64,000 bases of DNA from Shigella phage ChubbyThor. The notes under the pieces were generated by a model. That model did no database searches and was not told the DNA's origin. It saw only the letters and a program-made list of their open reading frames with translations. This document shows positions 1-64,000 of the stretch, one piece after another. Numbering within the stretch: the first letter of the stretch is position 1; each line of letters starts with the position of its first letter. Made by a program: the position numbers and the translations under genes. The stretch lies in sequence record OL615013; one strand, given 5' to 3'.

Positions 1-356
1 TCTTGGTCGGTCAACAACTTGATGGCGACATTGGCATAGCACTTGCGATTCTTACAACCTTCGCGATCACCAACTGTCTTCACCTTGTTCTGAAAGGCTC
101 CCATGTTGGCCGCCTTGAGACCGTAGCGCATTGACACTACATCTTCACCAGCACGGCTCTCTCGCCAAGATATGGCAGCCAGGGTGTAACCAAGATCTTG
201 TGTCTTGCCTATGTGATAGGCAGTTGCCAGCGTATTAAGTTGTTGCTCGGAGAAATCATAAACACATTGACTTGTATTTTGGGAAGCGTGCACATTCCCG
301 CTGGCAATGGTAAAGGTCACGGACAAGGCCATGGCCTTCAACGTTGTCATCGTCAT
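1..356 (-). CDS. partial CDS (N-terminal 118 codons; 3' end lies beyond the left window edge): secreted protein with signal peptide, weak lytic-transglycosylase-like motif
   Basis: ATG at 354-356 on minus strand preceded by AAGGAA SD; frame open to position 1; N-terminus MTMTTLKAMALSVTFTIASGNVHA is signal-peptide-like; AISWRES motif resembles SLT catalytic E-S; not in ORF track because truncated. Confidence 0.45.
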   Translation of the reverse strand, partial: MTMTTLKAMALSVTFTIASGNVHASQNTSQCVYDFSEQQLNTLATAYHIGKTQDLGYTLAAISWRESRAGEDVVSMRYGLKAANMGAFQNKVKTVGDREGCKNRKCYANVAIKLLTDQ

Positions 357-436
357 GATGGCGTTCCTTATGTGGATTGTCGACTTGCAGCTCGCTTGAG
401 CCTCCTGACAGGGGTTAAAAGATAAAGGGCACGTGG

Positions 437-443
437 TATTTAG
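437..443 (-). promoter_or_regulatory. CTAAATA late-promoter-like motif, inside a 9-bp hairpin, upstream of left-edge gene
   Basis: plus-strand tatttag at 437-443 within AAAGGGCAC...GTGCCCTTT (424-451). Confidence 0.35.
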
Positions 444-455
444 TGCCCTTTGGCC

Positions 456-734
456 TCATTCATAGATGAGGTGGTAGGATTCTTCGATGCACTCCAGCCA
501 GCCGTAGACGAACTGTAGAGGGTCATCCCAGTCACACGCCTTGCCGATCGTGAACTGACCGTCTAGACAATCCCCGCGCTCGTAGAAGTTCACGGTGCCA
601 TCAATCGTGATAACGTTTCCAGTCTGCATCACTGTTTTGACACCAACCGCAACCTTGTGGTGTTTATGTTTCGCATTCCAGGTATCAGCAGCAATCTGGC
701 CTGCCGAAAACAGTTCAACGTTGTCTTCTTTCAT
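456..734 (-). CDS. hypothetical protein (92 aa)
   Basis: ORF track; compact spacing with neighbours. Confidence 0.4.
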   Translation of the reverse strand: MKEDNVELFSAGQIAADTWNAKHKHHKVAVGVKTVMQTGNVITIDGTVNFYERGDCLDGQFTIGKACDWDDPLQFVYGWLECIEESYHLIYE

Positions 735-1044
735 ACGTTTGTCTCAGGTGTTCAGTAAAGGATTTACCCAGCTTGCGGAATAGTTTAATACGACCAATGA
801 CTTTGACGTAAACATCTCCGTGGCAGGGGCGTGGCTTACACCAGCACCCCAATACCTTCCCGTCAAGCTCAAGGAGTTCATCCTCGGTGATATCCCCTTC
901 AATCAGGCGCACATACAGGTCTTCTTCAAACAGTTCGATGCAGACGCCTCGTCCATGGTCTTTGACCTCGAACGGGTTCCCCCATTTACCAGGCCGACCA
1001 ATGTAGACGTCATATGGCTCCTTCTTGAAGTGGACGACTTTCAT
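715..1044 (-). CDS. DUF4326-like phage protein
   Basis: Start moved to internal ATG (MKVVHFKKEPYDVYIGRPGKWGNPF...GCWCKPRPCHGD), pattern recalled as DUF4326; ATGA overlap with upstream small ORF. Confidence 0.5.
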   Translation of the reverse strand: MKVVHFKKEPYDVYIGRPGKWGNPFEVKDHGRGVCIELFEEDLYVRLIEGDITEDELLELDGKVLGCWCKPRPCHGDVYVKVIGRIKLFRKLGKSFTEHLRQTYERRQR

Positions 1045-1214
1045 TTGAAGATCTCTACAGCGAACCCAATCGCGAAGTAGAGGGCGGCCACGCCGATAAG
1101 AGAGCAGCACACCATCTCCCTGACTTTGGACTCCCTGCTCATCTCGTATACCCCCAGTAACGCGTCAAAGAACATGAAGACACTAATGGCCAACAACAGA
1201 TGATCCCAGTTCAT
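1041..1214 (-). CDS. small hydrophobic membrane protein (57 aa, two predicted TM segments)
   Basis: Not in ORF track (short); ATG at 1212-1214 overlaps stop of 1211..1525 ORF (ATGA) and its own TGA overlaps ATG of DUF4326 gene; translation MNWDHLLLAISVFMFFDALLGVYEMSRESKVREMVCCSLIGVAALYFAIGFAVEIFK. Confidence 0.45.
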   Translation of the reverse strand: MNWDHLLLAISVFMFFDALLGVYEMSRESKVREMVCCSLIGVAALYFAIGFAVEIFK

Positions 1215-1525
1215 GACATATCCTCATGGTTAGACAGACTGATCAAGAAGGACAGATTCCGGTCATGTATGAGGTCAATGGCCTTGCGGCTGCCCACGGC
1301 ATCACATGTCCAACAACTGTAATTCCCCGCGATCTTCAATGCTAATCTGACGACATGGCGTCTCATATTGTACTGAGCCAACTGATATCGGGCACGTGTC
1401 TTCTTGCGCCAGCACTGATTCTCAGCAATGTATTTGTAGAGAATCATCAACCGGACGGCTTTGTACAGGCGCTTTTCAGCGCCCTTGGATTTCTTTGAAA
1501 CACGGATCAGACTACCCATGATCAA
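1211..1525 (-). CDS. hypothetical basic protein (104 aa)
   Basis: ORF track; start overlaps end of gp46 ORF. Confidence 0.4.
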   Translation of the reverse strand: MIMGSLIRVSKKSKGAEKRLYKAVRLMILYKYIAENQCWRKKTRARYQLAQYNMRRHVVRLALKIAGNYSCWTCDAVGSRKAIDLIHDRNLSFLISLSNHEDMS

Positions 1526-3858
1526 TCCTTCTTGATAACTTCGGTCAGGCCGTTGCGCAGGCCATAGCGGATGTTGTGAGGGAAGTACTCTTGGAACTCC
1601 TGCTCACGCTGACTGATGACAAACAGGTTGTTCCCGCCGAACTTATGCTTCAGCATCTCAACCGATTCCTGCACCCCGCGCTCGCTCATGTTCTCAAGGA
1701 TTTCGTCCAGGACAAACAGGTTACATTGCACCGATGCCTTGAGGTTAGCCACGTCACGCAGAGCTAATGTCACAGCCAGGTTCAGGCGGCTGCGCTGGCC
1801 AGTAGACAGGGAGAAGATGCTCTGTCCCTTGCGGCCTGCTGCGCTCATGGTGATCTCAAAGGTATCGTCAACAACGATGTCCAGGAACATGTTGAGGGCT
1901 TCAAGATACTCGTTGATCTTGCTATTGAGGAATGGCAAGTACAGGGCGATGATACGCGCCTTGGTCTGGTCATCCTTCAGGAAGAATAACAGGTGCTGTA
2001 GATCCTGGAGTTCCTCATCTGCATCTTCACGTAGTTCATACAGAGCCTCCAGTTCACCTTCCAACGCAGCGATAGAGTTCTCCAGGTCGGCGGTAGGCGT
2101 CGGCTGTACAGCCAATTTACGCTCCAGATCGGCAATGGACGCCACGAGAGGAGCACGACGGGCTTTCAGCTCGGCGATCTTATCATCGACGGCTTTAATC
2201 CCGCTGACGGCATTCTCTCGCGTCTGTTGCAGCGACGCAGTGATATCTTCAAAACGAACGTTCAGCGCCTTGCGGATGTCAAGAATCTTCTGTTGGCATT
2301 CACGGTTCAGCGAATTACACTCAATCGTGGCCGCTTCATGGAAGCCCTGAATGTCACGGTGCAGCTGCTTGATGTTGTCAACGATTTCGTCGGCCTGCTT
2401 GCGCATTGCATCCAGTTCGGCATCCAACACAGCAATGTCAGCAACCAGCTTGTCGTCCTGAGCCTTGTGACCATCAATCAGGGTTGTGACATCGGCAGTG
2501 ACCTTATCCAGCTGATCCAACTTCGCCTGCAGTTCCTGTATCTGAGGGCTGTACTCGCTCTCAATGCGCGCTTTGGTATCGTCGGACACCAGCTGGGTGC
2601 ATGTTGGGCAAGTCCCCATATCGTGGAAGCGCTTGATGGCCGCTTGATGACCATCCATTTCTGTTTGGAAACGGATACGGAAGTTCTCACCCTGTTGGCG
2701 GCGCTGGATAGCAGCGTTCAGGGTGTCCAGGTTGGCGTTGCGTTCGGTGAGCAGGGTGTTCTTGCTTTCGGCCACTGTAAAGGCACGGTCACGCAAGACC
2801 TGAAGATCATGCTCCGCAGTAGACACTTCGATGCGCTCATAATCATCGGCCTTTTCCTGAGCGGCATCCTTCACCGCCTGGATCTTGGCTTCAAAGTCTT
2901 TCTTGACAGCCTCGATCTCCACCATGGATTCGTCATGAAGGCGGCTTTCCACCGTCTTCATTTCCTGAGTGGCTTCGAATTCCACGGCAGTGAGACGGGT
3001 TCGTTCTTCATTCTGGGCAGCGATGTCTGCATCCAGGGAATTCAGGGCTTCCTGTTGCTGTACAAGGATATCGGCCGACTGCTGTTGGATAAGGGCATTG
3101 GATTGCTCTATCTGCTGCAGCTGCGTCTTCTTGTTGGTGTGGTCAACAACCTTCAACGCACATTCATTCGCGATCGTGTCCAGCTTTTCGTTCGCTTTCT
3201 TGATGGATGCCTTGACATCTTCGTTCATCAGGCTGAAGAAGCCCAAGTCCCAGATAGTCTCCACCATGGCGCGGCGGTCGGCTGTGTACATCTCCGTGAA
3301 CGGAATGAACTTCTCTTTGCCCAGCACCAGAGAGTTCTCAAACATCTTCTGGTCCACGCCGATGAGGTTCACGATGTACTTGTTCATGTCGGCTTTGGCT
3401 GCTTCGTTATCGATCTGCAACCACTTGCCGTCCACCATCTGGTAGACTTCAACAAAGTCAGGTTTAATGCCACGGCGAACCTTCCATTCGCTACCACGGC
3501 AGGCAAACTCCACCTCACCCACACATTCCTTGCGGCTCTGTGAGTTTACCAGGCCTGCCTTCTTCTCCTTCTTGCTGTACGTGTCGTTGTACAGTACGAA
3601 GAATAGCAACCACACCAGCATCGTGGATTTACCCGCGCCGTTATCGTCAGACGTGACGAGGGTAGCCGGGTTGCGCTGGTAATCAATCTCCATGAACTGA
3701 TTACCGATGGAGCGGAAGTTCTTTGCGCGGCCTTTGCGGAAGGTCAGTTTGTGCGTAATGTTGTCACGCACTTCAAATGGGACTTCGACCTCAACCGGAG
3801 TGTCGGCTTCCTTCAAAAGATTGCCAAATTTGGCCAGGATATCTGTGCTCTGAGTCAT
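1522..3858 (-). CDS. 46: recombination endonuclease subunit, SbcC/Rad50-like ATPase (T4 gp46-like)
   Basis: Walker A GAGKSTML near N-terminus, long coiled-coil middle with CPTC zinc-hook-like motif, C-terminal ABC signature region; adjacent to Mre11-like gene as in T4 46-47. Confidence 0.85.
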   Translation of the reverse strand: MTQSTDILAKFGNLLKEADTPVEVEVPFEVRDNITHKLTFRKGRAKNFRSIGNQFMEIDYQRNPATLVTSDDNGAGKSTMLVWLLFFVLYNDTYSKKEKKAGLVNSQSRKECVGEVEFACRGSEWKVRRGIKPDFVEVYQMVDGKWLQIDNEAAKADMNKYIVNLIGVDQKMFENSLVLGKEKFIPFTEMYTADRRAMVETIWDLGFFSLMNEDVKASIKKANEKLDTIANECALKVVDHTNKKTQLQQIEQSNALIQQQSADILVQQQEALNSLDADIAAQNEERTRLTAVEFEATQEMKTVESRLHDESMVEIEAVKKDFEAKIQAVKDAAQEKADDYERIEVSTAEHDLQVLRDRAFTVAESKNTLLTERNANLDTLNAAIQRRQQGENFRIRFQTEMDGHQAAIKRFHDMGTCPTCTQLVSDDTKARIESEYSPQIQELQAKLDQLDKVTADVTTLIDGHKAQDDKLVADIAVLDAELDAMRKQADEIVDNIKQLHRDIQGFHEAATIECNSLNRECQQKILDIRKALNVRFEDITASLQQTRENAVSGIKAVDDKIAELKARRAPLVASIADLERKLAVQPTPTADLENSIAALEGELEALYELREDADEELQDLQHLLFFLKDDQTKARIIALYLPFLNSKINEYLEALNMFLDIVVDDTFEITMSAAGRKGQSIFSLSTGQRSRLNLAVTLALRDVANLKASVQCNLFVLDEILENMSERGVQESVEMLKHKFGGNNLFVISQREQEFQEYFPHNIRYGLRNGLTEVIKKD

Positions 3859-3859
3859 G

Positions 3860-4975
3860 TTATGCGTCCAGTTTGTTCAGGCGTTGTTGGGCAGCATTGT
3901 AGAAGTGCTCTGCCAGTTTACAGACGTTGTCAGGGCGCTGGATGTTGTTCCCGGCGCGGATATCCTTCTTCAGGACTTCCACTGCATCGGTTGCCACCAT
4001 CTCTTCGGTGACCTCAACCTTCTCAGCCGCCACGGTGATAGTCCGGTCGATGAAGTTGTAGTCAATGCACTTGCAGCGCTTCATGGCATCACAGAACTTT
4101 TCATAATGCTTAGCATTGTCGCGGTTCTGTACGATAACCTTAACGATCTGTCCTTCAATACCCAAGCCTGTGTTCAGCCATTCCGGGTCGATCCAGTTAC
4201 CCTCATCGTCTGAGGACAACTTGGTGTAGTCATACTCCACATAGCGGAACAACGTCTGGTGCTCGCTGTTGGGGATGAATACCTCGCCGCCGCGCATATC
4301 GTCTACATAGAAACCACGGTTGGTGCCGTCTTTGTAGTCTTCCCAGTTCAGGTGATACGGAGTCCCAATATATTGAATGTTACCTTCCATCGAACGGGTA
4401 TGGAAATGTCCCGTGTCGACCCTGGTAAACTTGGAAAGCAGAGCAACGTCGATCTGACCGTGATCACAAGTAGAAGACTGGTACATTTTGAACCCTGCCA
4501 GCTCCAGATGCGCAAAACAGTACTCGGCGTCTGTATCTTGTATCGCTTTAATAGACGCATCATAGTTCTCCTTGTTGATCCAAGGCAGCAGCAGAGTCTT
4601 GACACCCTCGATCATCACTTCGGTCGGTTCGCTGTAGTAGCAGTACACATCTGGGTCGAGTTCGTTCAGGTAGGATGGCCAGTTGATGCGGTTGGACTCT
4701 TCCAGGGTGATGTCGTGGTTGCCAACAATGCCATTCCACTTGATGTCAGCCGCTTTCAGCGCTGGAGTTAATTCATCCTTCAGCCAGTCTTTGTCGCGCC
4801 CGTACATGAATTTTCGGACGTCAAACGTGTCACCCAATTGCCAGACCTCATGGATGTCCGAGTCGACAAGCTCGGGGATGAAATAGTTGATGAGGTAGTT
4901 CTTGATGAAGTCGCGAACGTAACGGGAACCATTACGGCTCCCGATATGCAGATCGCCTATTTTAGCAATCGCCAT
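3860..4975 (-). CDS. 47: recombination endonuclease subunit, SbcD/Mre11-like nuclease (T4 gp47-like)
   Basis: Calcineurin-like phosphoesterase motifs GDLHIG, GDTFD, GNHD; directly downstream of gp46-like gene. Confidence 0.85.
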   Translation of the reverse strand: MAIAKIGDLHIGSRNGSRYVRDFIKNYLINYFIPELVDSDIHEVWQLGDTFDVRKFMYGRDKDWLKDELTPALKAADIKWNGIVGNHDITLEESNRINWPSYLNELDPDVYCYYSEPTEVMIEGVKTLLLPWINKENYDASIKAIQDTDAEYCFAHLELAGFKMYQSSTCDHGQIDVALLSKFTRVDTGHFHTRSMEGNIQYIGTPYHLNWEDYKDGTNRGFYVDDMRGGEVFIPNSEHQTLFRYVEYDYTKLSSDDEGNWIDPEWLNTGLGIEGQIVKVIVQNRDNAKHYEKFCDAMKRCKCIDYNFIDRTITVAAEKVEVTEEMVATDAVEVLKKDIRAGNNIQRPDNVCKLAEHFYNAAQQRLNKLDA

Positions 4976-5703
4976 TATTCTGTTTCTCCTTCGGTTTCGT
5001 CCAAATCGAATTGGGTTTTGCCAAAGTCCTGATCTGAATTGTCTTCGGCCTGCGCTGTTACCGTATTCTTAGCCTGCGCCATGTATTGAAGTATGCCTTT
5101 CGCAATCTTTTTATTCGATTCTGCGAGACGAGCCGCCTCCACCTTCTCTCGCTCCTTCTGCCTTTGAGCGTCCTTTTTGTTCTCAAAGTTACCGATACGT
5201 TCACGGAAGTCCATGCCAATCCCTGTCGCGTCAACAAAGATCTCTTGTTGGAAGTCGGGATCGTCTGCCAGGCCTGCGAACCCACCCGCCTCTTCAAATG
5301 AGCGCAATTTGATGTACGTGTGTTCTTCTTCGATGTTCAGTTTACGAGCAAATGAGCGATCCGCACACATGGTCACCCAAGAGAAGAAGTTGATCTTCCC
5401 TTTCTTTCCAATGTGGTCGACGTCAAAGGTGTGGAGGTAACGCAGGATGTTGACGATTGCTTCAGAGACCATGTCTTCACGGAAGGGATAGTCGCGATAG
5501 TTGTAGCGGGTGCTCATCTTGGTGATGATGCGCTGGACCTGTAGAGCAACATAGTTGGGGATCTTTGGAAGCCTGGTGCCTTCAGCCAGAGCCTTCTTAC
5601 GAGCAGGGATCCAATCACGAAGGATACTGATGACACGCTCGTTATCTTCGTCCGTGAAATATTTGACGACATTCTCGCCACGATCAACATAATTCATACC
5701 CAT
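4975..5703 (-). CDS. 55: late-transcription sigma factor (T4 gp55-like) with C-terminal extension
   Basis: Recalled similarity to T4 gp55 (ILRDWI, YNYRDYPFREDMVSEAIVNILRYLHTFD, FFSWVTMCADRSFARKLNIEEE); T4-like 47-55 synteny. Confidence 0.75.
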   Translation of the reverse strand: MGMNYVDRGENVVKYFTDEDNERVISILRDWIPARKKALAEGTRLPKIPNYVALQVQRIITKMSTRYNYRDYPFREDMVSEAIVNILRYLHTFDVDHIGKKGKINFFSWVTMCADRSFARKLNIEEEHTYIKLRSFEEAGGFAGLADDPDFQQEIFVDATGIGMDFRERIGNFENKKDAQRQKEREKVEAARLAESNKKIAKGILQYMAQAKNTVTAQAEDNSDQDFGKTQFDLDETEGETE

Positions 5704-5714
5704 TGTGGGAACCC

Positions 5715-6242
5715 TCAGATACCGATAAATTCATCAAAAGATCCAACAACCTTCTTCACTGAGATCTTGTCATTCTCAATCAGGAAGTTGCTGTCGTTTT
5801 TGGCTGCTGTGGCCCAGTCATCGGCAAGTTCGTTACCTTCGTGCCCCGCATGACCCTTAACCCATTTTAGTTCAACTTCACAAATTGAACAAACGAGATC
5901 ATAGATTCTGAACAGATCTTTGATGAGTTCAACGTTCTTGTCTGGGAAGCCCTGATACTCCCACTTCGCTCGCCATTCGGTGACGCTCTTGATGGTGTAT
6001 TGACTGTCAGACCAAATTGTTGCCTTTGGTATTCTGCGCTCACCCTTTCCTGAGAATGCCCACAGCAGCTTCAATGCGTTGGTCACACCCAACAACTCGG
6101 CGATGTTGTTGGTGGACGGGGGAGGTAGGTGACCGAAGAACACCTTCCATTGCATACCCGATATTGGCCTGATGACAAATGCCCATCCTGCGGCCTGGTT
6201 GGTCTTCGGGTTAGAACCCCCGTCAGAATAAATTTCTATCAT
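5715..6242 (-). CDS. ribonuclease HI (RnhA-type)
   Basis: SDGGS near N-terminus and GHAGHEGNELAD motif; start moved from track position to ATG at 6240-6242 (MIEIYSDGG...). Confidence 0.75.
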   Translation of the reverse strand: MIEIYSDGGSNPKTNQAAGWAFVIRPISGMQWKVFFGHLPPPSTNNIAELLGVTNALKLLWAFSGKGERRIPKATIWSDSQYTIKSVTEWRAKWEYQGFPDKNVELIKDLFRIYDLVCSICEVELKWVKGHAGHEGNELADDWATAAKNDSNFLIENDKISVKKVVGSFDEFIGI

Positions 6243-6244
6243 GA

Positions 6245-6252
6245 TATAAATA
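6245..6252 (+). promoter_or_regulatory. exact T4-type late-promoter octamer TATAAATA, about 36 nt upstream of the plus-strand gene at 6288
   Basis: tataaata read directly at 6245-6252 in the divergent intergenic region. Confidence 0.3.
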
Positions 6253-6287
6253 TCCCAAACTGGTTTTATAGAAAGAGGAATGAAACT

Positions 6288-7055
6288 ATGGCACCCCGCG
6301 CATATCGTTTCAGTCTCACCGCCCCGCAGATTGAGCAATTGCTCCTTTCTATCAATGATGCTATCAAGTCAGAAGATATCATCTATGATTATGCTGCAGG
6401 TGGGACTGTTGGGCAAGTCGCAGCAGCGTCTGCCGTCAAGAACATGTGGTTGAAGCTCAACGAGATGGTAACAGGCCAAGGCCTCAAAGATGCCATCAAC
6501 GCTGCAGAAGACAGCAACGTGTTCACCGACTATTATAAGTCTTTACTGGATCGCGAAGGCTGGAAATTTATTGGGTCTCCGGCAGATGAACTTGAGCGAG
6601 GCGACATCGACACCGCGAACTTCACGGGTGGTGAGGTCATTCTACTTCAGAAGAACGCTTCAGGCAACCCCGAATTCCAATACTGGAAGCGTACCCCGGT
6701 TGCTGGGGGTGATCCGACCTTCGCCTGGGCTTCGGTCTATGAAGGGAACTCCAACGACTCCAGCATCGAAATCCCGGTGATTGGCACCAGCGTCCTCAAA
6801 GACATTCCCAAGGCTCTCTTCCATATGGTGGAGTTCCGGGTTCATGTCTATGATGAAACGCTGGGGCACTGGCAAGATACAGATGGCAAGGTGGGGTATC
6901 GTGGCGAGGATCTGTTCTACAGCACGTATAACCATGTGCAGACCAAACCGCTCGCCACCATTGACTTCAGTCAAGACACAGATAGCATGACAGTCTCTGT
7001 GACTTCCCTGGAGCCGAATGTCAAATGCCATCTGTCGTTTATCGCTGGTTACTAA
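6288..7055 (+). CDS. hypothetical protein (255 aa), plus-strand gene
   Basis: ATG at 6288 with AGAGGA SD 8 nt upstream; divergent from RNase H gene; track ORF 6129..7055 trimmed to this ATG. Confidence 0.55.
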   Translation: MAPRAYRFSLTAPQIEQLLLSINDAIKSEDIIYDYAAGGTVGQVAAASAVKNMWLKLNEMVTGQGLKDAINAAEDSNVFTDYYKSLLDREGWKFIGSPADELERGDIDTANFTGGEVILLQKNASGNPEFQYWKRTPVAGGDPTFAWASVYEGNSNDSSIEIPVIGTSVLKDIPKALFHMVEFRVHVYDETLGHWQDTDGKVGYRGEDLFYSTYNHVQTKPLATIDFSQDTDSMTVSVTSLEPNVKCHLSFIAGY

Positions 7056-8770
7056 ACCTCAAACACGGCATCAGTAAACCAAGCGGGGAAGAACTCTGGG
7101 TTGCGCATCATCAGTGATTCAAAAGAAGAATCAAGGATGTATGTCGCAGCCCAGTCATTCACGCCCCTGACCGAACGCCCGCACATCTGAACGATACGCA
7201 GTACCGCCATCCTGAAGTACGCCGATGGGTCTACACTGTTGACGTGAGCCACCAGAGGATCACCAAGGTAATCGTATGGAACCTTGATCAAGATCTGAAA
7301 TCGGCTGTAATCGCCTTTGAAGTCATACCCCTCTTCCATAGCCGGACTGGCGATGACACAAGGCGTCTTCGTCCGGAACGCGTGTTCCATGATGTCCATC
7401 AGAGCCTTACGAGTACGAGGAACGTGAATCATATTCCGGTACTTGCTAAACTTCTGTAGAGCCAGGGCGCGGTCATAGCTGACGGTGTGGATGATACCAG
7501 ACTGACCGGGGTGGAATGCGATGATCTCGTCCACGTATTCAGCCAGCTTCTTCATCTCATAGTCACCCATGTTGGACGACATCTTCATGACGGGCATGTA
7601 GTTGACTTTGCGGTTCTCAATCGGGATAGGGTTGCCGATCTGAATCTTGTGGTACTCACCATCACGGATACCCAGTGACCGAGCGTACGAGTCAATCCCA
7701 CAAATGGTCGCCGACATGTGAACATGATAGTCACCCTTGCGGAACAGGCCGAACTGAGACACATCAGAGGCAATGACAGGCTTGAACTGGATCATGCCCT
7801 TGTCCTTCTCCTGCACGATGAAGGTGCTGGCGTTGGTCTGCCCCATGATACCACAGTAGTCACTGAGGTTGTGAAGGGTGTCAATGATGTCAGACAACTT
7901 CATCACCTGGGCTTCAGTCAGGCGCTCGTCCTCTACCAGTTCCTCAAGGGTTTCTAAGAGGGCTTCAACCTTGTCATGCAGGTCGTCAAAGATCGCATGC
8001 ATCTCACCTGTCAGTGAGTACAGCTTACCCAACTCGTAATTCTCTGTGCGTCTGACGATATCCGTGATGATCTCCACGATAGGCACCCCCTCGGGGATTG
8101 TCAGCAACCCCCTTACAGCATTTATGCTGTATTCCATGATCGTGTGCTCTAGGAGCGTAGAGGGCATTTTATGGCACTCGTCAAGGATCAGCATATCGGC
8201 GCGGTTTTCCGGCTTCATACAGATCGTCGTGCACATCTCCACCATCATGGCGGCGTTGGTGCAGCGCAGAGAAGAGATGTCCGTCCAAAGACGACGAGCC
8301 TGAACATATGGGCAACGATTTTTATTACAGTGGCCATCTCGGCATGCCATACGGCACTGGATAGCGTTGTAATACAGGTCAGGACTGATATGACAACGAT
8401 AGTTCTTCTTGCCCTTCAGGATGTCTATCGCCACGGCTTTCTCCGCCGCATACTGATCTTGTAACCCTTTGGTCGGCGTCGTGATAGACGTGCGGAACTG
8501 ACCATACGGATTGCGCTCAAGAACCAGATGGCGAAGCACGTTATGGATGGTAGTGCCAATGAGGGATTTGCCCACACCAGTCGGAGCCTCGATGATCACG
8601 TGTTTGAATTTCTTATTCACAAGGGCATCAACGGCTTCAACGATGCACTCCATCTGGCCGGGGTTGGCGGTGTCGTATGGGAAGGACTCAGTGGCAAGAG
8701 ACTTGATGCGGTCTATGCTAACTGGTCCGACGCCATCAAGCGCCTTGGTATATTGGTTGAATGCTGTCAC
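7052..8770 (-). CDS. DinG/XPD-like superfamily-2 DNA helicase with Fe-S cluster
   Basis: Walker A APTGVGKS, DECH box, four-cysteine cluster CRMACRDGHCNKNRCPY between them. Confidence 0.7.
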   Translation of the reverse strand: MTAFNQYTKALDGVGPVSIDRIKSLATESFPYDTANPGQMECIVEAVDALVNKKFKHVIIEAPTGVGKSLIGTTIHNVLRHLVLERNPYGQFRTSITTPTKGLQDQYAAEKAVAIDILKGKKNYRCHISPDLYYNAIQCRMACRDGHCNKNRCPYVQARRLWTDISSLRCTNAAMMVEMCTTICMKPENRADMLILDECHKMPSTLLEHTIMEYSINAVRGLLTIPEGVPIVEIITDIVRRTENYELGKLYSLTGEMHAIFDDLHDKVEALLETLEELVEDERLTEAQVMKLSDIIDTLHNLSDYCGIMGQTNASTFIVQEKDKGMIQFKPVIASDVSQFGLFRKGDYHVHMSATICGIDSYARSLGIRDGEYHKIQIGNPIPIENRKVNYMPVMKMSSNMGDYEMKKLAEYVDEIIAFHPGQSGIIHTVSYDRALALQKFSKYRNMIHVPRTRKALMDIMEHAFRTKTPCVIASPAMEEGYDFKGDYSRFQILIKVPYDYLGDPLVAHVNSVDPSAYFRMAVLRIVQMCGRSVRGVNDWAATYILDSSFESLMMRNPEFFPAWFTDAVFEV

Positions 8771-8824
8771 TTTCTTCCTCCTATGGGATTCGCCTTTAGT
8801 TTAACCGATTCCCAGGAACGAAAA

Positions 8825-8847
8825 AGCCGGAGTACAATGCTCCGGCT
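8825..8847 (-). terminator. intrinsic terminator hairpin downstream of HU-like gene (works on either strand)
   Basis: AGCCGGAG / CTCCGGCT 8-bp stem with 7-nt loop, flanked by A5 upstream and TTCTCTTTT downstream. Confidence 0.6.
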
Positions 8848-8899
8848 TTCTCTTTTGTCACGCCCCCGCGTTGCAGAGGCCGGACCGAACCAGGTTGAA

Positions 8900-9178
8900 T
8901 TACTTGCCGTTGGCAGCGTTCTTCAGACCTTCGCCCACTTTAAATTTCACAACGTTTTTCGCTTCGATCTGAATGGTCTGACCGTTCAGAGGGTTACGAC
9001 CTTCACGAGCTTCCTGGTGCTTCACTTCGAACGCGCCGAAGCCGACCAGCTGTACAGATGCGCCTGCAGCAACTGCAGTTTTAACGCCGTCGATAAAGGA
9101 TGCCACTACTTTCTCCGCTTCGCCTTTGGTGATGTTCTGGGTCGAAGCAATGTGGGCAACAAATTCAGTACGATTCAT
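8900..9178 (-). CDS. HU/IHF-family DNA-binding protein
   Basis: Full-length HU-like sequence MNRTEFVAHIA...GFGAFEV...GRNPLNGQTIQIEAKNVVKFKVG. Confidence 0.85.
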   Translation of the reverse strand: MNRTEFVAHIASTQNITKGEAEKVVASFIDGVKTAVAAGASVQLVGFGAFEVKHQEAREGRNPLNGQTIQIEAKNVVKFKVGEGLKNAANGK

Positions 9179-9268
9179 CTGGATTTCTCCGTTGGGTTAA
9201 TGTTTACTTTCATGTTCACTACAAGAGGACTACAGTTTAACTAACAAATTTTATTGAATAAAGCGGAA

Positions 9269-9553
9269 TTATTGGGTGTTTCCTTTGGAGATGAATGATT
9301 CCATGTCTTCCCGAGAAATAATCGTTTCCACACGATCTTCATCGATCAACATTTCGTTCAGAAGGTCATAGCCCAGGACTTTCACACCACGCACGCCCCA
9401 AGACTTTTCCCTCAGCTCTGACTCAATACTGAGAACTCTCTGAACCGTCAGGCCACCAGAAGAGAATGGGACCGGAAAGAAAGCAGAACACACTTGGGCG
9501 CACCCATTTACACTGTAACGAACCAGCAAGACATCACACCATACGCCAGCCAT
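9269..9553 (-). CDS. hypothetical protein (94 aa)
   Basis: ORF track; tightly packed with downstream gene. Confidence 0.4.
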   Translation of the reverse strand: MAGVWCDVLLVRYSVNGCAQVCSAFFPVPFSSGGLTVQRVLSIESELREKSWGVRGVKVLGYDLLNEMLIDEDRVETIISREDMESFISKGNTQ

Positions 9554-9554
9554 G

Positions 9555-10238
9555 TTACACCTCCACCGCGTGAGACTTCAGGAGTTCATCAATCGCTTTC
9601 TGACCCATGTAGGAGAATGGGGTGCGCTGGTAGAATGCCCACAGAACCAACTGAACTACAGCGCGGGAACGGGTTTCGGCTCGCATCACCAGGTCGCTGA
9701 AATGAGGAGACTCAGCCGTCCATTGGATCTCTTCGCCCAGGTCTTGATTACAGGTCACAGAGATGCGGAACTTGTTGCACAGATTGTCGACTTCTTTGTA
9801 CGCATCGGTAGACACCCGAAGTTGGTCTGCATGCGCCCATGGTGTCGTGACGATTCTTTCTCCCATCACTTTATCAGAGATAAACCAATCAATGGATTCA
9901 ACAAACTTGCCGAAATGGTCGATGCGATAAATGCAGTCTCCCCCTTCCATAGAACGCATGGCATGATAGCGAGCGTCGATTTCGTTGTTGTGCATCGCGT
10001 TGAAGTCGATGAACACGCGACGCGCCAACACAACATCTTCCGGCTCCAGAGGGATGTATTCCCCTTCGTTGCTAGACCTCCGGATGTTCGGATAATGTAG
10101 AATGCCGCTTAAATGCCCAGTGCAATATACATAACGAGGTCCAACACCCCCGACACGAGCATGAGCGACATAGGATGGTTCTGTGAATCGCAAGTGGCCT
10201 TGATCGGCACCGACGATAATAGAATAAAGGTTTTCCAT
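9555..10238 (-). CDS. hypothetical protein (227 aa)
   Basis: ORF track; ATG at 10236-10238 preceded by conserved leader ...GAGAACTATATC. Confidence 0.5.
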   Translation of the reverse strand: MENLYSIIVGADQGHLRFTEPSYVAHARVGGVGPRYVYCTGHLSGILHYPNIRRSSNEGEYIPLEPEDVVLARRVFIDFNAMHNNEIDARYHAMRSMEGGDCIYRIDHFGKFVESIDWFISDKVMGERIVTTPWAHADQLRVSTDAYKEVDNLCNKFRISVTCNQDLGEEIQWTAESPHFSDLVMRAETRSRAVVQLVLWAFYQRTPFSYMGQKAIDELLKSHAVEV

Positions 10239-10295
10239 GATATAGTTCTCTCAAATGAAAGGGCGACCTTATGATAAGCCGCCCTGGATTATTGA

Positions 10296-11204
10296 TTATT
10301 GGAAATCGCCGACATACATGTTCAGCTTGTCATCCCAGTTCAGAACGATGCGGATCGTTCCGGAATCTTCAGGGAATGACAGCTTAGAGCACATGGCGCG
10401 ATTGACATAAGTCCCGCTCTGGTTGACGTTGTAGTCCTTGCCTTGCATAATACCGAAGCGCTTGAAGTCGCGAGTGACCATCATGTTCAACGTGGTCCAC
10501 GGAATGATGTCACGCAAGGCTTTACACAGGATGATCTTGCCATCCGACCTGAACGACACAAACAGCTCGTTGGCGATACGACGGCGAGCAGGCGGCTCGA
10601 GTTCGCGCAGGGAGATAAATTCAGAGGGATCGTCCAATGCACCCAGGGTGATCATGTCTTCGCGAACTTTATTGACAATTTCAGTTACTGCTGACACGAC
10701 TTCAACTGCCGGATTCGTCTTAAATGGCTCAACAGTCGTGGACATCTTGGATACAGACATCCCGTTGCCGTTGCGCTTCTCTGCATATTGCTCGACGGAC
10801 TTGTCGCTCACCGGAGGCAGTTTGGTGGCAGGAGTTATGACCGGGCTTGCATCTGGTTTCGCCTTTGGGGTACTCCGAGCCGCACGCAGCTTTTCCTGGG
10901 CTTCCAGAATGCGCTCTTGACGAGAAAGTGGAGCCTTTGGGGTGATCTTCGTACTGAAATCTGAAACGCCGACCCAATCACCCTGGTCATTACGCTTGGC
11001 GACCAGAGTCAGTTTGTGGATGATGCCCTGAAGTTTGCTCTCACGCAAGTTGTCGGCATACCAGAACTTCGCGCCCATCTCGAACTTCTCGGCGAAGATC
11101 ACGCGAGCGTCTTCGTGTACCAACATAACTTTGGCTGTGTTGGGGGCAAAAGCCTTATTCTTTTCGATAATCGCCGCAGCGATTGATTTGGTCAGGAGCA
11201 TCAC
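10296..11204 (-). CDS. hypothetical protein (302 aa) with Pro/Lys-rich linker
   Basis: ORF track; long ORF, no recognised motif. Confidence 0.5.
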   Translation of the reverse strand: MMLLTKSIAAAIIEKNKAFAPNTAKVMLVHEDARVIFAEKFEMGAKFWYADNLRESKLQGIIHKLTLVAKRNDQGDWVGVSDFSTKITPKAPLSRQERILEAQEKLRAARSTPKAKPDASPVITPATKLPPVSDKSVEQYAEKRNGNGMSVSKMSTTVEPFKTNPAVEVVSAVTEIVNKVREDMITLGALDDPSEFISLRELEPPARRRIANELFVSFRSDGKIILCKALRDIIPWTTLNMMVTRDFKRFGIMQGKDYNVNQSGTYVNRAMCSKLSFPEDSGTIRIVLNWDDKLNMYVGDFQ

Positions 11205-11252
11205 AGTGTATTCCTTCAGTTCACAATGTAGGGCTAAATTTTAACCCGAAAC

Positions 11253-11570
11253 TTATTTTTGAAATCCGACAAAGTCCTGGGCAATCCCCCGACAATACAT
11301 CAAGTCTTTCTTCGTTTGTGGGCTGTTTTCGGCCGCAGACATCATCATTGGTAGGTCCAGCGCATTCTCTATCTGATCAACACTGAACAGATCAAGGCGC
11401 TTCAGCTCTCCCTCGAAGTCAGACAGGAGGATAGATGTATCTTTGTCGTCCGGATGGAATTGCTGGTACGTCTCCATCCAGGCGGCGCAGGTATTCAGTT
11501 TAGACGGTGGTGTGGCGTTTACACACCCGGCCATCAGTAACAGCAGGAGTAGGATTTTACCTTTCATCAC
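11253..11570 (-). CDS. predicted lipoprotein (105 aa)
   Basis: N-terminus MMKGKILLLLLLMAGCVNA: hydrophobic signal with lipobox-like MAGC. Confidence 0.5.
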   Translation of the reverse strand: MMKGKILLLLLLMAGCVNATPPSKLNTCAAWMETYQQFHPDDKDTSILLSDFEGELKRLDLFSVDQIENALDLPMMMSAAENSPQTKKDLMYCRGIAQDFVGFQK

Positions 11571-12253
11571 TCGTTCTCCTTCATCATATTGTCGCAGTCA
11601 ACACGAGTCTGCTGGAGTTCGCGCGACATGCGAGGATCATCAAGGTTCACGCTCAGATTCGTGGCCAAGTCTTTCAGACCGTTCTGAACACGATCCTCAA
11701 AATAATGGTCGTTCTCAACCAGCCAGGCTCTGAGGCCAAGAGCGCGAGTACGCCATTCCTTCTTCAGGACGCGATCAGAGGTCTGCGTAGCGCTGTATTC
11801 GAATACTTTGATGCACTGATTGCCATCGTTGATGAGGTTCAGGTGACGGCGGCCTATCTGCACACCCTTCTGTAATGCCGGAGAAGGGAGAGAACGGCAC
11901 TGTCTGACTGTCATGCGGCCTTGGGTGCCCATTCGACCAGTCATGATAAGATCGCCAGCCTCCATGCCGCCTCGGTTAAATTCGTCGTCATTGAGGTAGC
12001 CCTTGAGGTTATAGGCTCCCTGTTTGTATCGGTTGAACTCAATCCCGGCGTTAACAACAGCAGTGGAGACGTTGCCTGTGTTCCAGAGTTCAGCAAAGTT
12101 CTCTATGGAACCAGACTTGTCGATGGCGACTGCCTGGGAGAACCCAGCACAGTAGGAAAGATCAGACCACAGTTTGTCACCTGTGGAGTTCAGCTTGGCG
12201 GCGGCGGGTAATGCCAGACCAGCCAGCACGACCCCGAGGATTAAACGTTTCAT
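11567..12253 (-). CDS. secreted/periplasmic protein (228 aa)
   Basis: Start moved to ATG at 12251-12253 with AAGGAGA SD; N-terminus MKRLILGVVLAGLALPAAA signal peptide. Confidence 0.55.
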   Translation of the reverse strand: MKRLILGVVLAGLALPAAAKLNSTGDKLWSDLSYCAGFSQAVAIDKSGSIENFAELWNTGNVSTAVVNAGIEFNRYKQGAYNLKGYLNDDEFNRGGMEAGDLIMTGRMGTQGRMTVRQCRSLPSPALQKGVQIGRRHLNLINDGNQCIKVFEYSATQTSDRVLKKEWRTRALGLRAWLVENDHYFEDRVQNGLKDLATNLSVNLDDPRMSRELQQTRVDCDNMMKENE

Positions 12254-12338
12254 GGTGATTCTCCTTATTTCATTGGATGAAATGATAGGCGGCTCACCAT
12301 GTTGAGTAAAGGGTTTCAATAAACTATCGTATTCAGAA

Positions 12339-13169
12339 TCATTGGAATTCAACTCCATACCTTTCAAGCCATTTATCACAAGTTAAAGGATCCCAACCAT
12401 TATCTAACCTTCGAATAATCGGATTCACTTTAGCCCAGATCCCAGAAGAATTGGAACCGAATACTTCTTTAATGGCTTCTCCCTTGGTCTTACCTTTCAA
12501 TATATGGTAATGTATGTGGGCTGCCCAACACCACCAATTATCCCTATCCGGAGTCCATCTTGGCTTCTCCCAAGGCATTTGCTCTCTGGAGGTTCTGGTA
12601 AAAGCCTCAACACGTTTCCTTTCTTGGTCCGATGTCAATTTATTGGTTAGGCTCTTTCCATAACAGTGATGGTGCTCTCCTCTCTTGACACCTGCATTTC
12701 TCTTCGCAAAGAATTGTTTCAGTTCAGGGTCTTCCTTGCGCTTGTCTTCATAGAATTTCAGCAGTGAATCTGAAGTTGCATCTTTGGCTGCCTGAGACTT
12801 CTTTTTACCATACATCGGGTTGTTAGCCCCTCTGTTCTCTTCGGACAATCTCGCGGCGTATTTCTTACGCATTTTGGCGAAGAGATGTGAATTAACTCTG
12901 TGGCCATTCCTTCTCAGGATCATCAGCGCCTTTACCATACACGTATCCGGCAGCGCCAGAGCGAGACACACGTGAGCAATATAGTGGACGCGGTGTGGTA
13001 ATTTGATTAAATTGTTCTTATCTTTCTTGAATTGAGGAAATAGGGCGGCTGGAAGGATGTGGTGAAATTCTCCTTCCCCGTTGTAATCTGAATAGGCTGA
13101 AAGCAATTTCACATATTTGCCTACAAAGTGCGGTTTGCCACCTATTGTTAAAAGATATTCTCTTTTCAT
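12339..13169 (-). CDS. HNH-type homing endonuclease-like protein
   Basis: N-terminal EFHHILP...NNLIKLPHRVHYIAH (HNH pattern); NPMYGKK DNA-binding repeat like those in the GIY-YIG endonuclease at 32793. Confidence 0.6.
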   Translation of the reverse strand: MKREYLLTIGGKPHFVGKYVKLLSAYSDYNGEGEFHHILPAALFPQFKKDKNNLIKLPHRVHYIAHVCLALALPDTCMVKALMILRRNGHRVNSHLFAKMRKKYAARLSEENRGANNPMYGKKKSQAAKDATSDSLLKFYEDKRKEDPELKQFFAKRNAGVKRGEHHHCYGKSLTNKLTSDQERKRVEAFTRTSREQMPWEKPRWTPDRDNWWCWAAHIHYHILKGKTKGEAIKEVFGSNSSGIWAKVNPIIRRLDNGWDPLTCDKWLERYGVEFQ

Positions 13170-13618
13170 TTGTAGTGACTATCACTGACCGTCCGGTACT
13201 TCACACCCTTGAACTGCTTGGCGACCTTGACGAACTCCATCGCTGGCATGCCCACTTTGTAGACCTTGATGCGCTGGCGGTCATCCATGTTCAGGGCGGC
13301 GACATAGCGGTGTGAGCCGTCGACCACATAGTTATCAGAAGACACCCAAACCCGACCCATGGGCTTCTTGTTTCTGATGTTCTTCATGATCTTCCAGACC
13401 TTCATCTTGTTGATTTCGTTCTGGGTGAGACGGAGCGATTTGATAGGAACCTGACCAGCGTCGATGGTGATGCCAAGTTCCTCCAAGTAGTCATGGAACG
13501 CCTGCTGCTTGTCATCGTCGATCTGTGGCATAGAAGAACGAGAAAGCCCGAGGTTTCCAACAGGAATCCTCAGGCCGTTGATAATGTTCAACCAGTCTAT
13601 GAAGGAAGACATGAACAT
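13166..13618 (-). CDS. ParB-like nuclease domain protein
   Basis: VWVSSDNYVVDGSHRYVAA resembles ParB N-terminal motif; track start is GTG, moved to ATG at 13618 with GAGGTG SD. Confidence 0.55.
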   Translation of the reverse strand: MFMSSFIDWLNIINGLRIPVGNLGLSRSSMPQIDDDKQQAFHDYLEELGITIDAGQVPIKSLRLTQNEINKMKVWKIMKNIRNKKPMGRVWVSSDNYVVDGSHRYVAALNMDDRQRIKVYKVGMPAMEFVKVAKQFKGVKYRTVSDSHYK

Positions 13619-13761
13619 GAGATTCACCTCGGGATATGGATTATCCCTTAGTTAGGCGTGAAAAGTCTTACACAGGACGGCTCCGAGATATTCACACAAC
13701 AAAACGATCACGACGCCCAATGAACACCCAATAAGCCAACCCCAAAATTCAATACTCACCA

Positions 13762-14049
13762 TCACACCTCGTCTTCTTCAGGTCCACCATCAATCAGGAT
13801 ACGAGCGGTGTCGAAACCTTCCCCGCCTGTGTTCAACAGCTTGGTCAGATCATCAAGGGTATCGACAGGACCAAGATCAGCCTTGCGCAGAATGAACTCG
13901 AGAAGGCCGTAGAGCGCTGTTTTGTACCGTTCACCGTCGATATCGTTTTTGACTTTCATTAAGTCAATAATCGCGTCTGTCTCCCTGAAACCTGTTTCAA
14001 CTTCACTGCGCACCATAGAGAATAGAGCGAGTTCTTCGTCCCTTTTCAT
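13762..14049 (-). CDS. hypothetical acidic protein (95 aa)
   Basis: ORF track. Confidence 0.4.
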   Translation of the reverse strand: MKRDEELALFSMVRSEVETGFRETDAIIDLMKVKNDIDGERYKTALYGLLEFILRKADLGPVDTLDDLTKLLNTGGEGFDTARILIDGGPEEDEV

Positions 14050-14420
14050 AACGTACCCCCAACAGAGATCATGAACTCTTCTTCAATGGTCGTGACAGGG
14101 CGGCGGTTGCGGGTTTCGATCATGAAGCCCCAGCCGCCGTCGGCGACGTTGCCAAAGGTCTTGACGCCAAAGGTCTTCTTCCCGTTGGAGCAGGCATAGA
14201 AGTCCAAGATGAACGGACTGCCCTGATTGTCGATCCCACGGTTTACACCATCCGCTACACAGCGCTCAATCATCTTCCCGTTCTTATACAGAACGAGGTC
14301 TTGACCATATGCCTTGAAAGCATAAACGCCGTTGGTAGACACTCCGGTGATGACAGGAGGAGCGGAAACAGCAGAGAAGGAAGCGCCCAGCAGGGCAACG
14401 GCGAGGATTAACTTTTTCAT
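14046..14420 (-). CDS. secreted protein (124 aa)
   Basis: Start moved to ATG at 14418-14420; N-terminus MKKLILAVALLGASFSAVSA signal peptide. Confidence 0.55.
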   Translation of the reverse strand: MKKLILAVALLGASFSAVSAPPVITGVSTNGVYAFKAYGQDLVLYKNGKMIERCVADGVNRGIDNQGSPFILDFYACSNGKKTFGVKTFGNVADGGWGFMIETRNRRPVTTIEEEFMISVGGTL

Positions 14421-14444
14421 GATATAGTCTCTTGGTTTCAAATG

Positions 14445-14466
14445 GGCGGGGTAATCATACCCCGCC
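14445..14466 (-). terminator. GC-rich hairpin (repeat copy 1), terminator-like
   Basis: GGCGGGGTA / TACCCCGCC 9-bp stem, loop ATCA; same 20-mer recurs at about 15006. Confidence 0.5.
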
Positions 14467-14472
14467 GTGGGT

Positions 14473-14979
14473 TTATAGGGTAACAAGTGATACGGTAAAA
14501 ACCATCGTCCCGTCTGTTGCCATTTTTCTTGAAACTGGTATGACGCGAGGCTGGCAGAATATCCATTCTTTCTCCATGGACGCCAAGTCCAGCATATCCA
14601 TTTCTGATTCATCGCCTTTGTTCACAAATTTTTCTAGAGAACCATAGACATTAAGCCCCTCCGGGAGTCCGTTTCGATGTTTGTAACAAATGCGGGCAAC
14701 AGCTTTGGTTCCGTACGATTTAGAAAATTGTTTGGCCACATGCTTCAGTTCACTGAAGCTAAGACAAGAATCCCATGTCTGGAACATGTCGCCTCGTTCA
14801 AACAACATCTCTAAACGCGCAACGTCCTCCTTAGGCAGCCCGCGATAAAGTGTGGTCGTCTGTGGCTCGCGTAATTCTTGCACCAGATCACGGACGGCAG
14901 GGGAAACAGTACCGGGGCGCATGATGTGGGACTTATCATGGGCGAGGTAAAATAAATCTTGAATTTGTTGATCGGTCAT
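14473..14979 (-). CDS. hypothetical protein (168 aa)
   Basis: Track start is TTG; moved to ATG at 14977-14979 preceded by ...GCAGGAACTATATC. Confidence 0.5.
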   Translation of the reverse strand: MTDQQIQDLFYLAHDKSHIMRPGTVSPAVRDLVQELREPQTTTLYRGLPKEDVARLEMLFERGDMFQTWDSCLSFSELKHVAKQFSKSYGTKAVARICYKHRNGLPEGLNVYGSLEKFVNKGDESEMDMLDLASMEKEWIFCQPRVIPVSRKMATDGTMVFTVSLVTL

Positions 14980-15005
14980 GATATAGTTCCTGCATTTCAA
15001 ATAGA

Positions 15006-15023
15006 CGGGGTAATCATACCCCG
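15006..15023 (-). terminator. GC-rich hairpin (repeat copy 2), terminator-like
   Basis: CGGGGTA / TACCCCG stem, loop ATCA; near-identical to 14447..14466. Confidence 0.45.
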
Positions 15024-15038
15024 CCCAAAGTTATAGAA

Positions 15039-15278
15039 TTAACTGATGTGCTTCAGAAGAGCGAAGAGGATCGCGGCCTTGGCTTTCACCTTGCCGACGA
15101 CGCCTGTCTCAACATCGACTTCTTCAGCAACCCACTCTTTGCCCTTCTTGCTGATGATAACGTCACGGCGCTGGGCATATACCTCTTTGGTCGCATACAC
15201 ACGACGGAACCCTTTAGCGCGGAGCAAGCCCCAATTGCGATCAATCTCTACTGAAGTTTCGACCATTTTGTTCTTCAT
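15039..15278 (-). CDS. hypothetical basic protein (79 aa)
   Basis: ORF track; ATG at 15276-15278. Confidence 0.4.
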   Translation of the reverse strand: MKNKMVETSVEIDRNWGLLRAKGFRRVYATKEVYAQRRDVIISKKGKEWVAEEVDVETGVVGKVKAKAAILFALLKHIS

Positions 15279-15401
15279 GATATAATCTTACCTTTCAACC
15301 TGGTGAACCCCATCGTTCGCCAGTTATTGAATAATAGGATATTCCTTAGAGGAAGTAAACCCCTAAAAGTAAAAATCCCCAACAAACGTTGGGGACTTCT
15401 G

Positions 15402-15728
15402 TTATTTGCGCAGGGCAACCACGAGTTCAGCGAGTTCGCCCATGGTAGGGTCATCGCCTTTACTACCCAGCCAGCCGTCGTCGATTTCGACCTGAAACTC
15501 TTCTTCGAGGTCCATTACAATTTCGATAGCGTCCAGTTCGTCGCCGCCGAGATCCTTCTTGGTGCGGAGACCAGCCAGCTTGTCCAGGGCATCGTTGATT
15601 ACCACTTCGGCATCGACGATCCCTTTGATGCTACTCTTGTCCTCATCACTGACTTCCAGATTCAGATTGTCAGTGGCGTACTGAGCCAGATGACGCATGA
15701 CTTCAACATATGTTGGTTTACTGCTCAT
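15402..15728 (-). CDS. acyl-carrier-protein-like protein with Ser-to-Glu at the phosphopantetheine site
   Basis: KKDLGGDELDAIEIVMDLEEEFQVEI matches the ACP core LGADSLDTVELVMALEEEFG, with E where the modified Ser normally sits. Confidence 0.55.
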   Translation of the reverse strand: MSSKPTYVEVMRHLAQYATDNLNLEVSDEDKSSIKGIVDAEVVINDALDKLAGLRTKKDLGGDELDAIEIVMDLEEEFQVEIDDGWLGSKGDDPTMGELAELVVALRK

Positions 15729-15747
15729 GCTACTTCTCCCAAAGAAA

Positions 15748-15763
15748 GGCGGGTTGCCCCGCC
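15748..15763 (-). terminator. intrinsic terminator after the vWA gene
   Basis: GGCGGG / CCCGCC stem, loop TTGC; minus-strand RNA continues UUUCUUUGGGAGAAG then ATG of the ACP-like gene. Confidence 0.55.
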
Positions 15764-15770
15764 CGTTGGA

Positions 15771-17972
15771 TTAGATTTTGATCTCTTTCTCTGCCAGTTC
15801 GGCAGTGACCTTGTACTTCACGCCATCCACTTCAACTTCCATGGTTGACTCTTCCAGGTCGAGGTCGGTGAACCAGCCGTGGCCAGCAACGATACCATAC
15901 ACCACTTTAGACAGCGTCTTGTTCAAGGCGCGGACTTCAGTGATGGCCGCCTTGGCAGCAGCGTCGATCCAGTTTTCGATCAGCTGTTTCTGTACGGCTT
16001 CAGGCACGGCAGTGATCGCAGGAGACTTCACGAATGCTTCGTATTCCTTCAGAGCATTGGCGATGAACAAGTCACCCGCATTGAGTTTCTTGTTCTCGGC
16101 AATCTTCTTCTGTACTGCCGCGATGCTAGGCAGAGAAGACGCTCCAGCGATCTTAACGTTCAGCTCACGGCTCATGTAGACATCCGTGGAGTCCTTCAGT
16201 TCGGTCTTCGGTGAGAAGCCGTAATCGCGGATGCCGTAGGAGGACAGGAACTCTGCCGCCTCAGCGCCGTACTGTACTGCCAGGCCTTTGGCGTTACCTT
16301 TGCCAACCAGTTCATCACGGAAGAACTTCAGCACCTTCTGCTTGCCTTTCAGGGCTTCCAGACGGACATTATCCGCAAAGAACTGAGCAGCACTGATGTT
16401 CTTGACCATGGCGCGGTTGACCAGCGGTACGCTTTCCAGGTTCAGGACAAACACTTCCGGACCACCGAACACATGGACGCCCATCTGGCACAGATTGGTT
16501 ACAACTTCAACATCAGCCCTGAACGGCAGAGTCTTCACGTTGATGATGCCGTCTTTGACGATGGTGTAGTTGCGCCACTGGAAAGTATCCAGTTCTTCAG
16601 GCAGACCGAACTTCTTCTGCACGAACTCCGGAATCGCCACAGTGCCGTGCTGGACAGTGCGTACACTGATATTAGGGCGTTCGGAGTTATAGACCAAATC
16701 GCTGATTGGCACAACACCCAGATCGTTGTTAGGTTCGAACGTCGGGTTCCACTCTTCGTGCTCGGCCAGCTTGAGAGCCAGGGCTTTGCGCTCTTCTTTG
16801 GACTCGGCGTTCGCGATCTGTTCTGCCAGCTTGTCTTCGGTATCGTCCAGTTTCTGAGCCGTACCGCGACCGATGCTCTTGTAGGAGAACATAGGATGTT
16901 TGGTAGCAACACACACGCCAGCTTCAGCCAGATACGTCAGCACGTCAACGACGGTCGTCGCATCTTCAGCTGGAACCAGGTCATAATCAATACCGTCAAC
17001 GCCGCGCAGCTGGTCATCAACGATGGCCTGGGTCAGATCAACTTTGATGTTGGAGTAGTCCTGCTTGGTGAAGCAGTTGCTGTACTGTTTGATGAAGCGA
17101 ACGTCACCCGTTTTCTTCAGGGCAGCCCACACCAGGTCTGCGTCCATGATGTGTACGCCGTAGAACGCCAGCACGTATGCCGCCTGGATGTCCGCCAGCG
17201 CATCAAGCTGGTCGATCATGTTAGGATTGACGACCCACAGCTTCGTGACGCTCTCAGGGATGCTCACGTGGCCGATAGGATGGTCTTCATCCGGCTGTAC
17301 CGCCAGCACAGTTGCTACGCCGTTTTCAACGTAGATGGCATGATCATACAGCAACGGAACATCAACAACCACTTTCGGCACCGAGGACTTCAGTACGTTT
17401 TCCAGCTCGGTCTGATATTCGGTCTGGCCTTCGGCGAACACGTGAGTCGCGCCGGAACGTTCAGACATCAGAGCCAGCAGTTCGCGGTTACAGTACCAGC
17501 CGTATTCGATGAATGTGACGTTGTCGAAAGCGGAAGGAAGTTTTTCGGCGGTCTCCAGGATCTCATTGGAGCGCCAGCAGTTGTCATAACCATCGGTCAT
17601 GAACGCCAGGTTGTTGACGTAGCCGGGTTTCTTCAGGTCACGCGCAGTATCCATCGCCAGTTTCAATGGTTCAACAAAACCAGTACAGCCGGATGGTTGT
17701 AGGAAGCGGTCGATCAGTTTGTTCAGCTCGCTCAGGTCAGATGCTGCACTAACCTGACGGCCAGCGAACACAGTACCAAAGTCGCCACGGGATGAGAAAT
17801 ACAGAACACTCACAGTATCTTCCGGTTTCACCAGAGAAGGCAGGTTCTCCTTCAGATGCTTACGGACTTCAGGGAGCGCACGGTACATCGAATAAGAGAT
17901 GTCCACAACGATTACATGGTTGGACGGGGCAGCAGTCGCAACCGCATTCTTAAATTCTAATGATTCAATCAT
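15771..17972 (-). CDS. von Willebrand factor A (vWA) domain protein with about 500-aa uncharacterised C-terminal region
   Basis: Track start is TTG; moved to ATG at 17970-17972 (MIESLEF...); MIDAS-like HVIVVDISYSM in N-terminal domain. Confidence 0.6.
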   Translation of the reverse strand: MIESLEFKNAVATAAPSNHVIVVDISYSMYRALPEVRKHLKENLPSLVKPEDTVSVLYFSSRGDFGTVFAGRQVSAASDLSELNKLIDRFLQPSGCTGFVEPLKLAMDTARDLKKPGYVNNLAFMTDGYDNCWRSNEILETAEKLPSAFDNVTFIEYGWYCNRELLALMSERSGATHVFAEGQTEYQTELENVLKSSVPKVVVDVPLLYDHAIYVENGVATVLAVQPDEDHPIGHVSIPESVTKLWVVNPNMIDQLDALADIQAAYVLAFYGVHIMDADLVWAALKKTGDVRFIKQYSNCFTKQDYSNIKVDLTQAIVDDQLRGVDGIDYDLVPAEDATTVVDVLTYLAEAGVCVATKHPMFSYKSIGRGTAQKLDDTEDKLAEQIANAESKEERKALALKLAEHEEWNPTFEPNNDLGVVPISDLVYNSERPNISVRTVQHGTVAIPEFVQKKFGLPEELDTFQWRNYTIVKDGIINVKTLPFRADVEVVTNLCQMGVHVFGGPEVFVLNLESVPLVNRAMVKNISAAQFFADNVRLEALKGKQKVLKFFRDELVGKGNAKGLAVQYGAEAAEFLSSYGIRDYGFSPKTELKDSTDVYMSRELNVKIAGASSLPSIAAVQKKIAENKKLNAGDLFIANALKEYEAFVKSPAITAVPEAVQKQLIENWIDAAAKAAITEVRALNKTLSKVVYGIVAGHGWFTDLDLEESTMEVEVDGVKYKVTAELAEKEIKI

Positions 17973-18135
17973 CGTTATTGCCTTCTTCAGGGTTGTCTTC
18001 GGCCTCACCTTCCGGCTTGACCAGCATATGTTCAAGGAAATCGCGATTGAGTTCAATCTGACTCATCAGCGTTTCCGATGGGCTAAAGCGGCGGTCGAGG
18101 TTGTCGACGCCCGCACGTTCAAATGGTTTGGCCAT
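17965..18135 (-). CDS. small acidic protein (56 aa)
   Basis: ATG at 18133-18135 next to stop of upstream ORF; 8-nt overlap with vWA start. Confidence 0.35.
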   Translation of the reverse strand: MAKPFERAGVDNLDRRFSPSETLMSQIELNRDFLEHMLVKPEGEAEDNPEEGNNDD

Positions 18136-18136
18136 A

Positions 18137-18496
18137 TCAGCCGCCCTTGACTTCAGTAACGCCAGGGATCGACCGCAGGGCTTGGCGAACATCGGCGACC
18201 TTGTCCTTCTCCACAGTCACCACAATGAACGAGAAGTTCCTTTGTTTACGCCATTTCTTGAAGTGTGAGACAAGCTGTACTTCGTTTTCTTCTGCGCCGC
18301 TTCCCCCTTCTACAGGGACGTAAACGACACCAGATTCAATAACTACATCGGCGTCATCGGGGATATCTGCGTCTACATCTTCGCGATATTCACCATTGAC
18401 TTTGATGCAATGATCGTCGTGCCAAGCGCCGTTCACCCAATATTCATCATCGTGGTAGTACGCATTGAACTCGACACCTTTCATCTTCACAGACAT
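18137..18496 (-). CDS. hypothetical protein (119 aa)
   Basis: ORF track; ATG at 18494-18496. Confidence 0.45.
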   Translation of the reverse strand: MSVKMKGVEFNAYYHDDEYWVNGAWHDDHCIKVNGEYREDVDADIPDDADVVIESGVVYVPVEGGSGAEENEVQLVSHFKKWRKQRNFSFIVVTVEKDKVADVRQALRSIPGVTEVKGG

Positions 18497-18538
18497 CAGG
18501 ATTCCCTCGAAACAGGGGAGTTGCCTCCCCTTCGGTTA

Positions 18539-20203
18539 TCAGATTTGTGATGCCAGTTCTACTACGAGAGGAGCGGCACGGACACGCGCATCTTCCAGAG
18601 TTTGAGTGTTGAAGAACTTGCCGTCACGATACACCAGCTGGTGCTGGTTGTCGGCGTCTTGCACCTGATCAAAGGTGATACCGTCAACCAACACTAGTTT
18701 ACCCTGAGAGTCTTTAATGACTTTAAGGAAACCACGCGCAGACTTTTTAGTCCCGCCTTTGTCGGTCTTCGGCTCTTTGAAGATCTCACGGAATTCGCCG
18801 TTCACCTTACCAGCCGTTGCTTTCACCGCCGTGCCAGTACTGTCACGGGTGTTCATCTGGTAGGTGTAGGAACCGATACCGAACACCACGTTGATGGAAG
18901 CGAAGTTCCGGCCAGCCAGACGACTAAAGATCTGGTCTTCACGTGCCAGGGTGATGGAGTCACCGTAGATCAGACCGATGTGTTCGTCCAACAGGAAGTG
19001 GCCAGTTTCAGTTTGAGTACCGCCAAAGATCTCCCACAGGCGCTGGATAGAGCCGACTGCTTCAGAACGGCTGATGATATTACGGTCGTCTGCCATCAGA
19101 GAGTTGATCGTGCCTTCGCCTGTGATCAGGTGATAGGTGTTCGTCTCTTCGATGTGAATGACTTCAGTGCTGCTAGACACGCCGCTGATGTTCAGCGTGG
19201 CGCGGTCTTTGAACCCCTCAATGCGGTAGCCGCCGACGATATGAACTGGGTCGCCCGAGTCAGGGCGGATCACGACTTTACCGTTACGCGCCATGATAAT
19301 GTCTTTCAGGCGAGGGAGATAGTCGTCGATGACCTGCCAGTAATCCCACGCATCAGACACGATGCTGACGATGCCATCAGGATACACGTCCTGCACCAGG
19401 CGGCGGAAGGTTTCGAATTCGCCATCCTTCGTACCCATACACATCACGGCGTGTTCGGTAGCCGCAACAGAACCAGCAACGACATAGTCTTCGTCGATGT
19501 CTGCGCCATAATACTCTTCTACGAAGTCCAGGGCAGGGTTGGTATCGGTGCCTTTGAAGAACACCAGATGACCGGAACCGGAAGACGCCGCGTCATGCCA
19601 TCCACTCATGCCACGGAAGGAGAAGTCGTGGCCTTGGTAGTCGATGAACCAATGGTCCGGCGACACGCCTGTAGCGAGGGCAGCTTTCACCATCAGTGCC
19701 TTGTAATGCAGGGCGATGGTGGCGTTCGTCATCGGCTTCCAGATCTCAGAGCTGAACACAGTCTCCAGATAGTTGGTCAGCCAGTAGAACTCCGGCAGGG
19801 TGTTGAACATCACATACACCGGAACGCCATATGGGCACATGGTGCCTTCAGGCAGAGCACGGACTTCGATAGGCAGGTAGCCGAGGTCATGCAGGGCTTC
19901 AATATGCTCTGTGCCGACGCGGCCTGGACCCAGGACTTTGTTCATGCGACGGGCATACTTCTTCAACACCTTGGCCTTTGGGCGCTGGAAGAATGCTTCG
20001 TCAAACAGTTCGTGGAACCAGGTCATGAAGCCCTGGATGCCCCAGACCACCACGCCGTTCTTCGGCAGGTGAGAGTTGAACAGTTTGTTGGAGCGCGGAG
20101 TTCCGTTGGAGAACACCAGCTCGCTGCCTTCAGGGAACTGATAGATGTGCCCTGATTTGTAGAAGTCGATTGCATGGATTGGGTCTAAGTGGCGCATGCT
20201 CAT
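18539..20203 (-). CDS. nicotinamide phosphoribosyltransferase family protein (NadV/Namat-like)
   Basis: NAMPT-like motifs DFSFRGMSG, VSDAWD, RPDSGDP, GLIYGDSIT; 4-nt overlap with upstream PRPP-synthetase-like gene. Confidence 0.8.
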   Translation of the reverse strand: MSMRHLDPIHAIDFYKSGHIYQFPEGSELVFSNGTPRSNKLFNSHLPKNGVVVWGIQGFMTWFHELFDEAFFQRPKAKVLKKYARRMNKVLGPGRVGTEHIEALHDLGYLPIEVRALPEGTMCPYGVPVYVMFNTLPEFYWLTNYLETVFSSEIWKPMTNATIALHYKALMVKAALATGVSPDHWFIDYQGHDFSFRGMSGWHDAASSGSGHLVFFKGTDTNPALDFVEEYYGADIDEDYVVAGSVAATEHAVMCMGTKDGEFETFRRLVQDVYPDGIVSIVSDAWDYWQVIDDYLPRLKDIIMARNGKVVIRPDSGDPVHIVGGYRIEGFKDRATLNISGVSSSTEVIHIEETNTYHLITGEGTINSLMADDRNIISRSEAVGSIQRLWEIFGGTQTETGHFLLDEHIGLIYGDSITLAREDQIFSRLAGRNFASINVVFGIGSYTYQMNTRDSTGTAVKATAGKVNGEFREIFKEPKTDKGGTKKSARGFLKVIKDSQGKLVLVDGITFDQVQDADNQHQLVYRDGKFFNTQTLEDARVRAAPLVVELASQI

Positions 20204-21054
20204 TTTACACGTCCTGTATTTTCAGTTTTGAAAGGAAGACCGTCGGCGGTGATATTCTCCCACCAGACAGTGTCGGCATACACAGCATCGTAAATCCCGT
20301 CGAAAACAGAGAGACCTTTGCTGAAGATGCCATGGGTAACGAAGAGCGTCATGTGTTTGGGCTTGTGCTTCTGAAGCTCTTTGCCTAACTCAACGAACGT
20401 GCGCCCACCGTCGCAGATATCATCAACCACAACCAGATAGCGGTCTTTGATCAGTTCAGGGTTTGTAATGCTCACCCCAATGATCTCACCAGTCTTGGTG
20501 TCACGGTTCTTGTGTCCGTAGACAACAGGAACACCATCCAGAGACAGGCTGAGGGCTTCGGTCTTCTTCGCCGCGCCACCGTCAGGGGCTACCAACACAG
20601 CATTGTTCCCACGGATGAACCAGCCCAGATACTGACGCACGATGTAATCTTGCGGGACAACATGGACGTTGTTGATCAGAGAAGTCACAACATGGCTGTG
20701 AGGGTCTTTGATCGCCACGCGGTCAAAGTTCATGCTATTGATGAACTCAGCCGCCCACTTCACAGACAGAGGCTCGCCGAAGTCGCAATGGCGGTCCTGG
20801 CGAGCATACGGGAAGTAAGGGATATACGCATGGAATGTCGTCAGACGATCCACGTTGCCCAGGCCACGCACGGCGTTTACCAGAAGCGCCAGCTCAATGA
20901 AGTCGGCTGATGATTTGATGTGAGCATCAATCACCACGTTCTGGACGTGACCGACAGGGATGCCAGCCTTTTGGATCTTGATATGTTCCTCACCACCTGG
21001 GAAGGTGAAGTGCTTGTAGAACACATCTTGGTCGTTCAATTTCAAACGAAACAT
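20200..21054 (-). CDS. ribose-phosphate pyrophosphokinase family protein (Prs/Adps-like)
   Basis: PRPP-binding motif VVVDDICDGGRTF and VLVAPDGGAAKK; size typical for Prs family. Confidence 0.8.
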   Translation of the reverse strand: MFRLKLNDQDVFYKHFTFPGGEEHIKIQKAGIPVGHVQNVVIDAHIKSSADFIELALLVNAVRGLGNVDRLTTFHAYIPYFPYARQDRHCDFGEPLSVKWAAEFINSMNFDRVAIKDPHSHVVTSLINNVHVVPQDYIVRQYLGWFIRGNNAVLVAPDGGAAKKTEALSLSLDGVPVVYGHKNRDTKTGEIIGVSITNPELIKDRYLVVVDDICDGGRTFVELGKELQKHKPKHMTLFVTHGIFSKGLSVFDGIYDAVYADTVWWENITADGLPFKTENTGRVK

Positions 21055-21164
21055 AATGTAGCCTCATGGTGTATTGTACAGCCGTATTATACTGTGATGC
21101 ACAAATTGAAACACCCAGCAAATATACTGGGCGTCATTGATATTGAAGGAGTTTGATAATTCAG

Positions 21165-21959
21165 TTATTTGTAGGAATCGACGATGGCCTTGAACAGCGC
21201 GTCCTTCTGGTCGGTTGGGATATAATCCGCCGGAGCCAGCAAGAGCCGCCTGATGTCTTCACAGCAGCCTTTCTGCTCTTCGGCGCTCATCTTATCCCAA
21301 GTGGTGGCATTAAAGTAGATCCCACCCTTGTAAGCCGCCGTGCAAGTCTTGGCCAGGCGAACAACGAGTTCTGAATACAGTTCATCAGGCCGCATGTGTG
21401 AACGCAAATATGTTTCCACTCTGGCCTGGACTTTGCTGTTGTGTTGGTCATTGTGAAGTTCGTTGTCGGTATGAATAAATTCAGCACCGAATCCGCGACT
21501 TGGGTCTCGTGGATGATGGAACACGAAAGACTGGCTATGACCTTTCAAGAATTCCATCCCAGCCATATGATTTATCTTCCCCCTTTCGGAGATGTACTGC
21601 AAGATATCTATCTTCGCATCGGCGGTGGCCGCCTCCAACATCTGCTTCTCCACGACGGCGCGGTAGGCTTCCAGTTCCCACAACTGGGAGAAAGTCTTGT
21701 CATAGGCCAGCTTCTTACCCAACTCTTCATCAAAGTTGGCAGGGTCGATGGAAGTAGAGCTATTCTTGCCCCAGACGACAAAGCCGTTGTCCATCTTGAA
21801 ATGGCAGGTGATGACACGATGACCGCCGACTTCACGGTCTTCATAGATGACTTCAGCAATGTGGGACTTCAGGAGGTCTGGAGACAGCTTCAGACCTTCG
21901 CGAACAGATTTACCCTTCAGCTCAACACCTTTGGGTTCATTACGATTGATGGTTGCCAT
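21165..21959 (-). CDS. hypothetical protein (264 aa)
   Basis: Track start is TTG; moved to ATG at 21957-21959 (MATINRNEPKG...). Confidence 0.45.
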   Translation of the reverse strand: MATINRNEPKGVELKGKSVREGLKLSPDLLKSHIAEVIYEDREVGGHRVITCHFKMDNGFVVWGKNSSTSIDPANFDEELGKKLAYDKTFSQLWELEAYRAVVEKQMLEAATADAKIDILQYISERGKINHMAGMEFLKGHSQSFVFHHPRDPSRGFGAEFIHTDNELHNDQHNSKVQARVETYLRSHMRPDELYSELVVRLAKTCTAAYKGGIYFNATTWDKMSAEEQKGCCEDIRRLLLAPADYIPTDQKDALFKAIVDSYK

Positions 21960-22341
21960 TCTGTGTTTCCCGTAATTGGTTGCATACAACAACTACTTTA
22001 CGGCACATGTCGATATCGAACAAGCCGATATGGCAATCACGCTTCTTGATCCCCAGCTTATGCGCCAGCCAACTGTAAGCGTCGCTCCTGCTCCTCTCTC
22101 CGCTTTTCCACAATGGGTCAAACGATCTATGGGCTTTTCGCTTCTCGGCACGGAGAGCGGCATTCGCCATCCTTCCCAGAGGTTGTCTGCCGTCGCCATG
22201 GGCATGGCAACCGACACGAGCGTCACATGGAGTGCATACCCAGAACTTCAGATTGCGGAGGTCAGGGCGATGAGGGTGGAGGACGTCACCACCGACGAAT
22301 TCGGCTGGGTGGCCGCAGTAATCACAGATGACAGGTTTCAT
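21940..22341 (-). CDS. zinc-ribbon phage protein
   Basis: CDYCGHPAEF...FWVCTPCDARVGCH four-Cys/His pattern; start moved to ATG at 22339-22341 just after terminator hairpin. Confidence 0.5.
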   Translation of the reverse strand: MKPVICDYCGHPAEFVGGDVLHPHRPDLRNLKFWVCTPCDARVGCHAHGDGRQPLGRMANAALRAEKRKAHRSFDPLWKSGERSRSDAYSWLAHKLGIKKRDCHIGLFDIDMCRKVVVVCNQLRETQNGNHQS

Positions 22342-22358
22342 ATTCTTTGTCCAAAAGA

Positions 22359-22379
22359 AACCCCGCACATGGCGGGGTT
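22359..22379 (-). terminator. intrinsic terminator
   Basis: AACCCCGC / GCGGGGTT 8-bp stem, loop ACATG; minus-strand RNA continues UCUUUUGG. Confidence 0.65.
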
Positions 22380-22401
22380 GCTCAGGCCGAGGCCAACAGG
22401 G

Positions 22402-22773
22402 TTATTTCAGCAGCGCTTCCAGTTCTTCAACAGATTTGCCTTCCAGCTCCTGCTGTTTCTTACGCTGGATCAGCTCCAGGATAACCTGGTTGTTCGCCTT
22501 ACGCTCTGCCGCGTCTTTGCTGTCGTCACGCTCTTTCAGCTTAACGCCGATGATGTGCTTGACAACGTCGAAGCGCAGCTGCAGTTCGGAGTCAACGTTG
22601 CTTTTGGTGCCGATGAAATCTTCTTCATCGGTTTCCGCTGCCTTCACCTGACGGCTCAGACCTTTGGCCATTTCGTTCAGGGCGGTCAGGCTAAGGTCCC
22701 AGACCTGCTCAACAGACAGCAGACCTTTGTTGGATTCGAAGCGCAGTTTCAGACGGGTTGCTTTATCAAACAT
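22402..22773 (-). CDS. hypothetical protein (123 aa)
   Basis: ORF track; ATG at 22771-22773. Confidence 0.45.
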   Translation of the reverse strand: MFDKATRLKLRFESNKGLLSVEQVWDLSLTALNEMAKGLSRQVKAAETDEEDFIGTKSNVDSELQLRFDVVKHIIGVKLKERDDSKDAAERKANNQVILELIQRKKQQELEGKSVEELEALLK

Positions 22774-22817
22774 TTTACTATCCTCAATGATGAATGGGTT
22801 ACAATTTCAAATCAGGT

Positions 22818-24836
22818 TTAGAACACAACTTTCACAGTGCGGTTGAACGAGCCGCTCACCTTCACGAACACGTGGTTGCGTTGGGTGGTAGAGAAGCCCA
22901 GACCGGACAGCTGCTCAGTGCTTGGCTGTACTTTAATCTTACCACCTAACATTTCAAAAACCTTGCGGTGTTTATCAAGTTCCGGCTTCAGATATTCGTT
23001 GTAGAAGCCACGGGTGCCGACAGGGTTAGCACAACCTTCCAGGATGAAGAACACGTGCTTGTTGCCCGTCTGCTCGCCGTCCCAATGGTTTGGTGAGTTC
23101 AGAACCAGCTGTACCTTCTGGAAGACGGAGGTCTTGATGCCCCAGATTTCCTGAGAGCGAGCGTCGTCTTTCAGGGTAGAACTGATGTCGACCACCTGAC
23201 CAGCGCGTACCTGAACCACAACAGCCAACGTGCGGTCTTTGTTTCCCAGACCAGGATGCGAGAAGCGCTTGGTCTGGCCTTTGTATTCAACTTCGATTTC
23301 GAAGCCCACATCGCAGGTTTCGCGCTTGCTGTAGTTGGTGACATAGAACTCATAGTTCCCGTCACGCAGCTTGCATTCATCGCTGAAGAAGATGTTCTCC
23401 ACCGGACGGCGGTTCGGGTCAATACCGTCCATACCGTTCATGTCGATGTCCAGGGTTGCACCAGTTGCCGAACGACGGTTGTTGAAATACACGTGGTTGT
23501 GAAGAGGATCGTTCAGGCTCAGATCCAGGTCGTCGTTGTTATGCCAAGCCAGCGACACACGGAGGAAGCTGTCGACGTTGCCGCCTGCGGTCTTCACGCG
23601 CTCTTTGATGGAGTCGGCCACTTCACCGTTGTATGACCAGCTGAAGCCGTTGTTCCACTTGAACAGGTTAGGAGCACCTGCCGTAGCCGGAGCGATCAGG
23701 GACATCAGGTTGCCAGTGTGAGAGTTTTCAACCAGCACTTCCAGGGAATGCGCCTTTGGCAACACGTTGGTCAGGAAGTCGTCGATGGTGATCTCTTCAA
23801 CCTTGTCCAGGGACTTGGTCGGAGTCTTCACTTCAGACGCCAGCTGAGCAAACGGGTCCATCTTCTTCTGCGCTGCCAGGTCGGCGAACAGAACGTTGTT
23901 GATGGTCAGATCGTCATACACGGCATAACGGCGACCCAGTGAATCGGTCAGACCCAGCGCTTCGACTTCTTTCTGCGCGTTTTCAATCATGGACTTCGTG
24001 ACCAGCGCGGTTGGGCGCTTGTAGTTCGTCGGAGCGACTTTGGCTTCAAAGGACTTCACGGCGGTTTCCAGATCCCGACCTTCATTGAGGTCTACCAACA
24101 GAGAGCCAATCACGGTATTGCGGATGCCGTGAGGGGTGTGTCCGTTTGCACGGTAGCCAGTACGCCAAGCCCACAGAGCGCGTTTCTCTTCTGCAGTTTG
24201 TTCGTACAGGGTCTTGCTCGTCACGAACGCCTGTACTGCTGCTTTGTGCTCTTCACCACGATACAGAGAATTCTGATCAATCAGTTCCAGAACGATTTCG
24301 GCCGATTCCAGAGACAGTTCACGCAGGCCGCGCTCAAACACTTCAATCGCCTGGCGGATTTCACCCTTCTTAGAAGCGATGACATCAGCCCGCAGAACAT
24401 AGCTGGGCAGCAGGTCGGTGTGGAAGTGGTTGTAGGTGCGGACATTACCGTCTTTCATTTCGTGATTCGACTCAACACCGACTTTCTTGGTATCGTTGAA
24501 GTACACGTCGACGATTGCGTGTTGCTTGACATACGCAGACAGCGCCGCGGCGACAACGTCGTATTCGTTACCCAGCTGAATGTTATCCCAGATAGAGATC
24601 ACGTTCAGGTCGGCGTCGATGGTCACCACACCGCCGATGTTACGGATGAATTGTTTACAGCAGGTGCAGTCGTGCTCGGTGCGCTCACGGTAGAGCGGGT
24701 TGGTGCCAGCAGGGAAAGAAGACAGATACAGATCCCACAGAGCATCTTTATCGATGTTGGTCATGAACAGACCAGTTGCTGACATGGCCAGCACATTATT
24801 GTTTACAGCTACTGCGAAGGGCTTAAATTCTGACAT
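22818..24836 (-). CDS. large hypothetical protein (672 aa)
   Basis: Long ORF with ATG start; no polymerase or other motif recognised. Confidence 0.6.
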   Translation of the reverse strand: MSEFKPFAVAVNNNVLAMSATGLFMTNIDKDALWDLYLSSFPAGTNPLYRERTEHDCTCCKQFIRNIGGVVTIDADLNVISIWDNIQLGNEYDVVAAALSAYVKQHAIVDVYFNDTKKVGVESNHEMKDGNVRTYNHFHTDLLPSYVLRADVIASKKGEIRQAIEVFERGLRELSLESAEIVLELIDQNSLYRGEEHKAAVQAFVTSKTLYEQTAEEKRALWAWRTGYRANGHTPHGIRNTVIGSLLVDLNEGRDLETAVKSFEAKVAPTNYKRPTALVTKSMIENAQKEVEALGLTDSLGRRYAVYDDLTINNVLFADLAAQKKMDPFAQLASEVKTPTKSLDKVEEITIDDFLTNVLPKAHSLEVLVENSHTGNLMSLIAPATAGAPNLFKWNNGFSWSYNGEVADSIKERVKTAGGNVDSFLRVSLAWHNNDDLDLSLNDPLHNHVYFNNRRSATGATLDIDMNGMDGIDPNRRPVENIFFSDECKLRDGNYEFYVTNYSKRETCDVGFEIEVEYKGQTKRFSHPGLGNKDRTLAVVVQVRAGQVVDISSTLKDDARSQEIWGIKTSVFQKVQLVLNSPNHWDGEQTGNKHVFFILEGCANPVGTRGFYNEYLKPELDKHRKVFEMLGGKIKVQPSTEQLSGLGFSTTQRNHVFVKVSGSFNRTVKVVF

Positions 24837-24951
24837 GATGTAGTCTTCCTGTTTCAGTTCAAATGTGCGCCCCGTTTGCCAGGGCGCTTCGTTTAAGTGA
24901 GGTCAATAATACGTTGAAAAAAGTTATTGAAGAATGAAGTAAAGGGAATCT

Positions 24952-26175
24952 TTATTCAGGTTTCTTCAAACGGTCCAGCAAATTGACGGAACCACGTTTG
25001 AGCACGACTTCATCACAGCGCTTTTTGTATTCCCCACCGCCGTCATAGCTGACCTTGCCCCGAGGTTTTTCACCGCGCCCAACCGCCTCAACACAGCGAG
25101 TGTACTTGCTCAGTTCACAGAACATGTTCTCCAGCTGCATGACGTTCATGCATTGGTCTACAGGCTCTTCGGCCGACCAGAATTGCTCGCGAACATACCC
25201 ATATTGGGAGTATACCGCGTCCTGATTATCCCGTAGCCAGAATATGCATTCTTCGTGAGTCATGCCGTCCTTGTTCAGGAACAGCAGATCAATACCTGCG
25301 CGACAGCCCGGTCCGGCGATCGTGAAGTGATTCTCGCTGAACGGATAACCAGGCATGTACGTGAAATCAACCCAGATCTGATAGGCCAGGAATGGACCAA
25401 GCCCTTCAATGTCGTCGTACATGCGCTGGTATACTTCCAGAGGAGTATCAAGACGCAGCAGGTCATGGAAGTAATTTGGGTGCTTGTTGACGAATGCCTT
25501 CAGGGAACGGATAACACGCATCGGCATGTATGGTTCCCATCCCTCGATGGTATATTCACCAGGATTCTCTTCGACCAGCTTCTTGGCGACCTTGTAGTCC
25601 ATCTCGTCCACAATACCCTGGCCAACGCGATACACTTTCACCATCATCCCACCGAAGCGCTGCTCCTTGTGGTTGACAACCAGCTCAGGGAAAGCCAGGC
25701 ATTGCTTCAGGCCGCCTGTGTTGAAGGCATTGGTGAACACCTTGCCGCCGTCGGCCTCGAACTTCTGAAGTCGTTCGCGGGTTGCGTCAAGGTTGATCTT
25801 GGCGAAGTCTTTGATCGTCATCGCGCCGCCGATAGCCTGGATCGGATCCCAGAGGTTGAACATGCGGAACAGAACGCAGTTGAACATCTTGTCTGCCATG
25901 CCCAGAGCATCGTTCTTGACGATGTTATTGATCAGGTTGAGAGACTGCCTGTCGTGCTCTCTCCGGACGTTACAGAACTTGACCTGCCGTAGTATAGGAT
26001 TATTGGTCCAAGGGGCAGGAAGACGCTGGACGTCCTTCTTGACGTGGATCTTATAGCGCTCGCTCATCCATTCGTAAGACAGGCGGGTATGGGTCGGACT
26101 GAGAACCGGTTTGGCCGACTTTATCTTTTCTTCACGGACACCGCAGTACGGGACGTCCAGGGCTTTATCTTTCAT
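24952..26175 (-). CDS. hypothetical protein (407 aa)
   Basis: Long ORF with ATG start; no motif recognised. Confidence 0.6.
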   Translation of the reverse strand: MKDKALDVPYCGVREEKIKSAKPVLSPTHTRLSYEWMSERYKIHVKKDVQRLPAPWTNNPILRQVKFCNVRREHDRQSLNLINNIVKNDALGMADKMFNCVLFRMFNLWDPIQAIGGAMTIKDFAKINLDATRERLQKFEADGGKVFTNAFNTGGLKQCLAFPELVVNHKEQRFGGMMVKVYRVGQGIVDEMDYKVAKKLVEENPGEYTIEGWEPYMPMRVIRSLKAFVNKHPNYFHDLLRLDTPLEVYQRMYDDIEGLGPFLAYQIWVDFTYMPGYPFSENHFTIAGPGCRAGIDLLFLNKDGMTHEECIFWLRDNQDAVYSQYGYVREQFWSAEEPVDQCMNVMQLENMFCELSKYTRCVEAVGRGEKPRGKVSYDGGGEYKKRCDEVVLKRGSVNLLDRLKKPE

Positions 26176-26199
26176 GGTATCCTCTTAGAATACGAAAAA

Positions 26200-26220
26200 C
26201 AGAGGCCATTATAGCCTCTG
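26200..26220 (-). terminator. intrinsic terminator
   Basis: CAGAGGC / GCCTCTG stem, loop CATTATA; minus-strand RNA continues UUUUUCG. Confidence 0.55.
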
Positions 26221-26244
26221 TTGTTTAGTGAATAACTGTATATC

Positions 26245-27126
26245 TTAATCGATACGGGTCAGCTGGGTGATAGATGATTGCACTGGGCTGGCCACATAGA
26301 TACGGACGTTGGCTTTCCATTCACCCCAGATCAACGGCAGAGTTGGGAAGTTGTCTTCATTGAAAACAAACACGGGAATATAACTCTCGACTGTTTCACC
26401 AGAGAACGCCTGGAAGCCCATCTTGGCGTACCCCATAATCTCGTCAACAAAGTCGAACGGAGCGAAGGCAACACCAGCGTGTTCGTTGCATCCGAGTCGA
26501 CCTGGGGTAGCCGTGCCCGTCAGAATGATTTCGGTTATCTGGCGCTTAGGCTCGGTGGTCAACATATCAGAGAAGTCCGGCTCTTTGAATGCTGCCATGT
26601 TCTTCAGGAACTTGCCAGCCGGGTACTCTTTGCCGTCGACGGTGATGGTGTCTACCACTTTGATGCACGCCTGGGGGAATTCCCCTTCGATGCGTAGACT
26701 TTCGCGTGGGAAGCCTTTGTTGTAGTAGTAATCCAGTGCAGGCACAACTTCACCTTCATTACGAATGAACTTGCTCATGTTGGAAGCATAAACGCGCTGT
26801 AGGCACTCATCGCCGTCGAAACCAGCAATGTGAGCCACGCCGTCATTGACGGTGGTGATATCACCCTGGGCGTCCATGATCTTTTTCATGGCATTGATAC
26901 GAGCTTCCGGATCAGCATAAACCGGGTTATCGCTCGGCTTGGGGGTGACAGACAGAGTCAATGCCACGTCATGGTCAAAGAATGCCGCTTCCATCAGTTC
27001 GCGGGTTTCTTCCAGCACCAGTTTCGCCTGATTGCGGATCTTACCAAAGTCGGGCGATGTGACGTCGCCCTTTGCATTACCGAAAGCCAGATTCAGATTC
27101 ACGTTCTTAGAAAATGTAGTTGTCAT
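26245..27126 (-). CDS. hypothetical protein (293 aa)
   Basis: ORF track; N-terminal LVLEETRELMEAAF is faintly MazG-like; unconfirmed. Confidence 0.55.
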   Translation of the reverse strand: MTTTFSKNVNLNLAFGNAKGDVTSPDFGKIRNQAKLVLEETRELMEAAFFDHDVALTLSVTPKPSDNPVYADPEARINAMKKIMDAQGDITTVNDGVAHIAGFDGDECLQRVYASNMSKFIRNEGEVVPALDYYYNKGFPRESLRIEGEFPQACIKVVDTITVDGKEYPAGKFLKNMAAFKEPDFSDMLTTEPKRQITEIILTGTATPGRLGCNEHAGVAFAPFDFVDEIMGYAKMGFQAFSGETVESYIPVFVFNEDNFPTLPLIWGEWKANVRIYVASPVQSSITQLTRID

Positions 27127-27142
27127 GATTTAGCGACTCCAG

Positions 27143-27607
27143 TTATTCGCTTTTGGCCTTTGTAGGCCGGATAATGTATTTTGGAACCAGCTTCCATTCA
27201 GGAACCTGATCGTGTTTAACCACTTTAATGCGTGACATATCGGCGGCTTCGGTGACCTGCTCGGGATGAATGACCTTCACCATGTTCCACTGCTCAAGCA
27301 GCTTGATGATGCGGTTCATCCTCAGGACATCTTCGCGGTTAAACCCGTTGTAATGCCCGTCCAGCATAAACAGATGCTTGAAGTGGACGATATAATACTT
27401 GCCATACTTATGAAGAATATGACAAGTCTGATACAGAGTATTCGGCTCTTGGCGCGTGTTTACCCCAATTCGGCTCAGTGTTTCCTTGATCCCCAGGAAT
27501 ATTCCTGGCCGATCTTGGTTCAATTGAACTTCAACCATACAATCAACGATGCTGGCCTCATCGTTGACGGCTGAAATGTTCAATATGTCTAGCGTATTGC
27601 GCGCCAT
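27143..27607 (-). CDS. regA: translational repressor RegA
   Basis: Recalled similarity to T4 RegA (LYQTCHILHKYGKYYIVHFKHLFMLDG ... EWKLVPKYIIRP); sits after gp62 as in T4. Confidence 0.85.
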   Translation of the reverse strand: MARNTLDILNISAVNDEASIVDCMVEVQLNQDRPGIFLGIKETLSRIGVNTRQEPNTLYQTCHILHKYGKYYIVHFKHLFMLDGHYNGFNREDVLRMNRIIKLLEQWNMVKVIHPEQVTEAADMSRIKVVKHDQVPEWKLVPKYIIRPTKAKSE

Positions 27608-27636
27608 GACTCATTCCCCTTTTACAATAGTTTGAA

Positions 27637-28059
27637 CTACTTAGCCTTGCGCGGTTTCGCTTTGGCGTTCAGCTCAGTACGTCCCATCTTCTCGCGTATC
27701 TCGGCCAGGACTTCCTTCGGCAAGAAACGGACGTACTCGGATGCCTTCTCCATGCTGATGTAGAAGTACTCGGAGAGTAACTTCACGTCAGGATCAATCG
27801 GACCTTTCTTAGACCATTTGTCGTAGCGTTTCCGCGCCGGAATGGTGTGAAAGGCATATGACCATTGCATCCATGGAGTGACAGCATGCAGCTTGTTCAT
27901 CTGCTGTGCAGTCACCAGAGTGTCTTTGCTCTGAGCTAAACCACGCCGCGTCATAAACGGGTCGAATCCTTTCAACACTTCTGGGTCATCAGACTGCAGA
28001 AGGTTTTCTTTGCTGCTGTTCAGAGCAGCCAGGTAATCGAACAATCCAGGGGCGGCCAT
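27637..28059 (-). CDS. 62: clamp loader small subunit (T4 gp62-like)
   Basis: IPARKRYDKWSK resembles T4 gp62 VPRGKRYGKWAK; position between gp44 and regA. Confidence 0.75.
   Translation of the reverse strand: MAAPGLFDYLAALNSSKENLLQSDDPEVLKGFDPFMTRRGLAQSKDTLVTAQQMNKLHAVTPWMQWSYAFHTIPARKRYDKWSKKGPIDPDVKLLSEYFYISMEKASEYVRFLPKEVLAEIREKMGRTELNAKAKPRKAK
27639..27645 (-). promoter_or_regulatory. CTAAGTA variant motif upstream of regA
   Basis: minus-sense GGCTAAGTAGTTCAAAC about 32 nt upstream of ATG 27607, overlapping the gp62 stop. Confidence 0.25.
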
Positions 28060-28063
28060 AGTA

Positions 28064-29053
28064 TCACTTCCACTTGATGTTGAGCATGACGTTTGTCAGG
28101 AAAAACACAGCATGCAGCCAGACATCGCCGACCTGACGGTGTTCAATCTGAGACTGACCACATACGCATACCAGATCAGGGATAGACTCATTCTGAACCA
28201 GCATCGGCTTCTCTTTATCCTGTGGTACACAGAACTGGAAGAAGCGGGAATAGAAGTCTTCGGTGATGTAGTTCTGGTTGTCAGTCACCCACTGCTTCAT
28301 GCCAGCCCAGTCATTGGCTTTCAACATAGCAACCAGCGTACCGAGGTCAGCCGCTTTCAATACAGCCAGAGCGCGTTCGTCGATCTTGCCATAGGTGGTG
28401 ACGTTGTCCTGTAGGGCACCCATGATGCGGCGGTTGTCAGGGAAGTTGCGCTTGACGATGGCGGCCAACACCTGAGGAACGAACTCAACACCTTCGGCGC
28501 GAAGGATTTCAACGCAACGGAGGCAGAACTTGTTCTGAACTTCCAGTGCTTCCTGCTCGTTCCAGATAAAGTCGATCTCACGGCAACGGGAGCGCAGAGG
28601 TTCGTTGACACGCTGCTTGGCGTTGGTGGTCAGAATGAACGAGCAGTTCTTGGAGACCTTCTCTACGATACCCTTCAGAGACTCCTGCGCCGCCATAGAC
28701 AGGCGCTCCACTTCGTCGAGGATAACGACTTTGCGACCACCGAAGACACTCACGCCAGTAGAGTACTGAATCACGCGATCACGGATAACATCAATGCTGT
28801 TGTCCAGGGATGCGTTGATCAACAGAGGTTGCTTACAGCCGATTTCGTTACACACGGCCAGAGCAGAGGTGGTCTTGCCAGTACCAGGTCCAGGGGAGTA
28901 GAACAGCATCGAAGGGATGTTGCCGTTGCCACTTGTGATATAACCGTGGATTTTAGCGCGGACGTCCTGGGGGATGATGATCTCATCCAGGTTGTCTGGA
29001 CGATATTTGTTTTCCCATGCGTACTGGTCGGAAACGATAGTGATATTAGACAT
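28064..29053 (-). CDS. 44: clamp loader large subunit, AAA+ ATPase (T4 gp44-like)
   Basis: Walker A SPGPGTGKTT, Walker B VVILDEVER; start moved to ATG at 29051-29053 (MSNITIV...). Confidence 0.85.
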   Translation of the reverse strand: MSNITIVSDQYAWENKYRPDNLDEIIIPQDVRAKIHGYITSGNGNIPSMLFYSPGPGTGKTTSALAVCNEIGCKQPLLINASLDNSIDVIRDRVIQYSTGVSVFGGRKVVILDEVERLSMAAQESLKGIVEKVSKNCSFILTTNAKQRVNEPLRSRCREIDFIWNEQEALEVQNKFCLRCVEILRAEGVEFVPQVLAAIVKRNFPDNRRIMGALQDNVTTYGKIDERALAVLKAADLGTLVAMLKANDWAGMKQWVTDNQNYITEDFYSRFFQFCVPQDKEKPMLVQNESIPDLVCVCGQSQIEHRQVGDVWLHAVFFLTNVMLNIKWK

Positions 29054-29084
29054 TTCAGCCTCTTGTAGAAGAATCATTTCAAAC

Positions 29085-29103
29085 GGGCGGGAAAGCCCCG
29101 CCC
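29085..29103 (-). terminator. hairpin between gp45 and gp44 (terminator/attenuator-like)
   Basis: GGGCGGG / CCCGCCC stem with 5-nt loop, followed on minus-strand RNA by GUUUGAAAUG and the gp44 SD. Confidence 0.45.
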
Positions 29104-29132
29104 ACACATTATAGCATCAGGCTGGAGATTGA

Positions 29133-29801
29133 TTACTCAATCTGTGCGCCGACGAAGTAATTGATCGTCGCATCGGAGGACTGGAAGTTCACCATCTGCA
29201 GTTCGGCACAGGCGCGCAGAGTGTAGTTGCCTTCGATCATCTTCAGGTTGGCAACGTCCAGCGGCATTACGAAGTCCGGCAACGCGGTTTCACCCAGCTC
29301 AACAGTGTAGTTGTTGGAGTTATCCAGGGTAGTGGTGGTCGCAACCAGACGAGTTTTGCCGCCCTGAGCAACCAGACGCACTGTCTTGTGACCGAGGGTA
29401 GAACAGGCGCGGGTCAGTTCTTTCATCTTCTCTGGAGTGATGATCGCTTCAAAGTCGACAGACGGCAGTTCAATGGTGTCAGCCGGAACGACAGTGAGTT
29501 CTTTAGCAGAACGCCAGAATTGCAGCTGAGAGCTTTCGCCTTTCAACAGGATGTAGTCCTGATGGAATTCGGCTTTACCGCCTTTGAAGGAAGGCAGGCG
29601 CTGGATGGCCAGAAGTTTGGTCAGGTCCAGGATAGGGAACTCAAACGGGAAGTCTTCTTCGATCTGTGCCACGGCGATAACAGTAGACGAATCGTTGATG
29701 CTGCGCAGCATCTTACCCGGTGTCAGAACGATAGATGGGTTGATGGTCTCAAAGTTGGCCAGCAACTGGAGTGTACGTTCGGAGAGAGTGATCTCTTGCA
29801 T
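29133..29801 (-). CDS. 45: sliding clamp, DNA polymerase processivity factor (T4 gp45-like)
   Basis: Size and position upstream of gp44/gp62 as in T4; recalled gp45-like sequence. Confidence 0.75.
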   Translation of the reverse strand: MQEITLSERTLQLLANFETINPSIVLTPGKMLRSINDSSTVIAVAQIEEDFPFEFPILDLTKLLAIQRLPSFKGGKAEFHQDYILLKGESSQLQFWRSAKELTVVPADTIELPSVDFEAIITPEKMKELTRACSTLGHKTVRLVAQGGKTRLVATTTTLDNSNNYTVELGETALPDFVMPLDVANLKMIEGNYTLRACAELQMVNFQSSDATINYFVGAQIE

Positions 29802-29991
29802 TTATGTATCCTCAAAATATAGTGGGGTTCAAGTCATGTTTGACGCAATCTAGTATCGCTGTGTTGTGCTTATAGAACAAGTGGCAAATTGCGCTACGCG
29901 TTATTAATAAATGCCTTCGGCATTTATGGACTTTATTAAAGATAATAACCTTTATTAATCCTATTCGCTTCGCTCATAAAACAAATACTCG

Positions 29992-30021
29992 TTGTTCGTT
30001 AACACTCACAACTCGTATAAT
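29992..30021 (+). promoter_or_regulatory. sigma70-like promoter candidate (TTGTTC-N18-TATAAT)
   Basis: Read directly in AT-rich intergenic region between gp45 and the plus-strand gene. Confidence 0.3.
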
Positions 30022-30078
30022 ACCACGCCATTTGTTCAACAGGAAAGCAATTTTTATTCAACAGCAAAATTAATTTAT

Positions 30079-30107
30079 TTGGTCTAAACATGCACGCGAA
30101 ATAATAT
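30079..30107 (+). promoter_or_regulatory. sigma70-like promoter candidate (TTGGTC-N17-TAATAT), about 35 nt upstream of ATG 30142
   Basis: Read directly in AT-rich intergenic region. Confidence 0.35.
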
Positions 30108-30141
30108 GTATGTCATGTTAACCAACACACGAGAGTAATAT

Positions 30142-30519
30142 ATGAAACAGTTCGTAGGATTATATGCGGTCGGATGCAGTAAGCCAGACGCCATCCTCAC
30201 CGCAGGGCAATTTGTCACAGGCACCCCAGTTTATCTGGCGCAGCTGGCGTCAGACAAGAACTTACCATCGGAGCCGCGATTTGTCCCTCTGGGTTTGATG
30301 ACAGGCCTGAAAGTTGGTCTGTATGTCGGTGTGGTGACGTTTGAAAACGGCGTCGAAGCGAAAGTTCTGCCATTCAAATTGGGCAGCGAACAAATGCTGA
30401 AGGATACGATCAGTGAACACCTGAACACACAATGTCTGGCTTCTCTGGACAAATTGTTCGGCGCAGTATCTGATGAAGGCGAGGCCACCCCCGCCTATGT
30501 GAATCAAGATCAGTCGTGA
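30142..30519 (+). CDS. hypothetical protein (125 aa), plus-strand gene
   Basis: ATG with GAGAG SD; protein-like sequence; converges on uvsW with 10-nt overlap. Confidence 0.5.
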   Translation: MKQFVGLYAVGCSKPDAILTAGQFVTGTPVYLAQLASDKNLPSEPRFVPLGLMTGLKVGLYVGVVTFENGVEAKVLPFKLGSEQMLKDTISEHLNTQCLASLDKLFGAVSDEGEATPAYVNQDQS

Positions 30520-32018
30520 TTACCCAGCGCCACCTTCATGAACTCCACAGGGTGGCGCTCTGTCAGGTAGAACTTGTAACGCTCATGAGAGTGCCTGATA
30601 GCGTGGTTCGTGCTGGCGTTGTACGACACATCATCCACTAAGTCCCATATCCACGCGACGTCCTTGGAGGAGTGCTGACGCATCAGACGACCCAATGTCT
30701 GTATGACGCGGATATATGACTTGCTCGGGTGCGCCAGTACAAGGTGGTGTAGCTTCTTGATTGACACACCCTGTTGCATTGTCCCGTATGAAGCCAACAA
30801 CGTGATATCCTCTCCATCCTCCATCGCTTTCTGTATGCGGCGGCGGTCTTCGATCTTCACTTCCCCGTTGATGACAAACACGTTGGGCTTGACTGCGCTC
30901 AGCATATCGTACACAACCATCATGTGGGCGTCAATACGCTCGAACATGATGGCCACGTTCCCTTTCAGATTCAGTGCCATCTTGGCGATCAGTTCGTTGC
31001 GGGACTGGTGTGTAATAAGGTATTCTATTTCCTTGGTATAATCCCCGTCCAGACCAACAGCATCCGCCGGAGTGTGCTTCAACTGAATCATCTTCACTTT
31101 GATGTCAGTGGCGTACCCGAGATTGATAAGGTCGCGAGCCGTGATGATCTTATGGTACGCCCCGAAGTGAGCCACCACCTGAAGCCCGGCAACTTTGGTG
31201 TTCGACAGCGTACCTGTAACCCCCAGGCGCTGGTCGGCGTAGATGCAGTTGTTGAGGATGTAGGACAGTTTCTCAGACTTGGAGGTATGCACTTCATCCA
31301 CCACGATGTCGCCGAACTGGTGGAACCATTCTTTCGGCTGGTCTTGAATGCCCTGCCATGTACTGATGACGATTGGTTTGCTGATTTCCTTTGTCGCGCC
31401 CTCAAAGATCAACTGAGTGTTGGCAACGGGCTTCCAATCGCTGCCGTGTGCGTACTCTTCAAAGTTGTCGTACAGCTGAGTGACCAGGTGAATCGACGGC
31501 ACCACGATAAGCGTCTTCAGAGGACTTTCGAGAGCTTCTCTGCGCTGCCTGTAGTACCGCGCCATGACATACAGAATAAAGGACTTACCAGCACTCGTAG
31601 CCAGTTCACAGACGCATCTGGTTTGACGCATAGCCTTGGCGATGGTGTCGTACTGATAGTCGCGGGTCTCAGCATCGATGTATTCGTGATTTTCGGTGCG
31701 GATCTTTGGATGGAGACTGTCGATGAAGTCATGGATTTCTTGATCTGGGATGTCCTGAATGTACTTCAGAGCCGGATCCAGTTCAATGGTGTATTTGTTG
31801 TTCTTGCAGAACTTGAACACCTCAAACAGTAGGCCGATATCAATCAGACCGGATGACTTGGTGAACAAGCGAACAACCCCGTCCCATTTAGAGAAGGGGT
31901 TGGGAACGAAGTTCGGGTCTTCGAATTTGAAGTAGTCATTCAGCTCTTCCCTGATAGAAAGATCTGCGATGCAACGCATGCGGACTTCGTTAACCTTAAC
32001 AATCTGAATGTCTGCCAT
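30510..32018 (-). CDS. uvsW: UvsW-like SF2 DNA helicase
   Basis: Walker A LATSAGKS, VVDEVH box, KEWFHQFG, LHHLVLAH, TLGRLMRQHSSK, WDLVDD recalled as T4 UvsW-like; start moved to ATG at 32016-32018 with GGGAGA SD. Confidence 0.85.
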   Translation of the reverse strand: MADIQIVKVNEVRMRCIADLSIREELNDYFKFEDPNFVPNPFSKWDGVVRLFTKSSGLIDIGLLFEVFKFCKNNKYTIELDPALKYIQDIPDQEIHDFIDSLHPKIRTENHEYIDAETRDYQYDTIAKAMRQTRCVCELATSAGKSFILYVMARYYRQRREALESPLKTLIVVPSIHLVTQLYDNFEEYAHGSDWKPVANTQLIFEGATKEISKPIVISTWQGIQDQPKEWFHQFGDIVVDEVHTSKSEKLSYILNNCIYADQRLGVTGTLSNTKVAGLQVVAHFGAYHKIITARDLINLGYATDIKVKMIQLKHTPADAVGLDGDYTKEIEYLITHQSRNELIAKMALNLKGNVAIMFERIDAHMMVVYDMLSAVKPNVFVINGEVKIEDRRRIQKAMEDGEDITLLASYGTMQQGVSIKKLHHLVLAHPSKSYIRVIQTLGRLMRQHSSKDVAWIWDLVDDVSYNASTNHAIRHSHERYKFYLTERHPVEFMKVALGNHD

Positions 32019-32043
32019 ACAAAATCTCCCAAGGAATATGGGG

Positions 32044-32050
32044 TATTTAG
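32044..32050 (-). promoter_or_regulatory. CTAAATA late-promoter-like motif upstream of uvsW
   Basis: minus-sense CGCTAAATACCCCATATT about 26 nt upstream of ATG 32018. Confidence 0.4.
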
Positions 32051-32793
32051 CGATCCGGCCAGACTCCGTTCTGTTCTTTATCCATGCGATGGTACAGACG
32101 AACACGCTCAAACATCTTTGTCAGGATGTCATCGCGGTTGAACTCTATGATGGTTGGCGTCAACGATGACTCGTTGGCAATCACATTGATGAGGCGGGTG
32201 ATCTTGACACCGAACATCTGCTGGAACATAACAGAGTACAAGCACAGCTGGATACTGTAGTCCTCGATCATTCCCCGCGTCTTCATGGTGTTCGATGTCT
32301 TGAAGTCGATGATAGCAGGCTTACCCTCATAAACCCCGATAAGGTCCACTCGACCTGCGAGACCAAGCACCTCGCTATATAACGGGATCTCCTGAGCATA
32401 GATCTTTGTCATCTTGTTCAGATAGGGGAACAGCTGCTTGAACATGAACATGTATTCGCCAGCCGCTTCCAACACTTCTTTCATTGGGCGGTTCTTCAAA
32501 TACAGTTCACATGCAAGGTGCAGCTTCTCCCCTCGGTCAGCGCAACGCATGGTCTCAAGGTCGGCGGCCTCTGCACCCAGCTTCTCCCTCCAAGCCTCAA
32601 GCCATTCATGATCACCAGTACGCCCCAGCATCGTCGTGACAGACGTCAGCTTGACACCAGTTGGTGACACATAATGACGACCGTTCTCCGTCGTCACACA
32701 CTCCAGTTCCTTATGAGGAAGTTCGTACTGCTGGAATGTGTAATGACGATTTTCGAAGTCGTTCAGCTTGCGCAGGGCTTGGAGAGATGCCAT
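32047..32793 (-). CDS. PD-(D/E)xK nuclease (RecB/Cas4-like exonuclease family)
   Basis: GRVDLIGV...IIDFKTS (D...D/E.K) and QLCLYS (QxxxY) motifs. Confidence 0.6.
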   Translation of the reverse strand: MASLQALRKLNDFENRHYTFQQYELPHKELECVTTENGRHYVSPTGVKLTSVTTMLGRTGDHEWLEAWREKLGAEAADLETMRCADRGEKLHLACELYLKNRPMKEVLEAAGEYMFMFKQLFPYLNKMTKIYAQEIPLYSEVLGLAGRVDLIGVYEGKPAIIDFKTSNTMKTRGMIEDYSIQLCLYSVMFQQMFGVKITRLINVIANESSLTPTIIEFNRDDILTKMFERVRLYHRMDKEQNGVWPDR

Positions 32794-33515
32794 TATGTAT
32801 AATCCTTGACAAAGTTATTCCATGCTTCGTCCTCATAAGGATTCCAGCCGGATTTGAATTTGTTAACCATGGCTTGAGACACTCCGATTTTTATACCCAA
32901 TCCTTTATGAATTCTGTAATATCCATGCCCCGCTTTCCAACATTCGAAAGCACTGTCTGCGAATTTCCATTGTTCTCTAGAACCGTATTTTATAGTGGAT
33001 GGGTTATCCCAAGGATGACATCCTTTCATGGGAGATGATTTGCCAAACCAATAGTTCCTTTCACCACCGTTCATTCCTGGGAAACGTTTCCCAAACATTG
33101 GGTGTTCTTTACCCTTTCTTCCTTTCAGGGGACCAGGTTTCCCATAACCGTGATGAAGTTCGCCTCTCTTCCCAAACATGGGGTTCTTTTCGGCGGGGAG
33201 GCTGGTCGTCAACCATATGTCTTTGTCGTTATCTTGAAAATGCCGATTCAAAAGACCTGGTGTTCCCCACAAAGCCTTTATCCTTTCTTGTTCGACTCTG
33301 TATGCTTCTCCCACAGTAGAAAATACTTCTAAATGGTCAACAGAGAAATATTCATCCCCAAACTCTTTTATCATTCTTTGAACGATTTTAGAAGACGTGA
33401 AATATGTGACCCAAAATTCCTTTGGATCACATTTCTTGGCAGTACGAGAACCGATGTATACTTTACCATCTTTGGTGACGACACGGTATACATATGGGAT
33501 TCTATCATGCACCAT
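32793..33515 (-). CDS. GIY-YIG homing endonuclease (Seg-like) with NUMOD-like repeats
   Basis: N-terminal YVYRVVTKDGKVYIGSR; three NPMFGK-type repeats; start moved to ATG at 33515 with GGAGAAAG SD. Confidence 0.75.
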   Translation of the reverse strand: MVHDRIPYVYRVVTKDGKVYIGSRTAKKCDPKEFWVTYFTSSKIVQRMIKEFGDEYFSVDHLEVFSTVGEAYRVEQERIKALWGTPGLLNRHFQDNDKDIWLTTSLPAEKNPMFGKRGELHHGYGKPGPLKGRKGKEHPMFGKRFPGMNGGERNYWFGKSSPMKGCHPWDNPSTIKYGSREQWKFADSAFECWKAGHGYYRIHKGLGIKIGVSQAMVNKFKSGWNPYEDEAWNNFVKDYT

Positions 33516-33957
33516 CGAGGTACTTTCTCCAATCAATCGCATTCTTCACTTCGTATCCCAGCTTGTTCAGGCGATCCAAACAAGTCTCGATGAACTTGAC
33601 TTTTGCTTTTTGTTCTTGTAACAGAACAGACAGTTCTACATAGTCATCGTCGGCTTTGACCCATGTGTCCAGGTCAGACTTCAGGGGGCGAACCTTCAGG
33701 GGGCGCTCTGCGTAGATGTTCGGGGGTAACTCCCCTGCATAGTAGCGGCGCAGATAGAGATCGATCTGGCGGAAGCGCCCGTTGAGGAATTCAAGATAAC
33801 GCCCCTCACGCAGATAATGCCGTTGTACGGCCATCCAAGAGCGCCCGATTTTCAGTGAGATCTGGTCAAGGTTCATGTCTTCTGGGTCCACTGTAATCAG
33901 CGGCTCCAGTTCGTTCATGATGTCCTCGGTTGCCATTGTCTGTAGTTGTTCTTTCAT
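33505..33957 (-). CDS. uvsY: UvsY-like recombination mediator
   Basis: Recalled resemblance to T4 UvsY (LYLRRYYAGE vs ARLDYYSGRG; C-terminal CLDRLNKLGYEVKNAIDWRKY); same 150-aa size class; downstream of uvsW region. Confidence 0.55.
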   Translation of the reverse strand: MKEQLQTMATEDIMNELEPLITVDPEDMNLDQISLKIGRSWMAVQRHYLREGRYLEFLNGRFRQIDLYLRRYYAGELPPNIYAERPLKVRPLKSDLDTWVKADDDYVELSVLLQEQKAKVKFIETCLDRLNKLGYEVKNAIDWRKYLDGA

Positions 33958-33999
33958 AAAATATCCCAGCTTGTCAATGTCATAGAATTATACCGTATT

Positions 34000-34500
34000 T
34001 CATGGATTAGAATCAATCACCTTCCCACCAGATAGTGGGACCAGCTGCTGGAACTTGAACGTCACTGTCGTCACCAGCTGAGGTACAGCCGCATCCACAT
34101 CCACCAGTACGTTGTCCAGAGCAGTCGGACGGGCTTCCTCCAGCACGAGAGTGAGGCCAATCGGTCGGTTGAGGTTATCCAGTAATTCAATGGTAATGTC
34201 CTTGGAGACAGCCAAATCCTTGCCGACGTTGCTGGTGATCCATTGGTGGATCTGTAACCATGATTTCCAGTCCTCGTCTATAACGAAAGTAAATACGACG
34301 GGATCATAGGTTAAACGTTCTGAAGGGATAGAAACCAGTACGTCGCCAGGAGACGGACCATCGATACCTTCAGAGTACACTCCTGGTATACTGAAGTCGT
34401 GGATGTTACGGGTTAGGAGTACAAGGTCTCCGATAGTCAGACGCCACTTATCGGACGCCGCGAAATTAGGGTTTTCGTTCTTGAATTGTACGTCGGACAT
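34000..34500 (-). CDS. hypothetical protein (166 aa)
   Basis: ORF track; ATG start; no motif recognised. Confidence 0.5.
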   Translation of the reverse strand: MSDVQFKNENPNFAASDKWRLTIGDLVLLTRNIHDFSIPGVYSEGIDGPSPGDVLVSIPSERLTYDPVVFTFVIDEDWKSWLQIHQWITSNVGKDLAVSKDITIELLDNLNRPIGLTLVLEEARPTALDNVLVDVDAAVPQLVTTVTFKFQQLVPLSGGKVIDSNP

Positions 34501-34538
34501 AATAGCACCTTTTGCTGTGGAGATATTTTGTGACCCTG

Positions 34539-35180
34539 ATGCGCGGGATCAGTAGATTGTTGTTGGCATGCGCGATGCTCTTACTTACGAGCTGTCGCAT
34601 CTTTGTCACGCCAATAATTTCTGTTTCCGAACTCTGGAACCCAGAAGTACGCACCGTACCTGTGACGTTGTCGGCCAGTGTTCCTACTTGTAACAAGGGT
34701 ATGCTGGACATCATCGTGCAAGAGTTCCAGACCTTCCAGAAGCTCGTACCTTTAGGTTGCTTCGAGGAGAACACGAGCACCCTCAAGCCTTACTGGAAGA
34801 CCACGATTCCCCTCCTGCGGCGTGGCGATGAAGGGAAGATTCCATACCTATCAGCAAGTATTTATTACTCTCAGAACAACAGCATCATCATCACTTTTAA
34901 TCCATCATTCTACGCCAAGCTGAAGCAACACATGGTTGGGCGACTGAGTGAAACATCGGATATAATCGTGACGTTCAAAATCATGAATGACTCAGATAAA
35001 CCAGTACGAATCGCAACTCAGGGTGTGTTTGTCAACAACGATGCTGTTGGGAATGAGATGAACATCTTCGAAGTGAAGCCAGAGGGGACGATCTGGATCA
35101 GGCTGAGCAACGTCGGGGTGAACTCCCTACTGTTGGATGGCATCGAACCAGTGGGAGTTCTTCCGGCTCGGGAGCGCTGA
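34539..35180 (+). CDS. predicted lipoprotein (213 aa), plus-strand gene
   Basis: Track start is TTG; first ATG at 34539 gives MRGISRLLLACAMLLLTSC with lipobox LTSC; converges on 35182..35910. Confidence 0.45.
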   Translation: MRGISRLLLACAMLLLTSCRIFVTPIISVSELWNPEVRTVPVTLSASVPTCNKGMLDIIVQEFQTFQKLVPLGCFEENTSTLKPYWKTTIPLLRRGDEGKIPYLSASIYYSQNNSIIITFNPSFYAKLKQHMVGRLSETSDIIVTFKIMNDSDKPVRIATQGVFVNNDAVGNEMNIFEVKPEGTIWIRLSNVGVNSLLLDGIEPVGVLPARER

Positions 35181-35181
35181 A

Positions 35182-35910
35182 TTACTTCAGCGCGCTCTTC
35201 AGATTATCAGAACCGATGTTGTTGATAACGCCACCAGCGCACAGGTCTTTAGCCCACTCAGACAGTACATTGGCGAACGAGAAGTTCAGACACTTGCTGA
35301 CCATGTCTTGGATGTGGGCTAACTCTGAGGCAATACCATTGGCGATATCCTGACCGATTTGCGCCACCTGAGCAATAGCATCGTTGATATATCCGGTAAC
35401 TTCGGCGGCCAGCGCCTGGATCTTTGCCAGGCCAGCGCTCACACCCTGCGCAACTAACTCAGCCAGTTCGGCCATCTTGGCGGTAACAGTGCTGAGAGCG
35501 CCCTCCATGGCCCCGATCCACTGGTGCCCAAGAGTCTGTATGACGCCGAAGGCATTATTGATCAGATCACAGTTGGTCGGCTCGCGCTCGATTGACTTCA
35601 GGCCAGATTTGTACGACACGGAAGTCCCGATGCGGGAATACGCTTCGTTCACAGTCTGATCACCATAGTTGTTCAGCGTGGTGAGGCTGGTGTCGGCAGA
35701 GGTGAACATCGTGTTCGTTTCATTGAGTTTGGCTGTGGTTAGACCGCCTGCCGTCAGAGCGCCCTGGATTTGCGTATTTCCGGTGTTTGCCAGTGCAGCT
35801 GTAGTCGCCTTGCCGCTGGTGATTAAACCCTGAGACGTGCTGCTGAGGGACGGGAGAGGATTGTTAAATGCGTTGCCCTGCTCAAGGGCGTCATAGATCT
35901 GTGCGTTCAT
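35182..35910 (-). CDS. hypothetical protein (242 aa), Ala/Gly/Thr-rich N-terminal half
   Basis: ATG at 35908-35910 (MNAQIYDAL...), immediately after a perfect hairpin carrying the CTAAATA motif. Confidence 0.55.
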   Translation of the reverse strand: MNAQIYDALEQGNAFNNPLPSLSSTSQGLITSGKATTAALANTGNTQIQGALTAGGLTTAKLNETNTMFTSADTSLTTLNNYGDQTVNEAYSRIGTSVSYKSGLKSIEREPTNCDLINNAFGVIQTLGHQWIGAMEGALSTVTAKMAELAELVAQGVSAGLAKIQALAAEVTGYINDAIAQVAQIGQDIANGIASELAHIQDMVSKCLNFSFANVLSEWAKDLCAGGVINNIGSDNLKSALK

Positions 35911-35913
35911 AGA

Positions 35914-35942
35914 AAATACCCCCATGGATGATGGGGGTATTT
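35914..35942 (-). terminator. perfect 12-bp hairpin directly upstream of a start codon
   Basis: AAATACCCCCAT / ATGGGGGTATTT arms with 5-nt loop; minus-strand RNA continues UCU then AUG. Confidence 0.5.
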
Positions 35943-35944
35943 AG
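35938..35944 (-). promoter_or_regulatory. CTAAATA late-promoter-like motif upstream of 35182..35910
   Basis: minus-sense CCTAAATACCCCC, part of hairpin, about 28 nt upstream of ATG. Confidence 0.4.
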
Positions 35945-35948
35945 GTGA

Positions 35949-36116
35949 TCATGGCAGTTTGTAAACGAAGTTGGACCAGAACTTCCGAGCGAACTTCTTG
36001 GCATAGACCTTCCAGTCGGCGTATTCGCCTTCCTTCAGGTCATTGTAGGTCTCGAACCCTACTGCTCCCAGGAAGTACGCCGTGAAGATATAGCAGAACA
36101 GATTGACGACAAACAT
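35949..36116 (-). CDS. small hydrophobic protein (55 aa)
   Basis: Not in ORF track; ATG at 36114-36116 with GGAG SD about 9 nt upstream; translation MFVVNLFCYIFTAYFLGAVGFETYNDLKEGEYADWKVYAKKFARKFWSNFVYKLP. Confidence 0.4.
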   Translation of the reverse strand: MFVVNLFCYIFTAYFLGAVGFETYNDLKEGEYADWKVYAKKFARKFWSNFVYKLP

Positions 36117-36157
36117 GATGTATCTCCGCTGTGTGAACTCAAATTATTTATGGTATG

Positions 36158-36580
36158 TTACAAAAGGCGCTTGGTCTTCGGCTTGCCCATCAGTGTGATG
36201 TCCACAGGGAGGCCAGCTTTCTTGCAACGGTTGATCATGTCCAGGGTGCCAGTGGACGAGCCGTCCCACATCGCAATCGGATACACTTCCAGCTTGGTCT
36301 GCCTGACGAGATCCAATGCCTTGTCTAACATGTCCTGATTGCGTTTGTTGCCCATCCCTTTCCCATACTTTTCATAATAGCTCGGAGGGATTGGCATAGG
36401 AGTGATATGAACATAATTGATTTCAGCCCAATCACGGCAAATCGTGTCGACACCCGTGGCCTCACCCTCGATCAACGTATAGACTTCATGAGGATCGAGG
36501 AGTTCGTCCAGCTTGGCGAATACCTTATCCCGCTCGGTGATTGAGCGGGAACCTGTAACGAGTACGATATATTTCTTCAT
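36158..36580 (-). CDS. SLOG/DUF2493-like Rossmann-fold protein
   Basis: MKKYIVLVTGSR...GEATGVD...YGKGMGNKRNQDML...AMWDGSSTGTLDMI pattern; track start is GTG, moved to ATG at 36578-36580. Confidence 0.5.
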   Translation of the reverse strand: MKKYIVLVTGSRSITERDKVFAKLDELLDPHEVYTLIEGEATGVDTICRDWAEINYVHITPMPIPPSYYEKYGKGMGNKRNQDMLDKALDLVRQTKLEVYPIAMWDGSSTGTLDMINRCKKAGLPVDITLMGKPKTKRLL

Positions 36581-36585
36581 GGAAC

Positions 36586-36906
36586 TCACAGCGCCCCAAG
36601 ATTGCCGATGACATACAGGGAGCACAGAGGAGTGCCTGACGAACGGGGTTCGATTGTCATCCCGCTCAGGCGGATCAGTTCCAGTAAGCCGTCAGTGGTT
36701 TGATACGCGCGTGTCGAACCGTTCGGGCGATAAAGCTCCAGCTCGGTTCTTCCTTCCTTTAATGCATTACGGATACGAGCGAACACACTGTGGTCGCCGA
36801 ACTTCTGTTTCAGAAGGTCCAGCTTGGTGACCAGTCGACGACGCGATTTGCGCGCACGAGGGTTCTCTTTTACGACCGCTTCTAAAATTGGGATGCTGTT
36901 AGCCAT
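36586..36906 (-). CDS. hypothetical protein (106 aa)
   Basis: ORF track; ATG start. Confidence 0.4.
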   Translation of the reverse strand: MANSIPILEAVVKENPRARKSRRRLVTKLDLLKQKFGDHSVFARIRNALKEGRTELELYRPNGSTRAYQTTDGLLELIRLSGMTIEPRSSGTPLCSLYVIGNLGAL

Positions 36907-36965
36907 GATAAAGTCCTCTATTTGTAGGGGATAGGGTATGCGGTTAACATACCCCGTTCAAAGGT

Positions 36966-37247
36966 TTAGAACAAATGCTCGCCTTCCACATGGTATGCTA
37001 ACACGCCGTCAGAACATTCAAAATACATGTTATCATATTCCCACAGAGCGGTGATTTCTTCACCCTGGCAAACTACCGAAAACTTCGGCTGGCTGGCCTT
37101 AACTGGAAATTTTTCAGGGGAAGAGATTGGGGTGAATTTGGCATTTCTGACGGCCATACCAACAAATTGCTGCAATGTTACTTTGTAACGAGAGTGGGTG
37201 ATAGTACCAGCATTCAGGGCTTCGATCAATTGCGCTTTAGTTGTCAT
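36966..37247 (-). CDS. hypothetical protein (93 aa)
   Basis: ATG preceded by conserved leader AAGGAACTATATC. Confidence 0.45.
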   Translation of the reverse strand: MTTKAQLIEALNAGTITHSRYKVTLQQFVGMAVRNAKFTPISSPEKFPVKASQPKFSVVCQGEEITALWEYDNMYFECSDGVLAYHVEGEHLF

Positions 37248-37350
37248 GATATAGTTCCTTCATTTCAGAGTCAGTGTTGTGCTGCTTATGGAATGAAGTA
37301 TACGGGGTTTATTGAAGAAGTAAACCCCGTTTATTGAATAAATTTAAAAT

Positions 37351-37587
37351 TTATTTGAAGCGATCAGGAAGGGCGTCGTGAACCTCGGCGCTCAGCACCA
37401 GAAACTTACCATCCGTTGTTGGGAAGCAATAGTCTTTATTGATGTGACGCAAGTGTTCAGCTACAGCTGCCACGCAGTCATCTGTCACGTCGGTCTTCTC
37501 ACCAACCCACATGCTGGTTTTGGTGTTCAACCTGCCCTGGAATATAGTACCAGTCAGAGGGCTTGCGCCGATCTTTTTGATAATCAT
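37351..37587 (-). CDS. hypothetical protein (78 aa)
   Basis: ORF track. Confidence 0.4.
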   Translation of the reverse strand: MIIKKIGASPLTGTIFQGRLNTKTSMWVGEKTDVTDDCVAAVAEHLRHINKDYCFPTTDGKFLVLSAEVHDALPDRFK

Positions 37588-37595
37588 GTTTGACC

Positions 37596-38036
37596 TCAGT
37601 TAATACGGAACAGATGTGGATAACCACCAGGATGACCCTGACCCGTAACGAACACGTCGAACTTCGAACCCTTGATCAGGCCAGGCAGATTGCCAGAGTC
37701 CAGCAGTTCGCGGATCTGATCCATCGCCAGCATCCAGTTCTTAGCAGGTTCAGCTTCAGCCTCTCCACGATTGAGGACGAGTTCACCTTCAGAATAATAC
37801 TTCCCGCTGTCTTTCATGTAGTACAGCTTGATATGGATATACTGAGGGGATGGGACCAAACGCCAGCCGTCATCAATCAGATCCTGGCGATCATTATCCA
37901 GGGACTGGTAATCGATCTCACCAGACGCCAGACCATAGCTGCGCATGTAGCGGAACTTCTCAACACGGTCTTTCACGTCAGAGATGAAGAACTCCTTCGT
38001 GGCAGGACTGATGAAAATGTATTTCTCTTTTGACAT
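37596..38036 (-). CDS. hypothetical protein (146 aa)
   Basis: ATG preceded by conserved leader AAGGATCTATATC. Confidence 0.45.
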   Translation of the reverse strand: MSKEKYIFISPATKEFFISDVKDRVEKFRYMRSYGLASGEIDYQSLDNDRQDLIDDGWRLVPSPQYIHIKLYYMKDSGKYYSEGELVLNRGEAEAEPAKNWMLAMDQIRELLDSGNLPGLIKGSKFDVFVTGQGHPGGYPHLFRIN

Positions 38037-38048
38037 GATATAGATCCT

Positions 38049-38276
38049 TCAGTTCAAAATGGGATGTTCGTCGATATCGGACTGCGTTGCAATCTCCCAG
38101 CGGACGATGTTCTCGGTTGTGATGAAATCACGGTTCAGGTGAGAGGCTGGCACATACACCATCGTGTCGACCATGAAGTAACGCTGCTCGTTGTTCCAGG
38201 AGTCAACGTAAGCCTCAATGAGGCATACTTCGATCACTTCGCCTTTCGGCTTCTTCACAGTCTTTTTCAGGTACAT
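38049..38276 (-). CDS. hypothetical protein (75 aa)
   Basis: Track start is TTG; moved to ATG at 38274-38276 with GAGGG SD. Confidence 0.4.
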   Translation of the reverse strand: MYLKKTVKKPKGEVIEVCLIEAYVDSWNNEQRYFMVDTMVYVPASHLNRDFITTENIVRWEIATQSDIDEHPILN

Positions 38277-38339
38277 GACACAGCCCTCGGATAGTAGACG
38301 GGGCAATAATACCTCTCGCCCCGTTATTGAAATGATCTT

Positions 38340-39812
38340 TTAGTTCAAGGTATATTTGATCAGACCACAATTCCAAATCCTGACCAGCCCGGCTTCGGTT
38401 GCTAACTGGCTTTCTGTTTTGCCTTCTATGTCATAACCCATCCTAGCAAATGAATCTTTTCTGAAACCGAACTTGTGCTCACGCATAAATGTACCAGGCT
38501 TGTGATATTTGTAATCCGGCTTCTGTACTTCCTCTTCTATGAACCCGTGGGATAGGTAAATGTTCGACAGCCTGCTTACGACACACCTGTCGCCAAAAGA
38601 ATAGATTGGGACACCAACAAATTTCCTTCTGAAGTGCGATAGAAGTTTACTGAACGCCCCGTGGCAATCATTAGAGGCAAATCTGACTAATTCCAGGCCA
38701 TCTTTCCTTTTGGTAAACAACATCACAGCCTGTATCACACCAGCCTTATCAATTAGCGATAAGTGGTGGGTGGACGACACGGAACCTTGTATATGATGGG
38801 CGTCTAGAAACTCCCTCACACCGTTTATATTACCCCAAACAACTTTATGTTGGCGAGCGTATGAGACAGGCGTTTTAATGCCGAGTTTTGCCTTCAGAAG
38901 AGATTTGACCACATCCTGTTTCTCAGCCCATTCGTCTTCCCAAATATGGATCAACTGGATACCCTGAGATTCACACATTTCAGTCTTTTCTAGATGATAC
39001 CGTTTTTCTTTAAAAACTTCTGAATGCCAGTACAACCCATTGAATTCTATTGCAAGTTTGTGTTCCGGGCAGTAGATATCCAATTGTTTGCCTGACAATA
39101 TACTGTAATCAGAAACCTTGTTCACAACTCCTATTGAGGTGAGGAACTCGGATATTTCTTTTTCATAAGAAGATTTCTTATTCCTGACAGAACCATTGTT
39201 AAACAATGCACGTTTCAATATGATCGAGTTTTTCATGGGATTGTCAACACCATAACGTTCTTGTAATGTTATCAACGCCTTCTTCCTCACACCAGGTAGT
39301 TGTAGTGTAGAGCAGCTCCCATATTTGGATATATTTGAAGCCTCTATAGCTTTCCGACCAACCCCGCCTTTACACATAGAAATCTGATAACATTCTTCGG
39401 AACAATATGTTCTGTAATCTTTGTCATTGATGTAAAAGTTGGTTTCTTTGGAACACACAGGGCACATTTTCACGGTTCTATTGTGTAACCATGCTGTGAC
39501 TTTACAGGCCAGATCTTGTAGGGTGTTATGGGCGTTGGCAAATATCAACAGGTCCAATCTGATGTGCTTCATTAACAAATTAGATTTGCATTTCTGAATA
39601 TCCAATTTGTTGTTCTTAGTGAACATGTGTTTATGGAAAAATTGACGATAAGATTCTTCATCCGAAAGGCACGTCGCATCAGCAACAAATTCCGGTGATA
39701 GATTTTTCAATGTGTTGCTAGAAAACGTTTTACAACCATCTGAACAAAATTTCTTATCTTTCCTGGATGCTTTGAACTGTTCATGACAGACACTACAGAT
39801 TACCTGATACAT
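38340..39812 (-). CDS. putative freestanding endonuclease: N-terminal zinc ribbons plus Vsr/DUF559-like PD-(D/E)xK domain
   Basis: CxxC pairs (CSVCHE...CSDGC, CPVCSKE...CSEEC); LDIYCPEHKLAIEFNGLYWHSE matches Vsr/DUF559 core; AT-rich by eye; inserted beside gp23. Confidence 0.45.
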   Translation of the reverse strand: MYQVICSVCHEQFKASRKDKKFCSDGCKTFSSNTLKNLSPEFVADATCLSDEESYRQFFHKHMFTKNNKLDIQKCKSNLLMKHIRLDLLIFANAHNTLQDLACKVTAWLHNRTVKMCPVCSKETNFYINDKDYRTYCSEECYQISMCKGGVGRKAIEASNISKYGSCSTLQLPGVRKKALITLQERYGVDNPMKNSIILKRALFNNGSVRNKKSSYEKEISEFLTSIGVVNKVSDYSILSGKQLDIYCPEHKLAIEFNGLYWHSEVFKEKRYHLEKTEMCESQGIQLIHIWEDEWAEKQDVVKSLLKAKLGIKTPVSYARQHKVVWGNINGVREFLDAHHIQGSVSSTHHLSLIDKAGVIQAVMLFTKRKDGLELVRFASNDCHGAFSKLLSHFRRKFVGVPIYSFGDRCVVSRLSNIYLSHGFIEEEVQKPDYKYHKPGTFMREHKFGFRKDSFARMGYDIEGKTESQLATEAGLVRIWNCGLIKYTLN

Positions 39813-39867
39813 AATTGTTCTCCTTCGTATGGTATCTAGTATAACCTGTTTGGTATTATGAACAAAT

Positions 39868-39890
39868 AAAACCCCGCCGAAGCGGGGTTT
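39868..39890 (-). terminator. intrinsic terminator downstream of major capsid gene
   Basis: CCCCGC / GCGGGG stem with CGAA tetraloop, A/T extension; minus-strand RNA continues UUUUAUUUGUU. Confidence 0.65.
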
Positions 39891-39918
39891 GTTAGGACGT
39901 AAGCCATTGTTTTAATTA

Positions 39919-41250
39919 TTAAAACAGGCCTTTTATTAACCCTTTACGGAAGTAAGGGTTGCTGTCCTGGGCGATACCATCCGCAGTCACATAGACCTGT
40001 GGATCCTGGTTCTCTGGGATCTGAACGAATGGGTTAGCACAAATCCCGTAGCGGGTCTTGAACGCCATACGTGGGCTGAAGGTGGTTTCACCCTGGGTGC
40101 GGTACATTTCCAGCGGCACATACGGCGCGAAGAAGATACCAGCATCCAGCGCGGTCGCGCCTTTGTATGCCAGGGTGATGTACTCTGCTACTGCATACGG
40201 GTCGATGTAGACACGCATACCGTTAGACAGAACACCAGCGAAGGTCTGGCCAGTTGGGTCGATCGCCAGCTTGGTGTTTTCCTGCAGCGCCGGAGCGTAA
40301 TCCAGCATGCCGGACATTGCCAGAGCGGATGCTACGTTCGGAGAACACAGAACACGGTTGCCTTTACCACGACGGGTGTCAACACCGATGCCGTTCGCTT
40401 CAACTTCCAGCATGAAAGTCATGTACTTCCATTTTTCCAGCGCCCAACGACCGGAGATGTCAGTGGAGATGTCTACAACGCCGTTTGCGCCGAATTTTTT
40501 GAAGCGTACTGCGCTGAAGTTCATGGTACGGATGAACTCACGGTTCATTTCCGCCTGAATTTCAGTTACCATCACGTCGGACAGGATGCTGTCAACGTCT
40601 TCGCCGTGGATCGCCATCATGTCCTGGCGCAGTTCATGGCTGTAGTCAGCGTACAGGCCACGAGACTTCGCAGTCACGGTTGCTTTCTGAACGGTGATAC
40701 CAACACGCGCCCATGGGTTGGTGGTGGTGCCCAGCAGTTCAGCGTCGGTGGTCGGCATGCCTTTACCGATGGTGGTCACGCCAGCGCCGGAACCTTCGAT
40801 CTCGGCCTGAGTAAAGCCAGATGGATCGCCAGCCTGTACAGTACCGTCACCAGAGTAGCCGGAATCAGCTTCCTGCATGAACAGTTCTTTACGGGACTGT
40901 TGGGTGTTGGATGAGTCGCCGACGCCCTGGCGAGCACGCAGAGCAAAGATCTGACCGTCAGGACCAGACAGCGGCTGTACGCCGAAGAAGTCCATCGCGA
41001 TGTTGATCGGAGCCAGACGTTTTGCCATGTCGATCAGGACTGGCTGCCATTTGCCCACAGAGTTGTTCACAGAACCAGGAGCGTCAGATTCGCCCAGGTT
41101 TTTGGCGTTCCACTCAGCCTGGTTTTGCAGCAGGCGGACAGCAACGTTTTCGGCAGACAGCGGCTGAATCTGTTTGGACTCTTCGGAGAGTACTGGCAGC
41201 CACTCTTTGCGCATTTCTTCGGTAACAAGTTTCTTAGCCATGGTGGTCAT
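39919..41250 (-). CDS. 23: major capsid protein (T4 gp23-like)
   Basis: Recalled similarity to T4 gp23 (GVQPLSGPDGQIFALRA, AFKTRYGICANPF, C-terminal YFRKGLIKG); T4 late-gene order. Confidence 0.85.
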   Translation of the reverse strand: MTTMAKKLVTEEMRKEWLPVLSEESKQIQPLSAENVAVRLLQNQAEWNAKNLGESDAPGSVNNSVGKWQPVLIDMAKRLAPINIAMDFFGVQPLSGPDGQIFALRARQGVGDSSNTQQSRKELFMQEADSGYSGDGTVQAGDPSGFTQAEIEGSGAGVTTIGKGMPTTDAELLGTTTNPWARVGITVQKATVTAKSRGLYADYSHELRQDMMAIHGEDVDSILSDVMVTEIQAEMNREFIRTMNFSAVRFKKFGANGVVDISTDISGRWALEKWKYMTFMLEVEANGIGVDTRRGKGNRVLCSPNVASALAMSGMLDYAPALQENTKLAIDPTGQTFAGVLSNGMRVYIDPYAVAEYITLAYKGATALDAGIFFAPYVPLEMYRTQGETTFSPRMAFKTRYGICANPFVQIPENQDPQVYVTADGIAQDSNPYFRKGLIKGLF

Positions 41251-41281
41251 TCCTTACATTGATATTCAGTTAAGTTGAAAT

Positions 41282-41288
41282 TACTTAG
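41282..41288 (-). promoter_or_regulatory. CTAAGTA variant motif upstream of gp23
   Basis: minus-sense ACTACTAAGTAATTTCAAC about 32 nt upstream of ATG 41250. Confidence 0.3.
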
Positions 41289-41300
41289 TAGTTCAAAATC

Positions 41301-41320
41301 AAGCCCCCTTTCGAGGGCTG
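41301..41320 (-). terminator. hairpin between gp22 and gp23
   Basis: AGCCC / GGGCU-type stem; minus-strand RNA continues UGAUUUUGAAC. Confidence 0.4.
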
Positions 41321-41332
41321 TGGCTGCTAAAA

Positions 41333-42190
41333 TTAGCCGTTGATGCCGTACTTCGCACGATATGCTTCACGCTGACGACGAATAGATTCTTTCAGCTCTT
41401 TGTCTGTTTCATCTTCATCGTCTTTGTCGTCATCGCCTTCTTTCTTAGACTTTTTGCCTTCGTCGACTTTGTCTTTGTCGCCTTTGTTGTCGTCGTCACC
41501 GTCTTTGCCGCCGACTTTGTCCTGGAAGTCATCGTCATCGCCTTCTTTCTTCGCGGACTTACCTTCTACCAGGTTGCGGAAGGTGTGTACGCGGGAAGCG
41601 AATTCGCTTTCGGTGGTGAACTGCACCGCTTCCAGCAGATTGACAACCGTTGCTTTCTTGGTGTCGACCATGCCTTCACAGATACGGGCGATCACAGAGT
41701 CGCGCAGAGTCGCATTCGCGGCTTCTTTGATTTGACGGTTTTCGCTTTCAGCAGCCGCAGCGCGTTGTTCTGCTTCTGTCAGGCGGGCAGTCAGCGCAGC
41801 GATCTGGCCGTTTTCGTCAGTCGCAAAGTTGATACCAGCTTCTTTCAGAACGCCAGTCAGGCCAGTCAGCAGGTTTTCAGCTGCTTCACGCTTGATCTGA
41901 GCATCGATTGCAGGAGCGTTGGTGTTAGCCCACTCTTCTACAACAGCGTTCAGGAAGCTGTCAACTTTGGTTGCGATCTCCATCAAGTGAGACTCTTTCA
42001 GCTGAGCAATTTCAGACTGATGAGCTTCAACCAGACGCAGGCGCTCGACGTTGGCAGCGTTTTCGGTTTCTTGAATAGCGGTCAGGCGAGCGGCTTCTAC
42101 TTTAGATTCCAGCAGACCAGACACTTTATCCAGGAAGTCGGTGCTGAGGCCGTTAACGCCCTCAAACAGTTTTTGCAATTCAGGTTTCAT
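41333..42190 (-). CDS. 22: prohead core scaffold protein (T4 gp22-like)
   Basis: Coiled-coil, highly acidic KD/E-rich C-terminus; position between gp21 and gp23. Confidence 0.7.
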   Translation of the reverse strand: MKPELQKLFEGVNGLSTDFLDKVSGLLESKVEAARLTAIQETENAANVERLRLVEAHQSEIAQLKESHLMEIATKVDSFLNAVVEEWANTNAPAIDAQIKREAAENLLTGLTGVLKEAGINFATDENGQIAALTARLTEAEQRAAAAESENRQIKEAANATLRDSVIARICEGMVDTKKATVVNLLEAVQFTTESEFASRVHTFRNLVEGKSAKKEGDDDDFQDKVGGKDGDDDNKGDKDKVDEGKKSKKEGDDDKDDEDETDKELKESIRRQREAYRAKYGING

Positions 42191-42217
42191 GATTATTTCC
42201 TTCTGAACGATTTTCAG

Positions 42218-42224
42218 TATTTAG
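42218..42224 (-). promoter_or_regulatory. CTAAATA late-promoter-like motif upstream of gp22
   Basis: minus-sense CACTAAATACTG about 28 nt upstream of ATG 42190. Confidence 0.4.
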
Positions 42225-42235
42225 TGAGGCTGAAT

Positions 42236-42904
42236 TCAGCCCAGATGTCTCAATGCGATATCGAGGCGGCGCAGGAAGTCGTCTTCGAACTGAATATTGG
42301 TTTTCACCAATGAATCGACCACTTGCCCTTTGATGTCTTTAGGAACCCAAATCCCCGAAGATTCATCAAGCTGCCATTCAACAGATTCGCTCACAGCCTT
42401 TACATAACAAACTTGTCCAGAAGGACGGTCGACTGCATCAACAGCAGTGAGCATAAAGCCAGGTTGAACGTCGTCATAACCGTTCACCGACTTGGTCTCA
42501 CCAAGGCCACGTGTAGACACGGCCAAGTTGAAGTCTGCTTCAGCCAGAGCACGAATGATCTGGCCTTTTGGTGTATTTAGCACACGCGCTCGACCGATTG
42601 CGTTTGTACCCTCCCAACGGAGGCTCTCGGTCTTCAGCGCAGCTTCAGCAATATCTGGGAAAGGGTAGTCGGGATGTTTGAGTTCACCGATTGCGCGACG
42701 ATCCTGAACATACTCTTTGTCATATGCTTCGACAGCTGGTATGCCCACTTTCTGGAGATCGTAGTTGCGTCCATTACGGTTCACCTGATTACACATCACG
42801 AATGGACCTTCGATGTACATGGCTTTGCCGCCAGTAGCCGTGGCCGCCTCACCAATTTGGAGGTCTTTCCCTATCGCCGTGATCTCACGCAACAGTTTCA
42901 TCAT
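42236..42904 (-). CDS. 21: prohead core protease (T4 gp21-like)
   Basis: Size and position between gp68 and gp22; recalled gp21-like sequence. Confidence 0.7.
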   Translation of the reverse strand: MMKLLREITAIGKDLQIGEAATATGGKAMYIEGPFVMCNQVNRNGRNYDLQKVGIPAVEAYDKEYVQDRRAIGELKHPDYPFPDIAEAALKTESLRWEGTNAIGRARVLNTPKGQIIRALAEADFNLAVSTRGLGETKSVNGYDDVQPGFMLTAVDAVDRPSGQVCYVKAVSESVEWQLDESSGIWVPKDIKGQVVDSLVKTNIQFEDDFLRRLDIALRHLG

Positions 42905-42911
42905 TCGCTCC

Positions 42912-43217
42912 TTAACTCAGTCCCATCATTTTGCGGAACTTCATCGCTTTCTTCTTACGACGCTCAATCTTGCGACTGTAGCCCATACCCATGCGTTTCT
43001 TGGCTCGGATTGCCTTGCGGTTGCCCAGTTTGCGGGTACGGCGCTCACTGGCGACCATAACCTCACAACGAGAACCATCCGCAGACAGTTTGAAACCAGG
43101 AGCGCACTGCAGGCGACGGCGGCGTTTACCTTTTGCATTCACCTTGTCAATGACTTTCTGCTCGTCCATGCGGGAAGCCAGGAAATCAGCGAATGTTGCA
43201 ACTTCTTCGATTTCCAT
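42912..43217 (-). CDS. 68: prohead core protein (T4 gp68-like), highly basic
   Basis: Position between gp67 and gp21; Arg/Lys-rich. Confidence 0.55.
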   Translation of the reverse strand: MEIEEVATFADFLASRMDEQKVIDKVNAKGKRRRRLQCAPGFKLSADGSRCEVMVASERRTRKLGNRKAIRAKKRMGMGYSRKIERRKKKAMKFRKMMGLS

Positions 43218-43227
43218 GATGCTCTCC

Positions 43228-43395
43228 TTATTCGTCTTGCGCAGGAGACATGTCTTGACTCAGAGAGTTCATGACATATGCGGTGCCCTGTTGAACGAGT
43301 TCCTGGGCGCGAGCAGACAGTTCAGTTTGACATTCAGCAACAGCAGCATCGGTGTCACCAGCGATGATTGCTTTTACCAGATCGATAGCGGCCAT
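43228..43395 (-). CDS. 67: prohead core protein (T4 gp67-like)
   Basis: Small protein between portal and gp68; track start is GTG, moved to ATG at 43393-43395 with AGAGGA SD. Confidence 0.5.
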   Translation of the reverse strand: MAAIDLVKAIIAGDTDAAVAECQTELSARAQELVQQGTAYVMNSLSQDMSPAQDE

Positions 43396-43432
43396 GTTCA
43401 TATCCTCTAAATGTTTTCTATACTTAGTCGAA

Positions 43433-45124
43433 TTATTCTTCACCACCAGGAGGGTTAGTCGCTGGGATGACGTTAGGTCTGAATTTCAGTGGGCTGACTT
43501 CACCGCCGCCGAAGCCGCCTGATTCATCTGCCTGCACTTCAGGATATTTGCCTTCTTTCTTCTCTTGCGCGATCTTCTCTTGCTGATCTTTGATGTCTTC
43601 GTCAGACATACGCAGCAGATTGCGCTGAGCAAAATCGATAGAGAACAGGGTGCCAATGTACGGTTCGATCTGACCAAGAGCAGACATGCGTTGCGCCAGG
43701 ATTTCGTTTTCCTGCTGCTCACGAATGAAGCTGTCAGATGTAAATTCGAACTTGACAAACGGCTTGATCTTTTCGTTCCAATCAGTCTGGTCAGTGATGT
43801 TCTTCAGGATCAGCTGACGACGAAGAAGTTCAAGGAAGAATCCTGAATAACGACGACGCAGGCCTGAACAGAATTTGTTGAAGCGCAGTTCTTCCTGGGT
43901 GATTTCAGCAAGATTGGAACCACCGATGTTGATGGAACCTTCCTCTTGGAGGCGGCTCTTAGGGATCATCAGAGCCTCGTAGAGCTTCTCGCGGAAGTAT
44001 ACCACATGATCCATTTGACCCAGTTGATCGCCGCCACCTACGTTGGATATCTCCGTTGCGTTCTGCCCTTCGCGGCGCGGCAACCAGTAGTCTTCAGCGA
44101 TACCCATCAGATGGGTATTGCCTGCCACTTTACCAGTGGTGCGATCATACGCCAGACGGTTCTTGAATTTACCCATCATCGCCTGCATATACTCTTCCGC
44201 AGACTTCTTACCCAGAGTACCCACGTCGAGATAGAACGCTCGCTTCTCTGGAGCACGCGTGATGGCGTAGATGACCGTCGCATCCTCAGTTGTAACGAGG
44301 TTGTTCAGGGGACGGATAGCAGGGTTCAGAAAGCCTGGGATGACCCCATTGGCCAACGGATCTTCACCACTGTCGATGTAGACAACGCTTTCTTCGTCAA
44401 ACACCAGTTCCTGCTGCGACGGCTGGAAGTTCTGAGACGTGCCCGATTGCCCAGTAAACTGATTGCGGTTGTAGTTCGGGTTGTAGTAATATTGAAGTTT
44501 GACTTCTCCAATTACCTCGATACCGTCGCGAACTTCTTTCTTCACGATGTATACAGGGCGGATGCAGCGAGAATCCAGCATCACCAGTTTGGCAATACCA
44601 CCTTTCTTGTTCTTTGGATCAACGACAACATGGTAAGCCTGACGACCTTCTACATACCAACGACGGATCTTTTGATATGCGGTGTTGTTGAAGTCCATGA
44701 GTTCAAGAACTTCCTTGAAGGCATCATTGATCTTTTCTTTGATGGAGTCGTCGATGCCTTCAACCTTTTCCAGATTGATTGTGACGGGAGTCTCATCCTC
44801 TTCACAGGTGACGACGTCGTTCACGATAATATCGACAGCCTTACGGATCTCAGGTTGCTGAGCCATAGACTGATATTCTTCGACGACTTGTTTGACGCTG
44901 AGTAGTTCACTCTCAACGCCTACGAAATTGAATGTGTTGGCACCGCCCTGCAAGATGATAGAACCATCCTGAGCATCGTCCAGCGCAACAACAGCCGCTT
45001 TTGAAAGCAACTTCTCTTCTTGGTTCGTTACCAGTTTGTCGGTGTCTACCGGGGCTTCAATCTTCCCGCCAGTACCGAACAGACCGAAGAACCCGTTACC
45101 GAATGCACCATTACCGAATGCCAT
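43433..45124 (-). CDS. 20: portal vertex protein (T4 gp20-like)
   Basis: 563 aa, position between gp19 and gp67 as in T4. Confidence 0.75.
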   Translation of the reverse strand: MAFGNGAFGNGFFGLFGTGGKIEAPVDTDKLVTNQEEKLLSKAAVVALDDAQDGSIILQGGANTFNFVGVESELLSVKQVVEEYQSMAQQPEIRKAVDIIVNDVVTCEEDETPVTINLEKVEGIDDSIKEKINDAFKEVLELMDFNNTAYQKIRRWYVEGRQAYHVVVDPKNKKGGIAKLVMLDSRCIRPVYIVKKEVRDGIEVIGEVKLQYYYNPNYNRNQFTGQSGTSQNFQPSQQELVFDEESVVYIDSGEDPLANGVIPGFLNPAIRPLNNLVTTEDATVIYAITRAPEKRAFYLDVGTLGKKSAEEYMQAMMGKFKNRLAYDRTTGKVAGNTHLMGIAEDYWLPRREGQNATEISNVGGGDQLGQMDHVVYFREKLYEALMIPKSRLQEEGSINIGGSNLAEITQEELRFNKFCSGLRRRYSGFFLELLRRQLILKNITDQTDWNEKIKPFVKFEFTSDSFIREQQENEILAQRMSALGQIEPYIGTLFSIDFAQRNLLRMSDEDIKDQQEKIAQEKKEGKYPEVQADESGGFGGGEVSPLKFRPNVIPATNPPGGEE

Positions 45125-45148
45125 GATTAAGTCCTCAACATTTTCTTG

Positions 45149-45155
45149 TAATTAG
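45149..45155 (-). promoter_or_regulatory. CTAATTA variant motif upstream of gp20
   Basis: minus-sense CACTAATTACAAG about 25 nt upstream of ATG 45124. Confidence 0.3.
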
Positions 45156-45158
45156 TGA

Positions 45159-45177
45159 GGGGGAATAAGATTCCCCC
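45159..45177 (-). terminator. stem-loop between gp19 and gp20
   Basis: GGGGGAAT / ATTCCCCC 8-bp stem, 3-nt loop; no clear U-tract. Confidence 0.4.
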
Positions 45178-45190
45178 AGCACTGAGGACA

Positions 45191-45724
45191 TTACAGAGAC
45201 TTATCAGAAATGGCCTGGAAGTAACGCAGATCGACAGTGAACTGAGTATATGAGTCCATTGCAGACATATCCAGTTCCAGCTGGCCGAGGTTCTGAGGCC
45301 AACCCCCCTGCAGAGTCCAGGTCTTAGTGACGTTGTCGTTCGCATCCAGTAACTCCATGATCACGTCACGGAAATAGTCATCTGGATTCGCCGCCGCACG
45401 GTTGCTGTTGCTTCCGTTAATGTACTGCTGCCAAACTTCAAAGGCGTTGTAAGCAGAGTTGTTCACGACGTTGATGAACGTAATAGGAAGCGCTTCGAAG
45501 CGGCGATCACCAGGGAATGGAAGTTCACGACCACCCCAAGGCACAAGGATCTCACCCAGCTGGCCAGTAGGAGTGTTGGTTGTTACTGCCAACAGAGACA
45601 CGTCGCGAATGGTATCCGCGCCAGCTACGAATGCTGGGAAGTTGACGGTCACACGCCAGCGGTGCTGACGTTGTACGCCGCCCCCACGTGACATGGCCGC
45701 GCGAAATTCATTAACTGTAGCCAT
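45191..45724 (-). CDS. 19: tail tube protein (T4 gp19-like)
   Basis: 177 aa, position between sheath and portal as in T4. Confidence 0.7.
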   Translation of the reverse strand: MATVNEFRAAMSRGGGVQRQHRWRVTVNFPAFVAGADTIRDVSLLAVTTNTPTGQLGEILVPWGGRELPFPGDRRFEALPITFINVVNNSAYNAFEVWQQYINGSNSNRAAANPDDYFRDVIMELLDANDNVTKTWTLQGGWPQNLGQLELDMSAMDSYTQFTVDLRYFQAISDKSL

Positions 45725-45744
45725 TATAGATTCTCCAAAAAGAG

Positions 45745-46452
45745 TTACACAATTCTAATTAGCTGCCAACCCGTCGTGTTCAAACGCTCTGCGGTCGCAG
45801 TTTTCCTATGATACACAGACGGCGGTGGAACTGGAATACCCTTGTCGATGTAATCATACAATGCTGAATATTTAAGTCCCAACCTCTCCACGTATTCACG
45901 ACAATTCCCGTGGATTTCGTGTTCTTCGCCGGATGGAGATACCAATTTGAATCGCTTGGCGTTTCCGTTTTGTTCTCCAACGCGTTTCCCCTTCCAGTAG
46001 CCCGACATACACTTCTTGTATTCGTCTGGCCTGGGCTTTCCTTTCAGACAATGTATGATATCTCCAGATTCCCATCTGGGGTCATCTAACTCTACCGCGC
46101 CCAACCTTTGACCAGAAATCGAATCAATCGCTCCGGCCTTTCCTCTTGTTGTCTGCCCGTCACCGCCCCAAGTCTTGTTGTACCCCCGCTGGGTGGACAT
46201 GTGGGTTCCGTGTTGCTTTATAAGAATGATTTCCAATTCTTTTAGATCTTCCACGGAATAGGTCTGGGCTAACACTTGAACAGAAAAGGACTCTTCTCCG
46301 TACTTTCTTATTGCTTGGTGAATAAAGTAATCAGATCCCTTCTGAGCACTATTGCAGTGCTCCCACCACCTTTGCATAGGGTCTCTCGTCGTTATCCCGA
46401 TATAGGCTTTCTGATTGACGAGATTTGTAATTTTGTAAACACTTCCGATCAT
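45745..46452 (-). CDS. GIY-YIG homing endonuclease inserted between tail sheath and tail tube genes
   Basis: N-terminal SVYKITNLVNQKAYIGITT with downstream RWWEH; C-terminal basic region. Confidence 0.8.
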   Translation of the reverse strand: MIGSVYKITNLVNQKAYIGITTRDPMQRWWEHCNSAQKGSDYFIHQAIRKYGEESFSVQVLAQTYSVEDLKELEIILIKQHGTHMSTQRGYNKTWGGDGQTTRGKAGAIDSISGQRLGAVELDDPRWESGDIIHCLKGKPRPDEYKKCMSGYWKGKRVGEQNGNAKRFKLVSPSGEEHEIHGNCREYVERLGLKYSALYDYIDKGIPVPPPSVYHRKTATAERLNTTGWQLIRIV

Positions 46453-46506
46453 TTCGATGTTCTCTCAGTAAAATCGTTCTATTGTGACCCGCAAGAGACC
46501 ATTGAA

Positions 46507-46526
46507 ATGCCCTCCGAAGAGGGCAT
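46507..46526 (-). terminator. hairpin downstream of tail sheath gene
   Basis: ATGCCCTC / GAGGGCAT 8-bp stem with CGAA tetraloop. Confidence 0.5.
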
Positions 46527-46537
46527 GAGGGGTAAAA

Positions 46538-48433
46538 TCAAGAAGCGGCTACGATGCCACCACCGCTTTCGACTTCGCTGAATTCCATGTCTGGTCGAAC
46601 GGCGGCGAAATCAAGATAAATCCAATTTATACTGTATTCTGGTTTCAGCCAGATACCCGCAACCATCTGGTTCGCAGCGATGATGTCGGCGGTGTTGTTG
46701 TCGGCGTCGCACTTCACCTGACCATCGTAGATCGCACCCATGTTGGCCAGCTGGCGGATATACGGGCGTACAGCGTTGCTGAACAGGCTACGAGTGAATT
46801 CATCGTTGTTCTCACCAAGGTAGTATTTGGCGATTGCTGCGATGTTCTGCTCGGCCATGATGAACAGGCCACGAACGTTGATGCGGTCAAACGCAGACGG
46901 GCGAGTCAGACCAGTCTTGTCGCCGTACAGCACGATGCCTTCGTTGGAGAAGGTGACGATGCTGTTGATCTGGTTGCGATACAGCACAGCACGCTCATCA
47001 GAAGACGCAGACCACGCCATGCGGTTATAGTTGTTGTATTTGCCACGGTTGTGGAACGCAGGGGATTTGTAGATGCCCGCGATCTCAATGCTACGTGCCC
47101 AAACACCCGCCGTACCACCACAAGCAGGGATCCAGCGCATCTTGTCGTTGTACTTGTCGTACACATACGCCCAGTTGTCGTCCATGAAGAAGTAGGAAGA
47201 GTCACGTACCAGACTTTCACGCCAGGCCACAACATCTTCCATCTCACGACCACGGTTGCCGACCACAACGTCACGCAGAGGAGACACGAAGGACACAGTG
47301 TCTTTGCGCTCGGTGGAGAGATCAATCAGCGTCTGTTGCTCAATGAGTTCTTCACAGAATGCAAACACAGGCTTGGCGTCATACGCTTCGGCATTGTTCA
47401 GGGCTTCAATGGCCGCCACACGGTTGCCAGTGTAATCGTCTACACCACCTTCGAGTTCAGTGACGCCAGCAGCCAGGGTAGTGGCGAAGGTGTACACCCA
47501 ATTTGAGGTGTCGTTGATCACGTCTTTGAAGTACGCATTGGAGCCATCGGATTTCTTAGAACCCTGAGTGGCCTGCATCAGTTCATATTTTTCGATAATA
47601 GAACCGGAAGCACCAACAGTGGTGGTCACTGCAGTCGCAGTCAGACCGTTCGCATCAGGCACGATAGCAGTCACAGCCTGAGGACCGATTGCTTTGTGAG
47701 TGACGGTGACGGTGTTGGACTTCACGACAACAGAAGAATACACGTCAGTCAGAGCCGTCAACGCAGTGCCGATTTTGGTCGCCAGGGTGGCCGGGGTGTC
47801 AGTGTCAGTGTACGCCACGTCTTCGCCAGCAACAGAGATTGAGCCTGCACCAGTAGTCGTACCGGATACAGAGATACGATCAACCTGACCAACAGCGCCA
47901 GAAGAATCTGTGATGCGACCGACTTTGTCAACGATGACGATGTGGTATTCGCCAGCCTGTGGAGCATAGGCGAAGTTGTTACGGAATTCCCAAGTCGGGA
48001 ATCCAGCAGCATCACACACGTTGATCGCAACGTCGTTACCCAGGGAGCCAGCATAGCGGCCTGTCCAGGTAATAGACGCAGATGGGGACGCGGTTTCGAA
48101 GTCCAGTTTGTTACGGATAAGGATTGCAGTCTGACCTTTGGTTACAGCGTTACGTGCCGCCGGACCGACCACACGGGTCACCCATGCAACAGAGCTGTAA
48201 GACAGGAAGTCAGCAATCACCAGGAAGTCGGTGGCAGTTGCATCGTTTGGCTTGAAGAATTTCTTCACCAGACCAGTTTCACCACCAGTGACCAACACAG
48301 GGAGTTCTGCTTCACCCCATTGGAATTTACCGACGGTCGCACCCTGAACAACAACGGATGGAGACGTCTGAAGCGTGGCATCACGCTCAGTCCACTGTAC
48401 GGACGGCGCAACGCTGAAGCTTTGAGTTGCCAT
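46538..48433 (-). CDS. 18: tail sheath protein (T4 gp18-like)
   Basis: N-terminal GKFQWGEAE matches T4 gp18 GKFQWGPA; start moved to ATG at 48431-48433 (MATQSFS...). Confidence 0.85.
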   Translation of the reverse strand: MATQSFSVAPSVQWTERDATLQTSPSVVVQGATVGKFQWGEAELPVLVTGGETGLVKKFFKPNDATATDFLVIADFLSYSSVAWVTRVVGPAARNAVTKGQTAILIRNKLDFETASPSASITWTGRYAGSLGNDVAINVCDAAGFPTWEFRNNFAYAPQAGEYHIVIVDKVGRITDSSGAVGQVDRISVSGTTTGAGSISVAGEDVAYTDTDTPATLATKIGTALTALTDVYSSVVVKSNTVTVTHKAIGPQAVTAIVPDANGLTATAVTTTVGASGSIIEKYELMQATQGSKKSDGSNAYFKDVINDTSNWVYTFATTLAAGVTELEGGVDDYTGNRVAAIEALNNAEAYDAKPVFAFCEELIEQQTLIDLSTERKDTVSFVSPLRDVVVGNRGREMEDVVAWRESLVRDSSYFFMDDNWAYVYDKYNDKMRWIPACGGTAGVWARSIEIAGIYKSPAFHNRGKYNNYNRMAWSASSDERAVLYRNQINSIVTFSNEGIVLYGDKTGLTRPSAFDRINVRGLFIMAEQNIAAIAKYYLGENNDEFTRSLFSNAVRPYIRQLANMGAIYDGQVKCDADNNTADIIAANQMVAGIWLKPEYSINWIYLDFAAVRPDMEFSEVESGGGIVAAS

Positions 48434-48475
48434 AATCTTATTCCTTCTCGGTAGAGTTTCGCTCAATTTGAAAGT

Positions 48476-48482
48476 TATTTAG
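48476..48482 (-). promoter_or_regulatory. CTAAATA late-promoter-like motif upstream of gp18
   Basis: minus-sense CACTAAATAACTTTCAAATTGAG about 43 nt upstream of ATG 48433. Confidence 0.4.
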
Positions 48483-48485
48483 TGA

Positions 48486-50705
48486 TCACCGTCTCAGCCA
48501 TTCTTCCATGGACATGCCAGAGCGTTCGTCATACACCTGAACTCCACCAAACCCTGGGATACTCTCTATAGAGTGAGGATCTGGTGTTGAAAGCACACCC
48601 CCGAAAGGTAACATCTGAGATTCTTCCATCGCAGATAATCTTCCTCTCATGTCCACAGAGATACTTGAGTTTGTGAGATCACTAAACCATTCTTGTTTCA
48701 CCGCCCATGCATAGAGCACGAGAGGCATCACACAGTCATCATGACAACCATCATCGGCTTCATACCTTGTCCCAGTCCATACGAATGTACTGAGTTCATC
48801 TATCGTGTCTTGGTCATCAACCACCAGCATCTCACGTTCGATAAGCGCCTTGAGGTTAGCACAACCATTCGAACGCACTTTCTTGTTCGTGTTGATGCCA
48901 GGCTCAGGGCGGCGGCCACCAATTCGTTTGCCAGTACCCTTCGCATCTGTGGTAGTGAAGATGATCTCCGGGTATTCAATTTCCTGATATAGAATTGTGA
49001 TCACCTGGCCACCCACGTCGTTGTTGGTTTCAACCAACATCGGACACGTGCCATACTTCTCGCCCATGTCGGCGATAGTGTATGCATACATCATTGGAGG
49101 TATCGTGTTGTTCCGATACTTGGCTGCAATCTTGTGAGGATAGTCTGTGATATCCAAGATGGTCAGAACAGAGTAATCCCCCTCCACACCTTTGCCTGTA
49201 TCGGCGATACCCATGTAGATGCGCTTCGGATCGTAATCGTGGTAGATCTTGGTGAACTCGTTCGGCTCCTGATAGAGTTTCGAGGTCATCTTGTCTAGAC
49301 ACTTGGCAGGTATCAGTGATCCTACAGAACCACGGAACTTGATACCGAATTCCTGATCGAAACGTGCATCGCCCAGCTTCGCCCTCTGTTTGGATTCCCA
49401 GTTCGGATCCTTGGTGTATGTTGGAACACGATACCATGGAACCTCTGTGAGTTTGAAGTCGTTGTATTGAGGATGCTCTGGGTTCGCCTTGGTGACGATG
49501 TCGTAGAACAACCCGCGCTGACCTTTCGGCGTACTGGTCAGGATACAACGTGATGTCTCTGCAGATGCAATCGCTGGGAATGTGGACTCCCAGAATTCAA
49601 AGTCATTTTCGATGAACGCCACTTCGTCTACATACAGAAGCGATACAGATCGACCACGGATGGAGTCAGAGGATGTCGCATAAGCATAGATCTTCGACCC
49701 GTTTTCGAATTCAATCAACGTGGAGCCGAACTTCTCACAACCCTGTTGGAGGAAGAATGGCAAATCCTGGTATGCCTTGCGGATACGGTCTAGGATTTCA
49801 ATCGCCTGCTTCTCTTTGTTCGCCAGTACCGCGATCTCTTTGTCAGAGTGGAACATCGCATACCAGAGCAGGAACGCTGCTACGACTGTCGTGTTGTGGC
49901 TGAGGAAGCCGTTGGTGTAGTAGCGCTGATCACTAGATTTCACCTGCAGGTCAAACATGTGATGCATCTCACCAGTCTGCCATACCTCAACGACTTCTTC
50001 TAGACCTTCTTCGGTCATTAGCCGTGAACCAGCAACCAGATCTTTAGCAAACACTTCCTTCATGTTCTGATTGAAGAACATGTGATCATCGGCCACGTTG
50101 ATACGACGACCACTGGAAGTGATGACAACGTACTCTTGGTACAGCTTAGTCTTGTGCGCGGCGATGACAGGCACCCAGCCTTTGTCACAGCGAACAAAAT
50201 AACGCTTGCCGAAGCGGCTGTCTACGAACTTATCGTGTTTGCCAAAGGCATTCAGTGGCTCGGCGTGATTTGGTCCCTCGAAGCGGCTGTGAAGCTCCTC
50301 GATGGTGACTTTAAACTCTTCTTGGCTGAACGTATCGTAAACCTCGACGATGCTGTCACCCTTCACACACTTACCAGACTGACGCGCCTGAACCACGGCG
50401 TTGAAGCGGTGATCCTGGAAGTCATGGAACAGCTGCTTCTGATAATCATGCATATCGAAGAGGATGAAGCCCTTATCGATGGTCGTGATCTTGTAGTAGT
50501 TGGCGGCGAAGTAATGAGCGTCCATCGCGCACTCAACGAACTCCGATTCTTGATCGTCGGTCAACATCAACTCTACACGAGGAGCACGCACAGACGGCTT
50601 GCGCATGAACGTCTGGTCCATACGCAATCTGACATCATCAATCTTGAATCCCGTCTTTATCGGGGCATATTCAATATCACGCTTCTGATACGCCATCGTC
50701 TTCAC
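48486..50705 (-). CDS. 17: terminase large subunit (T4 gp17-like) interrupted by a mini-intein
   Basis: ARQSGK then 159-aa insert then TTVVAAFLLWY, versus T4 Walker A SRQLGKTTVVAIFLAHF; C-terminal nuclease region present. Confidence 0.85.
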   Translation of the reverse strand: MKTMAYQKRDIEYAPIKTGFKIDDVRLRMDQTFMRKPSVRAPRVELMLTDDQESEFVECAMDAHYFAANYYKITTIDKGFILFDMHDYQKQLFHDFQDHRFNAVVQARQSGKCVKGDSIVEVYDTFSQEEFKVTIEELHSRFEGPNHAEPLNAFGKHDKFVDSRFGKRYFVRCDKGWVPVIAAHKTKLYQEYVVITSSGRRINVADDHMFFNQNMKEVFAKDLVAGSRLMTEEGLEEVVEVWQTGEMHHMFDLQVKSSDQRYYTNGFLSHNTTVVAAFLLWYAMFHSDKEIAVLANKEKQAIEILDRIRKAYQDLPFFLQQGCEKFGSTLIEFENGSKIYAYATSSDSIRGRSVSLLYVDEVAFIENDFEFWESTFPAIASAETSRCILTSTPKGQRGLFYDIVTKANPEHPQYNDFKLTEVPWYRVPTYTKDPNWESKQRAKLGDARFDQEFGIKFRGSVGSLIPAKCLDKMTSKLYQEPNEFTKIYHDYDPKRIYMGIADTGKGVEGDYSVLTILDITDYPHKIAAKYRNNTIPPMMYAYTIADMGEKYGTCPMLVETNNDVGGQVITILYQEIEYPEIIFTTTDAKGTGKRIGGRRPEPGINTNKKVRSNGCANLKALIEREMLVVDDQDTIDELSTFVWTGTRYEADDGCHDDCVMPLVLYAWAVKQEWFSDLTNSSISVDMRGRLSAMEESQMLPFGGVLSTPDPHSIESIPGFGGVQVYDERSGMSMEEWLRR
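49893..50369 (-). mobile_element. mini-intein (about 159 aa, no homing-endonuclease domain) in the terminase Walker A P-loop
   Basis: Insert starts with Cys (codon 50367-50369) right after ARQSGK, ends MFDLQVKSSDQRYYTNGFLSHN (block F/G-like, terminal His-Asn, codons ending 49893), followed by Thr +1. Confidence 0.75.
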
Positions 50706-51378
50706 CTTCTTCCTTCGGCTCTGCCTGAACTTCGATTACATCTTCTTCGGGATCAGGTCCTTTGGACGCAGCTTTCGCTGCAGTACGTTCTTCAGCACGT
50801 TTACGGGCGTCTTCGATGGTCTTCAGTAGATCACGGGAAGACCTGGCCTGTTTGCCGACGTTGACCGTGGTTGTACCATCAGGGGACGTGGTGACCTCGA
50901 CAGTTGTTTCGTCCCCAGGAGGTGGCTCTTTGTCGCCTGTAACAGCCTTGATGGTCTTCTGGTTCTCCATCAGGTCTTTGTTCAGACCGCGCATGAGTTC
51001 GCCCAACTCTTTGAAGACTGTGAACGCGCGGGGTGCTTCAGTCGTCGTCGCGAGTTTGGCCGCCTGCCCCATCATGAACATCGTGGCTTCCTGCATGGCA
51101 TAAGTCGTGTCACGGATGCGTTTGTAGTCGGTGGTGGCGTCCGTGTCTTCGAAGTCTGGAACCTTAGATTCCTTGGACTTCAGCTCTTCTGGGTCCAGAG
51201 AAGGAGGGAACACCACAGGCTCATACCCTGCAGGCTTTTCACCCAACCATTCGCCTGTATCCGGATCATAATCTTTTCCAGCCACAGGCGAGGTCTTCTC
51301 CATGACTTCTTGAGCGACCTCATCCCGCGCTTGGATAGCACCGAGGGTGGACAATAGGCGTTCTGACATAGCACTCAT
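50677..51378 (-). CDS. 16: terminase small subunit (T4 gp16-like)
   Basis: AMQEATMFMMGQAAKLATTTEAP resembles T4 gp16 core; overlaps gp17 start; track start is TTG, moved to ATG at 51376-51378. Confidence 0.65.
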   Translation of the reverse strand: MSAMSERLLSTLGAIQARDEVAQEVMEKTSPVAGKDYDPDTGEWLGEKPAGYEPVVFPPSLDPEELKSKESKVPDFEDTDATTDYKRIRDTTYAMQEATMFMMGQAAKLATTTEAPRAFTVFKELGELMRGLNKDLMENQKTIKAVTGDKEPPPGDETTVEVTTSPDGTTTVNVGKQARSSRDLLKTIEDARKRAEERTAAKAASKGPDPEEDVIEVQAEPKEEGEDDGVSEA

Positions 51379-51380
51379 AA

Positions 51381-52076
51381 TCAATCTCCAGGATGATGTA
51401 CACCGTCTTTGTCAACACGGAACCACTCTGGTAGTTCCGTCCACGGCGTTTTCAAATCATTAGACATTTCGATAATTATCTCTTTGATCCCGTTAGGATC
51501 CCCGCCACCACCATTGTCCACCCAATAGTCGTACCCATAGATGAAGCCGCTCAGCTGGAACATGAAGGAGCAGTCGACGTGTGGTGAATCAGAAGCATCC
51601 CCTTCCCAGTTATCGGACATCTGGTGGTTAATCAGTTGGATCTTGATCTTCTGGTCTTGCTGTAGTGTATCGTTGTCCTTGATGCCACAGTCTAGAGAGG
51701 GGGTGAATACCGAATAAACCTGCTCTAGCACCTGTAACATCTCAACCAATTTCTTGGTTCGGATATTGTACTCAAAATCGATAATCAGGGGAATTCGCTG
51801 CTTCGCCCCGGCTGTTGGCGTCGATTGTCGATTGTGGTACGTCTTCGTCACCTGTTTGTTGATTTCAAACTGACCAAAAGAGAAGGTCGCAAATGGGAGC
51901 ATGTTGGATGGCACGTTCCTGTTGAGGTCATTGCGTCTCCCGATGGCCATGTGTAATGGGACTTCCATAAGGCCACGCTCTGTGTTCACCTTCAGATCAG
52001 ACATAATGGTGGCAAACAGATTGATGTATTTCATCAATGAATCATGGTAGAAGTAATTTTCAAATGGTCTGGCCAT
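51381..52076 (-). CDS. 15: tail sheath stabiliser/completion protein (T4 gp15-like)
   Basis: N-terminal NYFYHDSLMKYINLFA resembles T4 gp15 start; position as in T4. Confidence 0.65.
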   Translation of the reverse strand: MARPFENYFYHDSLMKYINLFATIMSDLKVNTERGLMEVPLHMAIGRRNDLNRNVPSNMLPFATFSFGQFEINKQVTKTYHNRQSTPTAGAKQRIPLIIDFEYNIRTKKLVEMLQVLEQVYSVFTPSLDCGIKDNDTLQQDQKIKIQLINHQMSDNWEGDASDSPHVDCSFMFQLSGFIYGYDYWVDNGGGGDPNGIKEIIIEMSNDLKTPWTELPEWFRVDKDGVHHPGD

Positions 52077-52078
52077 GA

Positions 52079-52729
52079 TTATTCTCCAAAGTCGATCTTC
52101 ATCTTGTCCACTGCAAGCCCCTTCTCAAGCACATCCGCCAAAGCATTGTCGGTCTGCAGAGAAGAATCCTTGTACACGTCCGGTTCGTTCTCTTCGTCCA
52201 AGATGGACAGACGTTTGTCGATATCGTCGATCTCCGGAACGCCTGTATCGAAGTTTTCGTTGCCGTACTGGAACAACGTGCACGGCAGAGAGAACGTATA
52301 CCATTTGCCAAATTGCATGAAGTCTTCATCGTTGTTCGGGTTGTTGACCTTGAAGATCTTGTTCGCCAGGGGCAGGTAGATCAGGTCACCTTCCTGAGGT
52401 TGTTGTTCAATCCCAACACCGTTGCCTATCACCTCAGCAAAGCGGCGGCGCGAGATAGAGAACGTCACCTCATCCTGTAGATTAATACCCCCGAACTTCT
52501 CCCACATCTGGGTGTTGAAGCCCTGGTAATCCTGCATGTAAACTTCGATGTCGAACGCTTGGTCGAATCGATGGTTTGCATCGTTGGTGACTGGGAATTT
52601 TTCAACGATGGAACGTGGTATATACTTGACGTCTATCCCACGCAACTGAATCATTTCTTGCACCAAATCTTCAATCAGCTTCTGTGTGCCTTGGTGATTG
52701 GTGGCGTTGAAATATTTTGAAGTGGCCAT
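52079..52729 (-). CDS. 14: neck protein (T4 gp14-like)
   Basis: Position between gp13 and gp15; assignment by synteny only. Confidence 0.55.
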   Translation of the reverse strand: MATSKYFNATNHQGTQKLIEDLVQEMIQLRGIDVKYIPRSIVEKFPVTNDANHRFDQAFDIEVYMQDYQGFNTQMWEKFGGINLQDEVTFSISRRRFAEVIGNGVGIEQQPQEGDLIYLPLANKIFKVNNPNNDEDFMQFGKWYTFSLPCTLFQYGNENFDTGVPEIDDIDKRLSILDEENEPDVYKDSSLQTDNALADVLEKGLAVDKMKIDFGE

Positions 52730-52752
52730 ATCGATACCCTCAATTTTGAAGG

Positions 52753-52759
52753 TATTTAG
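52753..52759 (-). promoter_or_regulatory. CTAAATA late-promoter-like motif upstream of gp14
   Basis: minus-sense CGACTAAATACC about 24 nt upstream of ATG 52729. Confidence 0.4.
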
Positions 52760-52788
52760 TCGAAGTTTATTCTTTTGAGGAATAACTC

Positions 52789-53001
52789 ATGCAAGTGGAA
52801 GACATCAAAGAAGTTCGCAGCGGTCGTCGCGTCCGAATCATCTGTGTGGATGCCAAGATTGGAGGCGGTGATTACGACATCGTCGGTCTGGTGAAGGAAG
52901 TGGATGGCACAGACTTCATTGAGTGGTGGAACTCCAAAGACAAGACCGAAGACGGCCTGCTGCGTGGTAGTGGCAACGGAAACCTGGATTTGAAAATCTA
53001 A
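52789..53001 (+). CDS. small hypothetical protein (70 aa), plus-strand gene inside the late block
   Basis: ATG with GAGGAA SD 6 nt upstream, followed by terminator hairpin at about 53005. Confidence 0.5.
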   Translation: MQVEDIKEVRSGRRVRIICVDAKIGGGDYDIVGLVKEVDGTDFIEWWNSKDKTEDGLLRGSGNGNLDLKI

Positions 53002-53004
53002 AAG

Positions 53005-53026
53005 AAGGGCGGGGGAACCCGCCTTT
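53005..53026. terminator. bidirectional terminator between convergent genes
   Basis: GGGCGGG / CCCGCC stem, loop GGAA, U-rich flanks on both strands. Confidence 0.55.
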
Positions 53027-53028
53027 CC

Positions 53029-53781
53029 TTATCCCATATAGAAGTCAATCGGGTATTGCTGGCCAGTACGAAGTTCTTCCTCTAAACGCTCGATCTCCGC
53101 TTCAGCCTCGCTGAACATAGTATCACCATCCAGCTCAATACCGCCAGGGAGACGGATGCCTCTTGCCTTCTTCAGCACCTCTGCCCAACGGCGTTTTACC
53201 AGAGCTGTTGCATACGCCTTCAGCCACATGTCATTCCATGCTTCTTCGTTCCCTTCTACCTCGGGGTCAATGTTCTGATAACACTTGAACGCCAAAGCCT
53301 CGTCCTTTGTCAGGGCGAATTGAGGGTAGAGTTTGCGCTGGAATTTCTTGTACACGAAGGTGCGCTTCACGTTCAGCACACTGGTGATGTCGGACAGGCG
53401 CTGCTGCATTGAGACATAATCGATCAGGCGGATAGACACCAGCGCTGACTTCGGCACCAACATAGCCTGCGCCATTTGCCACTGAGGGGTTGCCCAGTTA
53501 CCGATAGATTCAATTGGTGGTCCTGGAATGACTTCGGTGACGTCGTCGATATCTTTCGGGAATTCGATGTAGCCCTTCGTGATAGTGTCGTCATCAACGA
53601 CATGGACGAAGAACGCATCCTGGCTACCGTCGCGGTGATACTCCCAGAATTTCTGTAGAGCGTCATCGACAGCGTCGGACACCTGTGATGGGTCGAGGTT
53701 GATCTGAATTACGGGTGCCCCCAATTTCTTGAGGATGTAATTCATAAACCCCTTGCGGTCTCTGATAGAATTAACGGCCAT
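53029..53781 (-). CDS. 13: neck protein (T4 gp13-like)
   Basis: N-terminal ILKKLGAPVIQINLDPSQV resembles T4 gp13 ILRRLGAPIINVELTPDQI; track start is GTG, moved to ATG at 53779-53781. Confidence 0.7.
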   Translation of the reverse strand: MAVNSIRDRKGFMNYILKKLGAPVIQINLDPSQVSDAVDDALQKFWEYHRDGSQDAFFVHVVDDDTITKGYIEFPKDIDDVTEVIPGPPIESIGNWATPQWQMAQAMLVPKSALVSIRLIDYVSMQQRLSDITSVLNVKRTFVYKKFQRKLYPQFALTKDEALAFKCYQNIDPEVEGNEEAWNDMWLKAYATALVKRRWAEVLKKARGIRLPGGIELDGDTMFSEAEAEIERLEEELRTGQQYPIDFYMG

Positions 53782-54109
53782 TGACGTTCCCCTTACCACT
53801 CTGGAGATCAGATACCGTAATCCGCAGAGTTCGCACGTCGTCGGACAGACTGCTGCTATTGAGTTTTAATTCAGCAACGTTCTGCTTGACGTAGTTGACG
53901 TCTGTGTTCAATACAGCGATCTTCTCACTCATATCGTTGACTTTGACAAGGATCTGGTCAACCTTGTTAGAATCCCGCTCAACCACATCAAGACGGTTTT
54001 CGAACTTACCCATCATCCAAACAACCGAGCCAACAGAGACTATCGCCGCCGTCAGCACCCCGGTGAGGATCGCTTTCACATCGATCACAGTGTTAGTTTG
54101 AGTTGTCAT
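53771..54109 (-). CDS. small membrane-anchored coiled-coil protein (112 aa)
   Basis: Start moved to ATG at 54107-54109 with CAGGAGG SD; N-terminal TM VLTAAIVSVGSVVWMMG then heptad-like region. Confidence 0.45.
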   Translation of the reverse strand: MTTQTNTVIDVKAILTGVLTAAIVSVGSVVWMMGKFENRLDVVERDSNKVDQILVKVNDMSEKIAVLNTDVNYVKQNVAELKLNSSSLSDDVRTLRITVSDLQSGKGNVNGR

Positions 54110-54341
54110 CTTGGCCTCCTGACGGGAGTTCAATCCCGAGGTGTTCCGCCATGAGTTGTACCGTCGCTGTCAGTTGATCGATTTGCGCTGCCTGCGCTGC
54201 AATAGTTCTGTCCTTTTCTTCCTGATTACGACGGGCGTTCAGAGCCGCTAAACCAGCAGCGCTGTCTGTGCAGATGATAGCCCCAGGGCAAGAGCTACTT
54301 CTCATCATCGATGCATGCCCCTGTACTTTTACACCACGCAT
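54093..54341 (-). CDS. small coiled-coil protein (82 aa)
   Basis: ATG at 54339-54341 with AGAGGA SD; 17-nt overlap with downstream gene. Confidence 0.4.
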   Translation of the reverse strand: MRGVKVQGHASMMRSSSCPGAIICTDSAAGLAALNARRNQEEKDRTIAAQAAQIDQLTATVQLMAEHLGIELPSGGQDDNSN

Positions 54342-54360
54342 GATAATATCCTCTGTTAAT

Positions 54361-54378
54361 GGCGGGGTTGCCCCCGCC
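54361..54378 (-). terminator. GC-rich hairpin after the large structural gene
   Basis: GGCGGGG / CCCCGCC stem, loop TTGC; no strong U-tract. Confidence 0.4.
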
Positions 54379-54391
54379 TTGGTAATACTAC

Positions 54392-57300
54392 TTATGCCAG
54401 AGCAATCAAACGGAAATCTTTGAATGATGGCGGCGCTGTACGGTTGCCTCTCACCAGCAGGCGGATCTTCAGGCCAACGAAAGGATTGGTGCTGTCCACA
54501 GTCTTGTCATATTCGTATTCAAAGAATGTAGAACCATCGTTGACCAGAGGGGATGTTGGAGTCACGGTTTCCCATGCGACATCATCCATCTCCTGACCAG
54601 CGCGGAGCAGTTTCACCTGTACAGTCATTGAAGACTGAGAAGGCAGCATCGCACCGAAGTATTGCTTCAGGGTGGTGCAAGGGTTATCGAAGCCGATATC
54701 CTTGGTCACATAACTGAACACGTCTTCAAACGGATCCACCCCGTAGGTGTTGAAGATGACAGTGAAATCATCTCCATCGATCATCGGAGCCGTGTACACG
54801 TTGCTTTCGTTACGCGTCATTGTCGCCCGCACCTGGAAGTCACCCACTTGGCGATAGATGCCTTCCGTCGGCAGAGACACGTCCGTATCGGATTCGAACT
54901 CAGCCCAATCAGAGAATGAGTTGGAGGTCGCATCGCGGTAACGGTATTCCAGTTTCAATACAGATCCTTCCAGGGCTGAATTGGTGACGCTTGCGTAGAA
55001 CATGTCTACCAAGTAGTTGCCCAGGAAAGAAGCCTCTTCACCACCAATCTGCCCGTCGGAGTCGGCGTTGGAACTCAGAACAAATTTGAACGTCGTGAAC
55101 GTCGCGTCTGTCACAGTGTGTTGGGCGTTCAGTTGCTCAGGAGTGAAACCACAACCACCCGTCAGACCAGACAGGGTAACACTTTCACCCGCAGTCAGGC
55201 CATGCCCCGGCGCGTACACTGTAACAGTTGAAGAACCGTTGACACATTTCACGGTGTTCAGACCCAGAGGGCGGATCTTCGGACCGACTTTAGCATCGAA
55301 GGTCACGATGTTTGAACCAGCGGAGAAGTTACAGCGATACACACGGAACTTCATATCGGCAGTCTGGTTTGGAGTCCAAGTCGTGCCGTTGGAAGACGTG
55401 AAGAACACGCCAGTGTACGGCTGCTTGGCGATGTACTCGTTGGTCAGCAAGTTCTTTTTGCCCATCTCTGCGATGTATGCGTTGTAGTCCTGAGTGTTGG
55501 CCAGGAGCACGATCGCGAACTCAGTCTGCGCCTGCAGATACACAGGATAATCAAACTTGAACATCGTTGGTACAGAAGAGTCTGTGGAGACGGAAACTTC
55601 TGATGGGTTCAAAGTCTTACGAGTGACCACAGTCGTCGCAGGCAGGCCATTACTCATCTCACGGATTTCCAGAGTAATCGGGATATCACGGGACTTGGTG
55701 GAGAAGAAGACTTCAATCCCTTCGATGTACTCACCACCAATATTGGTAGCAACCATGAAGGATTGAGCAATCGGGTCTTTCCACTTCGCAACTTCAACCG
55801 TCTCCGTTTTGTTTTCGGTGGACTTGGTCGCAGTGTAACCCAGGACGCGAGTGTTGACATAGGTCTTTTGAATGCCCTGTTTCTTACCGAAGGATTTGTG
55901 AACCGCTTCAGCATTGGTCAGGGTATCATCAGCAGACTTGCTGTCCACAGGGCTGTCAGTCAGACGGAAGACGTTGTCGCCCGTGTTGAACTTAACAGTC
56001 TCGTTCTGAGGCACTGCGAACACGCCTTTGATATTACCGTTGGCATCAGTGTTCAGCGCGCCACCCAGTACGCCACCACTTGGAGTACAGTACGCGCTCA
56101 CATCACGCCCTGAGAAGAACGGATATACACGAGTGAACGGACGCAGGCCTGTGGCTTCGAAGTTGATGTTCGTTTTGCGCATGTATGGAATAACCTGCGT
56201 TTCAACGATCTGCTCGCCAGTCAGGGTAGTCGTCGTCTTGTCGGTGTACGTGTACGTGGTGACGTCACGGGTAGACACAGTCGTGCGGTAGCGGTAGCCC
56301 CACCATACGCCGCCTGCGCCATGTGGTTCCCACACACGCTCAGACACAGACACAGTACGCCATGTGCCATACACAGAACCTTCTTTGATCGCGCCGCGTG
56401 TGTTGATCGTTTCGTTGATCACACGTGGAGCAACATAGTAGTTCTCGAACCAGTAGTCGGTGGTCGGGTTCAGCTTCAGGAAACCTTCCCAGTTGAATAC
56501 CGCATATGGGTTCACGTTGATGGTCGTGGTCGCATAATCCTGGCGCACAGAGATCTCACGGGTGTAGTTGCATACAACCATGCCATCCTGAACGTTGTTC
56601 CAGCCTACTGGCGTCAGGTCAACCGCATTCTGCTGAACGAACGGGCGTAGGCGACCATTGTCAGTATCGATTGAACCTACCCAGTCAGCAGACAAATCGT
56701 CGATCAGACGGAAGTCTTTGAACGGGTCGGCAGCGATACCGTTTTTGAAGCGCGGGTTGCCAGTGATCGGGTCGAACACCTGCTGAGTCATAGCTGAAGA
56801 TTCCAGCTGTGACAGTGAGGTGTAGTATTCAACATTGGAGATACGGGTCTCCAGTTTACCGATATCACGCATCGTGTAACGACGGTTGTCGATGGTACGA
56901 ATCTGAATATCGTCGATGTTGGCCGTGTAAGGCGGGATCATCAGTTCGTACAGACGCATGCCGTTGTCTGGGATCGCAGGCGAAGCCAGGTTGTTGGAAC
57001 TCACACCACGCGCCACATTGAACACGCCGTTGTCGGCCAGATACACAGCATCAATACGAGGCAGGTAGTACTCCGCATCGAGGACGATAGCAGTGTTCGG
57101 GCGAACCATATCAGTGTCGGAAGCGCCGCTGGTGATCTTAGGACGGAAGTCCAGGCAGTCTGCCAGGCCATACACAGTACCAGAACTGGACGAAACATAG
57201 TTCGGAATGTCTGGGTAATCGATGGAAGAATAGGAATCCGCTGTGAAGAAATCACCAGAGCTGTGAGCGAAATACTGATACACCACCGTGAACGTCCCTG

Positions 57301-59230
57301 AAATGGCTCCAGTGCCCGATAACAGGTTAGAACGATAGTATGCAGCATCACGCTGGCCGCCGTCCAGAGTGAAGTTAGAGGTGACGTCAGCGCCACTTGC
57401 ATTCTTCACGCTGACCAGCTTGTAGCCGTCGTGGTTGTTCAGCTGTACGCTGGCCGCCGAAGTGAACGTCACAGTCTCGGTGACTTCGGTAACAGTCTTG
57501 GTCTTGATCGTCGCTGTGGTGCGGACCATCAGTGCCAACAGGTTGATAGACTGGTTGGCGTACCCCGCACCCAGGGAAATCTGCAGTGCTGAACCGACCG
57601 GAGTACCAGTCAGGGACAGTCCCGAAGAGATATCAAACTGAGCTGCAGTGCCGTCTGCCTTCGCCGCTGAGTACAAAGAGAATTCAGGGCTGAAGCTGTA
57701 ACCCAGAGGAGCAGAGATAGAGCCTGCGCCTGCCGCGTTCAACGTGATCTTGTTTGACCGCAGGACGGTGTAGTTGATGTCGATGGTCCCCGTAGGAGCC
57801 AGCGTCTTCACACCAAATACAGGCAGAGGGAAGATCAGGTCAATTGCTGAACTCTGGCTGAACTGATTAGACTCCAGTTCGCAAGAGAACATTGTTGTAC
57901 CGCTTTCTTCGTATGCAACTTTGGTGACAGTACCCATGTCCCCAGTGACAACGAGGTCGCGCATATACAGACGGAATTCCGCTCCAGAACGTTCTGCTGA
58001 AATCAGGAGGGCAGTGGCCTGGACAGCGCTGGATGCGTTCAGGAACTTGTAACGGATTGTGCGAGAGACAACCGGAACCCCTTTGGAGTTCTTGGACACC
58101 AGATAGTTGCCAGTCGCAACAGCCACAGGGTTGTTGTTCAGGGTATCGGTGTCACGGGCTTTATCAATAGTGACCAGCTCTTCGCCGAGGTTTTCGATAC
58201 GACGGCCACGAACGTAGGAGATCCCTGGCTTCATGACCGCCACGAATTTGCTTGCGTCACCACCTTCGGCAGGAGTATAAACGCCACCGTTGTTGTTCTG
58301 TTTCAGATGTTCACGCAGGTCGATCTGATGAGTGGAGACGTTGTAATCCCCGTTGGTCTCATAAGTGCGCTGCGCCATACTGTCTTCGAGGATGTTGTAG
58401 GTGGACTGGGTCACCATGGACTGAATGCGCCCATCTTTGACTTTCGCCAGCTCTACGAAGTCCGCCACTTCTTCATCATAACCGAAGCGTGACAACACCA
58501 GGTCCACGCGGAAACGGTGCGCGCCAGGGGCTTTGGAGTTTGGCGTTCCCTGAGCATTGGAGAATAGGCTTTCATCTTCTACTTCAGTGACGATGGTCTC
58601 TGTTACTTTGAAGCCCACCCGGTGTGAAGTAGAGTTGGAAGCGTTGTCGACGATCAGAGTTGCTGGCTCAACGTCCAGGAACATACCGCGGACGAAGTAA
58701 ACGCCTTTGGTCATACGAGCAACGATAGAGCCACCCACAGTCGCAGCAATACCATAACCGATACGAATGAAGTTATCGTTCACATCGTAGGTGTTGAAGT
58801 ACAGGTTGTCGCCGACGCCAAAGCCGTCAGATGAACCACTTTCAGTCATCTCGAGGATAGCGTACATCGTATCCGGTTCTGAAACATAGCGCTCCAGGGA
58901 CAGCACACGCGCCTTGGCGTTGTTGTCTTTGCCCAGGACGTACAGTTCTGCAATGTTCTCCAGGTCGGTGAACTCGGTGCCGCCAGCCAGAGTGAATTTC
59001 ATAGACACGGCTGTATTGGTGATTGTCAGGCCACCGGGGATAACCATCGAACCGTCTTTGAACAGATGGTTCCCGAGTTTCTCCAGCTGATCCTGGAAGA
59101 TGGTCTGCATCTGGTTCAGTTCACGGGTCTGAACTTTGATAGGAGCCGGACGAAACAGGATGCGTGAAAAACGCTTCTCTGGATTCCAATCATCCCAGTA
59201 TGGGCGGCGGTTGAGGTTCATTTCTTGCAT
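54392..59230 (-). CDS. very large virion structural protein (about 1612 aa), likely tail/baseplate or fibre component
   Basis: Single long ORF in late block; start moved to ATG at 59228-59230 (MQEMNLNRRPYWDD...); Thr/Ser/Asn/Gly-rich beta-type composition. Confidence 0.6.
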   Translation of the reverse strand: MQEMNLNRRPYWDDWNPEKRFSRILFRPAPIKVQTRELNQMQTIFQDQLEKLGNHLFKDGSMVIPGGLTITNTAVSMKFTLAGGTEFTDLENIAELYVLGKDNNAKARVLSLERYVSEPDTMYAILEMTESGSSDGFGVGDNLYFNTYDVNDNFIRIGYGIAATVGGSIVARMTKGVYFVRGMFLDVEPATLIVDNASNSTSHRVGFKVTETIVTEVEDESLFSNAQGTPNSKAPGAHRFRVDLVLSRFGYDEEVADFVELAKVKDGRIQSMVTQSTYNILEDSMAQRTYETNGDYNVSTHQIDLREHLKQNNNGGVYTPAEGGDASKFVAVMKPGISYVRGRRIENLGEELVTIDKARDTDTLNNNPVAVATGNYLVSKNSKGVPVVSRTIRYKFLNASSAVQATALLISAERSGAEFRLYMRDLVVTGDMGTVTKVAYEESGTTMFSCELESNQFSQSSAIDLIFPLPVFGVKTLAPTGTIDINYTVLRSNKITLNAAGAGSISAPLGYSFSPEFSLYSAAKADGTAAQFDISSGLSLTGTPVGSALQISLGAGYANQSINLLALMVRTTATIKTKTVTEVTETVTFTSAASVQLNNHDGYKLVSVKNASGADVTSNFTLDGGQRDAAYYRSNLLSGTGAISGTFTVVYQYFAHSSGDFFTADSYSSIDYPDIPNYVSSSSGTVYGLADCLDFRPKITSGASDTDMVRPNTAIVLDAEYYLPRIDAVYLADNGVFNVARGVSSNNLASPAIPDNGMRLYELMIPPYTANIDDIQIRTIDNRRYTMRDIGKLETRISNVEYYTSLSQLESSAMTQQVFDPITGNPRFKNGIAADPFKDFRLIDDLSADWVGSIDTDNGRLRPFVQQNAVDLTPVGWNNVQDGMVVCNYTREISVRQDYATTTINVNPYAVFNWEGFLKLNPTTDYWFENYYVAPRVINETINTRGAIKEGSVYGTWRTVSVSERVWEPHGAGGVWWGYRYRTTVSTRDVTTYTYTDKTTTTLTGEQIVETQVIPYMRKTNINFEATGLRPFTRVYPFFSGRDVSAYCTPSGGVLGGALNTDANGNIKGVFAVPQNETVKFNTGDNVFRLTDSPVDSKSADDTLTNAEAVHKSFGKKQGIQKTYVNTRVLGYTATKSTENKTETVEVAKWKDPIAQSFMVATNIGGEYIEGIEVFFSTKSRDIPITLEIREMSNGLPATTVVTRKTLNPSEVSVSTDSSVPTMFKFDYPVYLQAQTEFAIVLLANTQDYNAYIAEMGKKNLLTNEYIAKQPYTGVFFTSSNGTTWTPNQTADMKFRVYRCNFSAGSNIVTFDAKVGPKIRPLGLNTVKCVNGSSTVTVYAPGHGLTAGESVTLSGLTGGCGFTPEQLNAQHTVTDATFTTFKFVLSSNADSDGQIGGEEASFLGNYLVDMFYASVTNSALEGSVLKLEYRYRDATSNSFSDWAEFESDTDVSLPTEGIYRQVGDFQVRATMTRNESNVYTAPMIDGDDFTVIFNTYGVDPFEDVFSYVTKDIGFDNPCTTLKQYFGAMLPSQSSMTVQVKLLRAGQEMDDVAWETVTPTSPLVNDGSTFFEYEYDKTVDSTNPFVGLKIRLLVRGNRTAPPSFKDFRLIALA

Positions 59231-59264
59231 TTTGATGCTCCATCGATAGGTGCCATTATAGAGA

Positions 59265-59271
59265 TATTTAG
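59265..59271 (-). promoter_or_regulatory. CTAAATA late-promoter-like motif upstream of the large structural gene
   Basis: minus-sense TACTAAATATC about 35 nt upstream of ATG 59230. Confidence 0.4.
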
Positions 59272-59300
59272 TATACAGCCAACCGAGGAATAGAAAGAAA

Positions 59301-59322
59301 AAGCCCCTCATCTGAGGGGCTT
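59301..59322 (-). terminator. intrinsic terminator after tailspike-like gene
   Basis: AAGCCCCTCA / TGAGGGGCTT inverted repeat; minus-strand RNA continues UUUCUUUCUAUU. Confidence 0.65.
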
Positions 59323-59328
59323 TGTCTA

Positions 59329-61113
59329 TCAAGCGGAAGCATTCCATTGGCCAGCATTGATCACCCATGTGCTCGTTACTTTTGAATACACCATTTTCAC
59401 GAGATTCATTTTCGTGGTGGCGGTGTTAGCGCCAGTCACATCAACAGGGACACCCGCTATGCTCAATGAAGCAATGTTTGAACCTCTCAGTAAAAACGTC
59501 AGCTCCATACCATCATATGGCGTACCAGTAAATGCGATGTTGGAACCAGAAGAAACGTTTCTTCGATAGCACCCATAACCGCTGTTTATGTCGACAGAGT
59601 CAGTTGTGAGCTGTAATGGCAATTTTCCACGACTTAGTTTACATGCCGTTACAACGCCGAGATCATCAATGCCTCGACTTGCACCCCAACGTGCGATGTT
59701 GACTATGTGGCCAGTCACACCAGCGTCTTGCGCACCACCAATGTCGAAGAAACCTCCAGCCCTTGTACCCCATATCGGCTCATCAATCAAGCTGTTGGTG
59801 GAGCCAGTTACACTATAACCATGTGCGAGGGTTCCTTGGCTTGGAGAAGAGTGTGTACAATCTCGGAATGTAGCATCTTGAGAACCACTGATGCGGACAT
59901 CAGAGATACTATTGTTCTCGTAATACATTCCATATACCTTTGTTCCCTTGGCCTGATCCAAGAAACCATACTTCGTGGTATTCTGGCTGAACCCGTTAAC
60001 AAAACAGACTGCTTCTGTGGGGAATGTTGTGGTGTAATCCCAAGAGGTCCCGCCGTCGGTGGAGTGTCTTACGATAATACCATAATCTGGCATATCCACT
60101 TCTGGTGCACCGGAATAACCGTCAAATCCTGTTATCACAATAGCATTGGCACCGTTCTGTACTATTAACCGACTAGAACCAGCCCCGCCGCCGATAACCT
60201 CGCAACCGTCTATTTTCAAACCGTAGCACAAAGTCCCTATCTCTATCCCGACATTATTAATGGCCGTCCCCATGTCTACCCACATCATATCCAGATGTCC
60301 ATGGTTCCTCCAATATTTGGCTCTGAAAGCGACGCAACCCGTTTTACCATTCAATGATATTCTGATATTGTGTAATTTGCAGTTTCTCACTGCATTGCCA
60401 CCAGAACGGGAAGGGTCAATCGTGAGAACACCGACATTATTTCCACCAGCCAAGAATAATGCACCGGAATGTGCATAAATTTCAGAGTTAGGATAAAACG
60501 CCAACGCCTGGCCAGTTACCGTATAGTTGCCAGGAAGAAACTGGAATGTCCCACCCTGGGATAATTTAGTTTGTATAAGAGACTGAGACATCGAAGGGTC
60601 GATGACAGTTAGACGATAAAACCCAGAGTATAACTCATCTCTCAATGCATCTGGATCCAATTTCACCCAGTTAGAACTTGACAACCCACCAGTATTGGCA
60701 ATGGTGCTCCCAGCATTTACAGATTTGGGTAAAGTACCACCCCAACGGTAAAGGCTTGTACCATCAGAAACGACTTCATTTCTAACACGTATCGTGAACC
60801 CCGAATCGAAGTTTTCGACCAAAGTTACAAATTCCTTCCGAAGCACTGCAAGAACCCCCAGGTCTACAGTGCCCGTATTGTGTACGAGAATGCCGTCTGT
60901 CAGGCTGGTGATGGTAGCGCCAGCGGGCAGGTTGGAAGGCAGTGCATAGGAGCGCTGAGTGACCTTATCGTAGATCACCTTGTAACCAGTCAGGGTGGAT
61001 CCTGGTTTAGCATAGAGAACCTCAGACTTCTTGCACCCAAACTTACGAGCAATGGAGTCTTTGTTTGTCTCCTTAGAGACAGAGCCTTTCGGCTGTGAAA
61101 ATTGCGGATTCAT
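59329..61113 (-). CDS. tailspike-like protein with right-handed beta-helix region (putative depolymerase)
   Basis: Repetitive G/N/V/I-rich segments (NAVRNCKLHNIRISLNGKTGCVAF ... GIEIGTLCYGLKIDGCEVIGGGAG) typical of pectate-lyase-fold tailspikes. Confidence 0.6.
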   Translation of the reverse strand: MNPQFSQPKGSVSKETNKDSIARKFGCKKSEVLYAKPGSTLTGYKVIYDKVTQRSYALPSNLPAGATITSLTDGILVHNTGTVDLGVLAVLRKEFVTLVENFDSGFTIRVRNEVVSDGTSLYRWGGTLPKSVNAGSTIANTGGLSSSNWVKLDPDALRDELYSGFYRLTVIDPSMSQSLIQTKLSQGGTFQFLPGNYTVTGQALAFYPNSEIYAHSGALFLAGGNNVGVLTIDPSRSGGNAVRNCKLHNIRISLNGKTGCVAFRAKYWRNHGHLDMMWVDMGTAINNVGIEIGTLCYGLKIDGCEVIGGGAGSSRLIVQNGANAIVITGFDGYSGAPEVDMPDYGIIVRHSTDGGTSWDYTTTFPTEAVCFVNGFSQNTTKYGFLDQAKGTKVYGMYYENNSISDVRISGSQDATFRDCTHSSPSQGTLAHGYSVTGSTNSLIDEPIWGTRAGGFFDIGGAQDAGVTGHIVNIARWGASRGIDDLGVVTACKLSRGKLPLQLTTDSVDINSGYGCYRRNVSSGSNIAFTGTPYDGMELTFLLRGSNIASLSIAGVPVDVTGANTATTKMNLVKMVYSKVTSTWVINAGQWNASA

Positions 61114-61143
61114 GTGAATCTCCTGTTGTTATTCTCAATGGAA

Positions 61144-61161
61144 AAGCCCCCGAAGGGGCTT
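61144..61161 (-). terminator. terminator hairpin between the two tailspike-like genes
   Basis: AAGCCCC / GGGGCTT stem with CGAA tetraloop. Confidence 0.5.
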
Positions 61162-61164
61162 AGC

Positions 61165-63870
61165 TTAGTTAACGGAATCGAGAGAAGAAATCAATTTCAA
61201 ATTGATCTGTACCTGAGACTCCGCAGTTACAGCAGGAATAGCCAGACCACCAGCATTAAGCCCAAAATTCGCAATAAAGCCAGTAGTTGAAGATCTCACT
61301 ACGTCAAATCCTGTACCGCCTGAGCCGGTGCTTGCAAATTGAGTCTGCTTAGCACCGAAAGCATCACCCGTACCAGCTATTGCTACTTGCCAAATACCAC
61401 GGAATAACGTAGCCGCAATATTAGCTGCCGCAGCGCCAGCAGCACGAGTGATCTTCATGTTGTCGTAGAACCAGACTTCCTGAATTGTAGCAATGTTACG
61501 AGCACCGAAACTAACAACTTGGTTCCCTTCAAAGCTGTAGTTAGTTCGGTTATCAACAACAAAATCACATAACATACAGGTCTGGGTAGACACATTAAGA
61601 TCTAAGGTATTTCCATGTGCAATGAGTGACTTAGGAATACCTTGTACGCGGAAACCCGCAGAACGGTATGTAAGATTCAACGTATTTAATTGCTTGATAC
61701 TGTTAGCCATCAGTTTCACACGTTGACCTCGGTATACCATAGTGTTAGCTGCACCTGCGTTAACAATAATACCTTCGGCATTGTTATTAAGCGTATCGCA
61801 CTTCAGCACTACAGTATTATGGCTAATATCAATATCCTGGAACACAGCATAAGTTGCATCCCCTGCTCCGGTACTGATTGCAACACCATCAAAAGCTCGG
61901 AGTTCGCAATAGTTATTATTGATTTTAACAAAAGGATCTGGGTAAGTAGCCTGGGTTGCTTCACCCCCACCACCAACATCAATGCTCCTTGTATACTTGC
62001 CTCCAATTAACAAACCAGTAGTAAAACTGGCAGGTATGTTACGAGAACGCACATAGTTATTGGAAATGATTAAGTTATAAGGTTCATAGTTCGGTGCCCA
62101 ACCCGACCCACATTTAGCATAAATACCTACAACACCATGTTCTAAACACTGGTTATTGGTAATGATCGCCTGACCGCCACCGTGGAAGTCAATACACTTA
62201 CGGCGACAGTTACGAATCATGTTTTCACTGATGGTTACATTACGAATGCGGCGGTTACGTCCATGCGTGATTCCGTAACCAGGATCGTAACTGGCATTCA
62301 GGGTATCATCACCATTCGGGTGACCAATATCTTCAATGTTATTTCCCAGATAAACTAAGCGATAACCAGACAACACATAAATTCCTGCACTGTAACAGTT
62401 ACGAATGTAACACTTGCTTACCATCACACCATCTGGAACATCAGATTCTGTGGTGTAGTCGGCGCTACCGTAAGCTACGGCTGCATTACGGATACCAATA
62501 CCTACAGCACCATAGTTAAAGCCTGTGATGCGGCAACGATTGATTAAAATGCCACGACAAGCACGCTGAACTTTAATACCACAAGCCCAGCTACCGATGT
62601 AACCATTTAAGAACTCACCCCATTTGTTCTGCCAACCTGCTGCTTGGGATCCATCAGCATTATAATTAGGGAATTGTCCTTGAGTACCGTCATAAGCACC
62701 ACTGGTATAGTTGCTGGTATCAAGCCCATTATTAGGTGCAAGTACCATAGCGCTGTCATACCCGAAACGCTCTTCGCCTTTTTCAGCATAACCAGTAGTA
62801 ACATCGATAGCAGGAAATACACCTGGCCCCTGAATTGCTAACTCTACAGTCACGTTTTCACAAGCAATAAGCGCAAGTGCATCCATACCGTGAGTTTTTA
62901 CAATTAAAGTACCGTTGTAAATTTTGATGTTCTTCTTGCCTACTAAAGCCAAGCAAGGACTAAAGTTGTGAGTACCGTCAGAAAAATCAGGTTCAGATGG
63001 ATATTTAGTAGCCAAGTCTGGATTTTTACTGATCAGGTACGTACCACCATAGAGATTAATATCTCCAGTGGATGCATCAAAATAATTTTGAAGCGCTTTA
63101 GTATCATCAGCCTGACCATCAGCTTTTGCTTTAAAATCTTTAGGGCTTAAGTTCTCATTGCCTTTATCCTGGATAGTACGTGCTACCGTATCCGCACCAG
63201 GGGCTTTGTAGCCAACTAAAGATGAACCTGTAGATTTGGCTAAATCTGCACGAAGGGTGTCATCTACGCTTTCTAAAGCCTCATTAATAGTGTTAAGTTC
63301 TTCCTGTACCGTGTTACCGGAAGTTGTACCAATCAGACTTGCGCCTCCATCGGAAGAGAGCGCCAGGTAATTCTGTTTGATGGACATCTCAGCCACAACC
63401 CAAACACCAGCAGCCGGAGATCCATTCAGGAACGACACCACACCAGTCGTTCTGTTGTAGGTGTAATCAACCCCAGGAACCTGGAACTTCCCGTCAATGT
63501 GCAGAGATTGTACACCATATGTCGTGAAGTCTGGGGTGAATGAGGTCTCGCTGCCAACTGCCTGGAACTTGTAGATGCGAATCCCGTTTTCATAATCTTC
63601 TGGTGACAGGATCTTGTCAAATAGGCAGTAAACGACGTCATCTGCTTCAAGAGATCGACCGAGGTTGACTGTGTTCCCATCGATTTCATAGTTGTCAACA
63701 GGAACCTGGACGCCGCCGTTGATGGTGATGAATCCCGTAACAGGATAGAACGGGAGGGAGATAAACGTCTCTCCACCCGTTGCTGTGTAAGTGTATGGAA
63801 TCTGGTGCGGGGCTGTTACAACCGCTCCAAAGATGCTCTCGACGTTTCTGGTCATTTGAAGATACCCCAT
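61165..63870 (-). CDS. tailspike-like protein with right-handed beta-helix region (putative depolymerase)
   Basis: PbH1-like repeats (IRNCYSAGIYV, ISENMIRNCRRKCIDFHGGGQAIITNNQCLEHGVVGIY, IISNNYVRSRN); 901 aa. Confidence 0.6.
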   Translation of the reverse strand: MGYLQMTRNVESIFGAVVTAPHQIPYTYTATGGETFISLPFYPVTGFITINGGVQVPVDNYEIDGNTVNLGRSLEADDVVYCLFDKILSPEDYENGIRIYKFQAVGSETSFTPDFTTYGVQSLHIDGKFQVPGVDYTYNRTTGVVSFLNGSPAAGVWVVAEMSIKQNYLALSSDGGASLIGTTSGNTVQEELNTINEALESVDDTLRADLAKSTGSSLVGYKAPGADTVARTIQDKGNENLSPKDFKAKADGQADDTKALQNYFDASTGDINLYGGTYLISKNPDLATKYPSEPDFSDGTHNFSPCLALVGKKNIKIYNGTLIVKTHGMDALALIACENVTVELAIQGPGVFPAIDVTTGYAEKGEERFGYDSAMVLAPNNGLDTSNYTSGAYDGTQGQFPNYNADGSQAAGWQNKWGEFLNGYIGSWACGIKVQRACRGILINRCRITGFNYGAVGIGIRNAAVAYGSADYTTESDVPDGVMVSKCYIRNCYSAGIYVLSGYRLVYLGNNIEDIGHPNGDDTLNASYDPGYGITHGRNRRIRNVTISENMIRNCRRKCIDFHGGGQAIITNNQCLEHGVVGIYAKCGSGWAPNYEPYNLIISNNYVRSRNIPASFTTGLLIGGKYTRSIDVGGGGEATQATYPDPFVKINNNYCELRAFDGVAISTGAGDATYAVFQDIDISHNTVVLKCDTLNNNAEGIIVNAGAANTMVYRGQRVKLMANSIKQLNTLNLTYRSAGFRVQGIPKSLIAHGNTLDLNVSTQTCMLCDFVVDNRTNYSFEGNQVVSFGARNIATIQEVWFYDNMKITRAAGAAAANIAATLFRGIWQVAIAGTGDAFGAKQTQFASTGSGGTGFDVVRSSTTGFIANFGLNAGGLAIPAVTAESQVQINLKLISSLDSVN

Positions 63871-63891
63871 AGAGGATTTGCCAATATGGGG

Positions 63892-63898
63892 TATTTAG
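63892..63898 (-). promoter_or_regulatory. CTAAATA late-promoter-like motif upstream of tailspike-like gene
   Basis: minus-sense CACTAAATACCCCATATT about 22 nt upstream of ATG 63870. Confidence 0.4.
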
Positions 63899-63976
63899 TG
63901 ATAATGGATATCAGCCGGAACCGCCACCTTGAGAGAATAGATCTTTCATACCACACCTCAATTTTATTCTAAGAAT

Positions 63977-63996
63977 AAGCCCCCATTTGGGGGCTT
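63977..63996 (-). terminator. terminator hairpin at right window edge
   Basis: AAGCCCCC / GGGGGCTT 8-bp stem, loop ATTT, A/U-rich flank. Confidence 0.5.
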
Positions 63997-64000
63997 AGTT

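Follow-up and report, generated by a model that had tools for sequence, protein, structure and literature searches.

Near one end of the window, the 64,000-nt stretch of Shigella phage ChubbyThor DNA (record OL615013) that was analysed, two consecutive genes are found on the minus strand, as are all features described below. The first, tsp1 (59329..61113), is an open reading frame of 594 aa that is identical to ChubbyThor gp207 (UGO47145.1) and belongs to subtype TSP1-24. Directly after it comes tsp2 (61165..63870), with 901 aa as annotated and identical to gp208 (UGO47146.1). Both genes have already been deposited and discussed in the literature, and their products represent a well-studied kind of beta-helix spike rather than a new one. 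It can be stated with high confidence that they are tsp1 and tsp2 of the ChubbyThor tailspike cluster (Agtrevirus, Ackermannviridae), with the modular build and the roles set out below. Their identity, domain architecture, fold, synteny and mosaicism were observed in the present analysis.

The pair belongs to the tsp cluster that is standard in the Ackermannviridae. Such a cluster usually consists of four genes, and here the window edge cuts it. The structural region is 97–98% identical at the nucleotide level to that of Ag3, SKML-39 and P46FS4, and the gene order matches that of Ag3 and MK-13 (gp15, gp14, gp13, VriC, TSP1, TSP2, TSP3, TSP4, baseplate). A pair of prophage-derived or non-phage beta-helix enzymes was considered and rejected, since the neighbouring structural genes share this 97–98% identity with Agtrevirus phages. 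As the first gene of the cluster, tsp1 adjoins the VriC gene, an order common to Ag3, MK-13, Gloob and P46FS4. VriC, a DUF4815 virion protein of 1612 aa (54392..59230; Pfam DUF4815, E 5e-60), forms the downstream border of the cluster. Its orthologues in Ag3 (orf206) and MK-13 are 4839 nt long, and a 1658-aa open reading frame is the same gene prolonged to an upstream ATG. Mass spectrometry of Ag3 virions showed that orf206 is present (PMC3121705). Of the next upstream gene (ChubbyThor gp1), all that lies inside the window is what appears to be its stop codon, together with a terminator hairpin (63976..63997; −17.1 kcal/mol, z −3.3); both were placed at the TSP3 position because of the synteny with Ag3 and MK-13. 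Viral contigs scanned for the exact pattern of this terminator gave no match, nor did contig look-ups with the exact sequences of the two spikes. The N-terminus of Agtrevirus TSP3 begins MNPQFNQPKGSTAKEINKNP..., and a homology search aimed at gp1 with the Ag3 TSP3 N-terminus as the query returned no candidates.

Each of the two genes is followed by a hairpin. The one after tsp1 (59300..59323) was picked up by the terminator scan as an intrinsic terminator, with a stability of −22.3 kcal/mol (z −5.65) that was equalled by 0 of 200 shuffled sequences. The hairpin between tsp2 and tsp1 (61144..61161) is weak, has a UUCG loop and a short T-run (−12.6 kcal/mol, z −1.5), and was not picked up by the scan. 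It also occurs in MK-13 and is probably a leaky terminator or an attenuator. An AGGAG ribosome-binding site (61120..61124) lies 6 nt 5' of the tsp1 ATG, and the block AACAACAGGAGATTC is unchanged in Ag3 and MK-13.

TSP1 is 98.5–98.7% identical to Ag3 orf207 and MK-13 gp198 over all 594 residues, so that the three are effectively the same protein, of subtype TSP1-24, with no material difference between them. Its N-terminal anchor (aa 1–163; 60625..61113) consists of the tandem-repeat domains TD1 and TD2, as judged from Pfam and PDB sequence matches. Pfam Tail_spike_N (PF18668) was found at aa 94–151 (E 1.5e-13), and aa 1–163/175 match phage B2 Gp48 (9d84, 7e-47), G7C gp63.1 (4qnl, 1e-44), CBA120 TSP1 (4oj5, 3e-43) and TSP3 (5w6f, 9e-42). 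In the published assembly model, an anchor of this type attaches TSP1 to XD3 of TSP4 (PMC11414711), and the same role is predicted here. The receptor-binding body (aa 165–594; 59332..60621) has no domain in Pfam, and a search of NCBIfam found no family for either TSP1 or TSP2. The structure model of this body is a confident right-handed beta-helix, with about nine three-stranded rungs (aa ~170–445) and then a mainly beta-stranded C-terminal region that extends to aa 594. In the TSP1 family, the acidic helix residues E305, E399 and D405 are invariant.

Could a spike as short as this one be vestigial, or a protein that is not incorporated into the virion? TSP1 is annotated as a 'hypothetical protein' in Ag3 and MK-13, and the family that it matches over its full length (phrog_20656, E 7e-276) carries the label 'unknown function'. 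In addition, TSP1 (orf207) is absent from the identified Ag3 virion bands, although that study covered six bands only, in which VriC and TSP4 were identified (PMC3121705). Against this stand the intact reading frame, the complete TD1/TD2 anchor and the confident beta-helix model. The protein is also 98.5–99% conserved in ChubbyThor, Ag3, MK-13 and several independent assemblies of ~158 kb that carry different TSP2s. Assemblies with a 99% identical TSP1 (P0036) have a different TSP2, of 837 aa, and are ChubbyThor-like at TSP1 only. A vestigial TSP1 is very improbable.

The true start of tsp2 is probably Met6 at 63855, which would give 896 aa, because the orthologues and PDB 6w4q begin with MTRNVE. 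In this numbering, approximately aa 1–170 (63346..63855) make up a gp10-like assembly module that corresponds to the XD2/XD3 region of CBA120 TSP2. The N-terminus matches residues 1–198 of CBA120 TSP2 in phmmer (6w4q, E 2.4e-73) and, more weakly, other gp10-like branching domains (9k4a, 7y22). The AlphaFold2 model of the N-terminal ~200 residues is unreliable (pLDDT < 50) because the alignment was thin and built from homologues of the body. The XD assignment therefore derives from sequence, by which XD2 and XD3 are predicted to be present in TSP2.

The receptor-binding body of TSP2 (aa ~230–896; 61168..63168) consists of a long beta-helix between an N-terminal cap and a C-terminal domain. A Pfam Beta_helix match was found in it (E 7e-13), and the AlphaFold2 model is mostly at pLDDT ≥ 85. 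With Foldseek, the model matches the tailspikes of HK620, Sf6 and Det7 (E ~1e-8), as well as GH110 and GH28 enzymes. The acidic helix residues E358, D466, D472 and D556 are invariant in the TSP2 family. The solved podoviral tailspikes of P22, HK620, Sf6 and Det7 have the same right-handed parallel beta-helix fold but show no detectable sequence identity to the ChubbyThor spikes and differ in the module that attaches them to the virion; relatives of both ChubbyThor bodies are found joined to PF09008, the P22 head-binding domain. An earlier note on this DNA had described two consecutive beta-helix tailspike-like proteins and proposed structure prediction and comparison with known tailspikes as the check. 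That description is borne out, as a beta-helix was predicted for both bodies, and the modular build is as had been inferred. The two distinct N-terminal assembly modules, the TD1/TD2 anchor of TSP1 and the gp10-like XD module of TSP2, the latter of which builds a branched complex in this family, were overlooked in that note, as were the membership of the pair in the family's tsp cluster and the fact that both genes had been deposited and discussed before.

Within the Ackermannviridae, relatives of the TSP2 body sit on TSP1 scaffolds. The bodies of Salmonella phage P46FS4 gp5 (TSP1-22) and Shigella phage Gloob gp165 are 70% and 69% identical to it, respectively, and ride on a TSP1 scaffold (TD1/TD2) in the first position, whereas in ChubbyThor the scaffold is that of TSP2 (XD) and the position is the second. 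A published typing has the 901-aa protein as a second TSP1, which would leave ChubbyThor with two TSP1s, no TSP3 and three spikes (Viruses 2024, PMC10892097). The similarity to P46FS4 gp5, at the TSP1 position, does cover the C-terminal 74% of the protein. However, the N-terminal alignment contradicts this typing, as aa 1–194 share 93% identity with P46FS4 TSP2 and 88% with Ag3 TSP2. The match to 6w4q runs from residue 1 (E 2e-73), the TSP1-type TD1 N-terminus (MNPQFSQPKG...) is absent, and the gene directly follows tsp1, apparently as the second of the cluster, and is likewise named tsp2 in the AV101 paper. Moreover, the 70% identity of the bodies is lower than the 75% that defines a subtype (PMC8432352). 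There is very little chance that the protein is a second TSP1; it is a TSP2 with a body that has been seen on TSP1 scaffolds.

Outside the family, the TSP2 body is 76–78% identical to spikes of the E. coli phages LS2 and Peacock (genomes of ~39 kb), and relatives of both spike bodies recur on other adaptors (P22 head-binding PF09008, T7-tail PF03906 and Tail_spike_N). The TSP2 body is also shared by a 940-aa spike of an N4-like podovirus on metagenome contig L005, whose relatives include Enterobacter phage vB_Ecl_SABI and Kosakonia phage Kc283. From the junction on, the two bodies are 95.3% identical over 2192 ungapped nt and ~98% identical as proteins, whereas the N-terminal ~165 residues are unrelated and the virus is of another family (short-tailed, ~76 kb genome). 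The neighbour of the 940-aa spike is a Tail_spike_N spike, and the pair is to be compared with the gp63.1/gp66 system of G7C. In blastn, the Agtrevirus conservation of tsp2 covers nt 1–578 of the gene and the L005 match nt 515–2706. The overlap, nt 515–578 (63293..63356), is common to Agtrevirus TSP2 N-termini and the podoviral spike, which suggests that it is the likely recombination joint. A recent exchange of the body with an N4-like podovirus, of the type of the Enterobacter and Kosakonia phages, is probable. Since it falls below the subtype threshold against any Ackermannviridae member, it may also be a subtype not yet catalogued in the family; the chances that it is both uncatalogued and very recently exchanged in this way are about even. 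If this is true, the body may open an unrecognised host to ChubbyThor, such as an O-serotype of Enterobacter or Citrobacter. The published description with two TSP1s and no TSP3 would then be an artefact of typing, and gp1 would be a TSP3 with a novel body. That an N4-like podovirus has a 95% identical body clearly exemplifies receptor-module traffic between a myovirus and a podovirus.

[quoted passage not shown] ChubbyThor shares with it the cluster position, TD1/TD2 in TSP1, the gp10-like XD module in TSP2 and the beta-helix body plan. In sequence, by contrast, its receptor-binding bodies and those of ChubbyThor are unrelated (10–19% identity in structural alignments), which suggests that the receptors differ. 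The ChubbyThor proteins would trimerise, assemble into a complex, act as enzymes and recognise specific receptors as described in the literature for such phages. Each spike combines a conserved N-terminal assembly module with an exchangeable C-terminal right-handed beta-helix body. By analogy with CBA120 and AV101, this body would bind one specific O- or K-antigen and probably also cleave or modify it. On the same analogy, TSP1 would dock through TD1 onto XD3 of TSP4, while TSP2 would join TSP4 via its gp10-like XD2 and offer its XD3 as the dock for TSP3. The outcome would be a branched, star-like complex on the baseplate, with several polysaccharide receptors usable by one virion. For CBA120 and AV101, this assembly and the degradation of O-antigen have been demonstrated, and tandem tailspikes of the Ackermannviridae are experimentally established host-range determinants, each for a different O- or K-antigen (PMC10791037, PMC11414711). 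These experiments lend support, by analogy, to the earlier suggestion that the tandem spikes determine host range through different polysaccharides.

It is also conceivable, though unlikely, that binding, or a modification such as deacetylation, is all that one or both spikes do to the polysaccharide, with no depolymerisation. Characterised Ackermannviridae TSPs produce translucent zones that reflect O-antigen degradation (PMC10791037), and the invariant acidic helix residues have been kept in both the TSP1 and the TSP2 families; both observations count against this reading. In the Ackermannviridae, host range is predicted mainly from the tailspike bodies, which are also the parts that are swapped in phage engineering. 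Typing the scaffold as TSP2 rather than as a second TSP1 is important for any prediction of complex assembly and of usable swap junctions. Overall, the result refines a deposited genome at the level of annotation and leaves the current understanding unchanged.

As for the receptor of TSP1, the S. boydii O-antigen appears the most likely target, as is weakly suggested by the occurrence of the TSP1-24 body in Ag3 and MK-13, both phages of S. boydii. TSP1 is the only spike that Ag3, MK-13 and ChubbyThor, all three isolated on S. boydii, have in common over its full length. Gloob, however, infects S. boydii without TSP1-24. Its arrangement mirrors that of ChubbyThor, in that its TSP2 bears a relative of the ChubbyThor TSP1 body with only 38% identity. 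Gloob also has TSP3 in common with Ag3.

Two consecutive open reading frames on the minus strand, tsp1 (594 aa, 59329..61113) and tsp2 (901 aa, 61165..63870), were called at exactly the coordinates of an earlier note, which had read them as tandem β-helix tailspikes from a G/N/I/V-rich pattern. This cue is genuine. When the window's 46 ORFs of 200 aa or more are ranked by G+N+I+V content (mean 0.253, sd 0.037), the 901-aa protein comes first (0.335) and the 594-aa protein second (0.320). The observation is confirmed, and its interpretation is supported by the evidence below. An exact-sequence look-up returned UGO47145.1 ('putative tail protein') for the shorter and UGO47146.1 ('putative tail fibers protein') for the longer product, both from Shigella phage ChubbyThor, and therefore both genes are already in a deposited genome (OL615013, 159,319 bp; isolation host Shigella boydii). 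The structural region at 34–58 kb shares 97–98% nucleotide identity with the Agtrevirus phages Ag3, SKML-39, P46FS4, SW16-7 and MK-13. Tandem tailspikes are a textbook feature of the Ackermannviridae, and the ChubbyThor genome has been discussed as well as deposited, so the pair itself is already known. The only added value lies in a correction of the scaffold typing and in a near-identical TSP2 body found on an N4-like podovirus.

Residues 1–163 of TSP1 align with the solved anchors of Shigella flexneri phage B2 Gp48 (E 7e-47), G7C gp63.1 (1e-44), CBA120 TSP1 (3e-43) and CBA120 TSP3 (9e-42), and contain the Pfam Tail_spike_N domain. The body (aa 165–594) had no sequence match in Pfam, NCBIfam or the PDB. 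Its β-helix was borne out by a confident AlphaFold2 model built from 57 sequences (mean pLDDT 83.8; most blocks from aa ~170 to ~410 at or above 85), which displays about nine rungs, each made up of three short strands. For TSP2 (901 aa, or 896 aa from the probable later start), residues 6–204 align with full-length CBA120 TSP2 (6w4q) from its residue 1 (E 2.4e-73), and the first 194 residues are 93% and 88% identical to TSP2 of P46FS4 and Ag3, respectively. Judged by sequence, this N-terminus is a gp10-like XD module, the kind that builds the branched complex (PMC11414711). The TSP2 body matches Pfam Beta_helix and was mostly modeled with pLDDT at or above 85; the N-terminal ~200 residues of the model are unreliable because the alignment is thin there. 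The folds closest to it are those of the tailspikes of HK620, Sf6 and Det7, of K64-ORF41, and of enzymes of the GH110 and GH28 families.

Two published accounts bear on this architecture. [quoted passage not shown] In the other (PMC10892097, Viruses 2024), gp208, the tsp2 product, was classed as a second TSP1 ('TSP1-22', 70.46% across 74% of its length), gp1, the product of the next upstream gene, was classed as TSP2 from 36% identity across 26% of its length, and ChubbyThor was described as lacking TSP3. However, this typing is contradicted by the N-terminal and positional evidence. From the alignments, gp208 is a TSP2 scaffold bearing a TSP1-22-like body, which falls under the 75% subtype threshold (PMC8432352). 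The 'missing' TSP3 is probably gp1, which lies outside the window.

Relatives of both bodies, most of them on genome contigs of Enterobacter hormaechei and E. coli and so probably prophages, carry different virion adaptors (P22 head-binding PF09008, T7-tail PF03906, Tail_spike_N). Within the phage collection, E. coli phages LS2 and Peacock (genomes of ~39 kb) have spikes 76–78% identical to the TSP2 body, and Enterobacter phage BUCT554 matches it at 70%. The best identity of this body within the Ackermannviridae is only 69–70%, to P46FS4 gp5 and Gloob gp165, where the body sits at the TSP1 position. Gloob is the mirror image: a relative of the ChubbyThor TSP1 body, 38% identical, is found on its TSP2. 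P0001, a metagenomic spike of 940 aa with an unrelated N-terminus, is 95.3% identical to tsp2 over 2192 ungapped nt that run from nt 515 of the gene to its stop codon. Its contig derives from an N4-like podovirus whose relatives include Enterobacter phage vB_Ecl_SABI and Kosakonia phage Kc283. As Agtrevirus-type conservation of tsp2 extends to gene nt 578, the two modules overlap by 64 nt (63293–63356), which likely mark a recombination joint. The GC content at 60–64 kb (0.45 vs about 0.50 elsewhere in the window) is consistent with imported modules.

On the podovirus contig, a second spike bearing Tail_spike_N adjoins P0001, which suggests a G7C-like branched spike pair. The three-gene receptor module there (contig positions 1433–7419) encodes, besides the 940-aa spike, a 240-aa Cap_depo protein and a spike of 793 aa with Tail_spike_N and WcaM domains. 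TSP1-24, the subtype of the ChubbyThor TSP1, was found 99% identical in independent ~158 kb assemblies from runs ERR7888517, ERR7888520 and ERR7888521. At the sole locus where the whole cluster is visible (L006, 416–9905), it lies beside a different TSP2 (837 aa), followed by 686-aa and 964-aa spikes; TSP1-24 therefore circulates with varied partners.

Identity, architecture, fold and mosaic history come here from data, and the mechanism from the CBA120 and AV101 literature. By analogy, TSP1 and TSP2 would each trimerise, XD2 of TSP2 would bind TSP4 and offer XD3 to TSP3, and TD1 of TSP1 would dock on XD3 of TSP4. Each β-helix would bind and degrade one O- or K-antigen, so that the virion could start infection on several serotypes. 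The target of TSP1-24 is most likely an S. boydii O-antigen, because no other spike is common along its whole length to Ag3, MK-13 and ChubbyThor, each of which had S. boydii as its isolation host (type 1 for MK-13). Gloob, a phage that infects S. boydii but lacks TSP1-24, weakens this case. For TSP2, the relatives of the body suggest Enterobacter or E. coli serotypes; S. Typhimurium and Citrobacter freundii are also among the reported hosts on which ChubbyThor plates.

The neck genes that the earlier note placed nearby are present, as are both tailspikes, but the pair is not the whole set. The order follows annotated Ag3 and MK-13, in which three neck genes (gp15-like, gp14-like, gp13-like) are followed by two small genes, VriC/DUF4815, four tailspike genes (TSP1 to TSP4) and then baseplate genes. 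The two are therefore the start of a cluster, four genes long in the annotated relatives, that is cut by the window edge at 64000; of gp1, at the TSP3 position, only an apparent stop codon and a terminator hairpin (63976–63997) fall inside. In T4, genes 9–12 and wac precede 13–15, and we take the cluster to occupy roughly the place of the gp10/gp11/gp12 region, which agrees with the gp10-like domains in TSP2 and TSP4.

The claim that each gene has its own terminator is half solid. A strong intrinsic terminator follows tsp1 (59300–59323; 10-bp stem and T-tract, -22.3 kcal/mol, z -5.65), but after tsp2 there is just a weak hairpin (61144–61161; 7-bp GC stem, UUCG loop, short T-run, -12.6 kcal/mol, z -1.5), which the terminator scan did not call; MK-13 has this hairpin as well. 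Partial co-transcription of tsp1 with tsp2 may occur. The AGGAG ribosome-binding block before tsp1 is invariant across Ag3 and MK-13. A 1658-aa ORF seemingly overlapping tsp1 (59231–59368) was dismissed as a longest-ORF artefact: the Ag3 and MK-13 orthologues of VriC/DUF4815 have 1612 aa, which sets the start at MQEMNL (59230) and the gene at 54392–59230. Within the 98-nt gap to tsp1 lie the tsp1 terminator and a sigma-70-like site (TTGGCT, 16 nt spacer, TATAAT; 59255–59282) that precedes the VriC gene.

Near the C-terminus of VriC/DUF4815 there is a weak Pfam match to Phage_spike_2 (aa 1397–1467 of the 1658-aa ORF, E 0.0014, below cutoff); mass spectrometry places the Ag3 orthologue in the virion. 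A 70-aa ORF without a Pfam match (52789–53001, plus strand) lies between the gp14-like and gp13-like genes and runs opposite to them. It is conserved in Ag3, MK-13, Gloob and P46FS4, where its annotation is hypothetical, and back-to-back terminators are annotated next to its Ag3 counterpart. A GC dip to 0.416 at 38–40 kb coincides with a 490-aa ORF (38340–39812, minus strand) adjoining the gp23 major capsid gene (39919–41250). It has weak Vsr/DUF559/REase_MTES_1575 endonuclease matches and is probably an inserted homing endonuclease of the kind that related phages have in their annotation.
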